Assembly: GCA_000004985.1 (NCBI GenBank)
Contig: GG738926.1
Source of the DNA: Naegleria gruberi
Taxonomy: Eukaryota
Reading direction: 5' to 3' (one strand)
DNA length: 64,000 nucleotides
The translations under genes and the position numbers were made by a program. Under the pieces are notes generated by a model. The model was not told the origin of the DNA, did not search any database, and saw only the letters and a list, made by a program, of their open reading frames with translations. This document shows positions 1 to 64,000 of the stretch, in pieces. How positions within the stretch are numbered: position 1 is the first letter of the stretch; the number at the start of each line of letters is the position of its first letter.

Positions 1-827
1 ACCCTGATAGAAATACTGTACCAGAAGCCACAGAAGCTTTCAAAATTATTGGTGGTGCATATATGTGTTTGAGTGACGAAGAAAAACGAAAATTATTTGA
101 CACTTACGGAACTGAAGATAAACAGAAAATTGGGATGGACCAACAAGAAAGAATGTTCAGAAGATTCAATGGAGGAGGAGGTGGCGGATTAAATGGAGCT
201 TATTATACTAATGGCTTCAATGATGACGAAATATTCTTTGATTTATTTTCACAAATGTTTGGAGGAGGGGGTAGAAATATCTACATGTCTCATCCTAATA
301 TGAGAAGATATAGACAAGCACAAAGAGCTCAACATCATGATCATGATGACGATCAAAGTGTACCACAAACAACCTTCTCTTTCGGATGTATTCAAATGGT
401 TTTCATTTTCTTCATTCTTTTCGTTTCTATGGCTCCTACTTTACTTTCTGGTCTATTTACACAAAGACCAACAAATGCCCATTCAGAGTTTTATGCAAAT
501 GGATATTATCACTTTGAAAAACACAGTACTTATACTGTGGAACGATCAATGGAGTATACACCACCCTTCAAACGTGACAAACATCAAATACCGATCTTCT
601 TCCCTCATGAAGTGATTAAAGCATATGGTGATTCAATTCAAACGAGGTATAGAACAAAGGTTCTGACAGATTATAGAACTTACTTGAACCGAAGATGTGA
701 GGAACAAAAGTATTATGATAGATTGCCATCATCAGATTCAGAAAAGCAAAAGTGGAATAGAAGGAGACCAAAGAATAGAAGAGAATATGTAGATAATTGT
801 GAAATACTTGCAGATTTGTTTGGATAA
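1..827 (+). CDS. DnaJ (Hsp40) family membrane protein, DNAJB12/14-like; 5' end lies outside the window
   Basis: The frame is open from nt 3. It translates to ...PDRNTVPEATEAFKIIGGAYMCLSDEEKRKLFDTYG, the C-terminal half of a J-domain. This is followed by a Gly-rich linker, one predicted TM helix (VFIFFILFVSMAPTLLSGLF) and a DUF1977-like tail, ending at TAA 825-827. The ATG at 63 is internal. Confidence 0.8.
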   Translation, partial: PDRNTVPEATEAFKIIGGAYMCLSDEEKRKLFDTYGTEDKQKIGMDQQERMFRRFNGGGGGGLNGAYYTNGFNDDEIFFDLFSQMFGGGGRNIYMSHPNMRRYRQAQRAQHHDHDDDQSVPQTTFSFGCIQMVFIFFILFVSMAPTLLSGLFTQRPTNAHSEFYANGYYHFEKHSTYTVERSMEYTPPFKRDKHQIPIFFPHEVIKAYGDSIQTRYRTKVLTDYRTYLNRRCEEQKYYDRLPSSDSEKQKWNRRRPKNRREYVDNCEILADLFG

Positions 828-844
828 ATAAAATTATTTTGAAT

Positions 845-3160
845 TTACTTGCTCTTGAACTTGTTATCAACCTTCAAAGTCACAGATCTGTTAAACACTA
901 ATTGATCATTAGTTGTGTCTTGATCAACAACAAAGAAGCCAACTCTTTCGAATTGGTACTTTTCATAGACGGCACGGTTCTTAGCATCTTGGAAATATGG
1001 GTCAACAAATGCGTTTGGCTTAATAATTTCAGAGTTTGGATTAATATAGTTCAACCATTCATCACCAACTTCATCCAAATCGTCACAAGTGAACAACTTT
1101 TCATAGAGTCTGACTTCAGCCTTCATTGGATCAACACCAGGAGCAGATTGAGACAACCAGTGAATATATGTCTTTGGCTTTTCCTTCTTGTCAAAATCGG
1201 CAGTACAATGCAATTCAACAATCTTACCATTTTCATCCTTAATAACCTTTTCACAATGAATGTTACATGGAGCATATCTCAAACCAACGCTCTTATTTGG
1301 AGCCAAACCATAGTAATCTTCAGAGTCAACTTCTCTAAAGTCAGAGCTTTCAATGTAGAGAACTCTGGAGAGTGGCAATTGACGAGATCCTCTTTCGGCA
1401 AGCTTAGGGTGATTCTTAGCTTCAACATGTTCAACCTTGTTAGCATCATAGTTAGTCAAAACAACCTTAAGTGGTTCCAAAACAGCAAAGACACGGTTAA
1501 CACGTTCATCGAGATCAGTACGGAGGGATTGTTCCAATCTTTCAATTGGAATCAAATTTTCAACACGAGTAACACCAATATCATCACAGAATGATTTGAT
1601 ACCTTCTGGTGTGTAACCTCTTCTTCTCAAACCAGCCAAAGTCAAAACTCTTGGATCGTCCCAAGAACGAATAATCTTTTCCTTAACCAACTTCAAAACC
1701 TTACGCTTGGAAAGCAAAGCAGTTGTAATATTCAATCTACTGAATTCATAAACGTGAGGTCTATATAATTTCAAAGTAGCCAATAACCAATAGTAAGAGT
1801 CACGTCTGTTTTCAAATTCCAATGTACACAAAGAGTGAGTAATATTTTCCAAAGAGTCAACAATACAGTGAGAGAAATCATAAGTTGGATAAATACACCA
1901 TTTGTTTCCTTGATGTGGGTGAGCAACATATTTGATACGATAAGCAACGAAATCTCTCATGTTGTAATTGTCACTGCTCATATCAATCTTGACTCTAAGA
2001 ACAGCAGCACCTTCATCGTAAATACCCATCTTCATTTGTTCGAATCTCTTCAAGTTTTCTTCTGGAGTAGTATTTCTGTACTTTGATTCAATCTTATTTT
2101 CTCTTTGATCGTGAATTTCCTTCTTTGATGAAAAGTCAACATAGGCCTTTCCTTCCTTAATTAATTGAACAGCAAAATCGTACATTTGATCCATGTAATC
2201 ACTAGTGTATGTAATCTTAAATGGCTTGAATCCCATCCATTCCATCATTTCTCTAATAGAATCAAAGTAAATCTTTTCTTCCTTTTCTGGATTTGTGTCA
2301 TCATAACGAAGATATGTGCAACCACCTTCTGACATGGCATAACCAAAAGACAAATTCATGGCCTTGGCGTGACCAATGTGAAGGAATCCGTTTGGTTCAG
2401 GTGGGAAACGTGTCATAATTTTACCACCAGTTTGGTTCTTATGTTGTTCCAATAATTCAGGTGGGTTGACAGCAGTTTCAAGGAAACGAGCATCAAAATT
2501 ATAAGTCTTCTTTTGTGGTTGAGTGGCAACCTTTTCTGTGGTAGTGGCAGTTTTAACAACAGCAACCTTTTCTACTTTCTTTGGTGCTTCTTCTACTGGA
2601 GTATCCTTCAGTTCTTCGGATAATGCTTGGAAGGCCTTTTCAACAACTTGTTTAATAATGTTACCATCGGCAAACTTCAATAATTTAATTTCGTTACGCA
2701 AAGTACCAACAAGTTTACCAACATTGGCTTTTCCAATGGTGTAATATGAAAGCTTGTTGCTTGAAATTTGTCCATTAACTAATTCAGTAACCTTTTCTTC
2801 ATTGACATCAGCACCAACACCACATTCAACTTCAAAATCTTGAATTGGGAGTGGTGTAGTACCAATCTTTTTAGCATACTTGATTGCTTCTTCGACTTGG
2901 ACACCAGTCTTGAGTTTACCTTGGGCAATATATTTAGCAATGATTAATCTATTATCAGCCAAATTATCTGGGATGGATTGGATCAACTTCAAGATGAGTG
3001 GACCACAAGAATAATTAAATTCACTAGACTTGTTTTCCAAAGGAATGTTGACTTCGGTGATGGTACGAAGGAATTTTGTTGTGAGGGCTTCATTCTTGGT
3101 AAGATTGAAAATATCCTTTTCATTCAAACCAACAGCCAACAAGATTGCGTCTCTCTCCAT
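845..3160 (-). CDS. glnS: Glutaminyl-tRNA synthetase (class I, eukaryotic type with N-terminal extension)
   Basis: A 771-aa ORF with a true ATG. It carries the HIGH motif (PEPNGFLHIGHAKA) and class-I catalytic core, a KMSKS-like LSKRK element, an anticodon-binding C-terminal domain and the ~200-aa N-terminal appended domain typical of eukaryotic GlnRS. Confidence 0.9.
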   Translation of the reverse strand: MERDAILLAVGLNEKDIFNLTKNEALTTKFLRTITEVNIPLENKSSEFNYSCGPLILKLIQSIPDNLADNRLIIAKYIAQGKLKTGVQVEEAIKYAKKIGTTPLPIQDFEVECGVGADVNEEKVTELVNGQISSNKLSYYTIGKANVGKLVGTLRNEIKLLKFADGNIIKQVVEKAFQALSEELKDTPVEEAPKKVEKVAVVKTATTTEKVATQPQKKTYNFDARFLETAVNPPELLEQHKNQTGGKIMTRFPPEPNGFLHIGHAKAMNLSFGYAMSEGGCTYLRYDDTNPEKEEKIYFDSIREMMEWMGFKPFKITYTSDYMDQMYDFAVQLIKEGKAYVDFSSKKEIHDQRENKIESKYRNTTPEENLKRFEQMKMGIYDEGAAVLRVKIDMSSDNYNMRDFVAYRIKYVAHPHQGNKWCIYPTYDFSHCIVDSLENITHSLCTLEFENRRDSYYWLLATLKLYRPHVYEFSRLNITTALLSKRKVLKLVKEKIIRSWDDPRVLTLAGLRRRGYTPEGIKSFCDDIGVTRVENLIPIERLEQSLRTDLDERVNRVFAVLEPLKVVLTNYDANKVEHVEAKNHPKLAERGSRQLPLSRVLYIESSDFREVDSEDYYGLAPNKSVGLRYAPCNIHCEKVIKDENGKIVELHCTADFDKKEKPKTYIHWLSQSAPGVDPMKAEVRLYEKLFTCDDLDEVGDEWLNYINPNSEIIKPNAFVDPYFQDAKNRAVYEKYQFERVGFFVVDQDTTNDQLVFNRSVTLKVDNKFKSK

Positions 3161-3503
3161 ATATTAAATTACTCTATAATCGCGATTAATGAAAAAAACA
3201 ACAAAATGATGAAGAGGAGTTTATGACTTCTTCCGCGCTGCTGATGATTATTTTTTTAATCGTGAAAAATAATAAAATTTTATTTTTTTAAAGGTTTTTC
3301 ATCAGCCATTTATTTTTATCTTTGCTGCTTGTTTGAATTTCTACTCCTTACCTTTTTTTAATGGTAATTACAAAGTGCATCATTGTTTAGATGAAATAAT
3401 GAATTTTGTTTCAATCGATTGTTTTCCAACAAGTTTGATTTTGGAAGATAATCAAGTTGTAAACAAACAAAATCAATTTTCATAAAAAAATTGATCAAAA
3501 AAA

Positions 3504-3920
3504 ATGCAAACAAGTACAAATGAGGAACCATTAGGAGGATCTGGGGTGGCCACCTCCAAACCATCATCATCAACAGCCATGGTCACGGTTGAAATTTCCT
3601 ATTGTCTACATGTCATTTCTCCTCTACCTTTGGCCAAATGCGAAACAATTAATGTCAAACAAAAAATAGATATTACAAATGAATTTCAAATTCACTCGAA
3701 TGAAACCCTATCTAAAATTCAGAAAATTATATCTTGTGTATTGTTAATGGAAGTGGACCACGGAGAATGGATGATTTCGGATGATAATAATTTTGTAACA
3801 ATATCGGAAGATAACCTCATCCAACAATTACTTTCTCAATCACCAACGAGATACCTCGTTTTCAAGTTACCAAGAAGTTTAAGTGGAATAACTCAAATTA
3901 AAATCAAAATTTCACGATAA
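3504..3920 (+). CDS. Hypothetical small protein (138 aa); possible PB1/ubiquitin-fold-like segment
   Basis: ATG-initiated ORF in the intergenic space between convergent genes. Codon usage is similar to neighbouring genes. A segment (VLLMEVDHGEWMISDDNNFVTISEDNL) is weakly PB1-like. No strong domain is recognised. Confidence 0.25.
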   Translation: MQTSTNEEPLGGSGVATSKPSSSTAMVTVEISYCLHVISPLPLAKCETINVKQKIDITNEFQIHSNETLSKIQKIISCVLLMEVDHGEWMISDDNNFVTISEDNLIQQLLSQSPTRYLVFKLPRSLSGITQIKIKISR

Positions 3921-3939
3921 ACGTCATATTTACATTTAT

Positions 3940-5412
3940 TTACAGTATAATATTGTTTTTCTTTGCGTAGAGTAAGACTGGTTTTGGATCTAAAGTTTCG
4001 TCTGATGTGTTTGAAAGCATATTTTCGAGAATAAACTTGGATAACATTTTTTCTTCTCTTTGTTTGGCTTTCTCCATCATTATGGATTCTTTTCTCACTT
4101 GTTTCATTTCTTCCAATCTCTTTTGTTCCTTTTCAGTTGCTTGCAATTTTTGATAATCTTGCACACGTCTGGCTCTTTCTTGAGAATTCTTCTTGTCAAT
4201 AAAGTCTTCAATCGCCATTTGCTTGTATCTTTCTCTTGCTTGTTGAGCCATAATCTTGTCAACTTCCTTATCCTTTTCAGAGACTAGCTTTTTGAATTGC
4301 ATTTGTTGTTTCCTGCTGTTATCCACGGTTTCCATAAATGCTTTCTTTCGTTGTTCTTGTTTCTCTTCTTCTTCCTTTTGTTTTTCTTCCATTTCTTGTT
4401 CTTGCTTGACATATCTTTCCTTTTCATTGGCTTTCATTTCCTCGAGCATTTTAGACTGTTTATCGATCAATTTTTGTCTGGATCTCAGTTTTTCTCTCAT
4501 ACGTTCCTCTTCTCTTCTCTTTTGCTCAGTTTCCTTTTCTTCCTTTTCTTGGATAAATTCCAAGTTTTTGAGTTTCTGCTCTTTTTCGTATTCAGCTTGT
4601 CTCCTCTTCTTTTCCTCGATTTCTTCTAATTCTTTTTTGTATTGAGCTGTTGCTCCTAATTGTTGTTCAGCCTTTTTCTTCTTTTTCTCCTCCTCTTCTT
4701 TGGAAAGATTAATCAGATGCAATCTCATTTGCTCCTTTTCTTTCTCCAACTCTTCAATTCGTTTCATGTGTCTTTGCTTGATACTATCAATTTGTGTGTC
4801 TTGATCTTTCCTGATTTCTTTTGCCTTTTCCTTAGCTTTTTGGGAGAGAGCTAGTTTTTCTTGAGCTGTTTTTTGGAGTTGTTCTCTTTGAACTTCCATC
4901 CATGATTCAACTTCTTGTTTTTCCATTTCTTCCATTTGCTTTTTAATTTCAATTTGGCGTTCTCTTTCCCTCAAAACCTCACCCAACAGAACCTTTCCTT
5001 GAACTGCCTTGACACGATCATCTTCAAGCATTCTCATTTTGTTTAATTTCTCTATTTGTTTTCTTTTGATTTCAGCTTGGTAGAGCGCTTCTTCTCTTTC
5101 AAGCCTTTGTTGTTCTTCTTCCTTAATTCTATTACGTTCTTCTCTTTCTTGCTCTTGCTTTACTCGAATGGCGTCAATTGTGTTTCCCCAATTTTGTGCT
5201 CTTCTATCGGACTGTTCTTTAAGTCTCTTCTTTCTCTCATTCTTATCTTCCTCCATATCTCTTTCATCTTTTAATTGGTTCATTATTGTTGAGAATTCTC
5301 CTTTGGTTAGAACAGCATATGTTCCTCTCTTTGGATTATTATCGTAATTTTGATGCCACAATCCCTTTGAGGCATTGTGTTGTTGCTTTGATCCTTGATT
5401 AAATGATATCAT
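3940..5412 (-). CDS. E/K/R-rich coiled-coil protein (trichohyalin/plectin-homology-like charged repeats)
   Basis: A 490-aa ORF with a true ATG. About 60% of residues are charged, in heptad-like ERxxEEExRK repeats. The antisense ORFs on the + strand (S/F/L-rich) are artefacts of this composition. Confidence 0.6.
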   Translation of the reverse strand: MISFNQGSKQQHNASKGLWHQNYDNNPKRGTYAVLTKGEFSTIMNQLKDERDMEEDKNERKKRLKEQSDRRAQNWGNTIDAIRVKQEQEREERNRIKEEEQQRLEREEALYQAEIKRKQIEKLNKMRMLEDDRVKAVQGKVLLGEVLRERERQIEIKKQMEEMEKQEVESWMEVQREQLQKTAQEKLALSQKAKEKAKEIRKDQDTQIDSIKQRHMKRIEELEKEKEQMRLHLINLSKEEEEKKKKKAEQQLGATAQYKKELEEIEEKKRRQAEYEKEQKLKNLEFIQEKEEKETEQKRREEERMREKLRSRQKLIDKQSKMLEEMKANEKERYVKQEQEMEEKQKEEEEKQEQRKKAFMETVDNSRKQQMQFKKLVSEKDKEVDKIMAQQARERYKQMAIEDFIDKKNSQERARRVQDYQKLQATEKEQKRLEEMKQVRKESIMMEKAKQREEKMLSKFILENMLSNTSDETLDPKPVLLYAKKNNIIL

Positions 5413-5759
5413 CCTCCTCCAATAATTATTATTTTTATTTAAAAACTACTGATAAATTGTTTGATGCTTTTGTTGTTGTTGCTATTGATGCAATGATGAT
5501 ATTTTTTACAGAGATGTTTTATTGCAACGAACAGATTAAGGTACTTTTTGGCGCCAAACGAACAACAACACCTTTTGAAAGGCAACCTGAAATGTAACCG
5601 TCAAAAATTATATTAAAAGATTAAATTGCTTAATGTTTTCTTTGAAAAGTTTACGTGGTAGATTATCTTCCTATCTTTCTCATTTTGGAATTGATGAAAC
5701 AATGAAAAAATAGTGCAATATAGGAAAAGTTGGAAAAGTCCAATATTTCATCGAAAAAT

Positions 5760-5960
5760 AAATGGCGCGCCCGCCTTAATCACAAAACAAATTTCATAAA
5801 ATTGTAAATCAAACGTTCCTACCCGAATGTTGAAAAAGTACACTATTTTACCAAATATTTCAATGAAAGATGACATTTCTTGTTGTACTCCAACTTGTAT
5901 TCACACTACAAATTGAGCGCCAACAAGTATTTCATAATAGTATAAATTTGGCGCCATTTT
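5760..5960. promoter_or_regulatory. GC-rich islands with E2F-like TTTGGCGC(C) motifs in the promoter region of the homeobox gene
   Basis: In an otherwise AT-rich intergenic stretch: ggcgcgcccgcc at ~5764-5775, gagcgccaa at ~5927-5935 and tttggcgccattttttt at ~5947-5963 (a perfect TTTGGCGC E2F core). These lie about 200-400 bp upstream of the ATG at 6163. Confidence 0.3.
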
Positions 5961-6162
5961 TTTACATTCACTACAAACACTTACTCGAAAAAAAAGAATA
6001 CAAATCTCGATTTGACAACTCATACTGTCAAGTTGCATAGCTGCGAATCACTACCACATATTATCTAAATCCCTAAATCAATCTAGTTGTTATCTAGTTG
6101 TTGTTTATATAAATTTATAAATCGCCTCATCCTCTAACATTGTACAATTTCACACTTTCAAA

Positions 6163-6822
6163 ATGATGATCAAATCCTCCCTAGTTACTCCAATGCCTTC
6201 CATTCATACAACAACAAATTCAATGAATCAACCATACCATTCTCATTCCTCTTCCCTTCATCATTCGACTACCACCACTAATAATAATAACCATCATCAC
6301 AATACACAATTTTTGAAATCAAACCAGAGCTCAATTGATGCCATGTTCAGAAAATTGATGGAAGCCAAGTTTTCATCAACACTTTCGGATATTGAATCAA
6401 ACTTTAACCAATTCGATAATAATTTAAGTTCAACATTGAAAATGATTGAATCAGATTTTAAGAGCCTGTTCGAAACAAAAAAGAGAGGAAGAATTATTTC
6501 ATCTGACACCTCTTCGACAATGTGTGATCAAGACGATTATTCAACTGCCTCAGGAAGCAAGAAGAGAAAGAGAAGCAACTTTTCAAAGAAAGATAAAGAG
6601 CTCCTTATTGAATGGCTTCAAAATCACTCCGACTATCCTTACCCATCAGATGAAGAAAAAGACGAATTACTTGAAAGAGTCTCAATGACCAAAGACCAAT
6701 TAGAAACATGGTTTGTCAACAATAGAAAGAGATTACTCCCAACAGCAACAGCTAGAAAAACACCAGCCATGTTACAATGTGAAGAATTCAACACTAAATT
6801 AGAAAAGAAACTCGTTGTATAA
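6163..6822 (+). CDS. TALE-class homeobox transcription factor
   Basis: 219 aa. The C-terminal region KKRKRSNFSKKDKELLIEWLQNHSDYPYPSDEEKDELLERVSMTKDQLETWFVNNRKR is a canonical 63-aa TALE homeodomain (PYP three-residue insertion, WFxNxR helix 3). The N-terminus is an S/T/N/H-rich low-complexity region. Confidence 0.85.
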   Translation: MMIKSSLVTPMPSIHTTTNSMNQPYHSHSSSLHHSTTTTNNNNHHHNTQFLKSNQSSIDAMFRKLMEAKFSSTLSDIESNFNQFDNNLSSTLKMIESDFKSLFETKKRGRIISSDTSSTMCDQDDYSTASGSKKRKRSNFSKKDKELLIEWLQNHSDYPYPSDEEKDELLERVSMTKDQLETWFVNNRKRLLPTATARKTPAMLQCEEFNTKLEKKLVV

Positions 6823-6864
6823 ATTAATTTGTATACAATTGAATTCTCTAAAGAATAACACTTT

Positions 6865-7629
6865 TTATTGATCATATTTCTGATGAGCGGTAACTTCCAA
6901 GATTGGTTGATTTTCAGTTGCTTCAGTTGCAGCAGTAGTGTTGGATGTTTCTGTTTTTGCTCTCTCAGATTTTGATTTAATCCACGAGGAGGAAGATCTC
7001 TCATAATATTTAACCTTCTTCTTTTTTCTTGATGCAATAAAACTGAATGCAATTCCAATAATTGTCAATACTAACAATAACACAAATCCAAAAATGCTAG
7101 CCGATGAAATTACAATCCCAATAGGATTGTATCTAATGAGAGGTAAAAGGGCAAGTTCAGTTTCTTTCTTATTCAGGTAGACACTTATTTCGGTTGAGTA
7201 AGGTGGCCAAACATTTGAATCTTTAGGATATTCATCGACAGATAGATAGGTATGTTCATTCTGATAGACCAATACTCTACCCCTACAGAATGTCTGATCT
7301 CCTTTCGGATAGCACAATTGTTCAACTAATTGTCCAACGTATGGACCTTGAACAATATTCCCAAAATCAACCAGAAAGAACACACTCATACCTGTAATGA
7401 AGAATGACGCTGATAATAGAAGAATAGTGAAGAGAAAGCAAAATCCAACTGCTTGACAAATGGTTCTCTTGTAATGCAGACTACCCATTTGGGTGTTCAA
7501 TTGACCAACTAAATCACTAATATCACTATTAGAATCATATTCAACATTAGTTTGATTGAGTGGCTTTTCGTCGTTTTTAACTAATGTGTCTCTCTCCTGT
7601 GTAAACGATGCTTGGATTGATCCAGACAT
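6865..7629 (-). CDS. Hypothetical two-TM membrane protein
   Basis: 254 aa with a true ATG. It has two strong hydrophobic helices (FCFLFTILLLSASFFITGMSVFFLV and IVISSASIFGFVLLLVLTIIGIAFSFI) flanking a ~90-aa loop, and a basic KKKK tail. No recognised domain. Confidence 0.5.
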   Translation of the reverse strand: MSGSIQASFTQERDTLVKNDEKPLNQTNVEYDSNSDISDLVGQLNTQMGSLHYKRTICQAVGFCFLFTILLLSASFFITGMSVFFLVDFGNIVQGPYVGQLVEQLCYPKGDQTFCRGRVLVYQNEHTYLSVDEYPKDSNVWPPYSTEISVYLNKKETELALLPLIRYNPIGIVISSASIFGFVLLLVLTIIGIAFSFIASRKKKKVKYYERSSSSWIKSKSERAKTETSNTTAATEATENQPILEVTAHQKYDQ

Positions 7630-8059
7630 TATTTTTTAAAGTTAATCAATAGAATGAACTCTTTCAATCGTTATTTGAATATATCCAAATTCCATTTTCA
7701 GAGATTTTCTTGGAATGAACTACTTCCATTTTTGGTCATTAATAAAAATATGCTGCTAGTGATGATTTACTGTCCACTTTGATTTTTATTACCAGTATTA
7801 CCAGTACATGGAAGGCGCAGAGTCCTATTCTTGGAGAGAATAACTTTTGATTGGCAGTTGATTTTTGAAAAATGTCTTTTTATCCATATTTGGACATTAA
7901 AATAAATATTATTTATTAAATTATTTACAAACTTGTCGGAATGTTATTTTCATTAAATTCAAAAATATTGTGAAAGTCAATTTGTCCATATTTGGAGTCC
8001 AAAAATATTATTTTAAATATTAATCGAAAAAGTATTCGGAATTTTCTTTTCAAAAAAAA

Positions 8060-9100
8060 ATGAAAAAACTTCTCTTGAGTGGCTTTGCAGTTATTGGAGC
8101 TGCTACTGCTGCTGCTGGCTACAAACCTCTCAGAAATTATTATAATGGACCCATGGTTGACCCAAAAATTATGGAACATGCAAATTTAAAAGATAATGTA
8201 ATTGTCATTACTGGTGTTTCAAAGAATGGCATTGGCTATGAAACATGTAAATCCTTATTGGCAAAGAATGGTACCATCATCATTGGAGTGAGAGATTTGA
8301 AGAAGGGAGAAGCGACGAGAAGGGAAATTTTGGAACAAGTTGCACTTGAGGAGAATAATCAAAATAATAGTAAGGGAAATATTTATGTAATGCAATTGGA
8401 TTTGAATGATTTGGATTCGGTGAAACATTTCGCTGATGAAATTAAGGAGAAATTTAAGAGATGTGATATTTTGATTAATAATGCAGGAATTTCCAATGTT
8501 CCTCATGCATTGAGTAAGCAAAATGTTGAGATTCATTTTGGAACCAACCATTTGGGTCACTTTTTACTTACTAATTTGCTAATTGACCAGTTGAAAGATT
8601 CCAAAGGAAGAGTAATAACTGTTGCATCTAGAGCTCATGAAAATTATTATGGTAAAACTTTTAAACTGGACGAGGTTTACAATAATACATGCCACTACGT
8701 TCCAAGTCACTATTTATATGCTAGATCCAAATTTGCAAATGTTCTCTTCTCAAAAAAGCTGGACAGAATTTTGGCTGAGCAATCTAAGGATGAGCTAGAT
8801 AGATGTACCTCTTATTCACTCCATCCAGGATTAGTGACCTCATCAATTGGTCGTTATAGTAGTCTGATGAGTTTTGTTATTGGCACTGTGGGTAGAATTT
8901 TCGGAAAGGACTTGGTTCATGGTTCTCAGACCACTCTCCATGTTGCCCTAGCTGATAAAAGTCAACTGAGAGGAGGTGCATATTATGCAGACTGTAAAGA
9001 AAAGCAAACAAATCCTCTTGCTAATGAAATATCTATACAGGATGAATTATGGCAAACAAGTAAGGTTCTTTGTGCAAAATATTTACGAGAAACAGATTAA
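8060..9100 (+). CDS. Short-chain dehydrogenase/reductase (SDR family, retinol-dehydrogenase/WWOX-like)
   Basis: 346 aa. N-terminal hydrophobic signal/anchor, Rossmann motif VIVITGVSKNGIGYE (TGxxxGIG), NNAGI motif and a catalytic S...Y...K arrangement (SRAHENYYGK / YARSK). Confidence 0.85.
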   Translation: MKKLLLSGFAVIGAATAAAGYKPLRNYYNGPMVDPKIMEHANLKDNVIVITGVSKNGIGYETCKSLLAKNGTIIIGVRDLKKGEATRREILEQVALEENNQNNSKGNIYVMQLDLNDLDSVKHFADEIKEKFKRCDILINNAGISNVPHALSKQNVEIHFGTNHLGHFLLTNLLIDQLKDSKGRVITVASRAHENYYGKTFKLDEVYNNTCHYVPSHYLYARSKFANVLFSKKLDRILAEQSKDELDRCTSYSLHPGLVTSSIGRYSSLMSFVIGTVGRIFGKDLVHGSQTTLHVALADKSQLRGGAYYADCKEKQTNPLANEISIQDELWQTSKVLCAKYLRETD

Positions 9101-9176
9101 ATTCTTTCAATGTCAATGACCTTATTTTTTGAGAGTGAAAGGACCAAGTTGTTAGCTCACGTGATTGGAAGATTTA

Positions 9177-12011
9177 TTAGATGGATTGGGTGTGAGATTT
9201 ACCATGCTTTGACATTAATTGAGCAATTAAGGAGACTCTTTTTGGGATACTGTAACTCCAAAATTCTTTTATACCTTCCAATAGCCTCTCTCGTTCATAA
9301 TTATCTTGACAATAATCCCAAATGAAAACTAGATAGAATTTGAGTTTTGAGAACCTCTTATCGATGTTATCGACAAATGATTTCTTTAGAAGGTTCTTTG
9401 TGAGACCTTCTGAATTTTCCACTTGTTTGCATTCCATGAATAATTCTATTGATTCTTCACATAATGTTCCAAAGTATTCTAATGATTCATTAAATAATTT
9501 TATGCCATCTACGCAAATTGTGTGTTGGGCACTGATATTTTGCTTGTCATATTTGAAGAATTCTGAAAGTTCCTTTCCCCAGTTCTCGTTAATTCTCAAC
9601 AAATCGAAACAGAATCTCTTGTTGGAATTGGCATTATTGGTGTGAAAATTGATATTCACAATCTCAGTTAAACTTAAAATTTGAGGACTAATCATTTGGA
9701 ATAGTTTGAATGAAGTATTGTACTGATCAGTGACAACTAAACCTTCACATTGTAGAGGATGTAAGTGCCTTCTTAGCATGGTTCTCAAATTATCTTCTAA
9801 TTCTCTTACGTCCAATACGAAAGTTTCCTGTCTATTTCCAAATAGTTCATTGAATTTTTCGTTGAGCACATTTGGTGTTGGAATATTAATGTCCTTGGAA
9901 ATTGCAAAGATATTTTCTGACTTGATACTGTTACCTGAATTCATGAAGGAATAACTTCCGTGAAGAAAGAGTTTAGTCTGATCGTATTGTACAGGTTGAA
10001 ACTTTAAACTCTTCAATAATTTTTCTTGTTCACTTCTTGTTTGGTTGTGGCTTACAATGCACAACTCGAAAACATAACATTGATTCTCTTTGAAATCTAT
10101 TTTTCCATTTTGTTTTTCTAAAGTTTTCCAAAAAAGGTCAGTAATAAATTTTTGCTCCATCTCTTCCTCATCACCAATGCCTCCAATTGATTGAGAAGTT
10201 TCACTGAATAGAGAGTCAATTCTCTTGTAGACCCCCAAGTTCCAGTTCAAATCTTTGGTGAAACGTTGCTTTTTTTGAACATCTGGACTGAATACCATCC
10301 AATCCATCTTTCCTGTGCCTTCATTCATGTAAGAAAAGACTATTATGGCTATTCCATTCAATTTCTCCATAATTAATGTACCTTTAGAGAAATCCAAGTC
10401 TGTGCTTCCTACAATCAAATCGTTGTCAAGGCCGTCATCAATAAACAAATTGAACATTGGTCTGTGATTTAGTGCTACAATTTCATACTGGTCATTTTCC
10501 AATTTCTTCAAGACAATACTCTCAAAGTATTGGCAAACATTGATCTCATTATTCATGGCCTTTGATACTTGGGTTGGATCATTCTTGGCAATTAAATACT
10601 CTTCCGTTGTGGTATATTGTACCCAGATTGGTGAGTGCTGTTTGTCAGCAACACAAAATACAAGCTCTGTACTTCCGTTTTTGTAATGATGAAGAGAAAA
10701 TGAAAAATCTCTCTTGAGAGCTTCAATGCCTTTCTTCTCAATATATTTCAAAACTTGTGAGAAATCTCTGGTTGGAGTTTCAACTTGAGAGTACTTGTCA
10801 TAATTGGAATGAATGTGAACCTTCTTTTTGCTTCTGTTTCCTCTGATAGATTTTGAACTGCTTACATTTTTTCTAACCACCAATTTATCGCTTGAGTCAT
10901 TATTCTCAGAGTAGAGGTTAGAATTAATGTATGTAAAGTGGAAAAGATAGTGCATTTCTTCACTTATTCTATCCTTGTAGTGGACTTCCAATATTTCATA
11001 CGTCTTGCTTCTCAATAGGTTCTTTTCAAAATTGGTTTCAATCAAGAGCTTTAATCTTGAAAGCATATCCAAGTAAACCTTGTTTTCTGAAATTTCAATC
11101 TCACTGTTGACTATTTCTAATAATTTCTCTGTAGATTCGTCAGCCATCTCCTCAATTTTTTTTACAATGGTACTGAATGGTTTCAATATAAACTCCCACT
11201 CTTCATTAGCAAATGAAAAGTTAATCAAGAGTTTGTCTACCTTTGTTTTTCCTTCAATAATATCTATAATTTCAGAGTTTGATCTTTCGTGTAAATCAAG
11301 CATGTCTCTTGACAGGCCCAAAAATCTAGCTGCATGAAGGAGATTCTTTGCTCCTTTTCTAAAATCACCATCGTTATTCCACAATCTTTTAGATTTTGCT
11401 ACGTGGTGTGAAATATCAGTGAGTGTGGCACTCTTAAACTTGACCAAATTGAATCCACCAATACCATCCATCTCATCCTTATTGTCTGAATAGTTGTCGT
11501 GCAATCTCAATGGATAGTAGAATTTCCTTACCAAGTCCACCTCTTCTTTCCATACATATTCACCTCTGTCACTGAATGGCATTTTCAAATAACACAACAT
11601 AATCACCCAAATATATTGTTCCTTCAACAAGTTTAGAAAATAATCCATATGATATATATTCACATTGATATTCTCAATACTATCATCTTTACATTTCAAA
11701 TCTCCCTCTATCAACATTGATCCATCAAAATAATACTTTTCCGATTTAATAATCATGATAAAATCATAATCAGAGGTAGAATCCTGACAATCACACGTTC
11801 TATACAACTTTGATCCGAACAAGTACAAATTCAAAATATCTTCTCTCTGTATCGTGAATATTGTATTACGAGTAGTAATCATCACGGAATCCACCAACTT
11901 GCTCTGCAAAATACCATCATTCAGAGTTTGTACCTGTGCAGTCGCATAGGCTGGATTATGTTGATTCTCCAAAACAAAGTTCATCACATCCGTAAGATTA
12001 AATTTAGTCAT
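9177..12011 (-). CDS. Large orphan protein (944 aa) with N-terminal Pol-beta-type nucleotidyltransferase-like motif
   Basis: A single uninterrupted ORF with a true ATG. Residues ~64-90 read LFGSKLYRTCDCQDSTSDYDFIMII, matching the NTase-fold hallmark G[GS]-x(9-13)-D-x-[DE]-hydrophobic, with a further acidic residue ~45 aa later (YHMDYF). The remaining ~800 aa have no domain I can assign. Confidence 0.55.
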   Translation of the reverse strand: MTKFNLTDVMNFVLENQHNPAYATAQVQTLNDGILQSKLVDSVMITTRNTIFTIQREDILNLYLFGSKLYRTCDCQDSTSDYDFIMIIKSEKYYFDGSMLIEGDLKCKDDSIENINVNIYHMDYFLNLLKEQYIWVIMLCYLKMPFSDRGEYVWKEEVDLVRKFYYPLRLHDNYSDNKDEMDGIGGFNLVKFKSATLTDISHHVAKSKRLWNNDGDFRKGAKNLLHAARFLGLSRDMLDLHERSNSEIIDIIEGKTKVDKLLINFSFANEEWEFILKPFSTIVKKIEEMADESTEKLLEIVNSEIEISENKVYLDMLSRLKLLIETNFEKNLLRSKTYEILEVHYKDRISEEMHYLFHFTYINSNLYSENNDSSDKLVVRKNVSSSKSIRGNRSKKKVHIHSNYDKYSQVETPTRDFSQVLKYIEKKGIEALKRDFSFSLHHYKNGSTELVFCVADKQHSPIWVQYTTTEEYLIAKNDPTQVSKAMNNEINVCQYFESIVLKKLENDQYEIVALNHRPMFNLFIDDGLDNDLIVGSTDLDFSKGTLIMEKLNGIAIIVFSYMNEGTGKMDWMVFSPDVQKKQRFTKDLNWNLGVYKRIDSLFSETSQSIGGIGDEEEMEQKFITDLFWKTLEKQNGKIDFKENQCYVFELCIVSHNQTRSEQEKLLKSLKFQPVQYDQTKLFLHGSYSFMNSGNSIKSENIFAISKDINIPTPNVLNEKFNELFGNRQETFVLDVRELEDNLRTMLRRHLHPLQCEGLVVTDQYNTSFKLFQMISPQILSLTEIVNINFHTNNANSNKRFCFDLLRINENWGKELSEFFKYDKQNISAQHTICVDGIKLFNESLEYFGTLCEESIELFMECKQVENSEGLTKNLLKKSFVDNIDKRFSKLKFYLVFIWDYCQDNYERERLLEGIKEFWSYSIPKRVSLIAQLMSKHGKSHTQSI

Positions 12012-12188
12012 TTTTTTGTGTTTTGTGTTTTTGGGTTGTTTTCAGAGTTGCACCATCATCACAATCCGCGTGCGTGTTTGTGGGAGTGTATGTCTCACGT
12101 TTTTGCATTTTTTTTAATATTAAATATCTTAATGGGTTTACAATGAAAATTAAATAGTATTGGTGATTTCAAATAAACTTGATAAAAA

Positions 12189-13904
12189 ATGACTCAACAT
12201 GATACGGTAAAAGTTTTGCTGATTGATTTTTTAGATCAGCGAATAGAAACTCAACAATTTCTCCGATGCAAATTCCAACAGCAACAATTAGGAAGAATGA
12301 AATATTTGAAAAGAAGAGAGGAAAATTTGAGGAATTGTAAAGATTGGTTTCCCATTGAATTTGCAAAAGATAAATATTTTGTCATCAACCAAAAGTCCAT
12401 TGCAAGGGCAAAGATCTTTCGTCTACTTTCGGATGAATTAAAGAATGATAACGATGTTATTATTAGCTGCTACTCATATTTCGTTCATTTCAGTGATTAT
12501 TACAATGTTTTGATGAATTTATTGAAATCTAAAGAATTAGCTGAAGAATTTTTGAAACGAAACAAAGTTAGCAATTTTAATTTTGATCCACAAACGTGGA
12601 AAAATACAGAACTTTGTAAAATGTATTTAAGAAATTTGAAATATCCCAGGTCGAATGTTAGGCAATTTGATGATGAATTTATAGTGGAAGCTTCATGGTT
12701 CAATGTTTCTTATTTTAGACATGGATCAGTAGAATTGAGACGAAATAGAGAGGTGGTGCTGAAACTTTGTAAACATAACGGAATGGTGATTCAATATGTT
12801 AATGCAAAATTGAGATTTGATAGAGAAATAATATTGGAAACTCTGAAAAATTGTCCTTCAGCCATTGAGTTTATTCCAAATGAATTGAAATTCGAAAGAG
12901 ATTTAATTAATCAAGTATTTATTCATCACTATAGTGATGAGATCAACCTTGAGGATTTATCAGATGATATTGTATGGTTACGGACCTATTTGAAACTCTT
13001 TGGAATTAATAATATTCCAAGAACATGGTCAAGGAAATATTCGAATAACAAAGAGCTCATGATGGAATATATCAAAGAGAATGGAGATTATTTGAAATTC
13101 GTCTCTATGGAACTGAAAAATGATAAGGAATTAGTTTTGCAAGCTGTGAAAAATTCAGGCCTTGCCATTTACTATGCCTCTGAAGAATTGAAGCGAGATA
13201 GGGAAATAGTTTTGGAGGCAGTTAAGCAGGATGGTACTGCTTACAATTATGTGGCTCCTCATTTCTCTTCTGATAAGGAAATTATCTCATTGGCTCTTTG
13301 CAGAGATTCGAATTTTTTCAATCTTGCATCTGAAAGTTTGAAAAATGATTATGAATTTGTGATGGATATAGTATCAACAAGAGGAATGATATTGAAATTT
13401 CTACCAGAAACACTAATGAATAACAGGACAATTAATTTGGCAGCTATTTTAAATAATGGAAGAGTTATTGAATTTTCTCCTTTCAAACATGATCCAGAAA
13501 TATTGAATCAGGTGGTTAAAGTAGTTCCTTATTATTACTTGAGATTTGTAGATTTATCAATGTTTTCGGATGAAACCTTGATTGAGGCAGTAAGATTTTC
13601 TGAAGATCCTTTTTTAATCACCAAAAGAGCTAACTATTTGGATTTGCTACAACGATCTATTGAATACAATGTGCGTTTGGCATCTTCATTTCCATATGAA
13701 CATTTGACTGAACAACTGGTGTTGAAATTCATTAGAATGGATGGTTCTGTAATCGAATATCATAATATTAAGCGATTCATTCATTCAGACAAATCAAAAT
13801 ATTTCATCGAAGCTGTCAAATCAAATGGATTCTTCACTGAATTCGATCAGGAATTGTATCGACTGAGATTGAGTGAAGAATATCACGGAGCTATCATGCA
13901 CTAA
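12189..13904 (+). CDS. DUF4116 repeat-containing protein
   Basis: 571 aa. It contains at least 6 tandem ~48-aa units of the form ELKNDKELVLQAVKNSGLAIYYASEELKRDREIVLEAVKQDG..., the characteristic protist DUF4116 repeat. Confidence 0.65.
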   Translation: MTQHDTVKVLLIDFLDQRIETQQFLRCKFQQQQLGRMKYLKRREENLRNCKDWFPIEFAKDKYFVINQKSIARAKIFRLLSDELKNDNDVIISCYSYFVHFSDYYNVLMNLLKSKELAEEFLKRNKVSNFNFDPQTWKNTELCKMYLRNLKYPRSNVRQFDDEFIVEASWFNVSYFRHGSVELRRNREVVLKLCKHNGMVIQYVNAKLRFDREIILETLKNCPSAIEFIPNELKFERDLINQVFIHHYSDEINLEDLSDDIVWLRTYLKLFGINNIPRTWSRKYSNNKELMMEYIKENGDYLKFVSMELKNDKELVLQAVKNSGLAIYYASEELKRDREIVLEAVKQDGTAYNYVAPHFSSDKEIISLALCRDSNFFNLASESLKNDYEFVMDIVSTRGMILKFLPETLMNNRTINLAAILNNGRVIEFSPFKHDPEILNQVVKVVPYYYLRFVDLSMFSDETLIEAVRFSEDPFLITKRANYLDLLQRSIEYNVRLASSFPYEHLTEQLVLKFIRMDGSVIEYHNIKRFIHSDKSKYFIEAVKSNGFFTEFDQELYRLRLSEEYHGAIMH

Positions 13905-14211
13905 TAAGACTAGATTAGTATTTACAGAAAGATTAATATTTTTGTAAAGAAATAGACATTTGTGGGGATGCTGAAATAAACGATATATTATCTCTAGATA
14001 TTATAATATTTCAACGAACACTGCCAATACTTCACTCTCCCATCATAAGACAATTCACCATTTTGAATTATTTATGAAGGTTACATTTTTTAACAACAGG
14101 TTCCTTGGAAACTTTACAAAAACTATAAATAGAACTTTTTGCGTTTATTTCATTCAATTCATGTTCAAAAAAAAATTCACAATTAATTAATTAGAAAATT
14201 GCACAGTAAAG

Positions 14212-15768
14212 ATGCTTCTATCAAATGTTGCTGAGTTGGCCAATTCTGTTGGCTCGGATTCGTCCGTTGGTTTATTCGGATATCCAATAATGATTGTTTC
14301 ACTTATTGGAATGTTGGGTTCTTTCTTCTTGTGGTATGCAAGAATGATTTTTGGCAATTTATTGTTTAGATGGATGTTTTATCAATTGAATTTGTCTGAT
14401 ACTTGCATTGAATATGCTTGGTTTAGTTTGTGGTTCTCACACCATCCTTATACCAAAAATGGAAGTACTCATGTTAAACCATTCCAAAAAACAACCAAAC
14501 TTAGAGTTAATAGAACAAATGAACCAAAGGAAGAAGACTCAATTGCCACTTCAAATATTTCAGAAATGATTTCCAATTTGAAAGTCAACTTTGTTCCGAG
14601 TTATGGAATTCACATCTTGTACAGAAATTCTGAACCACTCATAGTTTCCATTTCCATTAATACCAATCAAAATAATAATGCCTACAACACAGAGGAGAAA
14701 ACTCGTGAAGATATTGTCATTTGGAAACCAAGACATTTCCTCACTGATTACCTTATCAAATTTTTATTTCCATGTCAAGATGGAGTGAACAATTGTAATT
14801 CAGTAATTGATATGTTGGAAAAGGCAGGAGTTGCCAAAGAGTTCCTCTCCTTTAATCCAACCTATCCTCAATCTATTGAGAATGCCTACTCTGTATTTCG
14901 TGAATTATTGTGTGACTGTTTCTATGTCCATACTCTCATGACCAGAGAAAAGACCACAATTTACACACCTTATTTCTCCCAATGGGTTTTGGCATCTTTC
15001 AAGGAGAAACGTGCTCAACATACTGTCATTCTCGATGAAGGAGTTTGGGAAGATTTACACAATGACGTTTCCAAATTCTTAAAATCAAAGCAATGGTACA
15101 AAGATAGAGGAATTCCATACAGAAGAGGATATTTACTTTATGGAGAACCTGGATGTGGTAAGACAACGACCATCTCATCAATTGCTGCCTGTTTGAATAT
15201 GAATATTTGTGTATTTACCTTAGATTCTCAAACCAATGACACTTCATTGAATTCCTTATTTTCAACAGTTCCTCCAAATTCAATTCTTGTCTTTGAAGAT
15301 ATTGATTCAATCTTTCCAAAGGAAGAAGATGAGAAAAAGTCAGATTCTGCCACAGATGAAGTTTCACACGGTAGATCAGTTGTCAAGACCAATACCAAAA
15401 GTACATTTTCCACAATTTTGAATTGTTTGGATGGTATTTCATCTCAAGAATCGAGAATTGTCTTTATGACCACCAATTTTAAGGAGAAACTTCCACCTGC
15501 ATTGATTAGAAATGGAAGAATTGATAGAAAGATTTATTTGGGACTTGCCACAAAGCATCAATTCTACAAAATGACTCAAAACTTTTATCCTGAGGAATAT
15601 GTTAAGGAGAAAGTTGACGAAATGTGGGAAAATATGAAAGAATATAGTTTCGGAATGGCCAATTTGCAAGGTTTCTTTTTGAGAAATGAAACTTTGGATG
15701 CAGCTGTCAAATCTTCCAAGAATTTTGAAATGTACATGAAGGAGGAAGAAACTCAAACTCAATTGTAA
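14212..15768 (+). CDS. Mitochondrial chaperone BCS1-like AAA+ ATPase
   Basis: 518 aa. N-terminal TM/BCS1_N region, Walker A YLLYGEPGCGKTT, Walker B ILVFEDIDS, and a second-region-of-homology-like TTNFKEKLPPALIRNGRIDRKIYL. Confidence 0.85.
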   Translation: MLLSNVAELANSVGSDSSVGLFGYPIMIVSLIGMLGSFFLWYARMIFGNLLFRWMFYQLNLSDTCIEYAWFSLWFSHHPYTKNGSTHVKPFQKTTKLRVNRTNEPKEEDSIATSNISEMISNLKVNFVPSYGIHILYRNSEPLIVSISINTNQNNNAYNTEEKTREDIVIWKPRHFLTDYLIKFLFPCQDGVNNCNSVIDMLEKAGVAKEFLSFNPTYPQSIENAYSVFRELLCDCFYVHTLMTREKTTIYTPYFSQWVLASFKEKRAQHTVILDEGVWEDLHNDVSKFLKSKQWYKDRGIPYRRGYLLYGEPGCGKTTTISSIAACLNMNICVFTLDSQTNDTSLNSLFSTVPPNSILVFEDIDSIFPKEEDEKKSDSATDEVSHGRSVVKTNTKSTFSTILNCLDGISSQESRIVFMTTNFKEKLPPALIRNGRIDRKIYLGLATKHQFYKMTQNFYPEEYVKEKVDEMWENMKEYSFGMANLQGFFLRNETLDAAVKSSKNFEMYMKEEETQTQL

Positions 15769-16170
15769 ATATAATTTGACAACATTTGTAAATAAATAAT
15801 TAGGGAACTCAATTAACAAAAAATTTGATCTTTTCAAAGAGAGCTTATAAACAATTAAGCAAATATACAGGAGAGAATACAGAAAATCAGAGATAAGACT
15901 TTCTAGACCACCATTACACTTATTAGGATGAATACATCCAAACTGGGTACTCCTGTTGCCATTTCTCAATTTTCTCCAACATCAGCTCGAGCAAGCTCAG
16001 TAGTGCGACCAGTTTTGGTGCACCTTATTGCTATTTCGCCACAATTACGAATCAGCAAAAAAAGAGCTACTCTCAAACACACAACATTCACCCAACACAA
16101 AATTGTTTTATTGATGAATCATCTAGTTAAACTATTAAGCAGAATAATCACACCTTAGTAAATATTAAGT

Positions 16171-17046
16171 ATGTCCGTTAAGAAGATAGTGCCTGTGAAT
16201 TCGGGCCAACAACAACATGTCGATACATCTTCATCATTTGCCGTTACGAGTCATAAAGTTCTCAGTCGTTTATCAAATATTAAGGCCTCCGAAGAACCTC
16301 TCACATCGGATGGTGGCAATAATTTTCACACAGGACGAGGATTCTGCGTAGACTCACTCTGTTCACTCAAGACAATGCTCATCTCATTTCTGGTGATCTC
16401 TCTCTTTATAACATGCCTCATCATTTGGATCATTTTAATGATTTTGTCTTCACAACAAGTTGAAATTTCAATGGGAATTGCCTCAATAGTCGTGTGGTGC
16501 ACATTCGTCGTATCTTTGATAGTATTTTCCATTCTGACATCTCTGGGAGTGTCCACTCTGATAAGGAAACCCATCACGGAATTAACTCGACAACTCTTTC
16601 GCATGAAAACATTAAGGTTTGACTCTGTGAAAAAGCTCAAATCCATTTTGTATGAATTCATTCCACTATTCACTGTGTTTTTCGATTTGAATAATTTAAT
16701 GAAGGATATTAGACCTTTCATTCCCGAATCCATCACTCGGCAGTCGGATGATGATGAAGCTGAACTTGAGGAACAACAAAGGGAAGAAGAACGAAAACAA
16801 TTACACATGATGCAATTGAGAAAATCCATCTTTTCTGCATCATCTGCTGGAATACCAACTCCTTCCATTGCTAATTCATCAGCAGCAAACAATGGTGGAG
16901 GTGGAGGATTGGCCATTCCACCCTCCATTCAACCTCCTCCAGCTGTGGCCACAATGACCATCAATGGACTTCCTCCTCCAAATCCAAATGTATCCGGCAC
17001 AGGATCTTCATCACCATCAATCCAATGCTTACAGTTTCCTCTGTGA
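16171..17046 (+). CDS. N-terminal membrane part of a putative class III nucleotidyl-cyclase-like protein (two TM helices + low-complexity linker)
   Basis: 291 aa with a true ATG. Two TM helices (LISFLVISLFITCLIIWIILMIL and IVVWCTFVVSLIVFSILTSLGV), then a Q/E/S/G/P-rich linker. The 3' end overlaps the next ORF in another frame, so this is probably the same gene (see next feature and findings). Confidence 0.45.
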   Translation: MSVKKIVPVNSGQQQHVDTSSSFAVTSHKVLSRLSNIKASEEPLTSDGGNNFHTGRGFCVDSLCSLKTMLISFLVISLFITCLIIWIILMILSSQQVEISMGIASIVVWCTFVVSLIVFSILTSLGVSTLIRKPITELTRQLFRMKTLRFDSVKKLKSILYEFIPLFTVFFDLNNLMKDIRPFIPESITRQSDDDEAELEEQQREEERKQLHMMQLRKSIFSASSAGIPTPSIANSSAANNGGGGGLAIPPSIQPPPAVATMTINGLPPPNPNVSGTGSSSPSIQCLQFPL

Positions 17047-18167
17047 ACAAATTAAGAAAGGCAGTGAGTAAGGTAGGAGTTGTGGTTGCACTCTCAAAGT
17101 CAAGAAAATCCTTTGCTTTGGAAGGGACACATGCTGTAAATCATCATGATTCTGTTAGTGATCATGGTAGTGTAAATAATTCAGTAGGTGCAGCAGCTGT
17201 TAAGGACGCTAATGCAGAGAGAACAGTTGGATTTTCACCTCAGCTGTCGAACAATTTAGGCCTAGGACTAACCTCACACATTACAACAATAATTATCATT
17301 CAATTTAGAAATTTTGATGGTAAATCGTATCCGAATACTGCTGATTTGCTTGCTGTATTTACATTACTCTTCCAAAAGGTTCAAAGTGCCAGCAGACAAT
17401 ATAAAGGAAGATGTTCGATTATTACACCAAAAGTTCTAATGGTTAGTTTTGATGTTGGAATGAATGTTGAAAGAAATGCTCTACTCTGTGCACTGCAGTT
17501 GGATAAACAAATGCAATCAGTCAATTCACAACTTGAAGAACAAGTCAACTTGCCAAAAATTGAGTATGGCATTGGAGTTTCTCGATCAGAATGTCTCGTA
17601 GGTAATGTTGGTACTTCAGCAGTGAGATTTGCAGCATTAATTGGTGCATGCTCGAGTAATGCATTGAGATTGGCTGCATTGTGTGCCTATTTTGGAACCT
17701 CAATTTTAACAGATGAATCCTTGGCATTGCCATTACAAACAGGATTCATCACAAGAGCTGTGCATTTCATGCAGAAGAAATCAATATTTGATAGTGAGAA
17801 ATTGAGTTTGGATGATGGAGGCGATGATCGTCAAGTGATTTATCAATTACTTGCTGAGAATCGTGTAAATGATGACGAATGGCTCTATGAATTGGAACAA
17901 CAGGAAAATAACAACAAATATAGAGAATTCGATCAGGCATTTGGGTTGTTGAGAGGAGATGTAAATATTGAACTGCTAGGTGAGATTTGTGAAGTGTTTG
18001 GAACCTATTCCACAAAGAATCCTCAAGATAAGGTTGTTTCCTTACTGTATACTCAATTGTCTGATTATTTAAAGCTAGATACGAAAGAAGTGGAAAGTGC
18101 TGTGAGGTCGTTTAGCTTGGAAAAGACTGATATTCCACTCCATACAGATCCATCATTTATTCTGTAA
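17025..18167 (+). CDS. Class III adenylyl/guanylyl cyclase homology domain (continuation of 16171..17046 via frameshift or unresolved intron)
   Basis: ITTIIIIQFRNFDG...ITPKVLMVSFDVGM...KIEYGIGVSRSECLVGNVGTSAVRFAALIGACSSNALRLAALCAYFGTSILTDES matches the CHD order: metal-Asp motifs, then [RK]IG[IV]..G....G.VG, then the N.A.R transition-state pair. The first codon in the track is not a credible independent start. Confidence 0.5.
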   Translation: MLTVSSVNKLRKAVSKVGVVVALSKSRKSFALEGTHAVNHHDSVSDHGSVNNSVGAAAVKDANAERTVGFSPQLSNNLGLGLTSHITTIIIIQFRNFDGKSYPNTADLLAVFTLLFQKVQSASRQYKGRCSIITPKVLMVSFDVGMNVERNALLCALQLDKQMQSVNSQLEEQVNLPKIEYGIGVSRSECLVGNVGTSAVRFAALIGACSSNALRLAALCAYFGTSILTDESLALPLQTGFITRAVHFMQKKSIFDSEKLSLDDGGDDRQVIYQLLAENRVNDDEWLYELEQQENNNKYREFDQAFGLLRGDVNIELLGEICEVFGTYSTKNPQDKVVSLLYTQLSDYLKLDTKEVESAVRSFSLEKTDIPLHTDPSFIL

Positions 18168-18392
18168 ACATGTTTGTCAGGATGAATGGAAGAGATGGAC
18201 AGAGAGGATTTAAGATATTTAACGAAATTTGTGGATTCGCTTATGGCTGACATTAAATCCTGCATATTTGAAAGATTACAATGGATCAATAGAGAATTGG
18301 AAAATAATGAGGAATCTGATATTATAAGGTCTTTTTTTAATAGTGATAGCTGAACTGTCAATCAGTCGACTTACATAATAATAAATTACAGT

Positions 18393-21300
18393 TTATTTGT
18401 TTTGTTGGTCATTGAGTTTAAATCCTAATTCCTGAGCGAGGGCTCCTGCATTGGTTCTCAAACTTCTTCGCTTCTTGTAAGCACTTCCATCTCTCAGTGA
18501 ATTCTCCAAACCTTCCAATACACCCTTTTCATTTGGCTTGAGACCAATACTGTTGGCATTGAGTTGCACAGATTTCTTTCTCATAGCTTCCTCTTCCTTC
18601 TTCTTTCTCTCTTGAATATATTTACGAGCTGACTTGAACATTTCAAAGAATTCGTCAAGTTTAGTGAAGAAATCTTCTGGCTTGTTGGTAACCATGGTCT
18701 TGTCTTCATCGAACAAGATGGCAATTTCTTCCAATCCTTCCAATGTCTTTTTCAATTTCTCTTCAAGCATGGCCAAATCAGTCTTGGTTTGTTCGTAGAA
18801 TGGTTTCATCTTTTCAATGAATTGATCTTGTTTGTTGATTTGATCAGCTTCATGTCTTTCCTTTTCCAAAGCTTCTAAAACATTTCCAAGAGCATTGGAT
18901 GAAGATCTGATATTTTGTAAACTTTCCTTAATTTGAGAAATTGAGGCCTTCTTGGCAGATGGAACATTTGGCAAATCATCGTAGAACATAGACAAATCCT
19001 TTTGGTTATTGTCAATGTATTCGACAAGGTAGTGCAACAAGGAGAAGCCATCACTGGACTTGGATTTGGTATCCTTCATCTTGTGAAGAGATGAAAGATG
19101 GAAACCATATTGATCCTTTTGTCTACCCTTTGCATTCAAATAGTTGGCAATTGACAAGACAACAGCAAGGAACTTGACAAACTTTTTAGATTCCTTGAGT
19201 TCAATAGTTGCCAATCTCAAACATTCAATATCTGGTTTCAAAGTGGACAAATCATCTTCATATCTCAACTTGAAGGTCCAAGCGTCCATTCTTTCCTTAA
19301 CTTTGGAAACATCCTTAACCTTGTAGAAGAAACAATCTGGATCTGACAATTGGGAAATGGAGCCTTCAAATGAAGCATAGGCATCACATTCTTCCTTTGT
19401 TGGAACAATGCTCTTCAGAATATTGATTTGATTCTTGTTGAGAACCTTTTCATCGAGTGCAATAATTCCTTGTTTGATAGTATCAACTGGCAAACGCATA
19501 GAAGCCAATTGAATACCAATATTGTAAGATCTCTTAGCATCGATGAATGATATTTTTTCATTGCTTTGCTTGTCACTTTGTTGAGATGGCTTATTGTGTT
19601 GATCCTTTTCGATGGTGAACAATTCTTCAATACGCTTTTCATCCAATTGAATTTGTTTGAGTCTTTCAATAACTCCCTTCTTGATAAAGATGGTATCCTT
19701 AACAACTCTCTTATTGATTGGATCAATATGAACATTTCTCAAATTGGCACTAGGATTGTAAGTTGGAAGTGCTGGAAGTGCTGGTTGAGCAACACCACCA
19801 AGCATACCAGGTGGAGGAGGCATCATTCCAGAACCAGGTGGAGGTGGGACGCCAACACCAGGAGGCATTGGAATACCTGTGCCTGGAGGAGGTGGAACAC
19901 CAACACCAGGAGGTGGAGGAGGAACCATTGTTCCTGGTGGAGGAGGAACTGATCCAGTTCCAATTGGTGGAGGAGGAACCATTACAGAAGGCACAACAAT
20001 AGCTTGTTCAACTGGTTGTTCAATAGTTGTTTCGACTGGTTTACCTGGAATGGTTGGAAGTGGCTTTCCTGTTGGAACAGGAAGTGATGGTGAGGAGGAT
20101 GATCCAGAAACAGTTTTAGTTGTTACTGATGTTACAATATCTTTCAACAATTCAAAATCATTTACATCAATAGAACCACCTTCATTGAGGGCTTTTGCGA
20201 GTTTTTCCTTTTCTGCCTTCAATTTTTGTTCCATATTTGTGAATTGAGTTTGTTGAGTTTTGACTTGTTGCTTTAAACGTTCAGTTTCTTCTCCCCAATT
20301 TCTGAGACGACCTTTCTGATCGACAGAATCAACAATTTGTTGAACTAATCCAGCCAAAACATGCCAATTTTCTTCTTGAATTGTATTATCAACACAAATA
20401 GAAGCACGTGAAACAATGGATGTACGGGTATCTTCATAGGATTGAGCAATTGAAAGGAATGAATTCAACATTTTTGTAAAGTACTTTTGAGAAATTTCAG
20501 ATAATTGTCCTAAAATAATTTCTGTCAATTCTGATGGATTTGAATCTACAATGGTCTTGAATTGTTCGAATCTATTCACATTTTCTTGATTAATTTCATC
20601 TTTGAAAGTGTTAATTTGAATTTGCAAATCAGGATCCGCAGAATCGATAGTATCCAAAACTCTTTCCAAATCCAAATTGATAAATTCTTGTTGAATCCTT
20701 GATCTCATCTTTGGATCGTCAGGAGTTGTCATTAAAGTGTTAATGAACATTAAAGCATTGACACGAAATTCAGTGCAAGCTCTTCCATGTCCTCCACCAG
20801 TGTACATAATTCCAGTGGCTGTAGTTCCACTTGCATAACTATTTTCACTCAAAATCCATTCAGCCAAATTTTGGAATCTCTTCTTTTCTCTCTTGACGAG
20901 TTTGTAATGATTCATAGCATCGAGAATGAGTTCAAATGCATCTTGTCCACTGTGATGACACAAGAGAGCAAGTAATAACAAGATGGTTGATCTGTTTTTA
21001 AGTGAAGATCCATCTAATACAAGTACCATAGTTCTGTTTTTAACAAATTTGTATGATAATTAAGTTTCATTTCAATTAAATGTAAAATTATATGAAAATT
21101 ATAAAACTTTCCATTAATATTTTCAGAAACTTACCTAATTGAATCTCTTTGACTCAAAAATGATTTAATACCAGCATCCACATTGAGCAAACTTGTAAAA
21201 CTCATTAAAATACTTGTACGTAATTGTTCAACATTATTCAAACTAGTTTGATGAACACCATTTCCACCATTATCAGTCGATGTAGAATAATTTCCAAACA

Positions 21301-22057
21301 AGGAAAAGAAATTAATGGTACAAGCCAACAAACAAGTCAATTGATACAATCCTCCTTGACGAATAAACTCTTCCAACCAAGTAATTGGTTGCGAACGAAG
21401 TTGAACTGTCAATTTTTGAACTATTTTAATCATTTCTTCAATTGACTTGTCACTATTAATTTTTTCCTATTAAAATTTTAAAACAAATCAAACAAATCAA
21501 ACAAATTCTTTTGTTACAAAACAATATATATCAAAAAATACTTACCATGGATGGACCCACAACTGATGCACTCTTTTGCAAACAGTGAATATAATAATCA
21601 ACCTTATTTCTCTCATCAGAACTGAAAGTATCTTGATTTTTACGAAGTGATTGGACGAAATCCCATTTCATTTCTTTTGTCTTGTGTTTGCTAATGAACA
21701 TTTGTTTGGCTTCATTTTGAATACCAATTTGTTCCTTTTATGGTCAATTTAGATATTTAATCAGTAGAATTAAATATTTTCGAATAGTTTACAAAGTTTA
21801 CATACAACTGCTTCCATAAATCTTCTGTTGATTTCTTCTTCATCATCTGGTATGGCTTCCTTGACAAAATTTCCTAATCCTTGATGATGAGAACCTGAAA
21901 GTGATTCTTGTGATGAAGAAGGGCTTGAAGGATTCGAAGAAGAATTAGACGAATCGTTATTCGAATTACCGGAAAGCTTGGAAAAGAACTTCTTCATAGA
22001 AGACTTTTTACGGTTTTGTTGTGGTTGTTGTTGTTCAGAATCTTGCTCGTTAACCAT
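18393..22057 (-). CDS. Formin (GBD/FH3 - FH1 polyproline - FH2), 4 exons
   Basis: Proposed model: complement join(21806..22057, 21546..21734, 21135..21466, 18393..21033), about 1137 aa. Exon 1 starts MVNEQDSEQQ. Exons 2-3 encode the armadillo-like GBD/FH3 (LTVQLRSQPITWLEEFIRQGGLYQLTCLL). Exon 4 carries the FH1 (PPPPIGTGSVPPPPGTMVPPPPPGVGVPPPPGTGIPMPPGVGVPPPPGSGMMPPPPGM) and the FH2. Intron donors are GTATGT / GTAAGT / GTAAGT, all acceptors are AG, and the phases are consistent. Confidence 0.85.
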
Positions 22058-22738
22058 GATGACGATCTAGTAATTTTTAAAATTATTCGAAAATAGACTA
22101 AACTATCATTAACGAAATTGTTGCGTTAATTTTTTCACTGGTGATAGCACAATTTGACAGGGTGATTGGTGGATATGAAACGATTTCTTTCTATTTCGGT
22201 CAACATCTATCATCAATCCTATCAACATCATCCCCAACTATTCGAAACCAAGAACGAATCTTATCTACAGCCACTATTTTATTAAGATCTTCATTTAGTC
22301 ATTATGTATTCAACCCTTTCCACACGCATCTTGTTCTTTATAAAATCTTATTCGAAACTCAAAAATCAGACAACTTTCCACTACTGTAAACTGAAGATTT
22401 ATCTTCATCATCGTCAGTCCACAAAGCATAAATTCCACTACTCAATTCTCGTTTTCCATTTTGGTTGACTTTATAAAATGATCCTGGTTCGTTTTCATCT
22501 TCAAATAAAAGTTTGGAAATGTCAAGAGGTTTGACACGTGTGTTTTCAATGAGATATTGAGCTAGTTCTTCATGATTGTTCATGTATGATATTTCGATGG
22601 GTCTGAATTGGAAGTTGATTGCTTGTTTGTGAGATTCTACATCGAGGAAACCTTCACTTCCTGTGTGTTTCTGGTATGTTATTGGAATCGAATAGGAATT
22701 AGTTTGAAACTTACATATTTCTGGGCAAGTTAGAATTT

Positions 22739-24120
22739 TTACAGAATGAATAGAGGACTACTTACAATAGGAGGACCTAACAGGTCTGGTTTCAAGTCCT
22801 TTCTCATATTTACAAATAATTTAACAATTTCTAAATCTCCTTTCGAACAAAGCTCATAAAATACGAAACCTCTATTAACATCCAAGTCTTTTCTAGAAAG
22901 TAATTTAGTGATTACTTCAAATTTGGTTTGGTTACTCAATTTGATGGCGCTTTTCAATATTAACCCATCTTCAATATTCAAATCAAGATTTGTATTCGTA
23001 AGGAAACGTGAAAGAATTTCAGAATTTTCTAAACAATAAGCAAGTGGACAACCTTGATTGATATCAATGTTTGGATTATTCAGAAATAGCTGCACCATTT
23101 CAAGATTACCAGATTTACAAACTTGAACAAACGATTGACATTCGTTTGGATTAGTTTTTGAGTTTTCCAACAATATTCCAATAATGTCCATACTATGATT
23201 ATCATCCAGAGCTATTCTCAGTGGTGTTATGTGCTCAATCTTATCCAAACTATCTCTCAAAATATGTGGAAACTTTTCAAATAGGTTCGTCTCTGAAACT
23301 TCCTTAATTCCAAAATTAGTATCAATATTTGGCTTTTTCAAAATCAATTTCACAATGTGTTTGCTCGCCTTCTTCATTGCCAGAAACAGTATCGACCTGC
23401 CATGTAATTCTGAAACACTCGATGTCCCAAATGTCAAATATCCTGCATATCCCTTATTAATATCAATGTCACTCCTTCCCATCAAAATCTCAGCAGTTGA
23501 ATAATGACCATTCTCAATAGCCACATACAAAGCTGTCTTGGCACATGGAAAAATCAAATCACCTTCAGATTTATGCTTCTTCTCATGAATTTTCAAATCA
23601 CTTTTCGATTTTCTAAATTCGTCTTGTCCCTTCTTTACATCATTCTTTTGGAAATTTAAAATTTTTGTAATTTTAAATGGAAAATTACTTACAATCTGAA
23701 TAATGGTCAAATTTACAAATTAAAATTCACTAAAATTGACAAGAAACTTACTCTTTCAATTTGAATTGAAAATTTGTTCACTTGAATGTGATTCGAATTA
23801 TTGAACGAAAGTAGCAGCTTGACAATTTCATCGTGACCTCTTTTACTGGCCAAATAGAGTGGAGTTTTGGTTGAATAGGCATTATCACATCCCAAATTAA
23901 TATCCAAATCAGGACATTCTAATAATTTATGAATAATCGAAAGGTCACCTCCGAAATGTTTAATTGCTTCGTATAAAAGCGAATGACCTTTATCATTTAG
24001 TTGGTTGATGATGTGGTTTAATTTCATGTGGGAAAGTTGTTCCACCTTTCCTTGTTGAATGAGTTCGAATGCATGATGCTTTCGGTAGGAATCTAATAGA
24101 AACATTTTTTTTAATGTCAA
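22739..24120 (-). CDS. Ankyrin-repeat protein (2 exons resolved, possible additional 3' exons)
   Basis: Exon 1 ~23751..24105 has its true ATG at 24105 (MFLLDSYRKHH...); the track starts at a TTG. A GTAAGT donor is at ~23745-23750 and the acceptor ...ccaaaag| is at ~23655. Exon 2 runs down to 22739. It contains multiple ANK repeats (TPLYLASKRGHDEIVKLLL; TALYVAIENGHYSTAEILM; NPNIDINQGCPLAYCLENS...). A GTAAGT at ~22770-22775 just before the in-frame stop suggests splicing to downstream exons, including the ORF 22359..22583. Confidence 0.7.
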
Positions 24121-24598
24121 AAAGAAATGAGGTTCAATAATGGAAAGTATGGTTGCTGATTGGTTTCGTTTTGGTAATTTTGTAGTTTATTCAAAGTCTT
24201 ACAGTTCCACAGCTTCACAAATATGTTTCTTTACAAAAGGTTAGTTTTATTCGAAACCATTCTTATTGTAAACTAACAAAAACCGTAGTTGATTACACAA
24301 ATCATAAACTACACATTGCTAATCACAAATCAACAAATAAACTGTCGTTTGACGATTAATACAATGTACGAAGAGATCTACAAGTTTAAATGACACGATA
24401 TTCTATTGGAAACTTAGTTTTCGAAACTTTAACACACTATTCCAAAATGTTGAAATTTACTAATAGAACACAATTTCTTTAATCATCAAGGTAACTTTCG
24501 TATAAAACCAGCTCACATTAGCTAAGCTTTCGAATAACATTGTTAACAAAAAATAACGTAAAACATGCAAGGAAACAAATTGATTATTTGCCTCTCTG

Positions 24599-25444
24599 TT
24601 GTGTTTATTCCTCTTTTTCATCCAAATGTCAGCTGCCACTTGGCCTTCCCAAGTTGTCAACATTACCAGTTGGAAATTAACTCTTCCAATAGGTGAAATC
24701 GGTGATCCCATTGAAATCTACCAACCAACTCTCAACCAATACATTCTAAATCCTTATTTTGGAGTTGGACCAAACAAGACATCTATTCGATTCAGAGTTG
24801 TCATTACAAACGAAACTGTTACAACTTCTGGATCTAATTATCCAAGAAGTGAGCTTAGAGAAATGGATTCTGTTAATCCTAGTTCTGTAAAAGCTAGTTG
24901 GAATACTAGTGTTGGTGTTCATACGATGATTATTGATCAAACTATTACGAAACTTCCTGCTATTCGAAACAAATTAATTGCTGGTCAAATTCATGATGCT
25001 GACGAATTTATTGTGACCATAAATTTGGAGGGCACTAAACTCTACATTAATGTGCAAGATGTTGGAACCACAACCATCACAAAAAATTACATTTTGGGAA
25101 CAAGATTCCAAATTAAGATTCAAGCCAAAAATGGAACTACAAGTATTTATTACAATGATATGAATACCCCAGTTTATTCCGTTTCCAAGACCTATAAGGG
25201 AGCTTACTTTAAGGCAGGTTGTTATTCGCAATCCAATTGCGCCTACGAAGGAACTTCTTGTGGAAAGTCCAGTAATTATGCTGAAGTGTTAATTCACAAT
25301 TTGACAGTTACTCATGAATATCCAAAAACTGGAAGAAAGGGGATGAAATGGTTTGGAGAAACAAATGATGTACCTGCTGTGAGATTTGGATTGGTCAATT
25401 TGGTCATTGTTTGTTTAGTGTTTGCATTTATGGCACTTTTTTAA
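24599..25444 (+). CDS. Polysaccharide lyase family 7 (alginate-lyase-2 fold) protein, secreted, with C-terminal hydrophobic (GPI/TM-like) tail
   Basis: PL7 signature residues occur in the canonical order: RSELRE, QIH (LIAGQIHDAD), YFKAGCYSQS. This is followed by a C-terminal hydrophobic VRFGLVNLVIVCLVFAFMALF. The track start is a TTG and the first in-frame ATG is at 24626. An ATG at 24565 encodes a good signal peptide (MQGNKLIICLSVVFIPLF) but sits in the +1 frame. Confidence 0.7.
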   Translation: MCLFLFFIQMSAATWPSQVVNITSWKLTLPIGEIGDPIEIYQPTLNQYILNPYFGVGPNKTSIRFRVVITNETVTTSGSNYPRSELREMDSVNPSSVKASWNTSVGVHTMIIDQTITKLPAIRNKLIAGQIHDADEFIVTINLEGTKLYINVQDVGTTTITKNYILGTRFQIKIQAKNGTTSIYYNDMNTPVYSVSKTYKGAYFKAGCYSQSNCAYEGTSCGKSSNYAEVLIHNLTVTHEYPKTGRKGMKWFGETNDVPAVRFGLVNLVIVCLVFAFMALF

Positions 25445-25461
25445 TAAAAATTGAAGAGATA

Positions 25462-26958
25462 TTATTCGAAAGTAAATCCCAAAGATTCAGTTTGTGTAAC
25501 AATTGAAACATCACTAAATATTCCCTTTTCATAACAAGATTTCACTTTCTTTGCCATTAATTCAGCCTTCGAATATTCTTCCTTATTGAACTTCCAATAG
25601 AAAAATGCAAACTTTTTGTGTTGTTCTTGCCACATCAAACAATCGATTTCGAATACTTTTCCATAAGGATAGCATACAGGTGAAGTGAATTTGTACGGAT
25701 AGGTCATGTGCTTATTTCTATCATCCACATCAATTGAACTGTCATTGTAAACTGTTACCAATAAACAGTCAACTTGCAAATATTTTACAATCTTTCGTTG
25801 AGTTTCAATGCAAGATTCTTCTTTAGCATTTTCTTCTTTATCTAATTGAATTTGTTCTTTTCTTTCATCCTCTTGAGTTTCTTCTTGAGTTTCGTCTTCA
25901 CTTTCTTCCTCACTTTCTTCTTCAATTTCTTCTTCTTCTTCACTCTCATCTTCTAAACTTTCTTCCTCATCATCTTCAGATTCCACTCCACGAGCTTTAA
26001 TAATATTTCCTCTTTGAATTTTAACAATTCCATAACCATCAGTAGTTGCCACAATTCCATCATGTCCAAAATCAACATCAATACATCTGACAGAATTTGA
26101 TAGCTCAATTTGCTTGAACATGTAAAAGTTTGGATAAACTCCAGAAGATTTCGAAACACAATATTGAGAAGCATTCTCACCACAAACATAAATTGTGCCA
26201 CTATTCGAAAGTGCAACAACTCTCCTATAAAATCCAACAACCTTAATAAAGAAAGGTTTAGGGCACTTTCTTTGGAGCTTGATTTCACATTCGCCAAGAT
26301 TCACAACGGTTTGCACATTTTTCTGACCTCTTGCAGCAGCTCCATCATAATTATATCCTAAACTGTAAAGGTTTCCATCAGAAAGTATTAGAAATAGAGC
26401 TGGCTCATTTGCTCCCATGCTTATGATGTCCAAATTTCTAGCCTCTTCAACTTCAAACAATGGACATTGTGTTTTGGTATTGTAAAGTTTCATTTGCATG
26501 ATTCCAATTTGTGTGAAATTCTTTCCAAATTGAGAATAATTATTTAGACGAAAGAGAGGATCCATTAAGTTGGTGTTATTGAGAGAAACAACAAGTAATC
26601 TCTTGTAAACTGTTGATAGAAAGAGAAATCCTTGCGAATAGGCCATGTGTTTGACATCTTTCCATGAAAATGTTTGATTTCCATTCGATTCGATAAAAGT
26701 TTCGAATACTTGTTTGATTTTTAAATCAATGACGAATGGACCGGGACCTTTAACGATGAAGCATTTGATGTCATTCGCGTCTTTATCTGTATTGCATCCT
26801 AGACAAATTGTAACTCCACTCTTTTTGCAATCCGAAACCGCTTGGTCAATTCGCAAGTTGGCAAGATTAGGATAATGTTCAGAAGAAAGATAATTCTCTT
26901 GCATGTAACCCTTATAGGAAGGGAATGGTACAACTCCAGCATAGCTAGGATGAGACAT
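25462..26958 (-). CDS. Hypothetical protein with weak RCC1-like beta-propeller repeats and an acidic E/D-rich tract
   Basis: 498 aa with a true ATG. It has repeated G-rich beta-strand motifs (LSDGNLYSLGYNYDGAAARGQ; LSNSGTIYVCGENASQYC; HDGIVATTDGYGIV). A ~50-aa poly-E/D run sits in the coding sequence at ~25860-25990. No firm domain. Confidence 0.45.
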   Translation of the reverse strand: MSHPSYAGVVPFPSYKGYMQENYLSSEHYPNLANLRIDQAVSDCKKSGVTICLGCNTDKDANDIKCFIVKGPGPFVIDLKIKQVFETFIESNGNQTFSWKDVKHMAYSQGFLFLSTVYKRLLVVSLNNTNLMDPLFRLNNYSQFGKNFTQIGIMQMKLYNTKTQCPLFEVEEARNLDIISMGANEPALFLILSDGNLYSLGYNYDGAAARGQKNVQTVVNLGECEIKLQRKCPKPFFIKVVGFYRRVVALSNSGTIYVCGENASQYCVSKSSGVYPNFYMFKQIELSNSVRCIDVDFGHDGIVATTDGYGIVKIQRGNIIKARGVESEDDEEESLEDESEEEEEIEEESEEESEDETQEETQEDERKEQIQLDKEENAKEESCIETQRKIVKYLQVDCLLVTVYNDSSIDVDDRNKHMTYPYKFTSPVCYPYGKVFEIDCLMWQEQHKKFAFFYWKFNKEEYSKAELMAKKVKSCYEKGIFSDVSIVTQTESLGFTFE

Positions 26959-27160
26959 TTTTTAACACAAAATCTTTTTCGTGTTTCGGATAAGAATAGT
27001 TTCTTTTAAATAGTTTAATCATGTTACATCCAAAAATGTTACATTCCAAAGTAATTAAAAATGCTTCAAATATTTGCTTGGGTTATTATAATGATATCTG
27101 TGTCCATCCTTGACATTTGAAAGTTGGTTTTAATTGCACTTGTCAACCTTAGTGGTCAAC

Positions 27161-28105
27161 TTATGCTTTCTTCAATATGAATTTCCCGACACCCATGCAA
27201 CAATCCTTATTGTATCCATATATAGTTCCTTCCCATCCATTAATTGTTCTATTACCATCCAAATACAAGAAGTTTTTGTTATCTGCATCATCTGGTAAAT
27301 CCATGAAAGGAAATAAATCTGAAATTGAATTATCATAGTTCAGTACTATTCTATTGCTCATATCAAAGTATGGCTTTACATCATAATCATCTTTAATATC
27401 TGTGGCAGTGTAAATATTCCAATAATTATTGATAATATCTTGTCGTAGTCTTATTTCTTCCTTACTCTTTTCTAACATGATTGGATCCTTAATGATTCTG
27501 AAACTGCAACCCTCCGAAATGATGCATTCTCCAATAGGAGGATGAGCTTGTACTGGAGTTATAACCTTTATCATGCTCTTATCTTTAAATTCATAATTAG
27601 AAACAGAAAATTTCTTCTTTTCTGTATCGTAATACAAGTAATTATCCATATAGAAATTGAAAACTCCAATTTCAAAACATCCTGGAACTTTGACTTGACT
27701 CCACTTGTCCTTATTAGCATCAATTTTCTCCTCAAATTTAACATGTAAACTATGCTTCAATCCATTTCTCAATTTTTTCAACATACTTGCATAATTACCA
27801 TGTCCAACAAAGTTAAACAATAAAGTAGCCAATGAATCATTATATTCCAATTCAGCAATATATTCAACACCCAATTCTGGAACATTTTCCAATGCTGCAT
27901 TCGCTTCTCCCCAATTATCACTCACTTCCCAAGCACTAGCTCCCCATTCCTGAGAACTCACATCCACACCCCATTCAGCAACAGCTCCATCATCATCCTG
28001 AGCAACTGTATCTACTCCCCATTCAGCAACAGCTCCATNNNNNNNNNNNNNNNNNNNNNNNNNNNNNNNNNNNNNNNNNNNNNNNNNNACGTTCCGAAGA
28101 GACAT
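27161..28105 (-). CDS. Hypothetical protein with N-terminal AVAEWGVD tandem repeats interrupted by the assembly gap
   Basis: ATG at 28105 (MSLRN...). The ORF reads through the N-run. A 16-17-aa repeat (GAVAEWGVDTVAQDDD) occurs at least twice next to the gap. The C-terminal 260 aa are unique. Confidence 0.45.
   Translation of the reverse strand: MSLRNXXXXXXXXXXXXXXXXXXGAVAEWGVDTVAQDDDGAVAEWGVDVSSQEWGASAWEVSDNWGEANAALENVPELGVEYIAELEYNDSLATLLFNFVGHGNYASMLKKLRNGLKHSLHVKFEEKIDANKDKWSQVKVPGCFEIGVFNFYMDNYLYYDTEKKKFSVSNYEFKDKSMIKVITPVQAHPPIGECIISEGCSFRIIKDPIMLEKSKEEIRLRQDIINNYWNIYTATDIKDDYDVKPYFDMSNRIVLNYDNSISDLFPFMDLPDDADNKNFLYLDGNRTINGWEGTIYGYNKDCCMGVGKFILKKA
27935..28038. repeat. Tandem ~48-51-bp coding repeat (unit ccccattcagcaacagctccatcatcatcctgagcaactgtatctact), truncated by gap
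   Basis: Two copies of ccccattcagcaacagctccat are visible 48-51 nt apart, directly abutting the N-run. Confidence 0.7.
28039..28088. other. Assembly gap (50 N)
   Basis: Run of 50 'n' characters. Confidence 0.99.
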
Positions 28106-28434
28106 GAAGTTGTTGTTGTGGATATTTTTTTTTCTTTCAATGAAAGTTAAATATTGAAATTGAGAGAATTTTGTTGTAATTTGTGAAATTGAATTGTTCA
28201 GGTTGAGTTAATAATTTAATATTATAGTTAATGGAGGGAGTTTAAAGGAGTAGTTCAATAGGTGATCTATCTATTGATTTCATTCAAATGAGCAAATAAC
28301 CAAAACTAAACTCCATACTTGGTTCCTCAACGACTTTCCATGTTACAGAATCAAATTCGAAACAAGGATGAAAATTTCAAAAACTAAAAATATCACAAAA
28401 AGCACAAAAACTTTAAAATTCACAAAATTTCGAT

Positions 28435-29178
28435 GTGATGAAATTTTCAAATCATAAAAAAATGTCTGCAACTATTAATAATAGATTGGCTGTTGTTCCT
28501 AATAGAATGACCTTACAATTAATGGAGAATCGTTTGAATAGTGCTAAACGTGGTCAGTCGATGCTTAGCAAGAAATCAGATGCTTTGAGAAATAAGTTTT
28601 ATTCGATTGTGAACGAAATCAAGGAAGAAAAGGAAGGAATGACAAGCTTGTTTCGAAAATCATTCTTTTCATTGACTGAGGCAAGATATAGTGCTGGAGA
28701 TTTATCATTTGCAGTTACTGAAAGTGTTAAATCTGCAGCAATAAGAGTCACAAGTCATATGGAAAATGTGTCAGGTGTCAAATTTGCTGTATTTACACAA
28801 GTTGATAATCAAGAAGATAAATTGCAAATGAAGAAATCACCTTCAAGAACCCAACTTTCATTCCTCTCAAGAGGAGGTGAAGAAATTCAAAATTGCAAAT
28901 TGACATTTTCTGAAACTCTTCACAAAATGATTCGTTTAGCAAATTTGCAAACAAGTTTCATTTCATTGGATCAAGCCATCAAATCAACCAATCGTCGTGT
29001 TAATGCCTTAGAAAAGATCATTCAACCAAAGATTTCCAATACCATTTCGTATATTAATGAAGAATTGGAACAAACTGAGAAGGAAGATATTTACAGATTG
29101 AAGAAAATTCGTCAAAATAAGATTAAGCAAGCAAGACTGAAGAAATCAAACTCATCCACTCCAAGAATATTGCGCTAA
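28435..29178 (+). CDS. vatD: V-type H+-ATPase subunit D
   Basis: RLAVVPNRMTLQLMENRLNSAKRGQSMLSKKSDALRNKFYSIVNEI is the hallmark N-terminal region of V-ATPase subunit D. The length (~238-247 aa) and the coiled-coil C-terminus fit. The likely true start is the in-frame ATG (MSATINN) about 27 nt downstream of the track start. Confidence 0.9.
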   Translation: MMKFSNHKKMSATINNRLAVVPNRMTLQLMENRLNSAKRGQSMLSKKSDALRNKFYSIVNEIKEEKEGMTSLFRKSFFSLTEARYSAGDLSFAVTESVKSAAIRVTSHMENVSGVKFAVFTQVDNQEDKLQMKKSPSRTQLSFLSRGGEEIQNCKLTFSETLHKMIRLANLQTSFISLDQAIKSTNRRVNALEKIIQPKISNTISYINEELEQTEKEDIYRLKKIRQNKIKQARLKKSNSSTPRILR

Positions 29179-29418
29179 TTTGCCATTGATTTAACTGTAC
29201 ATACCAAAATTAGCAATTGAAAATAAATTCCAAATTAAGAACTTTAAAATTCATCAATTTCCAACAAAATTCAAAAATTCACTCTACAAGATCAAAAACA
29301 AAGCTAATCCAGAAATCAAGGCATGATGACGACGATGATGACGTATTTACATATTACAAAAGTTTTTTAAAGATTGATGGAAACTGTGAACTTGCTAATT
29401 TACAATTTTTAAAAAAAA

Positions 29419-31599
29419 ATGTCAGTGTTTCCAGATCTATCGAGCACTTCATTCCCTGCTCTCAAGGAATGCTCTGACTCATTAAAAGTCTGGAATCTTC
29501 AGGAATTGTATGATTTTTCCTCCTCCGAATACAAAACTGCATGGGAATCAAATATTGATCATCATGATAAGCTATCATGTGTTTATCATGATTGCGTCTA
29601 TTTGCAATCATTAAATAATTTTTCTTTTAATCATGCTGATGAGAGGGATGGAAGATTGATTTTAATTAATTTGAAAACAAAAACGAATCGAACAATTCCA
29701 GTGAGAGGGCTTCATTGTACAAAGGTTGATCGGGATGGGAAGGTGATATTGATTAGTTCTGATAGGAAGTCGTTGCAGGTTTTTCATTTGGAAATGAAGA
29801 GTAAAATAGCTGACATTCGGACAGAAAAAGAGTTTCATTTTGCTGATTGGTTGGATAGTGAGAATATTGTGTTTGTGGAGGGAAGTTCATTGTGTAAATT
29901 GAATATTTCACAACAAGATCAGCAGCAGGAAGTTATTATTGAGAATATTCCTGGTGAGTTCAATAAGGATATTACCGGAGTGATTTTTAATATGGAGATG
30001 TGTGCCATTCAAACAGTGAAGAAGGGAGAGTATTCGTTCTATTTGTACAAGTCAGATTTAAAGGTAGGTCAAATAGTGGGACCTAATAATGCATTTGGTG
30101 TTTGCTTGATGGAAGATTCGAAAAAGTTGGTATTGCTTTCTTCAAATGGCTTATTGTTTAAAGACCCTACTGTTGGAAATATAACTGAGCCAGTTTTGTT
30201 TTCAGAGAAGGCATACATGACACACTACTTTAAGGAGTCTCAATTGGTTGCATTTGTTGGGTATAAGGGTGATAGTGGTGTTATTGACCTTTCTTCTAAA
30301 AAACTTATTGCTAGACATGATTTCAAAACAGAAATAGTGAACAGTTTCAAGACGGATGATAGTCTCGTTATAGTTACAAAGGGAGGGAAAGTGATTGAGT
30401 GCTGTTTTAATGCAGAATTCATGTTACATACGTATAGAAACAACTACGATGTGTCAACAGAAATAATGGCTTATTGGAAACGCTTTTCAGAGAGCAATAT
30501 TAAGGATTTTAGACTTTCATCAATTCAATCAATCTTACCATTACAGACTCCTCTGAACAAGTACAATAGAGATTACTATATTCCTCATGGAGGTATTCAT
30601 ATTTTCCATCCGATTATTTCTTACTACTTCCCTTACATGTATCAGTGTGTAATTAGAAACGAACTCTCCATAGAATACACAACTGAGGAGCAAAATATCA
30701 TTAAGGATTTTGTTTCCTACCTGATTTATAGAGGCCAAGATTTGAAAATAGACAGAGACAATTATCTAAAGTGGATGTTCATATTCGATAGATGTTGGTT
30801 TGAATTTACAGAATTGGAATCAAAAATTGTAACTCTTTTCAATAATGATTTTGGTTTGATTTTGCCAGAAATTTCTCCCCTATTGCAGACGTTAACCGAA
30901 TATCAATCCAGAAATTTAAATTTTGAAAATGGTTTGTTACAAAAGTGTATCAACTATTGCAGAGATACCATGGATGGCAAAGAAGTTTCACAAGTAGAAC
31001 CTTTTATTAATGAACACATTCCAATTAGGTTGTCCATCGATTGTATCTACAACCGCCAAGATACTCATGATATCACATTGGTCGCTTATGGAAGGAAAAT
31101 TGGAGCTCATAAAACCGTTCTGGCATCTACAAGTCCAATATTGGAAGTAATGTTGGACGAGGAAGGATCGTTCAAGAGTGAAGTCACAGAAAATCAAGAG
31201 TTGGTGTTAGGTGGAGAAGATCTTGAGATACCAGAGAAAGATAGAGAGAAGAAGGGAGAACTATTCGAGTTACTTGTTAAATTTTGCTATACATCAAGTG
31301 TAGACTGTTCTCCAGAGGATGCATTTCTATTATATGAAATGGCTGATCAGTATCAAATTACTGATCTCAAGACATCTCTTGCAGACAAGATCATTGCACA
31401 ATTGAACCTTGACACATTTATGGAGATAGTCAAATGGAGTGATATTTTTGTACAAATTTCAAACAAACATCTGCACAGAGGAATTCTCAATTTTGCATCC
31501 CTTAATGGAATGAAACTTTTAGAATTATATTCAGATCAATTAGTTGCCTATCCAGAATTCCTTGTTAGATTTCTCAAATTTTCTTTTAATGTTGAATAA
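29419..31599 (+). CDS. BTB/POZ domain protein (726 aa) with N-terminal beta-rich region
   Basis: The C-terminal third contains a BTB fold (HDITLVAYGRKIGAHKTVLASTSPILEVMLDEEGSF...ELFELLVKFCYTSSVDCSPEDAFLLYEMADQYQITDLK) followed by a BACK-like helical tail. The N-terminal 500 aa are unassigned. Confidence 0.7.
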   Translation: MSVFPDLSSTSFPALKECSDSLKVWNLQELYDFSSSEYKTAWESNIDHHDKLSCVYHDCVYLQSLNNFSFNHADERDGRLILINLKTKTNRTIPVRGLHCTKVDRDGKVILISSDRKSLQVFHLEMKSKIADIRTEKEFHFADWLDSENIVFVEGSSLCKLNISQQDQQQEVIIENIPGEFNKDITGVIFNMEMCAIQTVKKGEYSFYLYKSDLKVGQIVGPNNAFGVCLMEDSKKLVLLSSNGLLFKDPTVGNITEPVLFSEKAYMTHYFKESQLVAFVGYKGDSGVIDLSSKKLIARHDFKTEIVNSFKTDDSLVIVTKGGKVIECCFNAEFMLHTYRNNYDVSTEIMAYWKRFSESNIKDFRLSSIQSILPLQTPLNKYNRDYYIPHGGIHIFHPIISYYFPYMYQCVIRNELSIEYTTEEQNIIKDFVSYLIYRGQDLKIDRDNYLKWMFIFDRCWFEFTELESKIVTLFNNDFGLILPEISPLLQTLTEYQSRNLNFENGLLQKCINYCRDTMDGKEVSQVEPFINEHIPIRLSIDCIYNRQDTHDITLVAYGRKIGAHKTVLASTSPILEVMLDEEGSFKSEVTENQELVLGGEDLEIPEKDREKKGELFELLVKFCYTSSVDCSPEDAFLLYEMADQYQITDLKTSLADKIIAQLNLDTFMEIVKWSDIFVQISNKHLHRGILNFASLNGMKLLELYSDQLVAYPEFLVRFLKFSFNVE

Positions 31600-31613
31600 A
31601 ATATGTACACGAG

Positions 31614-33601
31614 TTAAACATTTGGTTGTGCTGTCTTGGCAGCATTATTCTTCTTAGCTTCACATTCTTTTTGATAATTAGTAACAAATTCTTGAACTCT
31701 CTTATCCTTCTTTCTCAATCTGTCCCAAATATCCATCATGTCTTGTTCGCAATGCTTTGCCAGTGCATTAAAAAAGTCCTTAGATAGAGGTTTAGTGACA
31801 TCATCAATAGTCTTTCCAATTTCTTCCTTATTGAATTTAGAAGGTAAGTTTAATTCCATAGGAGCATCAGACTTTAAATATTTGTTTTGAATATTCTTTG
31901 CCAATTTTCTTCTTGCCTTGACATTTGACTTTCTCTTGTACAATTGAATTTCCTTCCAAGCTCTTTAAAGGTTATTAAATCACAATGTTGTTATACTTAC
32001 AAAACACTTTCTGGACAGTATGATTGTTTGGCAAATGCCAACAAGATATCAAACATTTTCTTGTCCCTGAGCATCTTGATTAGTGCTCCCTTTTCCACAG
32101 TAGTTACTCCTTCCTCTTCTTCTACGTCCTTATTCCTCTTTACTGATCCCTTTTGTTTGGAGTAGACAGAGATTAGCTCTGCAATAGCTCTGACAGCTGG
32201 AATGAAACCAGTCACAATATTATCAGTCACAACAGCGAAGAACAAGATGAGCCCGTAAGCAAAATATGCATCCGTTAATGAGCCAACCACTGGTATAAGC
32301 CCAGCTATAATATAGGCAACAATCCAGAGAACCCATAATATCAAAACTGTAAAGGTCTCAACTCTAATACGCCAAGTGTCATTGTCTTCACGAAGAGTGA
32401 AAATCAAAAGGACTAGAATAGCTACCAAGTATGACAAACCTTGAACAGCAACAGTGATCAAAGTACCTGTTCCTGCACCACAACCATGATTGAATACGAA
32501 AAAGTCTGCAGTTACAGTGAATTTAGTGGAATCAGGATAAGAAGAGAGATAGAAGGTTTCTACTAAACCACAAATCAACCAAATGAGCAAATGCAAAAAA
32601 CTAAAGACAATTGTGACTGCTAAATAGAACCACCACTTTAAAACGTGTTGAATTCTAACAATTCTAGTTTCCAATGCAATGTATTTTGCTAATTCTTCTT
32701 GAGTTACAGTTGAAATGGCATTTGCCAATACACTTTTGTGAAGACCACTTGCTTTTGACATTTGTCTTCTGATACCTTGGTTTGGATCGAGAGAGTTTAG
32801 TTTTTCATCAGTAGTGACTCCTCCAGATGAAGTGGAAAGTGAATCATCCATTTCCATAGTGACAGAACCAGCATCTGAATCAGTGTCATCTGAATCCTCA
32901 TCGTAAGAGTCTGTATCCGTCACTGTTGTAGTATTGAAGAGGACTATTCCAGAACCAGTTCCTGGACTATCCTCAACATCTGAAACGTTTCCAGAAGATG
33001 TAGATGGTTGTACTTGTACGGTTTCTCTCTTTCTTCTCGGTTCTCCTCCCTTCTTAATGAGACTCTCTTCGAGACGAAACAATTCAACACGAGTCTTATT
33101 CAAACGAGACATCCAAATCAATCTCCACAATCTCAAAAGTGTTGGGAAGAAGACAACCGGAGCAGCAAAGAAATAGGTCAACATGTAGATGAAACAAGGG
33201 AATATTTTACGACCAACAGTCAAACGTAAGATGAAAATAAAAGCAAATAGACCTGTCAAAAGCAATGCACCAATCATGACAGCAACTTCTCTATATTTTA
33301 CAAGAGGAACTTTCCTAGTTTTGATAACTGAAGCAATTGTGAAAACCACAAATATTAGATAAGTGCCCAGAAGAATACCACTGACAGCTTGACTGCTAAC
33401 AGTCTCTGGACAGAGGCCATATTCTTCCTTTTCTGTTCCATTCTTCAAGAGACTGGGATCACAGACACTTGTAGTATTTGTAGATGTGGAATTTGTGGTT
33501 GTTTGTAGAACACTGAGAATGGATATTAACCCTGTTGATATCCAAGAAGAGGGACCCTCGTTCATTTTGGAGTGATGGTTGTTATTATGGTTTAATCCCA
33601 A
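31614..33601 (-). CDS. Seven-transmembrane receptor with C-terminal RGS domain (7TM-RGS), 2 exons
   Basis: Model: complement join(32001..33565, 31614..31962). The true ATG is at 33565 (MNEGPSSW...); the track start is a TTG. There are seven predicted TM helices with a ~170-aa acidic/S/T-rich loop between TM3 and TM4. The RGS box spans the ~38-nt intron (GTAAGT donor at 32000-31995, AG acceptor at 31964-63): ...KKMFDILLAFAKQSYCPESVL|AWKEIQLYK...RRKLAKNIQNKYLKSDAPMELNLPSKFNKEEIGK...FFNALAKHCEQDMMDIWDRLRKKDKRVQEF. Confidence 0.8.
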
Positions 33602-34950
33602 CGACTATGGTTGTTGTCATAATTGGTATTGGTTCACGAATGAACAGTAACACCCGAATAATTTAGTTGTGAAAATAATTGACAGACAGGCAAGGCAAAA
33701 TAGGTTGATTTCGTTAAGACTTATGGTGTGAAAATCTTCTACTTACAAGTTGATGAACTGCAAACAAGTTAGAGGAGGTGAGTAGTTGAGATTGTCAATA
33801 CAATCGAGTTGATGATTTTTCTTTTGGATTTTCTGCTAGAAGATCGTGAAATGCTTCTCATCGTATGTCCCATCACATAGACAGATATTCTCCATTCTCT
33901 TTATTGTGAAGGACCCAGTGACCAATCATGCAATCATTCGAGTTAGCAAATGCATTATCACTTGTCGCACCACAGGGCATCACCAAAGAAGAATCTACAA
34001 ATTGCTTTGGTTATGCTTTACCATCAAGTCAAAGAGAGAAATGCTAACCAATGAAAGCAACCTTTCGAAGTAGAAATAATCGAGTAGGTGAAGTAATGAG
34101 CAAGTATCTGATTCTTCATCATCGGAAAGAAATGCGCACCTTAAATTACAAGCCTTGACTGGAAGAAGCCTATTCAGGTACCTCCATTAATGGCTCTTCT
34201 TTTCTGGATTCATTATTATTGTAAAGTAAATATCAATTCATTTGTTGTTGTTATTGTAGTAGAGTTGATGTAAGGAAGAAAAAAGTAAATATTGATATTT
34301 TGTTGAGTTGGTTGTTTTCATCATCAAGTAACAGATTTTACAAAGATTGCAAGAAAGGAGATGAAGTGCTCTAGTAGATAACGTTATGATTTGTTTTCTC
34401 ATTTGCCTTCCAAACTAGATAGCTAAGATAAGAGGTTGGTGCAATTCCGATTCCACCACAATAAAAATTCACCACCATATTCACTTCATGATTTGACTCT
34501 GCTTTTTTAATATTTTTTAAGTCTTAACAATTTCTATTTTTCTAACAGAAATTTACAGTTGGCGGCAAAATTCAACAAAAAAATTATTCATATTTAATGA
34601 TAAATTAGATATTTAGATCTTCAAAAATTAGATATTACAGGGTTTACGTAACTACAAGTATTTTGATTGAACAAAGATTTAATACAATCCAATGTTCTCA
34701 TCCAATAACTTGTTGTTACTCCCGAATAGACTCTTGTCGATCTGACTTCATGCAGGCTAAACGAACAAGCCTATCCGAAGAAGGATGAAATTGTGAATAA
34801 GGCCAAAATCGAACGTTGCCAATGAATGGCTCGACGAGGAAACTGTGATAATGCTTTTCCTAATAACCTGATTCGTACATTGACAACTTGTTTCTTGGTG
34901 ATTGTTGACGTCCTCTCCTGCCAGAAAAACACACAAAAAAAACGAGCAAA

Positions 34951-37900
34951 ATGAGATCTCACAACATCATTGGCTGTTTTTTATTTACCCTGCTATTTAT
35001 TATGATTTTTGGCAGCTGGGTTTCCAATGCCGCTGTATCAATAGATGTAAATTATAATATCTACCAATTAGTTGCCTCTTTCTACAATATCAGATCTATG
35101 GACTTTGACAAGCAAAATAATATCCTGTACATTGTCGGCGCTAATAACAAGGTTGTAAAATATACTGCTGCAAGTGGTACGACTGAATATGATGCATCAG
35201 CATATACTCCTTATGGCATTGCTGTCAATTCTACAAGTGCCTATTTTTCAGTATTTAATCCAGCTTCATTAAAAAAGTGGGACGGAGCTGTAGGAACCTC
35301 ATCTTATCATCTCATTATGCCAGGTTCAGTTTCTACATCAGGTTCAGATGATATAGTAGCAAATTCTTCATTGACGACGAAGCCGAAATATATGAGAATA
35401 TCATCAACCACAGGTGATTTATACTTTACGGAAGCATGCAGAGTGAGAAAAATATCAAATGGTATGGTTCGTGCTGTTGCAGGTAAAACTACTTGTACTT
35501 CCTCATCAGGAGATGGTGGTTCAGCCACAAATGCAGAATTTAATGGAGCTCCATATTATATTGCCTTAACACCAGAAGATGATTTACTTGTCATGGATAA
35601 TGTAAATAGACTGAGAAAAGTTAGCAATGGCACAATTACTACAATTCTATCACCTACCTCTTGTAGAGGTCTTGCTGTCGGTACTAATGGAGATATTTAC
35701 ATAATAGGTAAGTAATTGGATAAGAGCAAATTTCAATAATTATTATGTAGATGATCAAGTAGTTAGTAAGGTGAGGAATGGAGTTTCAACCACTATTGCT
35801 GGTGGTGGTGGAACTTCAACGAGCTCTTTTTCCTCAAATGATCCTCTATCATATGGTTTTGCTTATGCAGAACTCAGTGATATTGTCGTTGGTGTGAATA
35901 ATAGTCTTTATTTTGTTGCTGATCAGAAGTTATTCAAATTAGAACCTTATTGCAGTTCAGGTTATGTACTTTCACCTGATTATACTATTTGCTATCCTGT
36001 CTGCTTTAATACAGTAGCAACATCTCAATCAGTGTGCTCTAATTCAAATGGTACCTGTATTGCTCCTGATACATGTTCTTGCAAAGCTGGTTATACTGGT
36101 TCCAAATGTGAAATTCCAATCTGTTACGGATTACTCTCCAATGACACAGCCAATGCTTGCAGTGGAAGAGGATCTTGTGTAGCAAAGGACACTTGTGTCT
36201 GTCAACCAAATTATTCTGGACTTGCTTGTAATATCACTACCTGTTCTTCAATTTCTAGTACCAGTGCAAATGTTTGCTCTAGAAGAGGGTCATGCACTGC
36301 CTATAATACTTGTACTTGTTCGCAAAATTATTATTATGGAACAGATTGTCAAAATACTTACTGTTATTCAATTTCCTCTACTGATTCAAGTGTTTGTAGT
36401 GGACATGGTAACTGCTTAGATTATAATCAATGTTCTTGTTCTTCAAAATGGTATGGTTCCTATTGTAACATCACAGAATGCTTTTCTATGTTAAGTAACT
36501 CTTCAAATGTTTGTTCAGGTGCTGGTACTTGTAATTTGCCAAATAATTGTACTTGTAATGCTGGATATAATGGAACTAATTGTGAAAACTTTGATTGTTT
36601 CGGAGTGTCTGTGAATAGTGGCCAAAGTGCATGTCAACACAATGGAACATGCTCAGGACCTGGAGCTTGCTCTTGCTTGCCAACATACTATGGAAAAATT
36701 TGTGAAATATCAACTTGTTATGGTATATTGAGCAATTACTCTAGTGTTTGTTCAAGTCATGGAACCTGCACAATGTTGAATACTTGTGAATGCAGCCAAA
36801 ATTATTATGGAAATAATTGCAGCTTCCCTATTTGTTATGGAATAACATATGATGATACTAGTGTATGTTCTGCTCGCGGAAAATGTATTGGCGGAAATAA
36901 TTGTAAATGTAATAATGGTTATACTGGAGCTAATTGCGAGCTCAATATTTGTTATGGTGTTAACTCTGACCAATCTAATGTTTGCTCTTCACGTGGTTCA
37001 TGTGGTGCACCTGATTCATGTCAATGTACTAATGGATACAGAGGTCCAAATTGTCAATATGTTGAAATGATAATGGACGCCAAAGCGGCAGTTTTATCTA
37101 CAGCAGTCTCCAACGTAATAGCTTCCTATGCTCCTAAAACAGCAACATCTTGCAGTTCTATTTTCTCCTCAAAGGATTTGACATATCTTGGCTCCTCGGA
37201 AACTGTCAGATGTATTTGGAATCAAAACACATTCAAAATTTATTTAGGCTACAGACACTTTGTTTATGATAATATGACCATGGATATCTTTGGTAATGGC
37301 ATGAATTTCACTTTGCAAGTAGTCTTGACAAAGGCCATACAAGATAGTGCCAGTGCTTCTATTTCCATATTACCTCAACTATCTAAGGTACCAAAAACAG
37401 CAATTATTGTTAAATCTTACTCACCATTTGTTTTCCAAGCTTTTAGAAATACTTCAATTGCTTGGTCTAACTCAGGTAATACCGATATCTCTACATTGCT
37501 TTCAGGAATGAGCAACAAACCAGTGGTAGTCATTCCTTCTACAGAAATAACCTCAGCTTCAACCAAATTTTCCTTAAATGTAACAGGTAAAAACTGGATT
37601 GGTGCCACTTCAACTAGTGCAAAAGTTGATATTGATTATACTGCAGCCTATCCATACTTTGAATTAGTATCGGAGACAAGTGGTAGTCAATTTACTTGTT
37701 CTGGTTTTGACTGTATTATTGAAGTTAATCCGTATGTTACACCAACTCCTACAGTCTATTTTGATGTACCATTCAATGCTCTCAATAGTGGTTCTGGAGA
37801 TTATGTAATTAGATTTTTGAATAGAGTTGGCTCTACCATTCTAAACAGTTACTATGAGGGTTCAATGAAACTTCAAACAACCTCTAGTGCCTTAACCTAT

Positions 37901-40900
37901 ACAATGTCCTACACTGGCTTTGAAGAAGTGCCAATCGTGTTGCTCAATACTGAAAAACAATACTATGGAAACAAACTCACAATTACTGCTTCTTTTATTG
38001 ACCCGATGGTTGAATATTTGTTGAGTAGTAATAGTATTAGTGTTTCATGGTTTTGTTTTAGAGGTACTTCAAAGACTGGTCCTTTTTCTGCCTATGACTG
38101 TACTTCTCAAACTAAGGAATTAATCATTGGAGAATCTAACCTTATTGAAGGATACCATCAATTCCAATTCACAGCCACTTTGACAAATTCAAAAATCACA
38201 TCCGTTACCAAAACAGCAATTGTGCAAGTTGTTAAAACAAATATTCCAGATATTCTCTTTGACTCTGTTCCTCCAGTTTATCCATCATCAAGAAACTTGG
38301 TATTGAATGCAGTTATTTCTTCTTCCACGCAAATCGGTAGCGTTGTGTGGCAAGTAACCAAGGGTAATTTACTCAATGAGAATATTCTTAGTCAATCAAG
38401 TACTCTCTCATTGGATGGATACAATATCAAATCAACTTTGGTTATTGACAAGTCTTATTTATTACAAGGTGATTCTTATACATTCACTGTTACTGCTTCC
38501 AATGGTATTGGCTCTTCAACTGCAGCTGTTTCAACTGTTATTGATGTAGCTCCAAGAATTGCTTGTCAAGCCTATGACGCAGCCATAACCAATTCCGTTA
38601 TCTATGCTTACTCTAGTGATGTGGTAATTGATTGTGCTTCACTCTCTGACTACTCAATTGCTTCCTATCATGTCGATATATATGCCAACTCAACCAGGGT
38701 AATGACAGTATCTAAAACAATGAAAAAGACTTTTATTACAAAGGTACCATACGGTCCAAATGGAAATATCAGACTGGATGTACGAGCTGTAAACAAGATT
38801 GGATCTATTTCATCTGCTTCTATTGATCTCAAGGTTTCTCTTAAAAATACTGATAACACCCTCGCTGGAAGAATTGGATTTGCTAGTTCTGAATATGAAA
38901 GCAACAAAGCAAGCTTTACAAGATTAGAAAGTGTTGTTACTATGCATTCTTTATTGTTACTTATTATTCAACAAAATTCTGTTAGTGAATTTGCCAGTAT
39001 AGACTCTACAGCCAAAACTACTCTCACCACCTTGATAACCAATATGTTAACTACTTTGAGTGGTCTGAAGAGTATTAGTTACAACGCAGATGACAAATTA
39101 GCTCCTGTTTTTATTCCATTTGCAAATGATGCTTACAGGTTACTTGCTGTTATTTCTCCAACTACAGTGGCTTCCAATGCTGATCTACTCACTTGGGTTA
39201 AATTCTTCATAACGTCATTCAATGATTACAAGACATATTATAGATCTACAGTTGTACCTACTATTTACGACTCTAAACACTTGACAGAAATTGATTCCTT
39301 GATAGGTATTGGCGCAAAGTATATTAGTGATAGTAGTTTCAGTCCATTATATAAGGAAACAGCTATTATTTCCAAATTGATTACTGACGTTACCAATTCC
39401 ACAACAACGACAACCTCCACCATCGTGGATTCCAGTGGTACGGAGACAAGATTTGATATTGTTGACAGAATTCAACAACTGAATGCCAAGACAATTACAT
39501 TCGCTAATTATCCTTCAATTTCTATTTCCTTCCCATCAGATTTCTACTCACAACTCGGTGTTGAAAATTCAGGATCAGGAGTAACCCTCACTTCTGCTGT
39601 TTCAACCTCTAAATATTCCCAACTAGTAAGCCCTTCTGTTGATATTTCTCTTTCTACCTCTTCAGACGCTGTTATTTCTGTGAGTGGATTGCAAGGAAAT
39701 TTGATTCAAATCAATTTTGGCACCTTATCACAACCTAAAGCTAACTTTACCAGTTACAATTATACTTGCAGATTCTTGAATACTACCTCATCACAATGGA
39801 GTCAGTCAGGAGTGTCAAGCTCTATTTCCATTTTGTCAGATGATGGCCAAACTGTCACCTTTTCTCTTTCATGTTTAACTTCTCACTTGACTTCTTTCGG
39901 AGTTGTTTCTGCTATCATCCCTCCAACATCACAATCTAAAACAGTAACAACAGATAATACTGGTGTTGTTGTTGGTGCTGTTTTGGGTACACTCTTGCCA
40001 TTGATTTTGATAGCTGTTATTGTTGTCGTAGTGGTGATAATTGTAATTATTTTATACAAGAGAAAGAAATCTCTCGACTCATCACAAGTTCAAAATGTTG
40101 AATTGGTCAATAAGAATGTTTCAAGTGTTCATATTAGTGACTTCCCTTCAGAAGAAAGCACTCACTTTAAGCAATTGGTTAGTGTATCTTCTGGATCTAC
40201 TAATTCTGATCCACTTGCAAGATATGCTGATATGGTAAAGATTGGACAAGGCGCATTCGGAAGTGTGTTCAAAGGTGTTGATACAAAGCAAGCAGGAAAG
40301 TTGAAGGCCATCAAGGTTATTAGATTTAATTCTGTTGGTGAATTGAACAATATGCTCAAAGAAGGAACTATGCTCATGAACATTGATCACCCACATATTC
40401 TAAAAGTCAACGAGTTTATTATTGACAAAGATAACATTCTCTGTATTGACACAGATTTCTGCGAAGATGGTGATTTGACCAAGCTTACTCTTTCTGCAGA
40501 GCCAATCCCAGAACCAATCATCAAACAAGTAATTTATCAAATGTGTTCTGCTTTGGCCTTTATTCACAACAAGCTCAAGATTATTCACAGAGATGTTAAA
40601 CCACACAACATTTTCTTGAAAGAATTGACAGATTTTTCAGTTCAAACAGTTTTGGCTGACTTTGGTCTTGCTAAACAAGATCAAAACAACAGCATGAATT
40701 CATATGCTGGTACACCACTTTGTAAGTTTTTATTTTTAATTATTTAATTAACAACCAATTAAATAGACATGAGTCCAGAACTTGCCCTTGGAGGTAAATA
40801 TAACTATAATACTGACACTTGGTCTCTTGGTGTTGTAGCCTATCAATTAATGACTAAAGATATCACAACTGCTCTAAGTCATTTGTGCTTAACAGGAGAT

Positions 40901-41125
40901 TCAGAAGATACTAAGAAGAGAATTAGAGCCAAATTGGATGAGACTGGTCAATACTCTGAAGCATTGAAAGAGATTGTCATTTCCATGTTAGAAAAAGATG
41001 CTGCATCACGTCCATTTCCTCAAGAATTAGTCGATCGTCCTTTCTTCCAAGATTATAGACCAAAGAAGAAGAAGAATAACATTTTCAGATCCAGTTCTGC
41101 AGGAGAAGATGATATGTATATGTAA
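34951..41125 (+). CDS. Receptor Ser/Thr protein kinase with NHL-repeat + ~12 EGF-like (tenascin/laminin-type) repeat ectodomain, 3 exons (~2028 aa)
   Basis: Model: join(34951..35707, 35751..40721, 40767..41125), with introns GTAAGT...AG of ~43 and ~45 nt. It has a signal peptide and NHL-like repeats. EGF-like units of the form C..G.C...d.C.C..gY.G..C span ~36000-37060. A long S/T-rich stalk precedes the TM helix VVVGAVLGTLLPLILIAVIVVVVVIIVIILY. The kinase domain shows GQGAFGSVFKG / AIK / HRDVKPHNIF / DFGLAK, and GTPLY|MSPE...DTWSLGV is completed across intron 2. Confidence 0.85.
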
Positions 41126-41225
41126 ACTTATTAAACAAATTTTAATGACCTGTTGATTTCAGTAGATGCATAAAAATTATCCAACACTGGATGAAGAGAA
41201 CCCAGTAATTGCCTTCCTTTATGGA

Positions 41226-42650
41226 CTACTCCTCATCAGAGCTAGGCTCATCAGAGAAATACACTTTATCAAATAATTTTAATCCAGCAGGTGTTGAACT
41301 AATCTCTCCAGATATGGAATTCCTTTTAAAATATGTTTCATGATAGGAAGCAATTTTTCTCAATTTAGGAAAAACATCATTAAACAATAAATTCACTTCT
41401 GTTAAATTAGCAACTTCCAAAGTTGTAAAAATCAATTTTTCAATACCGTTAAATTTACCCCTTATATCCCAATCAAAATTATCAATGTTAATAATTTTAA
41501 GTTGATTGGAAAATACAGAATGTGAAATAAGGTTATACGAATCGTCTGAACCACAATTATCAATCATTAAGGTGGTTAGATTAATCATATTTGGACTGTC
41601 AACAATCATTTTTACACCCTCACTCCCAATATCATTGTTACTGATATCCAAATAAGTCAACTTGGTAATATACTTGCTTTCACATAAATATTTACATGCT
41701 TGTTTAGTACACAAGCCATGATAAATGATAAGACTCGATAAATTACTCATATTTGGGCTATTGGCGATGTCAATTATTCCATCTCCAATTCTACACCCTC
41801 CTAAATTCAAATAGGTCAATTGATTTAAATATTTGCTATTAGCAATTTCCTTACATCCTTCTCTCTCAAAACTATTTGAACATAAATTGAGACTAGTGAG
41901 ATTCTTAAAATGTTCATTCCTTGTTATTGGTTCCATATTTTTTATGTAACTTATTTCTAAACATAAGCTTGTCAATTGAGTTAATTGACCAAAATCCAAA
42001 GCTTCATCAACAAAAATATCATTAATTTCCAAATTTGTTAAATTAGTGAAATATTTTCCATAAGCAAGAGCTTTTAAAATTGACTTATTCGCATTGAAAA
42101 GTGATTCCAATTTCAATATCCGTAAATTTTTACAATTTTCACTATTTGCCAAATATTCAATGCCCTCCCTAATTTCTGATTCTCCAAAATCTAAACGTGT
42201 TAAATTTTTCAAATAAGGACTGGTTGCTATTAATTTACAACATTCATCATCAATTTCATTGGCAAACAATATCAGACTCTTCAAATTGCGCATCTCTTCA
42301 CACTGACACAACTCTCTAATACACTCCAATCCAACAAAATCATCGAGACGATAACAATTACTTGCATCCAATTGAGTCAAATTGGAAAGTAATTTGTTTT
42401 TGAACAATAAATTGTTTAATGTACTTCCTCGGGTGAGTTTAATGGAGAGAGGTAGTTTGCAGCACTGATCAAACCATTGTTTGGAAACGAGTGAACAAAT
42501 TGGAATAATTTCCTTCCTATTATGGAGAAATGGTAAAATATTCAGTAGAATATCATCGTATAATGTGGGGGAGGAGTATTCGTGCATTTTCTTACATTTT
42601 GATGGTGGTTGAACACCAGTACCACTTTCAGCACTAAATATTCTTTTCAT
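41226..42650 (-). CDS. F-box / leucine-rich-repeat (RNI-like) protein
   Basis: 474 aa. An N-terminal F-box-like segment (LYDDILLNILPFLHNRKEIIPICSLVSKQWFD) is followed by at least 12 cysteine-containing LRRs (L..L.L..C..I.D.g...L). Confidence 0.8.
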   Translation of the reverse strand: MKRIFSAESGTGVQPPSKCKKMHEYSSPTLYDDILLNILPFLHNRKEIIPICSLVSKQWFDQCCKLPLSIKLTRGSTLNNLLFKNKLLSNLTQLDASNCYRLDDFVGLECIRELCQCEEMRNLKSLILFANEIDDECCKLIATSPYLKNLTRLDFGESEIREGIEYLANSENCKNLRILKLESLFNANKSILKALAYGKYFTNLTNLEINDIFVDEALDFGQLTQLTSLCLEISYIKNMEPITRNEHFKNLTSLNLCSNSFEREGCKEIANSKYLNQLTYLNLGGCRIGDGIIDIANSPNMSNLSSLIIYHGLCTKQACKYLCESKYITKLTYLDISNNDIGSEGVKMIVDSPNMINLTTLMIDNCGSDDSYNLISHSVFSNQLKIINIDNFDWDIRGKFNGIEKLIFTTLEVANLTEVNLLFNDVFPKLRKIASYHETYFKRNSISGEISSTPAGLKLFDKVYFSDEPSSDEE

Positions 42651-43130
42651 TTTTTTATTTCAGATAATTAATTTTTAATGAAATGGATTTGATGAGTTCC
42701 CAATTTGGGGTTCTGAACTTGTTATTCAAACTGATGATACACAAACTACAGAAGAATGCTCTGAGAACAGTCATACGATTGTATTCTAAACTATCATACT
42801 CATTAAATATAACAATGCGAAACTCTGAAACACTGGATTTGCAGAGTTTCTTGAAGATCATTCCATTATTTAAATTGCTGCAGTGCCTGTTGATCTATTG
42901 TTGGGCTCAAAGAAGAATAAACAGTTTCGTTTTGTAGTGTATTTCGAATAAATCTTGTTTTCACAATTTAAACTAATGTTAAAGGACTAACTCTCTCAAC
43001 AACTCTTTCTTATTTGAATTGTCCTTTCTCAAAGTGGATGGGGATCAAGATTAGCATCAGCAACATGTCAAACTTTCGAATAAAAAACACTTCAAAAAAA
43101 TAGCGCAACCACAAGTTCATCTCTGTAGCC

Positions 43131-45116
43131 ATGTCATCCATGTGGCTTTCAAGTGCATCAACCATTGACATTTCTCATCTGGTGGTTTCAACTTCATATC
43201 AACTAAACGAAACCCTTTCGAATAATTCCACAAATTCAACAATATGCCATCCCATTCTCTTTCAATTGGGCAACTTTTCCCGCGAATCCACTCCACAAGA
43301 ACTCTACGGACTTTGCCCCGACGCTCTCACCACTCCAATCTTTAGTTCAATTTTATTATTTCTAATCATTCTCATGTCCATGGCCAGCATTTTAGGAATC
43401 ATTGCCTACAGACACAGTGGACACATCAAAGCCAGAGGTGCAACCACCATTTCCCTCTCAGTTTGTGTCCATCTGGTGTTCGTGTCCATTTTCTTCCTTC
43501 GTCTAATGATCGATCGAAAGACATTTCCGTGTGCAATTTATACATTGCTCTATTTTTTATTACCGGCAGCTGTTACATTACCCATGATATTGAGGTGCAT
43601 TCGTCTCTATTCAATGTACAAATTGAATTTAATCAAGACGAGGATATTTGATGTGGATGGAGTGGATTCGGTGAATGGTGGAGGTGGACGAAAGAAAACT
43701 AATGAAATGGTGAAGAAGGAAGAAATTGTGAGTTCAGTAGTGGAAATTGTGGAAGAATCGAACCATGTGGAAATGAAGAATTTTGAGAATCGTCAACATT
43801 CGGTTCATTTTGAAAAAGTGTTGAGTGAATCGACAATTAATCAAGAAACACCTTCTTCATTGAATACCACCTCAATAACTCATAACAGTTCATCCAATGT
43901 CGATTCTCTAAATAATTCAGGAATAGACGAAACTCTCAAGCAACAGGAAAATAATTTACAAATCTTGTCAGAGGTGAAGGGAACTCAATCGACTTTTGAC
44001 GTGAATGAAAATATTCACACCAATGATGAATCAACAGTGACTGACGATGAGGACATTACCAACACTTTCACATTGAATACTTCACGGTCAACTTGGAATC
44101 TTTCAGACATTAATTCAAAGGAAGTTCAATCACAAGCCAGAAAGCTCAATATTTTGACATTTATTTCATCGTACAAGTTTATGGTAATTTGCTATGCCTG
44201 TTTGCTGATTTTACAATTTTTGCTATGGCTTGGTTTGGGAGGAATTGAGGAGATTATTTTTACAGTTTCTCCTCCTGCAGATAATTCAAGAATTTTCCTA
44301 TTGGAAGGAGGAATGTTACTCTTCTCTCATGGATGCAGTATCAGTACCAAGTTTGTCATTATATTTGGAGTGATTACTGTCATTTACTTTATTATTGAGA
44401 TTGGTGCATTCATTTTGTGTCTGTTTGCTGATAGAGATACTTGGAATATTAAGAAGGAAACTGTCATTTTGCTAATTTTTCAAGTAATATGTCTACTCTT
44501 GTTTGTCATTACGGGAAATATTGACATTATTGTGATATTGACAGATTATTTTATTCCATACGGATATACCTTAATGATCTATTCCTATATTGAAATTCTG
44601 ATTTATTCCCTTATTCCAATAATGAGATCCATGTATGAAAATTACAAAAAGAAACGTCAGGTAAAATTCATGCAACAGGAGGCCTCAGAATTGAGCAAAT
44701 CAACAAGTTCCTACCATTTGAAACCTGTCCCATTGTCAGATGTCGAACGAGTTCTTATGAATAAGAGAACATTTAACATTGTTTTGGATTTTGGAAGAAG
44801 ATCCTATTGTGTGGAATCAGTTCTTGCATGGAGAGACATCCAGAGGTATCAAAAATCGAGAAGACATAGAAAGAAAATTGCCCAACACATTATTAGTACC
44901 TATTTAACAATTGGATCTCCTTTCGAATTGAATATTTCGAATATTGAAAAGAAACGATTGGAATACTCAACTATTATTGAGGAATCTAAGAAATTGGAAA
45001 GTTCTTTATTTGATTCTTTAGAATCACATTGTCTGTCAGATATGACAGATTTATTCGATCGGTTGAGATCATCAAATGCTGAAATTGATACCCTAGTCAA
45101 GTCATTTAAAAACTAA
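43131..45116 (+). CDS. Seven-transmembrane receptor with C-terminal RGS domain (7TM-RGS), paralog of 31614..33601
   Basis: 661 aa, single exon. Same architecture as the other 7TM-RGS gene: 3 TM, a ~170-aa S/T/N-rich loop, 4 TM, then an RGS box (FNIVLDFGRRSYCVESVLAWRDIQRYQ...KKIAQHIISTYLTIGSPFELNISN...LFDRLRSSNAEIDTL). Shared blocks with the paralog include EEYGLCPE/QELYGLCPD and GRKIFPCFIYMLTYFF/DRKTFPCAIYTLLYFL. Confidence 0.8.
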   Translation: MSSMWLSSASTIDISHLVVSTSYQLNETLSNNSTNSTICHPILFQLGNFSRESTPQELYGLCPDALTTPIFSSILLFLIILMSMASILGIIAYRHSGHIKARGATTISLSVCVHLVFVSIFFLRLMIDRKTFPCAIYTLLYFLLPAAVTLPMILRCIRLYSMYKLNLIKTRIFDVDGVDSVNGGGGRKKTNEMVKKEEIVSSVVEIVEESNHVEMKNFENRQHSVHFEKVLSESTINQETPSSLNTTSITHNSSSNVDSLNNSGIDETLKQQENNLQILSEVKGTQSTFDVNENIHTNDESTVTDDEDITNTFTLNTSRSTWNLSDINSKEVQSQARKLNILTFISSYKFMVICYACLLILQFLLWLGLGGIEEIIFTVSPPADNSRIFLLEGGMLLFSHGCSISTKFVIIFGVITVIYFIIEIGAFILCLFADRDTWNIKKETVILLIFQVICLLLFVITGNIDIIVILTDYFIPYGYTLMIYSYIEILIYSLIPIMRSMYENYKKKRQVKFMQQEASELSKSTSSYHLKPVPLSDVERVLMNKRTFNIVLDFGRRSYCVESVLAWRDIQRYQKSRRHRKKIAQHIISTYLTIGSPFELNISNIEKKRLEYSTIIEESKKLESSLFDSLESHCLSDMTDLFDRLRSSNAEIDTLVKSFKN

Positions 45117-45260
45117 TTTAACCTATTCAATATTTTAAATTGTTTCATTCCCATTTTCTTAAAATTGCCAACTGGAAAGTTTACAATGGCTTAATTCCTA
45201 TAATTAGTCCACAAAGTTTGTGTTGTAAACAGCACTCTAGTCCTTCCATTTCAAAAAAAA

Positions 45261-46196
45261 ATGAAACTACTTGAGCTTCCCATTGAGATGATCCTCCACA
45301 TGATTGATTTTATTATCGAAAAGGATCCGCTCCGATCAAGATTTCCAGAAAATATTAAAAATTTGTGTAAATTGGATTTAATTTCCATGGAACTTTCGAA
45401 TCATCCTCTCTTTCATCAGCATTTGGATAATTACTGGGAAATTATCTTGCTCCATTTCGTCCATATTACCCTCGACAAAAATGGAAAAGTTAATGGTGCT
45501 AAAAGTGGAATTGAATTTTCCACAGTTGGATTTGAAGCTAATTTCAATCCGATAAAGGAAAGGAAAATGTGTAAAATGTGTTTCTTCACGATCAATAGCA
45601 TTGAAAAGCTAAAATTTAAAGCGTTTCGTATTCAACTTTTGCATGATTTATCCGAAAGTTCAAAACCAGTGTTAGAAACCTATAATTTGTTGAGAGTATT
45701 TACAGAAGAAACATCATCCGTTAATTTTGGCAAATCATACATGATGCAGGTTGTTAGAACAGCCCAAAATAATTACGTTACATACGATCGTAAGTTTACA
45801 ACAAATTTTTGTAAAAAGTTAAATTTTAAAATTCAAGAAAAAAAAACAAATTCTTTTGTAATCTTTCCAAAAACATTGAAATCACTTTCTGAATTTGTGG
45901 AATTGGCTGACAGTAGAGATTCCACCACCCCAAAATTAATTTGTTTATGTGAAGAATCTGAATTGAGTTTCGAACAAGTTTCAAATTATGTGGAAACTCA
46001 AAAAGTAACCGATTGTGAAATTATTGGAATAGGAAAAGGAGAAGATTTGGAACTCATCAACAAATCCCTTAAAAATCTTGTAGAAACTTCTTATTTTCAT
46101 GAATCTGGGCTTTTATATTTGGAAAGGAGAAATAATATTCGAAAGTTTGCCAAAAAAATTCCTAATTTTCATGAAACAATTCCTAATTTGGATTGA
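45261..46196 (+). CDS. Hypothetical protein (311 aa), weak F-box-like N-terminus
   Basis: True ATG. The N-terminus reads LPIEMILHMIDFII. No other recognised domain. Codon usage is consistent with coding. Confidence 0.4.
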   Translation: MKLLELPIEMILHMIDFIIEKDPLRSRFPENIKNLCKLDLISMELSNHPLFHQHLDNYWEIILLHFVHITLDKNGKVNGAKSGIEFSTVGFEANFNPIKERKMCKMCFFTINSIEKLKFKAFRIQLLHDLSESSKPVLETYNLLRVFTEETSSVNFGKSYMMQVVRTAQNNYVTYDRKFTTNFCKKLNFKIQEKKTNSFVIFPKTLKSLSEFVELADSRDSTTPKLICLCEESELSFEQVSNYVETQKVTDCEIIGIGKGEDLELINKSLKNLVETSYFHESGLLYLERRNNIRKFAKKIPNFHETIPNLD

Positions 46197-46286
46197 TGAG
46201 CTTATTTCATGAAACTTTTTGAGAATTAAAATATTTAACATAAAAAAATATTTAATTTTTATTACAAAATAATTTAATAAAAAAAA

Positions 46287-48938
46287 ATGTCAGAATCAAA
46301 TCTTGATCGTCTGATCACGCTCTCGGATCTACGAAACAACTTTTCCGCAATCAAAAGCCTCACCAACACGACCTTTGCAAAAGAATACAAAAACGACGAA
46401 TTATTTTATCAGAATTTGCTGGAAACACAACAAAAAGAAATTTTACCAATTCTCCAGCAGTATAGCATGTCAAATTTGTATAGTGAGTGCATACATAGAA
46501 CGTTGGAAATTGGTGATAATGATGGTGAGAAGGAAATTTGTATGAAAACAATATTGTTAATATATGTGTACATGTTGGAAATTTCAAAAAGTGGATACAC
46601 TTGGAATATTCCAGAGTTTCGATTGTTTATTTATTATGTGGAAGAGAAGGCATTAAAACAGTTCTTTGATTGTTGTAAAAGAATTTATCAATCAAAACAA
46701 GAAGCTGAGTTAGAAACTGGAGTGGAGAGTTTGGAAAATTGGCAATATTTCATATTGCATATTTACATTCGTATACACAATGATATTATTACAATCGATA
46801 ATGGAATTGAAGGATTCACTGAATGCCCTCCCTTCTGTGTCTTATTGACACTTTCTAAATACTTTTGTGAGAAGAGGGACAAATTCGTCAATGAAAATCC
46901 TGGAAAATTCTGGAAAAAGAGCAAAATTGAAAGCTTTGTATTGCACAACCACTTGTTGTTTTGGAATAGATTGATTGAAGTAATATATGAAATTGATATT
47001 TCCTCCCACTCATCAGATGCTGTTTATAGAGCAAAATTGAAAACTACTGTCTTTGCTAAAGTTGTAATGGACTGCTTTTATAATATTGCAGACCTTAACT
47101 CCACAAAGAAGGAAGGGAATTCATTTCGTGTTGTTTTGTTGATTATAGCCAAATTGTCTCACGTATCTCCTCTCCACTATGATCTATTAATGAAGTTAAT
47201 GGCACATGACTATGAACAGATCAAAAATACCCCTGACTCGACTGTGCTTTCTGCCAATGATATTTCGAAGTCTGGAGAGATTGCCAACTCTAAATACTGT
47301 GGAAAATATGCATGGATAATTAAGCACAAAATATTGAGCATAATAAGTTCACTACTGAATGATGTTGCCGGACTAGGAACAAATATGCAATTTGTTTCAG
47401 ATTATTTTTATTATTTCAATTTCATTACTGAAATGTTGAAAAATGAATCTGAAATTGAATCAGGAAGTTTATTGGGACAGCAGGCAATTATTACTGCAAT
47501 TGAAACTATTTCATTGAATGCCAATTTAAATAGAGAAGAGTGTACAGTGCTTTCAGAACATGAATCGAACGTATTGAATTACTGCAAGAAGTTGATCTTC
47601 TCAAAAAATAGAAGATTAAGAAGACTGACTAATACCTATCTTGGTAAATTCTTTGACAAAACTGAATATTGTTCTGATGATTTACTAAAATCAATTATTC
47701 AGTCTCATGAATTGGTTACTGATGATGTCACTGATTTTTGCGAGATGCTACAGGGAGTAGCTAAATGCTTTGGAAATGATCATTCAATTGTTGGAGAATC
47801 AGTTTTGGAAAGCTTTGGATCATTAATTTACAAAATCTTTGAAATAGTATGTGTGGATGATAAAAAGAAATATTTGCAAGATTCTAAAGATAAAGGTGAA
47901 GAAGGAATGATGAAAATTCATAAGAGAAATGTAGAAAAAGTATTTGAGTTACTTGAAGAAACCTATTCATTAATTCAAAAACATATCCAACTTGAAGTAC
48001 TTCTTACATATATGAAGAAAACAACAGAGGAACTGGTTGACAACGTTGGTGCTTTAGATACATCTATTCTTCCATTATTTTCTCTAGTTCTTAATGAAAT
48101 TTGTGTGTCAACCAAAACAGATGATTTAGTAGAATCGTTTGAAAAGCTTGGATATTATCAATTCCTAATTGAATTCATAGAATTTTTCATTAATGAAGGA
48201 GAACATTTTTCACTTATTGAAGTTGGCCCAATATTCATTCTCATTGCATGTCTGAGTGATATTCAACTATTACACACCAAATTTACAATAGATATGGTTA
48301 GTGAACACAAAATGCATGGAAAACAAAGTATTAGGAATTTTGTTTACGATTACCTCATTCCAATTATTATTAAGAGCTCCAATTTACCAATTGATATTCA
48401 TGAATACATCGGAGGGGAACGCTACTTTTGTTATTTGGATAAAATTAGTGAATCTTACTACGCATGGAACAGAATAATGTTGAATGATATTGCATACACT
48501 GGACGATGTCAGATACTGCCTTCAATTATTGATAGCTCAACAAAACGGATAAGGGAAGATCTCCAAACTCTATTAGGTTTAGAAAAGCCATTGACTGAAG
48601 AAGATGCTTTGGATGAAGCAATATCAAATGCAGTTATTACTTTGATACTACTAAATAGACACCAAATAGAAAAGGTAGCTGAAATTGTTATGCAATTCAT
48701 GCCAGTAATATACAAGGATTCCTTTTATGAAATTATGGTGCACAGATATGGAAGGGTTAATATTTTAATCACATTAATGGAAATAGTTGAATACTCAATG
48801 TATATTGGCATTTTCAAATTTAATTATTTAACAGAGGAGTGGATAATTGGTTTGCTTGAACAACCAATGAACAATATCTATTTAAGAGCATTAATTCAAA
48901 GAGTTTTTGCTCACATTGAAATTTCGAATGCTTATTAG
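46287..48938 (+). CDS. Hypothetical large protein (883 aa), predicted all-alpha, no recognised domain
   Basis: A long uninterrupted ORF with a true ATG and gene-like composition. I could not assign a family from sequence alone. Confidence 0.5.
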   Translation: MSESNLDRLITLSDLRNNFSAIKSLTNTTFAKEYKNDELFYQNLLETQQKEILPILQQYSMSNLYSECIHRTLEIGDNDGEKEICMKTILLIYVYMLEISKSGYTWNIPEFRLFIYYVEEKALKQFFDCCKRIYQSKQEAELETGVESLENWQYFILHIYIRIHNDIITIDNGIEGFTECPPFCVLLTLSKYFCEKRDKFVNENPGKFWKKSKIESFVLHNHLLFWNRLIEVIYEIDISSHSSDAVYRAKLKTTVFAKVVMDCFYNIADLNSTKKEGNSFRVVLLIIAKLSHVSPLHYDLLMKLMAHDYEQIKNTPDSTVLSANDISKSGEIANSKYCGKYAWIIKHKILSIISSLLNDVAGLGTNMQFVSDYFYYFNFITEMLKNESEIESGSLLGQQAIITAIETISLNANLNREECTVLSEHESNVLNYCKKLIFSKNRRLRRLTNTYLGKFFDKTEYCSDDLLKSIIQSHELVTDDVTDFCEMLQGVAKCFGNDHSIVGESVLESFGSLIYKIFEIVCVDDKKKYLQDSKDKGEEGMMKIHKRNVEKVFELLEETYSLIQKHIQLEVLLTYMKKTTEELVDNVGALDTSILPLFSLVLNEICVSTKTDDLVESFEKLGYYQFLIEFIEFFINEGEHFSLIEVGPIFILIACLSDIQLLHTKFTIDMVSEHKMHGKQSIRNFVYDYLIPIIIKSSNLPIDIHEYIGGERYFCYLDKISESYYAWNRIMLNDIAYTGRCQILPSIIDSSTKRIREDLQTLLGLEKPLTEEDALDEAISNAVITLILLNRHQIEKVAEIVMQFMPVIYKDSFYEIMVHRYGRVNILITLMEIVEYSMYIGIFKFNYLTEEWIIGLLEQPMNNIYLRALIQRVFAHIEISNAY

Positions 48939-49180
48939 AAATGCATCAAGGAAGTATTAGATTTTGTAAAAAACCTTTCTTAAGCCACATATTTCCTAGA
49001 TTTTCGATAAATTTTTAAATTAAAAAAAGTTTAAAAAAAAATTCAAAGACTTTTTCTCTTCTTTTGAATTCACCGTAATTCTTTAATTTGCTCTCGTTTC
49101 TTCTTACCTGGCAAAAAGCAAACCATCCAACTACAACACTTCAACCACATCCACCATTTCTTTGTAGCTTTCTATAGAAA

Positions 49181-50176
49181 ATGTACACTAATGAAAATAC
49201 CTTTAGCGACAATACTGATGAAGAATTGTTTGACTTTAATTTTGGTTTTCCGTTAACTCATGATGATGAACAAGTATTGTCAACAACCACTGAATATTTA
49301 GGTAGCTTCCAACAACAAAAAGAACATTTACAAGAAGATTTTTCAACAACTTCAGTTGATTCTGTCTTTGTTGATGATCAAGATTTGGTTGATGGTTTTG
49401 CTGCTTTGGAGCAACAAGAAGCTCAACTTATGAGCAATTTGCATGCTTTTGTCTCCATGTATTCTACAGTAGAGATGGATATTCTTGTTGATCAATATTC
49501 ATTAGCTTCACCAACAACAAGAACTTTCCTCAGTCTTGATCAAAACACTTCTCCTGAAAGTGTTGTCGATCAAGTTGTTATTGGCAAGAAGTCTTCCAAA
49601 GACATCTCCAAAGGAAAGTTTGAACACTCTTCGTTTGTGGAAAAGAGAACCAAGAAGGCAAAGAAATCAGAAGAGCAATCGATCAAGAAACGTGCAAAGA
49701 AGTCTTCTCCTGATTTATGGGAACACACAAAATTCTCTGAGAGTGCACCTTACTTTGAGATTGTCACTGATGTGAAGGAGATGGAGCTGATTCTTGAAGT
49801 AGCTCAAACAAAACGAAGACAAAATGGTCCACTAAATTCAGATAAGAATGATATTGTCCATTACTGTGATTTGTCGTACAAGATTGAACAATTGGATATC
49901 AACAAGGTAAATTATGTTTCCCTTAAAGGTTTACTTGATAAGAAGACCATTTACAATGGTGAAAAGTCATCCAAAAGTTATACATGGATTAGATTGAAGG
50001 GTACGTCAGAGTACTTCTTTTTATATTGCCAAACTGGCAAAACCAATGCTGTTCATAACATCATGTCAATCAACAATACTGAACTGGTCAGTACAAGATC
50101 TGACCATCTCTCTAAATATTCTGCAAAATGTTCTGACACTGTCAGAATCATAGGTCCAAAACAAACCAAGTACTAA
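49181..50176 (+). CDS. Hypothetical protein (331 aa) with acidic N-terminus and basic KK-rich middle
   Basis: ATG ORF. D/E-rich N-terminal 100 aa, then a KKxKK-rich stretch resembling an NLS, then a C-terminal ~130 aa of unknown fold. Confidence 0.4.
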   Translation: MYTNENTFSDNTDEELFDFNFGFPLTHDDEQVLSTTTEYLGSFQQQKEHLQEDFSTTSVDSVFVDDQDLVDGFAALEQQEAQLMSNLHAFVSMYSTVEMDILVDQYSLASPTTRTFLSLDQNTSPESVVDQVVIGKKSSKDISKGKFEHSSFVEKRTKKAKKSEEQSIKKRAKKSSPDLWEHTKFSESAPYFEIVTDVKEMELILEVAQTKRRQNGPLNSDKNDIVHYCDLSYKIEQLDINKVNYVSLKGLLDKKTIYNGEKSSKSYTWIRLKGTSEYFFLYCQTGKTNAVHNIMSINNTELVSTRSDHLSKYSAKCSDTVRIIGPKQTKY

Positions 50177-50903
50177 CCTACCTGGTTTGCTATGAACCTC
50201 GCAAGCGAATACTTAATTTCCCTCAATATTACTCTCAGTATCATACATAAGGATTCACCCATCTTATGTGTGATATTGCTGTGATACGGATTGGAAAATA
50301 AGGTTTCTATTGCGAATTGAATTCAATCATTGTTTTAATAATTAAATAAAATTCTTTGTAAATAACATAATTAAATTTAATACTCGGATCAGCATTGAAA
50401 TTAATCATTTAAAAATTCAATAATTCAATGATGTTAAGGGTGGAACAAGTTTTATTATTACATTCTTTGCACGTTTCTTCAAAAAAGGATGATGAAAATC
50501 CACCTTTGAACAACGTGATTTCCAACCTCACGTTTCATCCATTTCAATCCTGCACCTAAAGTGATGATTTCAAAGCTTTAAAGAAGGTTACGTTCCTTCA
50601 TCAAAGCCTAAAAAAACAACACAAAAACAATTCGAAAAGTTCTTTCAATACAATAATAACGGCCGTTATTAGGAGGCTCCTATTGATTCAGGAAATTCAT
50701 TTTGTTATATAGATAATATATATTAGTGTGAATTGAAAACGGACGTTAATCATTTTACATTCATCATCACATTTGGGAAAATTAAATTATAAAAGTTGAT
50801 AAATCACTTCCGATTATTCATCATCATCATCAGTGTAAATAGTAACACCACCAAATAATTGTAGTATATAATAGTAGTATTTAAAATAGTATATTAATAA
50901 TAA

Positions 50904-52585
50904 TTGAAAATGCTCAATACAACACTTCATAAACAGAAAAAGAAGGTGAGCAAGAAATCTCAACCTAAAATTCACCAAATTACCATCTCTAAATATATCA
51001 ATGATAAATATGCTCTAAAATCTGTTGAATTGGGAACTGGTTCCTTTGGGGATGTTTATTTGGGAGAGGAAACAGATCCGATCACTAGAAAGAAGAGAGA
51101 TGTGGCTATTAAGAGAGTGAGATTGGAAAGATATGGTCCTGAACATTTCAAATATTTGGTGGCAGAAATTGAAATTATGGCTGGTTGTCAAAATGAGTTT
51201 GTCATGTCACTTGTTGATAAAATTGAAATTCCAAGAAAGGAACTCTATTTGGTAATGGACTTGTGTGAGGCAAATTTTAAATATTACATGAATAATGCAC
51301 GAAAGAGGAGGCAAGATAAGAGATTGCCTTTACTTTCAGAGAAGGAAATTCAATATTGGATAAAACAAATTAGTAGTGGATTGGGATATTTACATTTGGA
51401 AAAGAAGATTTGCCATCGTGATATTAAACCACATAATTTGCTACTCAAGAAAAAGGGTCACGAAGTTGCTTTTGATTTCTATGCCAAGATTGGAAATTAT
51501 GATGAATATACCATTCTGATTAGTGACTTTGGTCTTTCCAAAGTGTTGGATAGCAATCCAATTGCAGAGACAATTCTTGGAACTCAATGTTATAGATCTC
51601 CACAGCTGGCACTCTTCCAACCATACTCATTCGATGCAGATATATTTGCTTTGGGTGTGGTGCTGTTTGAAATGATTGCTGGTTACTGCTTGTTTGGTGC
51701 TCAAGTTACTAATCCAAAGCCAAAATATGGTGAAATTATTAGTACTTTAACAGAGAATATTGACTGGAGCTTTTTATCTGATGCACTTGATATTTCTCCA
51801 GAGCTGGTAGATCTTCTCTCTGGCATGTTACAATTTGAAGTGGAGAAACGTTTGAATATTGAACAAATTTTGCAACATCCCTTCCTTAATATGGATTTTT
51901 CAGAAAGTGAAGTTACTACTACCAGGTCATTCCATCTGAAACTATACCAACTGTATCATATATTGAAATTCCTCTTACTACCACTACTACAACTGACAAT
52001 GATTCTCCAAACAACTCAACTCAACAACAGCAACAAGTTCCTGTACAAATTATACTACCAACCAGCGAGGAAGAAAAAGAAAAAGAATTGCCAGTTAACG
52101 AACCAATCCAAGTAATACAGTTGGAACGTGATGAGCCAACTCCTACAACCTTTTCAGAATTTGTCTCCTTCTCCTATGAAAGAGTTGGACTGCCCCAAGA
52201 TTATACACGAGTAAGCATTATCAAGGATGAGATTGGTTGTGAACCTGCCCTTGTTAAAACTGAAAAAATTTCCAAGAGCAAACACTCCAAAGTTCTCATT
52301 CTTCTCAGCAGTGACAGCAACAAGGCAATTAATTATTCAATCAAGGTACTAGAGTCGCCAGTCAAACACACACAAACAGGAACAGTTTCTTCTACTGTGG
52401 AATATGAATTGGAGAATATTGAAATGGAAATGATTACTCTAGAGTTTGAATTTACTCATTCTCTCACCAACAGATGGCTTTCTTATTTCACAACTCCAGA
52501 ACAGATTCCATTCACTATTGAAATTTATGTTCAATCGAGAATTCCAGAACATACCTCAACTCTTTCTATTGAATCAATCAATTAA
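50904..52585 (+). CDS. Ser/Thr protein kinase with C-terminal extension (two ORFs joined by a frameshift or undetected short intron near 51900)
   Basis: Kinase ORF 50904..52115 shows LGTGSFGDVYLG / VAIKRV / HRDIKPHNLLL / ISDFGLSK / YRSPQ...DIFALGVVLFEM. The +1 frame opens immediately after a TGA at 51908-51910 and continues to 52585 (T/Q-rich linker, then a ~150-aa globular tail). The kinase frame beyond ~51910 becomes low-complexity L/Y-rich. Confidence 0.7.
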
Positions 52586-52907
52586 AATTATTTGTGACTC
52601 TTTCAGAATTGTGAAATTGAGAAATTTGTATGAGAACAATTAGGATAAATGTAAATTTGCAGTTGTTAACTATCCAACGCCTACTGACCTTTCTTTTTCA
52701 ATAGCAAAGTTTATAAAGTACAAGTTTACAACATGTTCCTTTGCTTACGGTTTCAATTAGAAACCATTCGAAATTAGATGAATTCAACTCATTCATTTTA
52801 GAAGAATGTTCTCTTAACTTCCCAAGGGCGCCATCAATTAAAACAAAAAAACCTTCAAATAACAAAGACATGCTCACCTGTCAACATTCAAAAAACAACA
52901 AAAAAAA

Positions 52908-53720
52908 ATGTCACTACGGGACACTATGCGTGAATATAGAAAGGCCACTTTCACCATCTTTGCAGGAATTGGCCTCATTATCTTTGGATTCATCGTTGGA
53001 TTCGTCAGTATTGCCCTGGGAGTCCTCTTCCTCTACACTCCAAGTGATTATTCGTATTCGTCTTCCAAATCCGATTCTGAACTATTTAAATGGGCTGTGA
53101 GTGCTGGTGCATTTGGATTTTGTTGTATCATTGCTGGATATTCAATGATTGGAGGTGGATGCAGAATGTGTTTCTCAAGTTGTTCCGAATGTTGTTCGAA
53201 TGGATGTGGACGAATGGATTGTAGTGATTTTGAGTGTTGTGATTGTGGGTCATGTTGCTCAGATTATTGTTGGAGTTTGGGAGAAATGATGAAGAGTTGT
53301 TGTGGATGTTGTGTTGGAAAGGTAGCAGAGAATCAAGTTTCGTATAATATGGATTCGTATGAGGCGAGTCGTCAGGAACATACTATTGTGCATTTGGTGT
53401 ATGAAAATAATGAAACGAAGGAGGAAATTCCATTGGAAGTTCTTCAAATGCAACAACAACAATTATCAGTGCAACCAATTCATGCTGCAGATGTGAAAAT
53501 TCAAAATCCAAACGTTCCAGCTGAAGATTCTGATAATAATTATTCGAATGATCATCAATATGGTGGATTTAGTGGAGTTGTTGCACCACCTATTCAAGAA
53601 GAACCAACTGTTTCTTCTGCATTTGTGCAAGTTGGCATAGTTGACCAAGCAATGGTTGAATATCATAGATCTGAATCTAATAATGAAGTGATGGAAATCA
53701 ATGCTCCAACACAAGTTTAA
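52908..53720 (+). CDS. Cysteine-rich two-TM membrane protein
   Basis: 270 aa. Two TM helices (IFAGIGLIIFGFIVGFVSIALGVLFLY and GAFGFCCIIAGYSMIGG) are followed by a cluster of 25 Cys in ~70 aa containing CxxC and CC motifs (CFSSCSECCSNGCGRMDCSDFECCDCGSCCSDYCW...CCGCCVG), then a Q-rich tail. Confidence 0.5.
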   Translation: MSLRDTMREYRKATFTIFAGIGLIIFGFIVGFVSIALGVLFLYTPSDYSYSSSKSDSELFKWAVSAGAFGFCCIIAGYSMIGGGCRMCFSSCSECCSNGCGRMDCSDFECCDCGSCCSDYCWSLGEMMKSCCGCCVGKVAENQVSYNMDSYEASRQEHTIVHLVYENNETKEEIPLEVLQMQQQQLSVQPIHAADVKIQNPNVPAEDSDNNYSNDHQYGGFSGVVAPPIQEEPTVSSAFVQVGIVDQAMVEYHRSESNNEVMEINAPTQV

Positions 53721-53755
53721 ATTTCATAAAATCTTAATATCAGGAAATAATTTTT

Positions 53756-54718
53756 TTATTGATCTAGAATTGTAACTGAATCATTGGCATTAAACACATT
53801 GAGGTGAAGATAATAAGTGTTAGGAGGGAGGTTTTGCCATTCTTCATATTTGCCAGTATTCAAATTTGTAATTTTCAAAGTGTTTTTGCTGCAATCGAGG
53901 TCAACTTGGATAATATGTCCAACAGCCCAATCATTTGATGCAGTGGTTGAGGAGCTTGAACAGTCAGTAAATTTTTGATTTCTACTTGAAATACCAAAAT
54001 TATTTGGTTGCTCGAACGAGTTTTGATAATCAGTTAACGGCTTACTTGCTACACCAACCATAATCCAATGGGAAGTTGATGCAAAATGATTCATTCTGAG
54101 CTTCCAAGTTCGTTTTCCACTGGAAATACCATCACTACCAAGTGCACAAGTATTACCTGTTTGAGAAGCAGTTGCCGTCTTGTTATTATCAGACAAGTCA
54201 GTATAGGGTCCTTTAAGATTCATATCAAATGTATCAGCAATGCCATTTCGTTCCTGATCAGCCGATTCATCAGAAAACATTTCAGAGATCAAATAATAAT
54301 CTGCCTCCTCTCTCAACAAATCTCTTTTAGATTTATCGAGTGCTGATAAATCAACCTTTCCATATCTCATAAAATCCAAAACATAGTGAAATAGTTTAGG
54401 ATTTCTATCAATGAAATAGGATCCGTCCTCATCAGGCAACCATTTTCCACTCGAAATCATTGCATAAAAGAAGGTATCCTTCTTTGATAGCAATGTTTCC
54501 CTGCTCGTTTTAAAAATCTTTCCTCCGACATCCAATTTAATTGTGGATTTTGCCTTGTTGGCATTTTCTTCCATTAATTTTTCCTTCTCCGACCATTCTT
54601 GCTCCAATTTTAAAAGATGGGAAATTCGTTCCTCAATGGAAAGTTGTGCAGCGAGAAGTTGTTTGGCGCCTTGATCGAGTTGGTTTTTGAGAGATTCGTA
54701 TGACGAGTTGTTGGACAT
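53756..54718 (-). CDS. BTB/POZ (T1/KCTD-type) domain protein
   Basis: 320 aa. An N-terminal coiled-coil is followed by IKLDVGGKIFKTSRETLLSKKDTFFYAMISSGKWLPDEDGSYFIDRNPKLFHYVLDFMRYGKV, a canonical K-channel-tetramerisation-type BTB. A C-terminal ~150-aa beta-rich domain is unassigned. Confidence 0.75.
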   Translation of the reverse strand: MSNNSSYESLKNQLDQGAKQLLAAQLSIEERISHLLKLEQEWSEKEKLMEENANKAKSTIKLDVGGKIFKTSRETLLSKKDTFFYAMISSGKWLPDEDGSYFIDRNPKLFHYVLDFMRYGKVDLSALDKSKRDLLREEADYYLISEMFSDESADQERNGIADTFDMNLKGPYTDLSDNNKTATASQTGNTCALGSDGISSGKRTWKLRMNHFASTSHWIMVGVASKPLTDYQNSFEQPNNFGISSRNQKFTDCSSSSTTASNDWAVGHIIQVDLDCSKNTLKITNLNTGKYEEWQNLPPNTYYLHLNVFNANDSVTILDQ

Positions 54719-54887
54719 TTTTTTTTTTGAACAGAAAAGAATTCTATAAATAATTCACAAATTACGATGGGAATTGGTAAATTGGACAAGAAGTTGTGAA
54801 AAGAAGAAGATAATTTTATATTTAATGTTTATTATTTGGTATTGAAATTAGTTTTCAATTTTTTATTAGAAAGTTCTGTTAAAAAAA

Positions 54888-57800
54888 ATGAAACTATTAA
54901 ACTTGTTTATTTTTCTAATATTATTTCCCACACTAATTTATTCATCATCCGCAGAGGATACGAGAAATTATTCCAGCTCATCCATTAATAATTCGAATAA
55001 TTTTCCTTCATCCTCTTTGAAAACTAATGTTGTTAACTATTCGAAAGGAATTAATTTACAAATAATTTATTACATTAATTCTGATGATGTCAAATATCAG
55101 AATACAACTTGTCAAGACGAAAGTCATCCATGTTCAGATATGAACCAAGTGATCTTGGCAGCAAATACGAAACTATTCGAAATATTTCATGAAAATGATC
55201 AAACTAAATTAGATTCTTTTACAATGATTGTCATGATTGATTCGAAATTGGAATGTAACAAACTGCTCTTTGATTTTTCAAATTATACGAAACGATTCGA
55301 AATGAGGTGGAAAGGATACGAAAATGGTTTATTCTCTGCTTGTCTAAATAGTTTAGATGAAAATTCCATTTTAGATGCTTTCACTGTTGAGAATGGAAAG
55401 ATTTCAGGCGAATTGAATAATAGATTAGGTATCAAGAATTTGGAAATTCGAAACTGTCACGATGGTGGAATGATTTACTTTTATACTAAAATAGAAAATT
55501 TGCTGATTGCTGACAGTTTCTTTCATGAAGATACTGAAATAACTGAGATTACAAATGTACGAGTGGAAAATACGCAATTGGATGATTTTGAAATTGTTTC
55601 GAATGGAGCAAGTGTTGAAATTTCAAATTCTAAAATTCAAGGAATTGTTGATTTGCAGAATTTTAAATCATTTTCTATTCGAAACTCAATTTGGAAAAAT
55701 AACCGAGTTCATGAGGATTATTCATCAACATTTAATTTAGGACAAGATGTTTCATTTGATAATGTAACAACTAATGCTAAAATTGTGTTTATTTCAATCA
55801 AGTCAATCAAGATGAATGGGCTAATTGTACACAATTATGGAAACGGATATTTCTTGTATCAAATGATACGAGTTTCTCATTTCTATCTAAGCAACAGTTC
55901 GTTTGTGGGAAATTTCGTGCTCAACAACTATTTACTCTCCTTGCAAATAGTTGAATCTATACAAATTGAAAATTGTACAGTTTCTAATAATGTTGGAGGT
56001 TTCATCATGGTAACAGATGCTACTTTGATAATGGGACAGGTGAATATACGAATTAGTAAGAGTGTATTTCAATCCAACGAGATGCTGTCAGATATTGCTC
56101 TAATTGACATTGTGGATCAAACAAGAGAGATGTATTTTATCACAGTTGACCATTGTAAATTTTTGGAAAATACAGGAGAATCCACTTTACACATTGATGG
56201 AGGACTTGCCCAAATTTCCAATTCAGACTTCTACTTTAATATTGCAAACGAACATGGTACTGCATACTTGAATTGCTATGTTACAATTTCAAACTCTAAA
56301 TTCATCGCTAATCAAGCCAAGTTAGGAGGAGCCATTTACATTGGTCCTGCTGGAAATATTGATGCATCTCAAACAATTGATTTTACTTGTGATAATAATT
56401 GGGCAACCTACGCTGGAGGATGCATTTATTCAGAAAATTTGGATTTTTCAAAATTGAAACGCATGAATGGAACTAATATTGCTAAATATTATGGAAATGA
56501 TGTGGCCACACCTATTGTGAGTCTGGATGCTACATTTGATGAGGTAGATTCTAATGGAAATATTGAGGTTTACCCAGGTCAAGCATTCCAAATTAATTTT
56601 TTCCCAAGAGACAAGTTCAATCAGAGCACCTCTTATTTATTGAATCAATATTTGTTTATCAATTCAGAAAAAGGTCATTTTACAATCTCTCAGAATTTTT
56701 TAGATGGAATCCATTCTATTCCAGTAGTTTTGCAAATATTTCCAATTGACGACTACAACCCATCATTGCCACCACTTGTAATATTGATTTCTTCAAAAAT
56801 TGAAATCAAAATTCCTGTAAATATTCTCCCATGTCCAGATAGTTCTTTCCTGAAATTATCTCAAAATGGACATTACTGTGAACAAATTCCATTAGCAGCG
56901 ATTCTGTCATCTGTAATTTTGGGAATTATTTTGATAACCATTATATTGGCAGCATTAATAGTGATAGCTAGGAAATTATTGAAATTGAGAAAACAGGAAC
57001 GTGCTGAAAAGAAAATGGAGCTATTGTTCAAAGATAAGGAATTTATATTCGAAACAGAACAAGCACCTCTATTACTTTCTAATACCATCAACAGTAGTGA
57101 TTCAGGTGAAAGTAGATCAATAATTGGAAACAGGCAACAATACATCATTCCAATTTCTGAAATTAATATTTTGAAAAGAATAGGAGAAGGTGGAATGGGT
57201 GTCGTATATCACGCGAAGTGGAATCGAACTGATGTTGCCATCAAACAATTGAAAACAGATTCCAATGATGAAGAATTCGAAAATGAAGCAATTTTAATGA
57301 GCTCACTTCGACATCCATGTATTGTGAGCTGTTTTGGAGTTTCTCTGACAACCAATGGAAAATATATGATTGTAGAATATTTGGAAAATGGAAGTCTAGA
57401 AAAGGCAATTTATAATTCAAAGATGGGAAGAGCAATTTTGAGATTTGAAACCAAGTTGAAAATATTAACTGATGTTGCCAAAGGATTAGTTTATTTACAT
57501 TCAATCAAACCTCATAGAATTATTCATAGGTATGTTTACTACTTTTATTGGAATAGATATTAATTATGGAATAGAGATTTGAAACCAGGAAATTTATTAC
57601 TCGATAAGAATATGAATGCAAAAGTTGGGGATTTTGGATTGAGCAAAATTGTTTCGAATAATTCTGCAACAATGACAGCAAATGTAGGAACTTTACTTTA
57701 CATGGTAAGTCTAGATAATTTCACAAATTGAATTAAATTGTTATCAATTTAGGCGCCAGTAAGTAATTTCGAAATTTAATTTATTAAAATTTCGAATATT

Positions 57801-58217
57801 TTACAATAGGAATTACTTTCGAATGATCACAAAGGTCAAAGTACAAAAGTGGACGTTTATTCATTTGGAATTATTATGTGGGAAATTTTATTCGAAGAAT
57901 CACCATTTTCAAATGAAATTGATGGTTTCACTAATGTTTTCCAAATATTGAAGAAAGTTACAAAAGGTCATCGACCACCCTTACTATTCGAAACTAGTGC
58001 TTTATTGGAGGCAGATAGAAATCAGAAAGTTGATGAATGGATTGATCATAACTTTACAAAGAAACAAATCGAAACTATTGGAAAGGAAAATATTTCTAAA
58101 TTATATGAATCATATATAGAAATTATGGAACACTGTTGGAATCATGACGCATCTAAAAGACCTGAATTTATTGAAATTACAGATCAATTAGAAACCTTGC
58201 AATCGAACTTTGCTTAA
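54888..58217 (+). CDS. Receptor-like protein kinase (TKL-like) with parallel beta-helix-type ectodomain, 4 exons including a 6-nt micro-exon
   Basis: Model: join(54888..57529, 57575..57704, 57753..57758, 57810..58217). It has a signal peptide and a ~650-aa ectodomain with pectate-lyase-like repeat motifs ([18 protein letters not shown]). The TM helix is [25 protein letters not shown]. The kinase domain shows [14 protein letters not shown] / VAIKQLK / HRIIHR|DLKPGNLL / GDFGLSK / GTLLYM|AP|ELL / [11 protein letters not shown]. The micro-exon gcgcca supplies the AP of the APE motif. Intron donors are GTATGT / GTAAGT / GTAAGT. Confidence 0.8.
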
Positions 58218-58248
58218 TTTCCTTTTCCAATCTTTTTTCAAAGGTTTA

Positions 58249-58944
58249 TTATTTCTTATTATTATTAATGTCACTAAATTCATAGATTCCATTTCCATAT
58301 TGTGCCATTTCTTGCATGTTAGGTGCAGAACCTGACCCAATTCCAGTAAAATGGAATGCATCTCTAATAGATTTAAAGGCATCAACAGAGCTGATATCCT
58401 GAATATGACCATCACACATAATCAAAATATTTTCAATCTTTGGAAATTTCCTAAAAGTTTGGTTTAGGGCTTGTTTAAGCAAAGTATTACCCAATAATGG
58501 AACTGACCACACATTAAGAAATTGGTTTAGAGCATCCAAATCAGTAGGTTCAATTGTGTCTCCGTGTTTAAACCACTCAGTTGTAGATCCCCATAAGGCA
58601 ATGGAAATTTTTAGATCTCCAGTATTAAACGCCTTGGATTGAACAAAATTATTAAAACAATCAATTAAAGTTTTGAAAGGAGATCCTTTCATTGATACGG
58701 AAGCATCACCCAGAATAACAATCTGGCCCTCTTCAATGATAGATGATCCAGCAAGTTTTGAATTCTTACTGGTTGTCTTGAGAGAGGTATTGATTTTCAA
58801 AGCATCTGCTCTAGTGGTCACTTGAGCTGGTTCAATAATCTTTGAATTCACCTCGATACCAAAAGAAGGTATTTTCCTTTGGAACATTGTGCTTTGAGCG
58901 TTTAATATTGGTTCTGGCATCAGGTTATTATGATTATGATCCAT
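58249..58944 (-). CDS. von Willebrand factor A-like domain protein
   Basis: 231 aa. QIVILGDASVSMKGSPF carries a D-x-S-x-S MIDAS-like motif after a beta strand, and the alternating hydrophobic pattern fits a vWA/Rossmann-like fold. Assignment is by motif only. Confidence 0.45.
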   Translation of the reverse strand: MDHNHNNLMPEPILNAQSTMFQRKIPSFGIEVNSKIIEPAQVTTRADALKINTSLKTTSKNSKLAGSSIIEEGQIVILGDASVSMKGSPFKTLIDCFNNFVQSKAFNTGDLKISIALWGSTTEWFKHGDTIEPTDLDALNQFLNVWSVPLLGNTLLKQALNQTFRKFPKIENILIMCDGHIQDISSVDAFKSIRDAFHFTGIGSGSAPNMQEMAQYGNGIYEFSDINNNKK

Positions 58945-59011
58945 GGACCTACTACTTACTTTTCAGCATCTTTGTTCTTCTTGTCAATGTCTTCTACGTT
59001 GTTCTTGACAG

Positions 59012-59296
59012 CTACAGTTGCAAAGACATCATCAAGTTGGAGATCTTTGAGCTGTTAGAACCCTCTCCACTTTTAAACTTTTCCTGCATAGCTTTAATGC
59101 TACCTCTTCTTTTTGACAATTCAGTTACTTCCTCTCTTTCCTTGGTAATTGGACTGCTTGAAGTAGAAGCAATCAAAGGAACTTGAAGTAATGATGGCCT
59201 GACTGGAGTCCTCAAATACTTTTGATCAGTTTCATTGCTTGGCTTTTTCTCAAATTGTTGGGAAAGATTTTTAACACTGTTTGTTGTTGGTATCAT
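59012..59296 (-). CDS. Small S/T/K-rich ORF (94 aa) upstream of the vWA-like gene; possible 5' exon or independent small protein
   Basis: ATG ORF on the same strand immediately upstream of 58249..58944. I could not build a phase-consistent splice between the two. Confidence 0.2.
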   Translation of the reverse strand: MIPTTNSVKNLSQQFEKKPSNETDQKYLRTPVRPSLLQVPLIASTSSSPITKEREEVTELSKRRGSIKAMQEKFKSGEGSNSSKISNLMMSLQL

Positions 59297-60160
59297 GTTA
59301 GAGTTGATTTTTTTTGATCATTATTTTCCATGACAGCAAGTCAAATGAAAGAATTTCAAATAATTATTGTAAACTGATTTTTTAGCAAATTTGCACCAAC
59401 CTACCCTGTTTGATGGAAAAGAGCAACCAATCCCCAAACAGAAATAAATCAAACATGTCTATGCTGACCTTATTTCATAATTTTCTGGAAACTAAAGGCA
59501 AGAAATAGTACTCTAGTACCGATAATAATTCTTTACAATCTTTTACTACAGTTTTCATGTCAAATCACCTGATAAATTTATCAACCATGTTCCATTCCGA
59601 CCAAATTGTAATCCAACATCTCAGTTCTTGAGTGAGTAAAGGAGTTGTTCGCGAAAATTAAATTGATGATGGAAAGCAAGAAAGGATGCTAAATATTCTA
59701 TTATACTATTACGAATATTCTTGTTGTTATTGGCTGATAATTTATTATTAATCTCCATTGAATATTATTCTTGATGATGAATTTAAAATCCAAGGAAGGC
59801 TTCCGAACAACATGTTTTTTCTTGATTGTTGCGCTTTCATTTTCCGTTACAAATTTGCAAATAAAAAATATTTCAAAATTAAAATCACTGATGATGAAGC
59901 CATCAATTATTTCAAATAATACTTGTATCTATTCCGTACAGTAATGATGATGAAACTGGCCAAAACTCTAGAAAGCCAGGAAGATCGGATTTTTTACTGT
60001 TAGCATTCTTCCGAACCTTCCTTTCTCTAAGCCTTCCTTTTTTCAACACCATCACAAAGCCTTGTTATAATAATTTAATAATTTGCAACGTTTATTCATC
60101 ATCAAATTCCTTACTTTCAAAGCCATGAATCTTCATTCAGGCAACAAACCTTCCTCCTTT

Positions 60161-60308
60161 ATCACAACAATTAATCATCAATTCTACAACATATGATCTT
60201 ATATTCAATTGTTCATAGATGAAATAATTGCCCTTCATCACAAAAATTAATCATATCAATTCTACAACTTGTGATCTTATATTAAATTGTTCATAGATGA
60301 AATAATTG
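60161..60308. repeat. Tandem direct duplication (2 x ~70-72 bp, ~90% identical) in the pyruvate carboxylase upstream region
   Basis: Unit atcacaa(c/a)aattaatcat(ca)attctacaac(a/t)t(a/g)tgatcttatatt(c/a)aattgttcatagatgaaataattg occurs at 60161-60230 and 60237-60308. Confidence 0.8.
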
Positions 60309-60769
60309 ATCAGCCTCGGCAAATTAGATTAGTCCCCACCTTCACAATGGCATAAACAATCTCATCATTAGCAACCAACTTTCTATTATGTTGCAAAAGG
60401 GCCTGAAAAAGATCTTGAAAATTCGCGAAAGATTTTCGCTTATTTTTACAATGAACACTCGATTCGGATTTTTGAGGAGAATAACAAGCAAGAAATTGAG
60501 CGAGTACAGAGATAAGCTATTTTGTAAACTCGAGTTGTCTGTATTGGTTGGCGACTTTTAGGATTAATTTGGCCAGTAGGAAGTGTTCACCTACTCTCTC
60601 TCTTTCCACAACTGCAGTTGTTGTTGTGAAAACATTTCACAAACAAAAAAACACAACGAAAACACACTTGTCAATTTGTTGCTGTTGATCAAAGAATTTC
60701 AAATTTTGTAAAATAGGTAAGCTAATTTGAAAAGAGCTTCTTGAGATTTATAATTTGATCAAACTATTT

Positions 60770-63700
60770 ATGAAACCAAACACCAATGTGGATCATTATC
60801 AAAAAAAGGACCACATCAAGTCAATCACAACAAGAATGAAGAAAGTTTGTTTATCCAAGTCAACTTCATCCTCTACCTCTGCCAAACTCAATTTTGCTAT
60901 TCAAAAGCATAAGAAGAATGGTAATTCATCTTCAATCTTTAACAGATCTACTCCAATTTCCTTCTCCAACACTGACTATATTCAACAATTATATCGTCAA
61001 TATGGAACCACAAGAATCTCCTTGAAGGAATTTGAAAAGTTGCTTGTGGCCAACAGAGGTGAAATTGCCACGAGAATTTTACGTTCTGCCCACGAAATTG
61101 GTTGCAGAACTGTTTCGATTTATGCAAAACAAGATGCTTCCTCTGTGCATCGTTACAAAGCAGATGGTAAGTTGTTTTATTTGAATATGTTATTATAATA
61201 ATTGATCGTATTTTGTAATAATATTTGATGAAATAATTGTAAAAATTCCGATCAATAGAAAGTTACTTGATCGGAAAGGACAAGGAATTAGGTCCAGTTG
61301 AAGCTTACTTGAGCATTGATGAGATTATTAAAATTGCCAAGGAGAATGGAGTTGATGCCATTCACCCTGGTTATGGATTTCTTTCAGAGAGAGCTGATTT
61401 TGCACGTGCTTGTTCTGAAAATGGTATTCAATTCATTGGTCCAGTAAGTATTTCATGTGATTGCAATAATATATTTAACAAATTGTTGGTAGACTGCTGA
61501 TGTTGTTGAATCTTTTGGTGACAAGACAAGAGCTAGAAAGGTTGCTACTGATATTGGAATTCCTGTTGTTCCTGGAACTCCAACTGTAAGTATTCTATAC
61601 TTCTTTAATCCTTAATCGATTGTAAATTATTCAAATAACTTATGTTCATTCCTATTTATAATGAACTTGTCCAATTGACCAAAATATTAAGGCAGTAACA
61701 AGTATTGCAGAAGCCAAAACCTTCTGCTCCCAAATTTCCTTCCCAGTCATTTTGAAAGCTGCCATGGGAGGTGGTGGAAGAGGTATGAGAGTTGTTTCCA
61801 AAATGGAAGATTTAGAAGAAGCATTCCAAAGAGCTTCCTCTGAAGCTTTGAATGCTTTTGGTTCTTCAGCAATTTTCATTGAAAAGTTTGTTGAAAAGCC
61901 ACGTCACATTGAGGTTCAAATCTTGGCCGATAAGTTTGGAAATGTTGTTCACTTGTACGAAAGAGATTGTTCAGTGCAAAGAAGACATCAAAAAGTTGTT
62001 GAAATTGCTCCAGCTCCACATTTGAATCCTCAAGTGAGAGAAAAGATTTTGGCTGATGCTGTTCGTCTTGCTCGCCACGTCAAGTATCAAAATGCAGGAA
62101 CATTTGAGTTTTTAGTCGATTCTAATGGAAAGGATTATTACTTTATTGAAGTCAATCCACGTCTTCAAGTCGAACACACTGTTACTGAAGAAATTACAGG
62201 TGTTGACATTGTCCGTTCTCAAATCTTAATTGCCGAAGGAAAGAGTTTGGACGAAATTGGTTTAAAACAAGAAAGCATTTCAGTCAGAGGTTCTGCCATT
62301 CAATGTAGAGTTACCACTGAAGATCCATTGAATGGATTCCAACCAGATACTGGTGTATTGGAAGCTTTCAGAACTGGTGAAGGTATGGGTATTCGTTTGG
62401 ATATTGGTTCTGGTTATGTTGGATCAAAGGTTTGTTTTTTTAACACTTTACAAAATATTTAATTCTTCTCGTTCTTTCACATCAATAGATTACACCATTC
62501 TATGATTCGCTCCTTGTCAAGGTCATTGGTAAAGGTCTCACTCATGAAGAAGCTTCCAACAAATTGAGACGTGCCTTGGCTGAATTCAGAATTCGTGGTG
62601 TCAAACACAATATTCCATTCTTGCAAAAGGTCTTATCTCATGAAAAGTTCTTAAATGGTTATGTTGACACCTCATTCATTGATACTAACCCAGAACTCTT
62701 CCAATTCTCATCCAGTGGTAACAGAGCTCAAAAGCTCTTATCATTCTTGGCTGAAAATGTTGTCAATGGACCAACTACATTACTCGTCACTGATTTGGAA
62801 CCATCCAAGAAGAATCCAACTGTTCCAAAGACACCTACTGGTGCTCCTCCACGTGGCTGGAAACAAGTTCTCGATGAACAAGGTCCTGAAGCATTTGCAA
62901 AGGCCATTCGTGATAGAAGTGAATTGCTCATTACTGACACAACCATGAGAGATGCTCACCAAAGTTTATTGGCAACTCGTGTCAGAACCAGAGATTTAAT
63001 GTCTATTGCTCCATATACTGCTCACGCCATGTCAGATTGTCTTTCATTGGAAATGGGAGGTGGTGCAACCTTTGATGTTTGTTTGAACTTTTTGAGAGAA
63101 TGTCCATTCGAAAGATTGGCTAAGTTGAGAGAAGCCATTCCTAACATTCCATTCCAAATGTTATTCAGAGGTGCAAATGCTGTTGGTTACACTGCTTATC
63201 CAGATAATGTTGTTTACAAATATTGTAAGAAAACAGTTGAACATGGTATGGACATTTTCAGAATCTTTGACTCATTGAACTATGTTCCAAATATGGAGTT
63301 GGGTATTGATGCTGTTGGTAGCGCTGGTGGCGTTATTGAAGCAGCCATTAGTTATACAGGAGATGTCAGTGATCCTAAAAAGTCCAAGTATAATTTGGAA
63401 TATTATTTGAAAGTTGCCAGATCACTTGTTGAAAAGGGAGTTCACATTTTGTGTATCAAAGACATGGCTGGTTTGTTGAGACCTAGTGCAGCAACCTTAT
63501 TGATTGGTGCTTTGAGAAAGGAATTCCCACACATTCCAATTCATCTTCACACTCACGATACTGCAGGAACTGGTGTTGCTACTTTATTGGCAGCTGCTGA
63601 AGCTGGTGCTGATATTGTTGACGCTGCTATTGATAGCATGTCAGGATTGACTAGTCAACCTAGTTTGGGAGCTATTGTTGCTTCATTGAAGAACACTCCA

Positions 63701-64000
63701 TTGGATACTAAATTGGATTTGGGTAAACTCTCCAAAGTTTCTGATTATTGGGAACAAGCCAGAGGATTGTATGCTCCATTCGAATGTACTACTACTTTGC
63801 GTTCTGGTTCTAGTGATGTTTATGTCCATGAAATTCCAGGAGGTCAATATACCAATTTGAATGCTCAAGTTTATTCCATCAATGGTTCACTTGGTAAGTT
63901 TAATTTTTTTACTTTCTAATAGCTAATTATTGTTTTTTTAAATATGAATATAATTTCAGATGGATTCCCTAAGGTTAAGGAATCATATGAAATTGCCAAT
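60770..64000 (+). CDS. Pyruvate carboxylase (biotin carboxylase + carboxyltransferase domains), multi-exon, 3' end outside the window
   Basis: Model: join(60770..61166, 61259..61443, 61493..61585, 61692..62429, 62489..63893, 63960..>64000). Donors are GTAAGT x4 and GTTTGT x1; all acceptors are AG. Motifs in order: [24 protein letters not shown]|[69 protein letters not shown], then the PC-specific CT domain [22 protein letters not shown]. The first ATG is at 60770; the track ORF at 60755 is a TTG. Confidence 0.9.

What the first reader, a model, noticed from the sequence alone, without database searches (positions are those of the whole stretch)
57530..57809. 6-nt micro-exon (gcgcca = Ala-Pro) completes the kinase APE motif of a second receptor-like kinase
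Joining ...GTLLYM (exon ending 57704) directly to ELLSNDHKG... (exon starting 57810) would delete the AP of the invariant APE motif. A 6-nt exon at 57753..57758 is flanked by a perfect acceptor (tttag|) and a GTAAGT donor and restores ...GTLLYMAPELLSN... in frame. Micro-exons this small are rare and easily missed by gene callers. The same gene has a 45-nt intron splitting HRIIHR|DLKPGNLL.
Basis: seen in the sequence. Interest (0 to 1): 0.55.

Follow-up and report, generated by a model that had tools for sequence, protein, structure and literature searches.

The report
Six-base exon in Naegleria kinase
A six-base exon, missed by the reference annotation of the amoeba Naegleria gruberi, very probably supplies the Ala-Pro of the conserved kinase "APE" motif in a receptor-like kinase; this is a useful gene-model correction, but not a new kind of biology.

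Summary
The window is Naegleria gruberi. A 1061-aa receptor-like kinase gene (ATG 54888, stop 58218) has introns of 45, 48 and 51 nt. The last two flank a 6-nt exon, GCGCCA (57753-57758), which restores ...GTLLYM-AP-ELLSN.

The reference protein (820 aa) reads through the donor at 57704 and stops inside the intron, so the gene caller missed this exon.

No transcript data were available. Four lines of comparative evidence support the exon:
- Each of the two intron positions occurs on its own in paralogues.
- A 96-97% identical strain keeps the exon and all four splice sites. Its only indel within the gene lies in the 48-nt intron.
- The closest paralogue keeps a 6-nt Ala-Pro exon with both third codon positions changed (GCACCT), inside introns that no longer align. 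It also needs an extra 5-nt exon to stay in frame.
- Chance is excluded (1.5e-5 in shuffles), and Pfam Pkinase gains 17 bits with the two residues.

This is a new member of a known kind: very small exons that annotation misses. Whether inclusion is constitutive is untested, because skipping also keeps the frame. Three introns within 11 coding bases in the paralogue is the most unusual by-product.

The parts
54888..57529 (+). Exon 1 (2642 nt). It encodes a signal-peptide-like N-terminus ([22 protein letters not shown]), a beta-helix/PMP-like ectodomain (GGAIY motifs), a transmembrane segment (from about aa 667), the juxtamembrane region and the kinase N-lobe up to HRIIH-R. It carries GEGGMG (aa 766), VAIK (aa 783) and the start of HRDLKPGN (aa 880).
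   Evidence: The reading frame is open from ATG 54888. Pfam Pkinase scores 5.1e-52 on the full model. The reference model P0121 starts later, at Met113 (55224).
57530..57574 (+). Intron 1, 45 nt, GTATGT...AATAG, phase 2 inside the Arg codon of HRD.
   Evidence: Read. It is spliced in the reference protein P0121. The strain contig L060 differs here by one substitution.
57575..57704 (+). Exon 2 (130 nt): (R)[43 protein letters not shown]. It holds the catalytic loop, DFG and the activation loop.
   Evidence: The sequence is identical in L060.
57705..57752 (+). Intron at position A, 48 nt, GTAAGT...TTTAG, phase 0 between Met924 and Ala925. Read-through reaches TGA after 9 codons, which is where the reference protein ends.
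   Evidence: An intron at the same position is found in N. lovaniensis P0006 (L002) and in the paralogue L061. In L060 it carries a 2-nt deletion and 2 substitutions.
57753..57758 (+). Micro-exon GCGCCA, encoding Ala925-Pro926 of the APE motif.
   Evidence: It is identical in L060. Paralogue L061 has GCACCT at the same place, also encoding Ala-Pro. Pkinase scores 182.0 bits with it and 164.8 bits without it.
57759..57809 (+). Intron at position B, 51 nt, GTAAGT...AATAG, phase 0 between Pro926 and Glu927. It contains the 12-nt palindrome AATTTCGAAATT.
   Evidence: An intron at the same position is found in N. fowleri P0003 (L001), N. lovaniensis P0012 (L004), metagenome contig L005 and L061. 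L060 differs here by 2 substitutions. The blastn matches intron bases 7-18 to their own reverse complement (window 57765-57776).
57810..58218 (+). Exon 4 (409 nt including the TAA stop): [30 protein letters not shown]...[12 protein letters not shown]...SNFA. This is the kinase C-lobe and is absent from the reference protein.
   Evidence: The window and L060 differ here by 3 synonymous changes and one Val-to-Ile change.

Best explanation
The gene encodes a 1061-aa single-pass receptor-like Ser/Thr (TKL-type) kinase of Naegleria gruberi. Its mRNA is made by removing three short introns of 45, 48 and 51 nt.

The last two introns lie 6 nt apart, so GCGCCA between them is a real coding exon. It inserts Ala-Pro and completes the APE motif at the end of the activation segment. 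All catalytic motifs are then present: GxGxxG, VAIK, HRD, DFG and APE.

The arrangement arose because two separate intron positions coexist in this gene. Position B (between Pro and Glu) is widespread in the family. Position A (between Met and Ala) is rarer.

Inferred, not shown: each ~50-nt intron, with its perfect GTAAGT donor, is recognised as a unit (intron definition). The two are probably removed one after the other. The first removal fuses the 6 nt to a normal-sized exon, which relieves crowding between the acceptor and the donor 6 nt downstream.

The reference annotation is wrong at both ends of this gene. It starts at an internal Met and is truncated at the micro-exon.
For: Shown:
1. 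The sequence anatomy is as described, and only two frame-keeping splice chains exist.
2. The reference protein ends by read-through at 57704.
3. All aligned family members that reach this point have two residues between Y[MIL] and E (AP, AR, AN, SN or SP), and none has a gap there.
4. Position A occurs alone in L002. Position B occurs alone in L001, L004 and L005. L003, L006 and L007 have neither.
5. L060, a strain 96-97% identical, has the micro-exon and all four flanking splice sites unchanged. Exons carry 21 substitutions in 1859 nt (17 synonymous) and no indel. Introns carry 5 substitutions and a 2-nt deletion in 144 nt (Fisher p = 0.01). Exon 4 carries 3 synonymous changes and one Val-to-Ile, so it is translated in the predicted frame.
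6. The sister paralogue L061 is 74% identical in the kinase core and 39% overall. It reads aaaag|GCACCT|gtaagt at the same place, with both third codon positions changed and the other four bases kept. Its introns show no detectable similarity to those of the window gene.
7. In L061 no GT..AG chain keeps the kinase frame without a micro-exon. A 5-nt exon, ATATT, is obligatory and yields GTLL-YI-AP-ELLSN. This organism must therefore splice exons of this size.
8. Chance is excluded: 1.5e-5 in each locus and 0 of 100 shuffles of the window.
9. Pfam Pkinase gains 17 bits and PK_Tyr_Ser-Thr gains 10.6 bits with Ala-Pro.
10. Introns of 43-56 nt are the usual short class in this window.
Against: - No RNA evidence was available. 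The protein collection holds no transcript-derived fragment of this gene.
- Skipping the micro-exon also keeps the reading frame, so a form lacking Ala-Pro cannot be excluded and the inclusion level is unknown.
- Conservation of the 39-nt block around the exon in L060 is not significant on its own at about 5% intron divergence.
- The order of intron removal and the intron-definition mechanism are inferred from work in other organisms (PMC8831610), not from Naegleria.
- The family tree is a crude neighbour-joining tree without support values.
Confidence: 0.88

Rival explanations
1. There is a single 105-nt intron (57705-57809) and the GCGCCA is intronic. The protein would read ...GTLLYM-ELLSN... 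without Ala-Pro and would probably be a weakened kinase or a pseudokinase.
For: This chain is GT-AG and in frame. Introns of 92-101 nt also occur among the candidates in the window.
Against: It does not explain an AG-GCN-CCN-GTAAGT island at exactly the place where two residues are missing (1.5e-5 by chance). It does not explain why the paralogue L061 keeps that island with synonymous changes only, inside unalignable introns. No family member lacks the two residues. Pkinase loses 17 bits without them.
Confidence: 0.04
2. The micro-exon is an alternative cassette. Both forms would be made, with inclusion giving an active kinase and in-frame skipping giving an inactive receptor, so that splicing tunes signalling.
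For: Both forms are in frame, in the window gene and for the Ala-Pro exon of L061. Exon skipping has been detected in N. gruberi transcriptomes, although intron retention dominates (PMC6142364).
Against: Nothing in the sequence points to regulation. Both donors are perfect GTAAGT. The neighbouring 5-nt exon of L061 cannot be skipped without a frameshift, so it must be spliced efficiently. No expression data were available.
Confidence: 0.07
3. The reference annotation is right. The gene would be a truncated or decaying copy that ends ...[10 protein letters not shown], and exon 4 would be a dead remnant.
For: This is the reference gene model.
Against: Exon 4 is an intact 136-codon kinase C-lobe. 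Between the two strains it carries 3 synonymous changes and one conservative change, and no indel, while the introns have accumulated about 5% differences including an indel. The full-length architecture is shared with paralogue L061. The same reference model also starts at an internal Met despite an open upstream frame with a signal peptide.
Confidence: 0.01

Closest known systems
Misannotated coding micro-exons (15 nt or less) of plants (Yu et al. 2022, Nat Commun, PMC8831610)
   Same: These are very small coding exons that lie inside conserved protein domains. Reference annotations miss them, giving truncated or wrong proteins. They are conserved across paralogues and species. In Chlamydomonas, Pkinase is among the top domains encoded by micro-exons. 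Their flanking introns are removed consecutively, which I infer here by analogy.
   Different: The lineage is different (Heterolobosea, Discoba). The flanking introns are only 48 and 51 nt. No RNA evidence exists yet. I found no report of micro-exons in Naegleria in the searchable library.
Near intron pairs (NIPs) and intron sliding (Lehmann et al. 2010, PMC2891723)
   Same: Two intron positions less than 32 nt apart occur in homologous genes. Here positions A and B are 6 nt apart and occur singly in different paralogues.
   Different: [quoted passage not shown] Here A and B coexist in the window gene, and C, A and B coexist within 11 coding nt in L061. They are therefore separate introns, not one intron that slid. 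The introns share no sequence similarity, so nothing suggests tandem duplication.
Neuronal micro-exons of animals (3-27 nt; dependent on SRRM4 or PRP-40/PRPF40A)
   Same: These are tiny in-frame exons that alter surface or functional loops of proteins. They are a challenge for the spliceosome (abstracts listed).
   Different: The animal micro-exons are regulated cassettes flanked by long introns and recognised with dedicated enhancers. The Naegleria exon completes an invariant catalytic-domain motif, sits between minimal introns, and is most likely constitutive.
Naegleria transmembrane kinases with PMP-like (GGAI) ectodomains
   Same: The window protein has the same architecture as L061 and as the split gene models next to N. 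fowleri P0003 and N. lovaniensis P0006. In both of those, an upstream open reading frame with a faint Chlam_PMP hit is followed by a kinase.
   Different: Intron content differs from copy to copy. For example, L061 lacks the HR|D intron and has one in YMI|VEY.

Membership tests
Coding micro-exon (internal exon of 15 nt or less, spliced into the mRNA) | Internal segment bounded by a canonical acceptor (AG) upstream and a canonical donor (GT) downstream | tested here: met
   The sequence reads tttag|GCGCCA|gtaagt. It is the only such site in the window.
Coding micro-exon (internal exon of 15 nt or less, spliced into the mRNA) | Inclusion keeps the reading frame and improves the match to the protein family | tested here: met
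   The frame is kept. Pkinase scores 182.0 bits with it and 164.8 without. All homologues have two residues at this point.
Coding micro-exon (internal exon of 15 nt or less, spliced into the mRNA) | Conservation of the exon and its splice sites in related genes, with a coding-type substitution pattern | tested here: met
   The exon is identical in strain contig L060. L061 has GCACCT, with both third positions changed, still flanked by AG and GTAAGT inside unalignable introns.
Coding micro-exon (internal exon of 15 nt or less, spliced into the mRNA) | Presence in mature transcripts, shown by junction reads or cDNA | not testable with these tools
   No read data were accessible, and no transcript-derived protein of this gene was in the collection. 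RNA-seq exists under PRJEB23822.
Eukaryotic protein kinase domain (Pfam PF00069 / PF07714), predicted active | Significant match to the domain model over its full length | tested here: met
   Pkinase scores 1.8e-53 over profile positions 3-258 of 263. PK_Tyr_Ser-Thr scores 1.2e-51.
Eukaryotic protein kinase domain (Pfam PF00069 / PF07714), predicted active | Catalytic motifs GxGxxG, VAIK Lys, HRD, DFG and APE | tested here: met
   GEGGMG at aa 766, VAIK at 783, HRDLKPGN at 880, DFG at 900 and APE at 925 in the 1061-aa model. APE is present only when the micro-exon is included.
Eukaryotic protein kinase domain (Pfam PF00069 / PF07714), predicted active | Phosphotransfer activity | not testable with these tools
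   This needs biochemistry.
Introner / transposon-derived or tandem-duplication-derived introns | Sequence similarity between the two flanking introns, or to other introns or copies elsewhere | tested here: not met
   Among the nine short introns compared, only one pair reached z > 2 against shuffles (L061 intron C with window 35708-35750, z = 2.3), and no pair involving the micro-exon's flanking introns did. blastn-short found only the introns themselves and their L060 or L062 counterparts. The search covered only the window and 62 fetched loci, not the whole genome.

The most novel reading that the evidence does not exclude
Ultra-short exons (5-6 nt) between minimal ~45-50-nt introns may not be a one-off. 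They could be a recurrent feature of Naegleria genes that annotation misses systematically. The activation-segment end of this receptor-kinase family would then be an intron-gain hotspot, with three independent positions (C, A and B) within 11 coding nt that can all coexist. This would show that a spliceosome working by intron definition has essentially no lower exon-size limit. It would undercut the assumption behind near-intron-pair phylogenetic markers. It would also mean that a noticeable share of Naegleria protein models are truncated at such sites. A second candidate 6-nt exon in an unrelated gene of this window (22715-22720, minus strand) points the same way, as do several fragmentary N. 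gruberi kinase models (P0013, P0017, P0127).
Probability: 0.35. Interest if true: 0.6.

Novelty: new member of a known kind. Interest (0 to 1): 0.42.

Why it matters
- It corrects a reference gene model. An 820-aa truncated "predicted protein" becomes a complete 1061-aa receptor-like kinase with a signal peptide and an intact catalytic domain.
- It warns that Naegleria annotations, including those of the pathogen N. fowleri whose family members are split into two genes, mishandle short introns and tiny exons in a large signalling family.
- For intron evolution, it is a clean example of two intron positions coexisting 6 nt apart. In the paralogue, three positions coexist within 11 coding nt.
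- The same positions occur singly in other paralogues, which argues against intron sliding here. It also argues against the idea that very close introns exclude each other.

Tried and rejected
1. **Transcript evidence.** All three protein searches (the kinase domain, the full length, and a 128-aa junction-centred query) returned no transcript-derived fragment. The only 100% hits were the genomic models P0121 and P0123.
2. **N. gruberi paralogue loci.** P0004 and P0013 are not on record in the contig collection, so other NEG-M paralogues could not be examined.
3. **Metagenome scan for close relatives.** It returned 52 loci, all 41% identical or less over long matches. The 11 of them that I examined around APE showed no further micro-exon example.
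4. **Synteny to find the true N. fowleri or N. lovaniensis orthologue.** tblastx showed only the kinase gene itself matching, not the neighbouring genes, so L001-L004 are paralogues.
5. **Tandem duplication or an introner origin of the two flanking introns.** I rejected this, because they show no similarity beyond the splice sites.
6. **The other kinases in the window.** Those at about 40.2-40.9 kb and 51.0-51.7 kb are only about 25% identical and are not informative for this exon.
7. **Literature.** I found no paper on Naegleria micro-exons and none citing PRJEB11402, the source of L060 and L061.
8. **The candidate micro-exon at 22715-22720 (minus strand).** The surrounding protein is too poorly conserved to decide.
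Full report
**What is there.** The window has about 33% G+C. It encodes a protein that is 100% identical to 'predicted protein [Naegleria gruberi]' (P0121), so it is N. gruberi nuclear DNA.

On the + strand, an open frame starts at ATG 54888 with a signal-peptide-like N-terminus. It runs uninterrupted to 57529. It encodes a beta-helix/PMP-like ectodomain with GGAIY motifs, one transmembrane segment (from about aa 667) and the N-lobe of a protein kinase.

The remaining gene structure, all read directly, is:
- a 45-nt intron at 57530-57574 (GTATGT...AATAG), phase 2 in the Arg codon of HRD
- exon 2 at 57575-57704, ending ...GGA ACT TTA CTT TAC ATG
- a 48-nt intron at 57705-57752 (GTAAGT...TTTAG)
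- GCGCCA at 57753-57758
- a 51-nt intron at 57759-57809 (GTAAGT...AATAG)
- exon 4 at 57810-58218 (GAA TTA CTT TCG ... TAA)

**Is it more than chance?** I enumerated every GT..AG chain through the region. Only two keep the downstream kinase frame. One includes GCGCCA (...[17 protein letters not shown]...) and one omits it (...GTLLYMELLSN...).

The pattern YAG-GCN-CCN-GTRWGT occurs once in the 64-kb window on both strands, at this site, and in none of 100 dinucleotide-preserving shuffles. AG-GCN-CCN-GT arises in 1.5e-5 of 200,000 shuffles of the 105-nt stretch.

With the two residues, Pfam Pkinase scores 182.0 bits. Without them it scores 164.8 bits. PK_Tyr_Ser-Thr scores 176.0 and 165.4 bits respectively. 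The 1061-aa model has GEGGMG, VAIK, HRDLKPGN, DFG and APE.

**What the annotation did.** The reference protein P0121 (820 aa) reads [14 protein letters not shown] without interruption, so the 45-nt intron was recognised. It ends ...[14 protein letters not shown]. That ending is a read-through of the donor at 57704 to the TGA inside the 48-nt intron. The whole C-lobe (exon 4) is therefore missing from the reference protein. The model also starts at an internal Met (aa 113, nt 55224) although the frame is open to 54888.

**Comparative evidence, part 1: the two intron positions.** I fetched the genomic DNA of family members and read the region at base level.
- Position B (phase 0, between the 'AP' pair and Glu) is occupied in N. 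fowleri P0003 (L001, ...ATG GCG AGA|gtaagt...acag|GAA), in N. lovaniensis P0012 (L004) and in metagenome contig L005 (...ATT GCA CCA|gtaagt...acag|GAA).
- Position A (phase 0, between Met and Ala) is occupied in N. lovaniensis P0006 (L002, ...TAT ATG|gtaggt...aaag|GCA CCT GAA).
- L003, L006 and L007 have no intron there.

Both splice events of the window gene therefore have precedents in the family, each on its own. In the protein alignment, every member that reaches this point has two residues between Y[MIL] and E (AP, AR, AN, SN or SP). None has a gap.

**Comparative evidence, part 2: a close strain.** Contig L060 (ENA ERZ929261, run ERR1078381) is 96.4-97.5% identical to window 56216-63460. 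In it the micro-exon and all four flanking splice sites are unchanged.

Over the aligned gene, exons carry 21 substitutions in 1859 nt and no indel. Seventeen are synonymous. Twelve of the 21 fall in the kinase part, and eleven of those are synonymous, the other being Val-to-Ile. The three introns carry 5 substitutions and a 2-nt deletion in 144 nt. The deletion lies in the 48-nt intron (Fisher p = 0.01).

Exon 4 alone has 3 synonymous changes and one Val-to-Ile change. It is therefore under purifying selection in the predicted frame, which is incompatible with the truncated reference model. Conservation of the 39-nt block around the micro-exon is not significant by itself at this divergence.

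**Comparative evidence, part 3: the sister paralogue.** Contig L061 comes from the same sample, and the Logan contig L062 is identical in this region. It encodes a full-length paralogue with a 1065-aa model. It is 39% identical to the window protein over 1036 aa and 74% identical in the kinase core. It is the window gene's sister in a crude neighbour-joining tree.

Its sequence reads ...GGA ACT CTA TTA T|gtaagt(45 nt)aaag|ATATT|gtaagt(40 nt)aaaag|GCACCT|gtaagt(49 nt)aatag|GAG TTA CTT.... The 6-nt Ala-Pro exon is thus present at the same place. Both third codon positions have changed (GCG CCA to GCA CCT) and the four constrained positions are kept. The flanking introns show no detectable similarity to those of the window gene. 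This is the signature of a translated exon.

L061 also has a third intron (position C, phase 1 in the Tyr codon), which creates a second micro-exon of 5 nt. Enumeration shows that no GT..AG chain in L061 keeps the kinase frame unless a micro-exon is used. The best chain, with all donors GTAAGT, gives GTLL-YI-AP-ELLSN, which matches YIAPE in L005 and L006. This organism must therefore be able to splice exons of this size.

A fragment from another sample (P0149) reads ...GTLLCK...DSDIVSNF.

**Origin.** Position B occurs in both the window/L061 clade and the N. fowleri/N. lovaniensis clade. It is therefore the older position, or a recurrent one. Position A is shared by the window gene and L061 and occurs separately in N. 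lovaniensis P0006. The 6-nt exon thus predates the duplication that gave the window gene and L061.

I found no similarity between the two flanking introns, with other introns, or elsewhere in the window or fetched loci. Nothing therefore points to tandem duplication or to an introner family, although the whole genome was not searched. Intron content is very fluid in this family. L061 lacks the HR|D intron and has one in YMI|VEY. An unrelated kinase in the window, at about 40.7 kb, has an intron at the C-like position.

**How it most likely works.** The points above show that the exon exists and that it is conserved as coding sequence. The mechanism below is inferred.

Introns of 43-56 nt are the usual short class in this window. 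Such introns are recognised across the intron itself. Both donors here are perfect GTAAGT.

The acceptor of intron A and the donor of intron B are only 6 nt apart, so two spliceosomes can hardly assemble side by side. I therefore expect the introns to be removed one after the other. The first removal fuses the 6 nt to a normal-sized exon. This was shown for plant micro-exons, where the downstream intron tends to go first (PMC8831610).

Retaining either intron gives a stop within 9 or fewer codons. Skipping the exon gives an in-frame protein without Ala-Pro, so a minor skipped form cannot be excluded.

**Comparison with what is known.** Micro-exons of 1-15 nt, their location in conserved domains (Pkinase among them in Chlamydomonas) and their pervasive misannotation are established in plants (PMC8831610). 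Regulated micro-exons are well known in animals and have been described in a fungus. I found no report for Naegleria or other Heterolobosea.

[quoted passage not shown] The window gene has two introns 6 nt apart, and L061 has three introns within 11 coding nt. They are counter-examples in an organism with minimal introns.

**Verdict.** It is a new member of a known kind and a concrete correction of a reference gene model. The paralogue with tandem 5-nt and 6-nt exons is the most unusual by-product. The decisive test is a search of existing N. gruberi RNA-seq (PRJEB23822) for the junction CTTTACATG-GCGCCA-GAATTACTTTCG.

Noticed in passing
L061:3230-3374 (ENA ERZ929261 contig k127_300871; identical in Logan contig L062): The closest paralogue has two tandem micro-exons, ATATT (5 nt, 3275-3279) and GCACCT (6 nt, 3320-3325). 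They are separated by introns of 45, 40 and 49 nt, so three introns lie within 11 coding nt. The 5-nt exon is obligatory for the kinase frame.
   Followed up: yes
window 22671-22765, minus strand (candidate exon 22715-22720): A 95-nt candidate intron in an ankyrin/formin-like gene contains cccag|AAATAT|gtaagt. This would split it into 45-nt and 44-nt introns around a second possible 6-nt exon encoding Lys-Tyr. Both readings keep the frame, and the local protein is too poorly conserved to decide.
   Followed up: partly
window 54888-55223: The reference N. gruberi protein P0121 starts at Met113 (nt 55224). The frame is open up to ATG 54888, which gives a signal-peptide-like N-terminus ([22 protein letters not shown]). 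The model is therefore probably truncated at the 5' end as well.
   Followed up: partly
window 58955-59602: About 650 nt of the window have no counterpart in the 97%-identical strain contig L060, which has about 40 nt there. The indel begins next to the GTAAGT (58954-58959, minus strand) of a short intron in the neighbouring gene, which L060 annotates as VWA-domain. It could be an insertion or deletion polymorphism, or an assembly collapse.
   Followed up: no
window 40722-40766, plus strand: An unrelated kinase (about 25% identical) has a 45-nt intron in phase 1 inside the Tyr codon just before MSPE (ctt t|gtaagt...atag|ac atg agt cca gaa). This is the same place as intron C of L061. The end of the activation segment seems to attract introns in Naegleria kinases.
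   Followed up: partly
L001:67-3800 (N. fowleri) and L002:1-3875 (N. lovaniensis): In both annotated genomes the family member is split into two gene models. An upstream open reading frame with a faint Chlam_PMP hit (the ectodomain) is followed by a separate kinase gene. These are probably single receptor-kinase genes that were mis-split. Several N. gruberi kinase models (P0013, P0017, P0127) are likewise fragments that begin or end near intron positions.
   Followed up: no
window 57765-57776: The 51-nt intron contains a perfect 12-nt palindrome, AATTTCGAAATT, and a near-repeat, AATTTCGAATAT (57786-57797). TTCGAA-like cores also occur in introns of L061. Their significance is unknown.
   Followed up: no
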